A DNA stretch of 11,982 nucleotides from Myxococcales bacterium (GTDB lineage: Bacteria > Myxococcota > Myxococcia > Myxococcales > Anaeromyxobacteraceae): NCBI GenBank assembly GCA_038320275.1, contig JBBQEB010000121.1, forward strand, positions 1-11,982. The letters run 5' to 3'. Below are positions 1 to 11,982 of the stretch, piece by piece. Numbering within the stretch: the stretch's first letter is position 1; the number at the start of each line of letters is the position of its first letter. The position numbers and the translations under genes were made by a program. The notes below the pieces were generated by a model, which ran no database searches, was not told the origin of the DNA, and saw nothing but the letters and a program-made list of their open reading frames with translations.

Positions 1-143
1 CGGCCACGTGAGAGTGGAGAGCGGCGTGACGGCGGCGGGCCCACGGCGACGATCGCGTTGCCGCGCGAGTCCGGCAAGCGGCCGGTCGTCCGCCAAACGA
101 GCCCGCACCGCACGGTGAAACCTGATCCCGGGGCGCCGCCGTC

Positions 144-160
144 ACGGCACGCGCCCTGCT
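144..160 (+). promoter_or_regulatory. Putative sigma54 (-24/-12) promoter upstream of comM
   Basis: ACGGCACGCGCCCTGCT: GG at 146-147 and GC at 158-159 with the exact GG-N10-GC spacing, and a GGCACG core matching TGGCACG-N4-TTGCW. It deviates at the T before GG and at one T of TTGC. No SD precedes the ATG at 175. Confidence 0.5.
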
Positions 161-174
161 CCTGCGGTCGATGC

Positions 175-1692
175 ATGCTCGTCCGCGTCCGATCCTCGGC
201 AGTGCTCGGCGTCAGCGCCGTTGGCATCGACGTCGAGGTCGACGTCACCGACGGCATGCCGAACTTTCACCTGGTCGGGCTCGCCACCAGCGCCGTCCAG
301 GAGGCGAAGGTGCGCGTCCAGGCGGCGGTGCGGAACTGCGGGGTGAAGCTGCCCGAGAAGCGCGTCGTCGTGAACCTCGCCCCGGCCGACCTGCGCAAGG
401 AGGGCACCAGCTTCGACCTACCCATCGCGGTGGCGCTGCTCGCCTCCTGCAAGGAGCTCCCACTCGAGGCGCTGGAAGGGCTGCATTTCACGGGAGAGCT
501 GTCGCTGTCGGGCGAGCTCAAGCCGGTGCGCGGGGTGCTGGCGCAGGCCATCGAGGCGCGGCGCAGCGGCGCGCGCGGAATCGTGGTCCCGGAGCCGAAC
601 GCGCTCGAGGCGGCGGTGGTGGAGGGGCTGCGAGTCCACCCCGCGCGCCATTTCGGCGAGGTGGTGGCCTGGGCACGGGGCACGGTGGCGATGCCCATCC
701 GCCCGCCTCTCCGGTCCGTGCCGTCGATCGACCCCGCGCTCGACCTCGCCGAGGTAGCCGGCCAGGAGCACGCGCGGCGAGCGCTGGAGGTGGCCGCCGC
801 CGGCGCTCACAACCTCCTGCTCTTCGGCCCGCCCGGGAGCGGCAAGACGATGCTCGCCCGGAGACTTCCCGGGATCCTGCCTCCGCTCTCCTTCGAGGAG
901 GCGCTGGAGGCCACAGTGGTCCACAGCGTGGCAGGGCTCACCCGCGACCGGGGACTCCTGGTGGAGCGGCCGTTCCGCTCCCCGCACCACTCCGTCTCCG
1001 ACGCAGGGCTGGTGGGGGGCTCGAGCATGCTCCGGCCCGGCGAGGTCTCGCTGGCGCACCACGGCGTGCTCTTTCTCGACGAGCTGCCCGAGTTTCGCCG
1101 CCACGTCCTCGATGCCCTGCGGCAGCCCGCGGAAGACGGCGAGGTGTGCATCGTCCGCGCCGCGCGCTCGGTGGTCTATCCCGCCCAGTTCATGCTGGTC
1201 GCCGCCATGAACCCGTGCCCGTGTGGCTGGTACGGCGATCCCAGGCGCTCCTGCCGCTGCACGCTGCACGAGCTCGACGTCTACCGTCGGAGGATCTCGG
1301 GCCCGCTCATCGACCGCATCGACCTGCAGGTGGACGTGCCGTCGGTGCCCCCCGCGTCGCTGGGGTGCGGGGGCAAGGGGGAGCCGAGCGAGATCGTGCG
1401 CGAGCGGGTGCTCGCGGCGCGCCTCCGGCAGTCCGAGCGCTCGGCCGAGGTGTCCGGAGCGCGCGTGAACGCGCGGCTCAAGGGCAAGGGGCTCCGCCGC
1501 GCCTGCGCCCTGGACGCGCCGGGGCGCAGCATCCTCGCCCGGGCGGTGGAGAAGCTGGGGCTCTCGGCCCGCGCGCACGACCGGGTGCTGCGCGTCGCGC
1601 GCACCATCGCCGACCTGGAGGGGACACCCTCGATCCTGCCGGTGCACGTCGCCGAGGCAGTGCAGTACCGCGCGCTCGACAGGAGCGCGTGA
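175..1692 (+). CDS. comM: ComM/YifB family Mg-chelatase-like AAA+ ATPase (505 aa)
   Basis: N-terminal Lon-like/ChlI motif [19 protein letters not shown], Walker [32 protein letters not shown] (Walker B), [12 protein letters not shown], and C-terminal [19 protein letters not shown]. Family-like sequence begins at ATG 175 (MLVRVRS), not at TTG 58. Confidence 0.95.
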
Positions 1693-1745
1693 GGGCGCCT
1701 CGAGCGCCCGTCCCACGCCCGCGCCTCCCGCCCGGGCTTCCTGCA

Positions 1746-1751
1746 GAGGAG
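1746..1751 (+). promoter_or_regulatory. Shine-Dalgarno site of recA
   Basis: GAGGAG 5 nt before ATG 1757. Confidence 0.8.
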
Positions 1752-1756
1752 AGACC

Positions 1757-2779
<1,023 letters not shown>

Positions 2780-2783
2780 GGCG

Positions 2784-2937
2784 CCTGCCCCGTTTACACG
2801 GGGGGGGTCCCAGCGAAGCTGGGGAGGGCAGAGCCCTCCAGGCAGGGACAGCGAGCGAAGCGAGCGTGGGCCCCTGCGAGCAGGGGGTGGGGCCCTCGCT
2901 GAGCTTCGCTCGGCGGTGCGGGGCAGCATGCCCCGTT
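2784..2937. repeat. Multi-hairpin palindromic intergenic element (REP/MITE-like) with 9-bp direct repeats
   Basis: Hairpins at 2788-2803, 2809-2823, 2823-2839, 2871-2886 and 2919-2935. Long-range stems at 2784-2789/2841-2846 and 2852-2861/2903-2912. TGCCCCGTT occurs at 2786-2794 and 2929-2937. Confidence 0.75.
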
Positions 2938-5900
2938 CAAAAGAAGAAATAACGGAGAGTGACGTTCGTCACCCAGGAGGTGTTGTTGCGCTGCGCCGGC
3001 GTCTGGATGCCGCCGATGTCGAACGGATGTCCGAAGTGGACGCGCAGCAGCAACGGGCCGAAGAGCATGTTCACACCGAGGACGCCCGTGAGGGTGCGGG
3101 CGTCCCAGGCGCCGAAATCGTTGGGAGCACAGGTCAGGTCGCGCGTGGTGCACCCCGCGCGCGTGTCCACGTGGTTGAACACGCCGCCAAAGTCCATGGC
3201 GGCGACGCCCGCCAGGTGGTCGAAGATGGCCAGCCGGATGAGAGGGTCGAGCGGGAGCTGCAGCTCGAGGTTCGTGACGTAGTAGTTCTGGCCGATGAGG
3301 TAGGCGAGGTCGAGGGGATAGAAGCCGCGCAGGTTGTCGGCGGCGGTGAGCCACCAGTTCCGCGCCCAGAGCTTGCCCTCGTCGTTGGGCGCGAAGCTCG
3401 TCCCGGCGGCGAAGCGGAGCATGAGCTTGGTGCGGCCGGCCACCTGCCAGTACTTCGAGGCGTCGGTGCGGGCGAACCCGTGCACCGCGCTCCGCCCGGG
3501 AAGCCAGCCGCCTCCCACCTCCGCCAGGAAGGCGCCGCCGGAGATGGGGCCGGCGAGCTGGTCGTACCGGACGGTGTCGTACCCGAATCGGAAGGTGGGA
3601 CCGAGCTGAAGGTTCACCCCACCGTTGCGGGCCTGCCAGTCGCCCACGCCCTGGCGCGCCAGCTCGATGCCGCCGCAGAAGATGGGCCGGTCGACGGCGA
3701 AGTCGGTGAGGCAGTACCGCTGCACGCCTCCCACGGCCAGCTCCACCTCGAAGCGCCGGAAGCGGTCGAGCGGAAAGCGCAGGCTGCCCAGCGCGCCGAA
3801 GTCCCGCTGATAGAAGGCGAGCGTGGGGTCGATGCGGTCGAGCTGCTCCTGCACGAAGTGGTAGGCGCCCAGCACCCAGGTGGTGCGCCCGGTGCGGTTC
3901 TCGAACAGCGCGAGCCCCTGCGTGTAGTCGAAGGAGCCGTAGATGGAGAGGTCCAGGTAGAGGACGTGGTCGCGCAGCATGTCCGAGAACAGCACCGCCG
4001 CGCGGCCCGCGATCGCGTTCTGGGCTCCGCCGCCGTAGACGATGCCCGTCTCGGGCCGCCAGTTGCTCCAGGAGAGCGAGTTGTACGAGGGCGTGCTCTC
4101 CGGGAACTCCTCCCGTGGGATGGGGAGAGGCGGCCCGCTCGAGGCCACCACCGGCACAGGCGGCTCGTCGAGCCAGGCCACCCGGGGCACCTCCACCAGC
4201 CGGAACCGCCCGCGGTAGAAGGTGCCCGCCCAGATGCCGCGCGCCTGCGGGGCGGCGGCGGGAGCCCACAGCCCGGTGGTGAAGTCGGTGACCCTGCGGG
4301 TGGCGCCCTCCTTGAGGAGATACAGGTCCGGCTTTCCCGCCGCGTCGCTGGAGAAGAGCACCGAACCGTCGATCTGCGGGCGCGGGTAGCGGTCGTTCGC
4401 GCCGGAGGTGGTGAGGCGCGTCCGCTCCCCGGTCGCCACGTCGATGCGGAAGATGCTGAAGCGCCCGCTGTCGGTGGCATCGGAGGAGCAGTAGATCCCG
4501 TCGCGGCCCCAGGCGATGTCGCGCTCCGCCCACGGGTCGGAGGTGAGCTGCCGCACCTTCCCGCCGGTGGACGGGACCACGAAGATGTCCTTCTGCCCCG
4601 CGTCGGTGATGGCGGCGAAGGCGAGGTGGCTCCCGTCCGACGAGAAGGACGGGTCGGAGATCTCGATGAACCGGCGGCCCGTCGGATGGAGGAGCTCCAC
4701 CCGCCGCCGCGCGCCCAGCTTGAGGATGGGCGGCTTTCCCGGCCTCGGCGGCGTGTAGCGGTAGGGCACGAGATAGAGCGTGTCCCCCGGACCATCCTGG
4801 GCTGCGAAGGCGAGGAGGCCGTTCGCGATGGCCATCACCGAGTGCTCCACCGGGTGGAGCGACTCGACGCCGGGCTGGTTGTCTGCCGCCACCTCGATGG
4901 CACCGCGCGGGTGGCGAGGGTCCATGAGGAAGAGCTTGGCGCGCCCGGCCTCCCGGTCGATGCCGCGGTAGAAGACGAGGTTGCCGTCGGCGGAGACCAC
5001 GAAGGCCTCGATCTCGGTCGAGGCGCCTTCCGGCAGCTCCCGGAGGTTCTGCAGATCCTGCCGCGTCCGCATGTACTCCGGGTAGTAGCGCCGCTTCAGC
5101 CAGGCCCTCCACCGCGCGTCGACCTGCTCGAGCGACTCGTTGAGCACGCGCCGGGTGAGCGCCGCGAAGCTCCGCTCCGACGAGGCGCCGAGGCCGTTGC
5201 CCATGAGGTAGGAGTTCTCGAGGTAGGCCTGGATCTTCTCCTTCCCGTACACGTCGGCGATGAACGTGACGCGCGCCTGGCCCAGCTTATAGGTCGGGAT
5301 GTACCCCCGGTAGCGGTCCTCGGCGAACGGGATGATGTCGTAGTGGCGCTCCTGGTCCGGGTTCCAGACGAGGTCGCGCAGGTACAGGTCCGCCTCGGGG
5401 TCGAGCCCGCCCTTGGCGTAGTACTCGGCGATGCCCTCCACGAACCAGAGCGGCAGGGACTCGATGGGCGAGCTCATCTCGTCCGCGCCGGCGAGGTCGA
5501 TGAGCTTCTGGATGGTGAACTGGTGAACCAGCTCGTGCGTCGACACCTCGCGGAAGAGCTCGTGGTCGCCAAAGTACGGCAGCGACATCTTGAGGTCGCG
5601 CGGCGAGGTCACCCCCAGCACCGACTCGCCGATCTGGAAGACGTTGGTGGTCTGGAACTCCCGCTGCGAGGCGTAGAGGATGTAGGGGATCTGCTTCGTG
5701 GGCGTGTAGTGGAACTGGTCCACGAGGCGCAGGTAGGCGTTGCGGATCACGGGGAGGGCGCGCTCCGCGATGTCGCGCTCCCGGCCGTAGTAGTAGAGCC
5801 GGATGCCGCCCTGGCCTCCCGACGGCGAGGGGACGTCGTAGTGGTGCCAGTCGAACGCGTACCAGGAGACCTGGTTCTGTCCGGGGCGCTCGGGCAGCAC

Positions 5901-6071
5901 GAACGTCTGCGAAAGGTCGTTGCCGCTGGAGAGCCCCCGCTCGCCGCGCCGGGCGTGCAGCCGATCCATCTGGTGCATGGCGTCGCCGATCGACGCTGGC
6001 GACAGGTTGAAGGTCTGCGCCTGCGCGAGGAGCGGAGCGGCGAGGAGGAGGACGGCGGCGCGCCAGTTCAT
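2937..6071 (-). CDS. Omp85-superfamily outer-membrane protein with N-terminal gluzincin-type metallopeptidase and TolB/PD40-like beta-propeller domains
   Basis: Signal peptide MNWRAAVLLLAAPLLAQA, HELVH (5523-5537) followed by WFVEGIAEY (EGIAEY 5421-5438), and PD40-like repeats (DPSFSSDGSHLAF, VRQLTSD, RTRLTT, RRVTD). The C-terminal amphipathic strands carry LRGF (3321-3332), MDFG (DFG 3186-3194) and terminal VTLRYFFF. Alternative start GTG 6080. Confidence 0.85.
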   Translation of the reverse strand: MNWRAAVLLLAAPLLAQAQTFNLSPASIGDAMHQMDRLHARRGERGLSSGNDLSQTFVLPERPGQNQVSWYAFDWHHYDVPSPSGGQGGIRLYYYGRERDIAERALPVIRNAYLRLVDQFHYTPTKQIPYILYASQREFQTTNVFQIGESVLGVTSPRDLKMSLPYFGDHELFREVSTHELVHQFTIQKLIDLAGADEMSSPIESLPLWFVEGIAEYYAKGGLDPEADLYLRDLVWNPDQERHYDIIPFAEDRYRGYIPTYKLGQARVTFIADVYGKEKIQAYLENSYLMGNGLGASSERSFAALTRRVLNESLEQVDARWRAWLKRRYYPEYMRTRQDLQNLRELPEGASTEIEAFVVSADGNLVFYRGIDREAGRAKLFLMDPRHPRGAIEVAADNQPGVESLHPVEHSVMAIANGLLAFAAQDGPGDTLYLVPYRYTPPRPGKPPILKLGARRRVELLHPTGRRFIEISDPSFSSDGSHLAFAAITDAGQKDIFVVPSTGGKVRQLTSDPWAERDIAWGRDGIYCSSDATDSGRFSIFRIDVATGERTRLTTSGANDRYPRPQIDGSVLFSSDAAGKPDLYLLKEGATRRVTDFTTGLWAPAAAPQARGIWAGTFYRGRFRLVEVPRVAWLDEPPVPVVASSGPPLPIPREEFPESTPSYNSLSWSNWRPETGIVYGGGAQNAIAGRAAVLFSDMLRDHVLYLDLSIYGSFDYTQGLALFENRTGRTTWVLGAYHFVQEQLDRIDPTLAFYQRDFGALGSLRFPLDRFRRFEVELAVGGVQRYCLTDFAVDRPIFCGGIELARQGVGDWQARNGGVNLQLGPTFRFGYDTVRYDQLAGPISGGAFLAEVGGGWLPGRSAVHGFARTDASKYWQVAGRTKLMLRFAAGTSFAPNDEGKLWARNWWLTAADNLRGFYPLDLAYLIGQNYYVTNLELQLPLDPLIRLAIFDHLAGVAAMDFGGVFNHVDTRAGCTTRDLTCAPNDFGAWDARTLTGVLGVNMLFGPLLLRVHFGHPFDIGGIQTPAQRNNTSWVTNVTLRYFFF

Positions 6072-6114
6072 GCGGGTCACCCGGGAGGGATCAAGCGAGA
6101 GGGCGCGCCGCGGC

Positions 6115-6145
6115 AGAGCAACGTGCGGGGCCGAGGTCCCGCACG
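6115..6145 (-). terminator. Possible stem-loop terminator downstream of the DUF1285-like gene
   Basis: Perfect 8-bp inverted repeat CGTGCGGG (6122-6129) / CCCGCACG (6138-6145), followed on the minus strand by only a weak TTGCTCT tail. Confidence 0.35.
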
Positions 6146-6170
6146 GCGGGCCAGACCGGGATGAGCGCCC

Positions 6171-6653
6171 TCACCGGCGCTCGACCTGGATCGGATAGGA
6201 CCGGCCGCCGTGCTCGAGGACGAAGCGACCAGGAACCTGCGGGTCTTCCTCCAGCGCGAGGCCGAGGTCGATCTGCGCCGAGCGCGTGAAGCGCGCCCGG
6301 TGCGAGCCCTTCACGATGCAGTGCAGCACGCCCGCGGCATCGACGCTGAGCGTGGACGGGTCGAGCGCCTCCACCGAGCCGTCGGTGAGATGGACGGCGG
6401 GCTCGCGCCCCTCGAGCTCCACGCCGCGCACGCCGTAGGGAGCGTCGAAGACCGCGACGTAGCCGCTCTCCCGGCCGACGCTCACGAGGTAGCGCCCGTC
6501 CTCCGCACGCCGCAGCGACCCCCAGAGCACCTCCAAGGTGCGGCGGTGCGTGATGGGCTCGCCCCCGTGGCACAGGCGGCCCTCGTCGTCGATGGACAGG
6601 CCACTCCGCTGGCGCAGGAGCTCGAGAGCCTGGGCATCGGGCGCGGGGGGCAC
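6171..6653 (-). CDS. DUF1285-like protein (160 aa)
   Basis: LSIDDEGRLCHGGEPITHRRTLEVLWGSLRRAEDGRYLV..E...VAVFDAPY resembles the DUF1285 N-terminal pattern, and ARFTRSAQIDL resembles its C-terminal pattern. GTG start, GC3-rich codons. Confidence 0.75.
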   Translation of the reverse strand: MPPAPDAQALELLRQRSGLSIDDEGRLCHGGEPITHRRTLEVLWGSLRRAEDGRYLVSVGRESGYVAVFDAPYGVRGVELEGREPAVHLTDGSVEALDPSTLSVDAAGVLHCIVKGSHRARFTRSAQIDLGLALEEDPQVPGRFVLEHGGRSYPIQVERR

Positions 6654-6718
6654 GGAAAGGATGTAGCAGGGGTCGCCGCGCGTTGCGGCGGCCCGTCCGT
6701 GACGCTACCTGCCGCTCC

Positions 6719-7168
6719 ATGCAGCCGCCCCTCCCCGAGCCGATCGTCCGGATCCGCTGCACCACCGACGCCGACCGGGCGCGCAGCCGCCAGATCCTCG
6801 AGGCGATGGGGCTCTCGCCGGAAGATGCGCTCACCTGGCTCGCGGTTCGAGACGCCCACCCCGACACGGTGAACGCGGCGCTGGTCGCGGGCGGCGCGGT
6901 GGCGCGCACCGCGGCGCGCGAGAACATCGGCAAGCTCCTCGGCTGGCTCATCGACCGCCAGGGGGATCTCGACGGCAGGTCGCGCAACGTGAAGGCCCTC
7001 GTCGAGCGCGTCCTGGGCGACGCAGGGCTGGCCCAGCGCTACGCACCTCGCCCCGAGCCGGAGCTGCTCGAATCGGCCCGGACGCTGTACCGGCAGCTCA
7101 TGGCCGAGGGCGCACCCTTCATCTCCTGGGAGCGCTTCCTCGAGCTCTTCTGCGTCACCCGCCCCTGA
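6719..7168 (+). CDS. Hypothetical protein (149 aa)
   Basis: ATG at 6719, GC3-rich codons and normal globular composition. It fills the gap between two real genes and its 3' end overlaps the convergent gene by 14 bp. Confidence 0.75.
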   Translation: MQPPLPEPIVRIRCTTDADRARSRQILEAMGLSPEDALTWLAVRDAHPDTVNAALVAGGAVARTAARENIGKLLGWLIDRQGDLDGRSRNVKALVERVLGDAGLAQRYAPRPEPELLESARTLYRQLMAEGAPFISWERFLELFCVTRP

Positions 7169-8384
7169 AGGCGAGGGCGCCCCAGGTGTTCACCGCGACG
7201 CCCGCGAGCCCCAGCGCCCAGAAGGCGCGTCCCATCCGCCGGGCACCCAGCGCGAGCAGGAGGACGAGGTAGGGGGTGTAGTCGAGGCTGAAGCGGTAGC
7301 CGAACTGCACGTAGCCGGTGTTCTGGTAGAGCAGGCCGGGGAGGGCGGTCACCGCCACCGTCAGCCACAGCGGCAGATGGAGGCGCGGCCGGGCGCGCGG
7401 CCAGAGGAGCAGCGCGAGGAGCGGCGTCGTCACGAACAGTGACATGCCGTCGGGATCGTAGACCGGCCGGCCCCCTTCCCAATGCGGGAGCCGGGTGAAC
7501 GCGGCGTGAAGCTGCTTCTCGAGATAGTGGAACGAGAACAGCCCGTGATGCTGGATGTCGGCGTTCACGCGGTTGTTCCAGAAGTGCGCGTGGCCGAAGT
7601 CGGCGGGCGAGCCGAAGCGGGCCCAGTTGGCCGCCGCCGCGAAGGCGAGGAGCGGCGCCGCGCCGGCCGCGAAGAGGGCCACCTTGCGCCAGCGCGCGGG
7701 ATCGCGCCAGGTTCCCCGCTCGCGCGCCCCGGCTTCGAGCGTCCCCTGACCGGCGATCACCTCCGCGGCGAAGAAGAGACCGGTGAAGACGAGCGGCGTG
7801 CGCGTGACGGCGGCGAAGCTCCAGGCCAGCCCAGCCAGGAAGGGGTGGGCGGCGCGATGCGCGGCGAGCAGGTAGAGGCAGGTGGCAGTCACCCCCAGCA
7901 CCTCGGCCGTGAACCAGACCTCGCCCCGCACGGAGCAGGAGAAGGCGATCGTGCCGAAGGCGAAGAGGAGCGCCAGGCCTGCGTTCTCCCCGCGCGTGCG
8001 CGCGATCTCGCCGCTCCGCCGGAGCTCTTCCAGGACGAGGAAGAGGAGGAGCACGTTCAAGGCCGCGAAGGCCACCGTGAACGACACGTCCACGTACTCG
8101 AAGCCGAAGAGCGCGACCCCGGGCAGCATGAGCAGCGCGGGCCCGGGAGGAAACGAGACGTACCAGCGGTCGCCCACGCGCGCCCAGTCGTTGTCGTCGG
8201 GCGGGCGCACCCGGAGGTGGAGCTGCCCGTGGAGCCAGGCATCCGCCTGGTAGACGAAGTGTGGGGCGTGCGACTGGTGGACGAACCGGTTTCCGGAGAA
8301 CGCGGCCAGCACTGCGAAGCTCCCGGCGAGGAGCGCGAGCTCCAGCCGCCGCGCGCGCAGGAACGGGAGGGCGCTCGCGCTCAC
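7155..8384 (-). CDS. Polytopic membrane protein, probable GT-C fold glycosyltransferase-like (409 aa)
   Basis: About 10 hydrophobic segments. After TM1 a large loop (YQADAWLHGQLHL..PDDNDW..WYVSFPPGPALLMLP) carries acidic residues, and FGYRFSLDYTP lies near the C-terminus. The GTG start overlaps the cinA stop (GTGA). Function is inferred. Confidence 0.7.
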   Translation of the reverse strand: MSASALPFLRARRLELALLAGSFAVLAAFSGNRFVHQSHAPHFVYQADAWLHGQLHLRVRPPDDNDWARVGDRWYVSFPPGPALLMLPGVALFGFEYVDVSFTVAFAALNVLLLFLVLEELRRSGEIARTRGENAGLALLFAFGTIAFSCSVRGEVWFTAEVLGVTATCLYLLAAHRAAHPFLAGLAWSFAAVTRTPLVFTGLFFAAEVIAGQGTLEAGARERGTWRDPARWRKVALFAAGAAPLLAFAAAANWARFGSPADFGHAHFWNNRVNADIQHHGLFSFHYLEKQLHAAFTRLPHWEGGRPVYDPDGMSLFVTTPLLALLLWPRARPRLHLPLWLTVAVTALPGLLYQNTGYVQFGYRFSLDYTPYLVLLLALGARRMGRAFWALGLAGVAVNTWGALAFRGG

Positions 8385-9619
8385 CGCGCGAGCGCCAGGC
8401 GGAGCGCGTTCAGCGCGTCATAGGCGGCCGTCTTGCGGACGCGCTCGCGGTCGCCGGGACGCTTCCGCATCCAGGCGGTCGTGCCGGCCGGGCCGGCGAG
8501 GGCGAGGTGCACCGTGCCCACCGGCTTCTCCGGCGTGCCGCCGCCCGGGCCGGCGACGCCGGTGATGCCGAGGCCCCAGGCCGCCGAGGCGCGCCGACGT
8601 GCGCCCTCCGCCATGGCGCGGGCCACCTCCTCGGAGACCGCGCCGCGCGAGGCCAGCAGTTCCTCGGGGACCTCCAGCACGGTCGACTTCATCCCGTTGG
8701 CGTAGGCGACGATCCCCAGGTCGAACACCTGCGAGGCGCCGTCCACTCCGGTGAGAAGCTGGGCCACGAGCCCACCGGTGCAGCTCTCCGCGAGCGCGAC
8801 CCGCTCCCCCCGCGCGCGCAGACGCTCCACCACCAGGCGCGGCAGCTCCTCCTTGCCCTCCGCGAAGATGGCGTCGCCGAAGATGCGCCGCACGTCCTCG
8901 AGGATCGCATCCGCGCGCGCGGATGCGTCCGGCCCCGGCACGCTCCACTTCACGTGGATCTCGGGCCAGTGCGCCCGGTAGCCGAAGCGCACGCCAGCGT
9001 TCTCGGCCGCGTCCATCACCGGGCGCATGGCCTGGTCGGCGTGGGACTCGGGGATCCCGATGAGCTTCACCAGCCGCGCCGCCGGCACCGCTCCGGCGCG
9101 CTCGGCCAGGCGCGGGAGCACCGCCTCGTCGCAGAGCCCCTTGTACTCGAGCGGCACGCCGGGGAGGCACGTGAGCTCGCACCGGCCCAGCACCACCTGG
9201 AAACCCGGCGCGGTACCCCAGCGGTTGGGCAGGACGGTCGCCCCTCGAGGGAAGCGGGCCTGCTTGGCGTTGTTGGGCGTCATGGTGCGCCCGAACTTCT
9301 CGAAGCGCGCCCGGATGGCCGCGAGGGACGCTTCGTGCAGCTCGAGAGGCACGCCGAGCGCCTCGGCCACGCACTCCGCGGTGAGGTCGTCCTCGGTCGG
9401 GCCCAGCCCGCCGCTCATCACCACGAGGTCGGAGCGCCCGGTGGTCTCCCGGAGCGCGGCGACGAGGTCCGCGCGGTCGTCGCTGACCAGGGTCTTCCTC
9501 CTGACCATGATCCCGAGGTCCCACAGGCGGTCCATGAGCCAGACACTGTTGGTGTCGGTCACCTGGCCGGTGAGGAGCTCGTCGCCCGTGGACAGGATCT
9601 CGACGTCGAGCGCTCTCAC
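8381..9619 (-). CDS. cinA: CinA: molybdopterin-binding-like (COG1058) domain fused to NMN deamidase PncC domain (412 aa)
   Basis: GDELLTGQVTDTNS, SGGLGPTEDDLT and LPGVP in the N-terminal domain. AESCTGG, YANGMK, GAVS and GITGVAGPGGG..KPVGTV in the C-terminal domain. Real start is GTG 9619 overlapping the pgpA stop (GTGA) with GGAG upstream; the 850-aa ORF call is over-extended. Confidence 0.95.
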   Translation of the reverse strand: MRALDVEILSTGDELLTGQVTDTNSVWLMDRLWDLGIMVRRKTLVSDDRADLVAALRETTGRSDLVVMSGGLGPTEDDLTAECVAEALGVPLELHEASLAAIRARFEKFGRTMTPNNAKQARFPRGATVLPNRWGTAPGFQVVLGRCELTCLPGVPLEYKGLCDEAVLPRLAERAGAVPAARLVKLIGIPESHADQAMRPVMDAAENAGVRFGYRAHWPEIHVKWSVPGPDASARADAILEDVRRIFGDAIFAEGKEELPRLVVERLRARGERVALAESCTGGLVAQLLTGVDGASQVFDLGIVAYANGMKSTVLEVPEELLASRGAVSEEVARAMAEGARRRASAAWGLGITGVAGPGGGTPEKPVGTVHLALAGPAGTTAWMRKRPGDRERVRKTAAYDALNALRLALAR

Positions 9620-10164
9620 GGGGTGAGCTCCATGCACCACCAGCGCCCGCCCCCGCAGCCCGCCAGGATGCGGAGCGCGAGCCGGAGGAACTCCACCGCC
9701 CCCCATGCCCAGACGCCGGCCGCCACGTCGTCCAGCACCACGCCGAAGGGATTCTTCACCCGGTCGAAGGCGCTCGCCGGCCAGGGCTTCATCACGTCGA
9801 AGAGCCGGAAGAAGAGGAAGCCGGCGATCGCCGTCCCCCACGACCAGGGGAGGAGCGCCATGGTGACGAGGTACCCCGCCACCTCGTCGATGACGATGGG
9901 TGAAGCATCGACCACGCCCCAGTAGCGTCCGGCCGCGCCGGCGGCGAACACCGCGACGGCCACGAAGGCCAGGAGCGTCAGGAGGTAGAGCCCGAGCGGC
10001 AGATCGCGAAGAGCCCAGAAGAGCGGGATGGCACCCAGCGTGCCGAAGGTGCCGGGAGCGATGGGCGCGAAGCCGCAGGGCCCCCAGGCGGCCAGCACCA
10101 CCCACGGTCCGGGCGGCCCGGTGGGCTTTCCCTTCTTCAGGGTGAACCTCGAGGCGAGCGGCAC
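9616..10164 (-). CDS. pgpA: Phosphatidylglycerophosphatase A
   Basis: APGTFGT, IVIDEVAG, FRLFDVMKPWP, GVVLDDVAAG. Starts 3 nt after the pssA stop. Confidence 0.93.
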   Translation of the reverse strand: MPLASRFTLKKGKPTGPPGPWVVLAAWGPCGFAPIAPGTFGTLGAIPLFWALRDLPLGLYLLTLLAFVAVAVFAAGAAGRYWGVVDASPIVIDEVAGYLVTMALLPWSWGTAIAGFLFFRLFDVMKPWPASAFDRVKNPFGVVLDDVAAGVWAWGAVEFLRLALRILAGCGGGRWWCMELTP

Positions 10165-10167
10165 CGC

Positions 10168-11022
10168 CTAGATGTACTCGTCCCCCTCGCGCTTCGCCTC
10201 CAGGTCGGAGTCCTCGGCCTCCAGCGCGGCGTCGGCCTCCAGCTCGGCGCGGACGGCGGGCGGCAGCGAGGCGGTGGCCGGCTCGGAGCGCCCCAGCGAG
10301 AGCAGCCACTCGGCGAGCCCCAGCGCGATGTAGACGCCCATGTACGCGACCATCACGAACGCGGCGCGGGTGGCCATGCCGACCGCCAGCCCCCCCACGC
10401 AGAGGAACGCGAAGACGGTGAGGCTGGTGCGGGAGAAGTGCGCGTCCTTGAACGTGCGGTAGCGGATGGTGGACACCATCAGGAACGAGAGCAGGGCCAC
10501 CACGATGGCGACGGCGAGGCGGGTGGAGGCGTCGGCGAACGAGCCGAAGGCGCGGTAGTGCGCGATGACGAGGGAGACGATGGCCCCGGCGCCGAGCGGG
10601 ATGGGCAGCCCCACGAAGAAGCGCGAGGAGCCCTTGTCGCCGCGGTGCGCGAGCACGTTGAAGCGGGCCAGGCGCAAGGCGCCGCAGGCCGCGAACGCGA
10701 AGGAGAGGAAGAAGCCGAGGAAGCCGAGCGGAGCCAGGGCCCACTTGTAGACGAGCAGGGCGGGAGCCGCGCCGAAGGAGACGACGTCGGCCAGGCTGTC
10801 GAGCTCCACGCCGAAGTCCGACTGCGTCTTCGTCATTCGGGCCACGCGGCCATCGAAGGCGTCGAAGAAGATGGCGAAGAAAATGGAGAGCGCGGCCTGG
10901 TTGAGCTGAGCGGGCGAGGCGTCGCCAGCGCACAGCGTCATCGCGTAGAAGCCGAGGAAGATCGAGCTGCAGGTGAAGAGGTTCGGCAGCACGAACATCG
11001 CCTTGCGAAGGTTGATCTGCAT
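10168..11022 (-). CDS. pssA: CDP-diacylglycerol--serine O-phosphatidyltransferase (type II, 284 aa)
   Basis: LPNLFT, CDP-alcohol phosphotransferase motif DAFDGRVAR..FGVELDSLADVVSFGAAPA, ALRLARFNV, FVGLPIP and LMVSTIRY. ATG 11022 is preceded by GGAGG. Confidence 0.93.
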   Translation of the reverse strand: MQINLRKAMFVLPNLFTCSSIFLGFYAMTLCAGDASPAQLNQAALSIFFAIFFDAFDGRVARMTKTQSDFGVELDSLADVVSFGAAPALLVYKWALAPLGFLGFFLSFAFAACGALRLARFNVLAHRGDKGSSRFFVGLPIPLGAGAIVSLVIAHYRAFGSFADASTRLAVAIVVALLSFLMVSTIRYRTFKDAHFSRTSLTVFAFLCVGGLAVGMATRAAFVMVAYMGVYIALGLAEWLLSLGRSEPATASLPPAVRAELEADAALEAEDSDLEAKREGDEYI

Positions 11023-11062
11023 CCTGTAGGCAACCTCCGCACGGGGCCGGCAGCGCGGCGCG

Positions 11063-11091
11063 AGGCTGTCATGCGCCGAGCCCGTTGTCGA
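11063..11091 (-). promoter_or_regulatory. Putative sigma70-type promoter of the pssA-pgpA-cinA operon
   Basis: Minus strand TCGACA (11091-11086), 17-nt spacer ending TGA (extended -10 TGn), then CAGCCT (11068-11063), about 40 nt upstream of the pssA ATG. Confidence 0.4.
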
Positions 11092-11132
11092 GGGGCCCAA
11101 GGCCCGGCGCGCTCGGCGTGGATCACCACACC

Positions 11133-11244
11133 CTCGACCTTCCACCGCGACGTCGAGCGCGACCGCGACCTCCGACTGCGACGCCCGACCCCGACTCCGA
11201 CCGCGGCCTCGACGTCGACCCCGGACCGCGGCGGCGACCCCGGC
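11133..11244. repeat. Degenerate tandem hexamer array, consensus NNCGAC, about 18 units
   Basis: ctcgac cttccac cgcgac gtcgag cgcgac cgcgac ctccgac tgcgac gcccgac cccgac tccgac cgcggc ctcgac gtcgac cccggac cgcggc ggcgac cccggc. Confidence 0.8.
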
Positions 11245-11269
11245 CCCCGCGCTCCCGGCTCGCGCCCTT

Positions 11270-11982
11270 CTACTTCGAGGCCCGGGGCGCGCACGGCTCC
11301 CGCCCTGCTTCGCCCGCGCCCAGCCGAATGCGAGCGCCGCTCTCGCACTCCACGACGAAGGTGGGATCCACGTGCCACTGGCTCGCGCGCACCTCGGCGA
11401 TGGCGCCACCCGCGGCGGTGATCCCGGGGCCGTGCCCGGAGCACCGGACGCCGTCGAGCTCCGCGCGCGCCCCGTCCAGCAGCGCGATGCAGCCCGACAG
11501 CCCGCCCTCCACCTCGACGCCCCGGAGTCGCAGCCGTGCGCCCGGGCTCGCGGCGGAGGCCCCGCTGGCGCCGCAGCGCAAGAGCTCGCTCGCGACGAGC
11601 TCCACCTCGCCTCCCGTGACCTCCACGCATCCAGAGGTCGCGCCGGCAGCGGCCCCGCCCACCGTCAGGGCCGCCCCCCGAACGCGGCCGCCGCTCACCG
11701 CCAGGCCCATCGGGCCGGGCAAGGCGAGCACGACATCCTCCAGCGTGAGCTCCCCGCCCGCGACGCTGACCGCCGCTTCGCGGGCCGGACCCCTGACCAC
11801 CGAGCGCTGGAGCGACGCCTTCCCGCGCAGGAGGAGCAGGCCCGCGCGTCCGCCGCGCAGCTCGCCGCGGTCGATCTCGACCGTGCCTCCCGACACGCGG
11901 AGCGCCTGGGCGCCGCCGCGGAGAGAGACCTTGCGCGCGCGGAGCGTTCCACCCTCGACCGAGGCTGCGCAGGCCGCGCCCG
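11270..11982 (-). CDS. 3' part of a hypothetical protein with right-handed beta-helix (pectin-lyase-like) repeats; 5' end lies beyond the window
   Basis: The frame stays open from TAG 11270 to the window edge (..AASVEGGTLRARKVSLRGGAQALRVSGGTVEIDRGELRGGRAGLLLLRG..). Recurring ~21-25 aa pattern of the form V-x-GG-x-(V/L)-x-L-x-x-x-x-(L/V)-x-G. Confidence 0.65.
   Translation of the reverse strand, partial: GAACAASVEGGTLRARKVSLRGGAQALRVSGGTVEIDRGELRGGRAGLLLLRGKASLQRSVVRGPAREAAVSVAGGELTLEDVVLALPGPMGLAVSGGRVRGAALTVGGAAAGATSGCVEVTGGEVELVASELLRCGASGASAASPGARLRLRGVEVEGGLSGCIALLDGARAELDGVRCSGHGPGITAAGGAIAEVRASQWHVDPTFVVECESGARIRLGAGEAGREPCAPRASK

Follow-up and report, generated by a model that had tools for sequence, protein, structure and literature searches.

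Between recA and a convergently oriented gene for a protein of 1047 aa, the window, by which we mean the whole stretch of 11,982 nucleotides analysed here, carries one full-length copy of a dispersed and strongly folded repeat (Table 1). This copy is matched by an nhmmer profile at positions 2801-2937 (E 2e-32) and by a covariance model at 2797-2940 (122.5 bits), and its boundaries were set from an alignment of 19 copies with 40 nt of flanking sequence together with flank profiles. The initial annotation had placed an almost fully base-paired element at 2784-2937. The repeat itself is real, but it starts at about 2800, and the positions before it are excluded since they are conserved in no other copy. 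According to the copy alignment this unique flank includes the CCTGCC arm (2784-2789) as well as, at 2788-2793, the 5' arm of what was then proposed as the first hairpin, so that half of that hairpin is flanking DNA; in the window copy the flank arms pair by chance with the 5' G-run of the element and with a linker.

At the other end the TGA stop codon of the convergent gene (2937-2939, - strand) abuts the repeat, and an A-rich tail, common to most copies, runs on to about 2942. The C-terminus of the encoded protein, YFFF, is the same in the orthologues of relatives, beside which no element is found, and TCAAAAG already stands at that place in one element-free orthologue, so that the motif there belongs to the target side. 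No motif was detected by flank profile to the left of 34 copies. The 3' flank past hairpin 6, which in the window copy is followed by GTTCAAAA, reads roughly T-T-C/T-A-A-A, and 36 of 53 copies have an A as the third base after GTT. The termini and the target site are fixed only to within a few bases.

Table 1. Genes, flank and parts of the repeat at the recA locus, in window coordinates.
Feature	Position	Strand	Evidence or remark
recA (upstream gene)	1757..2779	+	Pfam RecA 450.9 bits plus RecA_C
Unique flank, from recA stop codon to element	2784..2799	+	Conserved in no other copy
Full-length ("long form") copy of the dispersed six-hairpin repeat	2800..2937	+	Profile, covariance model, flank alignment
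Hairpin 1, CCCAGC-GAA-GCTGGG	2809..2823	+	98% of cells paired; 5 of 6 pairs compensatory (56 distinct copies)
Hairpin 2, GAGGGC-AGA-GCCCTC	2824..2838	+	99.1% paired; 5 of 6 pairs compensatory
Hairpin 3, GCGAGC-GAA-GCGAGC	2851..2865	+	Central hairpin of variable length; short version in window copy
Hairpin 4 region	2868..2895	+	Inner CCCCTG-CGAG-CAGGGG (2871-2886) inside GGGCCCC/GGGGCCC; pairings mutually exclusive
Hairpin 5, long stem around GAGC-TTC-GCTC	2894..2918	+	98-99.5% paired; 7 of 8 pairs compensatory
Hairpin 6, CGGGGCA-GCA-TGCCCCG	2919..2935	+	3' terminal; 97.2% paired; 6 of 7 pairs compensatory
Convergent gene, 1047 aa	2937..6080	-	Open reading frame list; weak PD40 and Peptidase_MA_2 matches

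Conserved fold and strand asymmetry

The segment 2780-2940 (161 nt) folds far better than 200 dinucleotide shuffles on both strands and with both parameter sets. The comparison of DNA with RNA folding suggested in the initial annotation gave z-scores of -5.4 (+ strand) and -6.4 (- strand) for DNA, and of -4.0 (+ strand, -101.2 kcal/mol) and -5.0 (- strand) for RNA. All the stems listed in that annotation are present where it had placed them, the 21 pairs of its long rod having been re-checked base by base, and GCGAAGC occurs on the + strand at 2813-2819 and 2855-2861 with its complement at 2903-2909. What the family conserves is a string of six local hairpins. The cloverleaf once drawn around the CCTGCC closing stem is not shared among copies, as its 5' arm is unique flank, and the rod (2852-2866/2897-2912) is the minimum-energy fold of the window copy only; over 36 copies its outer helices had 54.6% and 61.1% of cells paired, and 336 of 500 shuffles did as well.

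When 36 copies drawn from several genera were aligned with MAFFT, 94.9% of the cells were paired over 31 pairs, against a shuffled mean of 85.8% and 42-60% in slid controls, and compensatory changes were seen at 17 of the 31 pairs, in 96 cells; none of 500 shuffles reached any of these values. With 56 distinct copies, in an alignment fitted to the model and with changes common to a subfamily counted many times over, 96.3% of cells were paired and 25 of the 31 pairs had compensatory changes, in 196 cells. Compensatory changes do not tell selection on DNA from selection on RNA.

A terminal G-run (2800-2807) precedes hairpin 1, whose stem is found in a single genome, G024, as CCCAGC/GCTGGG, CCCACC/GGTGGG, CCCCGC/GCGGGG and CCCGGC/GCCGGG. 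The stem of hairpin 2 is 6-8 bp long in other copies, and a linker separates it from hairpin 3, which has tandem G-A mismatches in the window copy and reads GCGCGC-GAA-GCGCGC, with both arms changed, in other copies of the source genome. One hairpin of about 6-17 bp (-2 to -36 kcal/mol) occupies this place in 35 of 36 copies; its sequences are unrelated and unalignable between genera and often combine tandem G-A mismatches with a GNA loop. Hairpin 4 is the least certain part of the fold: its inner stem is 83% paired with few compensatory changes, its outer stem is likewise 83% paired and nearly invariant, and the outer helix has two competitors, the inner stem and the base of hairpin 5. Hairpin 5, with two G-T pairs in the window copy, includes compensatory changes such as CCCC/GGGG to CTCC/GGAG and covaries at its base too, while the closing pair of hairpin 6 may be A-T, C-G or G-C.

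The two strands of the repeat are not equivalent. Triloops of the GNA type, mostly closed by C-G, lie on the + strand in hairpins 1, 2, 3 and 6: the loop is GCA in hairpin 6 in 52 of the 56 distinct copies, GAA (26 copies) or GCA (16 copies) in hairpin 1, and GGA, GCA, AGA or GAA in hairpin 2. Hairpin 5, in some copies an exact reverse complement of hairpin 1, has loops made up of pyrimidines alone (TTC, TCC, TCT, TTT), the complement of GNA. The + strand is G-rich (GC skew +0.145), and its mismatches in hairpins 1, 2, 5 and 6 are G-T 22 times against A-C 6 times (12 against none in hairpin 5 by itself); with hairpin 4 counted the figures become 28 and 24. The available text of PMC3201870 and PMC13037366 attributes exceptional stability to d(GNA) triloops as DNA mini-hairpins, and the GAA, GCA, GGA and AGA loops of hairpins 1, 2, 3 and 6 resemble the d(GCGAAGC) and d(GNA) forms treated there, which are a structural motif and not a genetic element. 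Taken together, the strand-specific loops, mismatches and skew favour the folding of one DNA strand, and a role in RNA is compatible with them. With respect to replication, the orientation among the matches listed in three complete genomes was 18:10 in G017, 16:8 in G024 and 13:11 in G059, counts that are weak evidence because the position of the origin was assumed, either at coordinate 1 or at dnaA. In transposons aimed at the lagging strand the orientation bias is as a rule stronger.

Copy number, distribution and genomic context

In the source genome (4.1 Mb in 343 contigs, 90.7% complete) a profile built from 19 copies gave 37 matches at E up to 0.01, of which 20 were full length, one was internally deleted and 16 were partial, and the covariance model gave at least 30. 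The sequence is thus not single-copy, as the initial annotation had allowed that it might be. The copies are spread over at least 20 contigs and four are cut off at contig ends, so that the true number is probably higher; their identity to the window copy is 72-94%, and activity in this genome may therefore be ancient. Four complete relatives held at least 27, 28, 21 and 24 covariance-model matches.

The model matched eight of nine genomes within the family and, in the remainder of the phylum, two of 141, with weak scores of 41-45 bits. By blastn the repeat was present in 19 of 24 other Anaeromyxobacteraceae genomes, and outside the family 16 genomes of the order gave one weak match. Collections of plasmids and phages did not contain it. 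Among public sequencing runs no RNA run is listed for the window; a single DNA run covers most of it and the others small shares. The best match in Rfam 15 scored 19.1 bits against a threshold of 51, all E values were 0.27 or more, and at E up to 10 only chance-level matches to microRNAs and CRISPR repeats were returned, so the repeat is not an already described Rfam entry. Full-text literature searches on repeats in Anaeromyxobacter and Myxococc-, with supplements outside their reach, retrieved no description of it. The available portion of PMC5217627 mentions only CRISPR and cytochrome motifs and no such repeat, and the genus Anaeromyxobacter is not mentioned in those of PMC3733652 and PMC12306157. 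The family is essentially confined to the Anaeromyxobacteraceae, and is absent from Rfam and from the literature searched.

Copies are intergenic and occur in both orientations. A Pfam scan of the open frames flanking 24 copies of the source genome returned housekeeping genes and frames without a Pfam match, the neighbours including truD, a serine dehydratase, prfA and prmC, an aminoacyl-tRNA synthetase, ornithine carbamoyltransferase, prs and rplY, recO, and imuB and dnaE2; no transposase was among them. A convergent gene ends between -6 and +40 nt from the 3' end of the element in 15 of 38 copies, and in 10 of the 38 its stop codon touches the element (gene end at -2 to +4 nt). Ten copies lie between co-directional genes, three of them sense and seven antisense. 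An ATG near the 3' end was considered as the start of downstream genes and dropped; co-directional open reading frames begin within 40 nt in 10 of 38 copies and few are adjacent. No sigma-70-like promoter was found in the element and the left flanks share none, and a scan for intrinsic terminators gave no site in 2800-2942 and no U-tract after any hairpin. The early judgement that the structure is far more than a terminator agrees with all of this, the repeat being multi-copy and non-coding, with compensatory changes and with no terminator-like site, and so does the suggestion that it is non-autonomous, given its copy number, its lack of coding capacity and the absence of transposases beside the 24 copies.

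Movement and modularity

The positions of the copies are lineage-specific. Three long-form copies of G017 are missing from both G059 and G056, the flanks being 93-98% identical; in one of these three spacers an independent copy, differently located, is found in G053, and in G041 the convergent stop codons overlap and leave no spacer at all. A fourth locus has internally deleted copies in G059 and G056, and in G056 hairpin 2 is fused by the deletion with hairpin 6, to which it is similar, an indication that recombination acts on the element. With the covariance model at E up to 0.01, no copy was detected in the recA spacer of 10 relatives or in the orthologous prfA-prmC spacer of 11. Within the genus the recA spacers measure about 13-190 nt or longer and carry extra inserted sequence in two relatives; they cannot be aligned, and the locus therefore offers no clean empty site. 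Spacers differ even between the empty genomes G059 and G056, and for this reason no base-exact junctions can be given. Since positions differ between species and between genomes that are 93-98% identical, the element has moved, and we regard it as very probably a dispersed element, mobile now or in the recent past. Copies may also stand in tandem, on contigs C132 (at least three copies) and C97 of the source genome and, among the relatives, at 252333-252814 of G024 and 4436720-4437232 of G049. In the alignments of copies and flanks, the long form seen in the window shows no duplication of its target, nor is it bounded by terminal inverted repeats.

Linkers and 5' heads vary from copy to copy. 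At least seven copies in the source genome are without hairpins 1 and 2 and have another head in their place, CTRARCGGCAGAGCGTGAATCG followed by a small hairpin, and the short-form copies on contigs C248 and C149 start with a sequence related to the ends of composite units in G049. In that genome six near-identical units of 223 bp each combine a related head, the hairpin 3-6 core and a palindromic mini-element of 65 bp. These units are bounded by inverted repeats (CTAAAC...GATTCG) and flanked as C|TA...TA|G, which we take to be the signature expected of an IS630-type enzyme (insertion in CTAG, with duplication of TA). The hairpin 3-6 core can therefore be carried by a unit that is bounded by inverted repeats, ends that the form in the window does not have. 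The one IS630-like element of G049 was considered as the mobiliser of these composites and set aside, as its inverted repeats match at only about half the positions; no pair of composite ends in G049 lies at the spacing of a full insertion sequence.

Search for a mobilising enzyme

The source genome gave no match to Y1_Tnp (PF01797), Y2_Tnp, DDE_3 or the TnpB-type PF07282, and none by tblastn to the RAYT-like proteins of two relatives (G017 and G024); at 90.7% completeness in 343 contigs, this absence of a transposase is not proven. RAYT-like HUH proteins (222-288 aa, with an HPH motif) are present in element-bearing relatives and weak Y1-like matches in most of the relatives, but the 17 Y1 loci of relatives have no copy within about 1.5-2.7 kb, and a census of the hairpins around Y1 genes found nothing like hairpin 1 or hairpin 6. 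The true RAYT genes (169-178 aa) of G006, G020, G044 and G052 are flanked by another REP, GGCGGGGG-N5-CCCCCGCC, with 0 matches in the source genome. Y2_Tnp is found in 2 of 15 and DDE_3 in 12 of 31 family genomes, and neither tracks the element; G017, with its polymorphic long-form copies, gave no DDE_3 match. The connection to HUH, RAYT or IS91-like enzymes drawn in the initial annotation thus found no support in these searches. Its companion idea, folding as single-stranded DNA, is consistent with the lack of inverted repeats and duplication, the hairpins at the ends, the GNA loops and the G-T bias, though these do not amount to proof.

Discussion

The repeat belongs to an undescribed mosaic family of the BIME/MITE kind. 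It resembles REP and BIME elements in being non-coding, GC-rich, hairpin-forming and extragenic with tens of copies per genome, in combining hairpins of either orientation into mosaics whose linkers vary, in being amplified in tandem, in lying at gene 3' ends and between cistrons, and in having neither terminal inverted repeats nor target duplications. A BIME consists of pairs of one REP of 20-40 bp, whereas the present element has six different hairpins in fixed order over about 140 bp. Most REPs are marked by a GTAG tag, with GTAG or CGTC at one end of the palindrome (available text of PMC3733652); the element has neither tag, nor is there a RAYT in the source genome. Bacterial MITEs are the other obvious comparison, and include the Correia/NEMIS, ERIC and RUP elements and those derived from IS630. 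They share with the element a length of 100-250 bp, the non-autonomous state, strong folding, intergenic location and insertion differences between strains, and the 223-bp unit of G049 has inverted repeats and TA flanks as they do, but the window form is without inverted repeats and duplication and no matching full-length insertion sequence was found. The ends of IS200/IS605 elements and their transposase-less derivatives, the palindrome-associated transposable elements, move as single-stranded DNA by Y1 HUH transposases (in part from the available text of PMC6006769). The likeness here lies in hairpins near both ends, in the lack of inverted repeats and duplication, in a sequence preference on one flank (A-rich) and in strand-asymmetric features; the differences are two hairpins against six, with end hairpins 1-9 nt from the ends, a source genome without a Y1 transposase and a replication-orientation bias that, with the origins assumed, was weak. 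By their defining marks the element is thus neither a REP/RAYT system, nor a classical MITE with inverted repeats and duplications, nor a member of an Rfam family.

On balance we consider it probable that 2800-2937 is a copy of a six-hairpin repeat of about 140 bp which is likely non-autonomous and would be moved in trans by an enzyme, probably as a folded single DNA strand. The hairpins would then be the signals that the mobilising enzyme recognises and the + strand the active strand. Whether that enzyme is of the HUH type, acting on single-stranded DNA, is doubtful although possible, and a DDE (IS630-like) enzyme working on degenerate ends is unlikely. A new kind of mobile DNA, without inverted repeats, duplication or a known HUH or DDE transposase and with strand-specific GNA triloops as its signals and interchangeable heads, among them one with inverted repeats by which a cut-and-paste enzyme would carry the core, is a speculative reading to which we assign little probability.

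Among the alternatives, the composite units of G049, in which the hairpin 3-6 core sits between inverted repeats with TA flanks, speak for a DDE-type MITE (IS630/Tc1-like), of which the window form would be a derivative with terminal inverted repeats decayed or replaced and whose transposase targets TA. The related end sequence at the start of short-form copies in the source genome, the A/T-rich 3' flank with its A at +3 and the DDE_3 transposases in 12 of 31 family genomes point the same way. We nevertheless think such an origin unlikely, given a long form with neither terminal inverted repeat nor duplicated flank, the lack of DDE_3 matches in the source genome and in G017, and, in G049 itself, an IS630-like element with other inverted repeats and composite ends that do not occur at the spacing of a full insertion sequence. 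Mobilisation of a classical REP/BIME by a REP-associated tyrosine transposase would account for the mosaic of GC-rich extragenic palindromes, the inverted hairpin 5 and the tandem arrays, and RAYT-like HUH proteins do exist in element-bearing relatives; it is very improbable when no RAYT is found in the source genome, the 17 Y1 loci are without a copy, the true RAYT genes carry another REP that is missing from the source genome, and of 53 copies only 2 have GTAG after hairpin 6, the commonest bases there being GTTC.

Selection on the transcript might instead maintain the copies as structured RNA modules (terminators, mRNA stabilisers or small RNAs), their spread being secondary. Strong compensatory variation, the + strand excess of G-U over A-C mismatches seen in hairpins 5 and 6, the location at gene 3' ends and between cistrons (prfA-prmC, prs-rplY, after recA) and the stop codon touched in 10 of 38 copies would all fit. 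Positions that are not kept between species do not, nor do the three sense against seven antisense copies between co-directional genes, the left flanks without a common promoter, the missing sigma-70-like site and U-tract, and GNA triloops, which are typical of stable DNA rather than RNA hairpins (available text of PMC3201870), and we judge this explanation to be improbable. That the repeat never moved, and is old intergenic sequence shaped by tandem duplication, recombination and gene conversion, is extremely improbable: the tandem arrays on C132 and C97 and in G024 and G049, and the internal deletions between hairpins 2 and 6, do testify to recombination on the element, but copies lie on at least 20 contigs between unrelated housekeeping genes, and whole elements are present or absent at three loci in close relatives.

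A non-autonomous repeat moved in trans may still affect its hosts at the level of RNA. REP and BIME elements of enterobacteria act as barriers or stabilisers at transcript 3' ends, and by analogy the inserted hairpins might appear in read-through transcripts in either orientation and serve likewise, a role that would be compatible with a mobile element. Six strong hairpins within operons or beside recA, prfA-prmC and imuB-dnaE2 are likely to influence transcript ends and stability. Clear movement and strong structural constraint, where the searches found no mobiliser, make the repeat a case for the biology of mobile elements. It has practical sides too, as it breaks assemblies (the four copies at contig ends of the source genome) and may pass for terminators, small RNAs or short open reading frames in annotation, and its variation between close strains could make it a typing marker. 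Cultured Anaeromyxobacter strains carry more than 20 copies and so open the repeat to experiment. An earlier pattern taken from the subfamily of the source genome had no match in a contig collection which possibly lacks the window's own records. A 29-nt pattern from the 5' end was found at 20 loci, mostly in MAGs of Anaeromyxobacteraceae or Myxococcales and in Anaeromyxobacter sp. PSR-1, with one MAG labelled Sandaracinaceae and one labelled delta proteobacterium among them.

Rearrangement and possible duplication of the element

Internal deletion has reshaped several copies of the element. The orthologous copies L133 (genome G059) and L134 (G056) are both internally deleted relative to L111 (G017), and in L134 hairpin 1 is retained and fused to a hybrid of hairpin 2 and hairpin 6, a structure that demonstrates recombination between two similar hairpins within one element. 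A comparable deletion, located between two GCAGGG repeats, is found in the copy on contig C114 of the genome that contains the window. The unique flank upstream of the window copy, TGCCCCGTTTAC, is similar to TGCCCCGTTCAA, which forms the 3' arm of hairpin 6 and its tail. Possibly this flank is what is left of another copy that lay upstream, in a tandem order comparable to that seen on contigs C132 and C97.

Composite units and other repeats in relatives

Six near-identical composite units of 223 bp were found in G049 (loci L147-L152), each containing the hairpin 3-6 core together with a 65-bp palindromic mini-element. They carry inverted repeats at both ends and are flanked as C|TA...TA|G, and look like a recently active MITE of the IS630 type. 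The ends of an IS630-family element in the same genome (L160) are unlike those of the composite.

Short Y1 genes of the RAYT type, encoding 169-178 aa, were observed in four relatives (L067 in G052, L068 in G006, L069 in G044 and L071 in G020). On either side of these genes there are several copies, in both orientations, of a palindrome unlike the element, GGCGGGGG-N5-CCCCCGCC; genes and palindromes together resemble a classical REP/RAYT system within the same bacterial family. The genome containing the window has 0 copies of this palindrome.

Convergent genes adjoining the element

Among genomes that are 93-98% identical, the convergent gene adjoining the element varies in its stop codon with the last amino acids unchanged, and several such genes with differing stop codons end in an aromatic residue. 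At L122 (G041) the stop codons of two convergent genes overlap in a single CTAG, leaving zero spacer; the same locus in other species has a spacer of 25-300 nt and a copy of the element. The scan gave a single terminator-like site, in which a T-rich run comes after GTGACG-TT-CGTCAC; this site falls within the coding 3' end of the convergent gene in the window and is kept in orthologues as coding sequence.

Features of the element's surroundings and of related loci
Feature	Locus	Position	Details
Upstream flank	Window	2786-2799	
Hairpin 6, 3' arm and tail	Window	2929-2940	
Terminator-like site	Window	2957-2974 (-)	
Second recA paralogue	C18 (window's genome)	1844-2303	76% DNA identity to window 2250-2790 over this stretch
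223-bp unit (example)	L148 (G049)	184-406	
IS630-family element, ~1.19 kb	L160 (G049)	919-2111	22-nt inverted repeats, 86% complementary; 364-aa DDE_3 ORF
Stop codon variants	L108/L119/L118		TAA/TAG
Stop codon variants	L110/L131/L132		TGA/TAG/TAA
Stop codon variants	L111/L133		TAG/TGA

Other features of the genome

The genome holds a second recA paralogue, and two recA matches were obtained in most of the relatives searched as well. The hairpin census also revealed another recurrent perfect triloop hairpin, with the stem CGTAGC and the loop GCT or AGC (5 copies each), which has no relation to the element.
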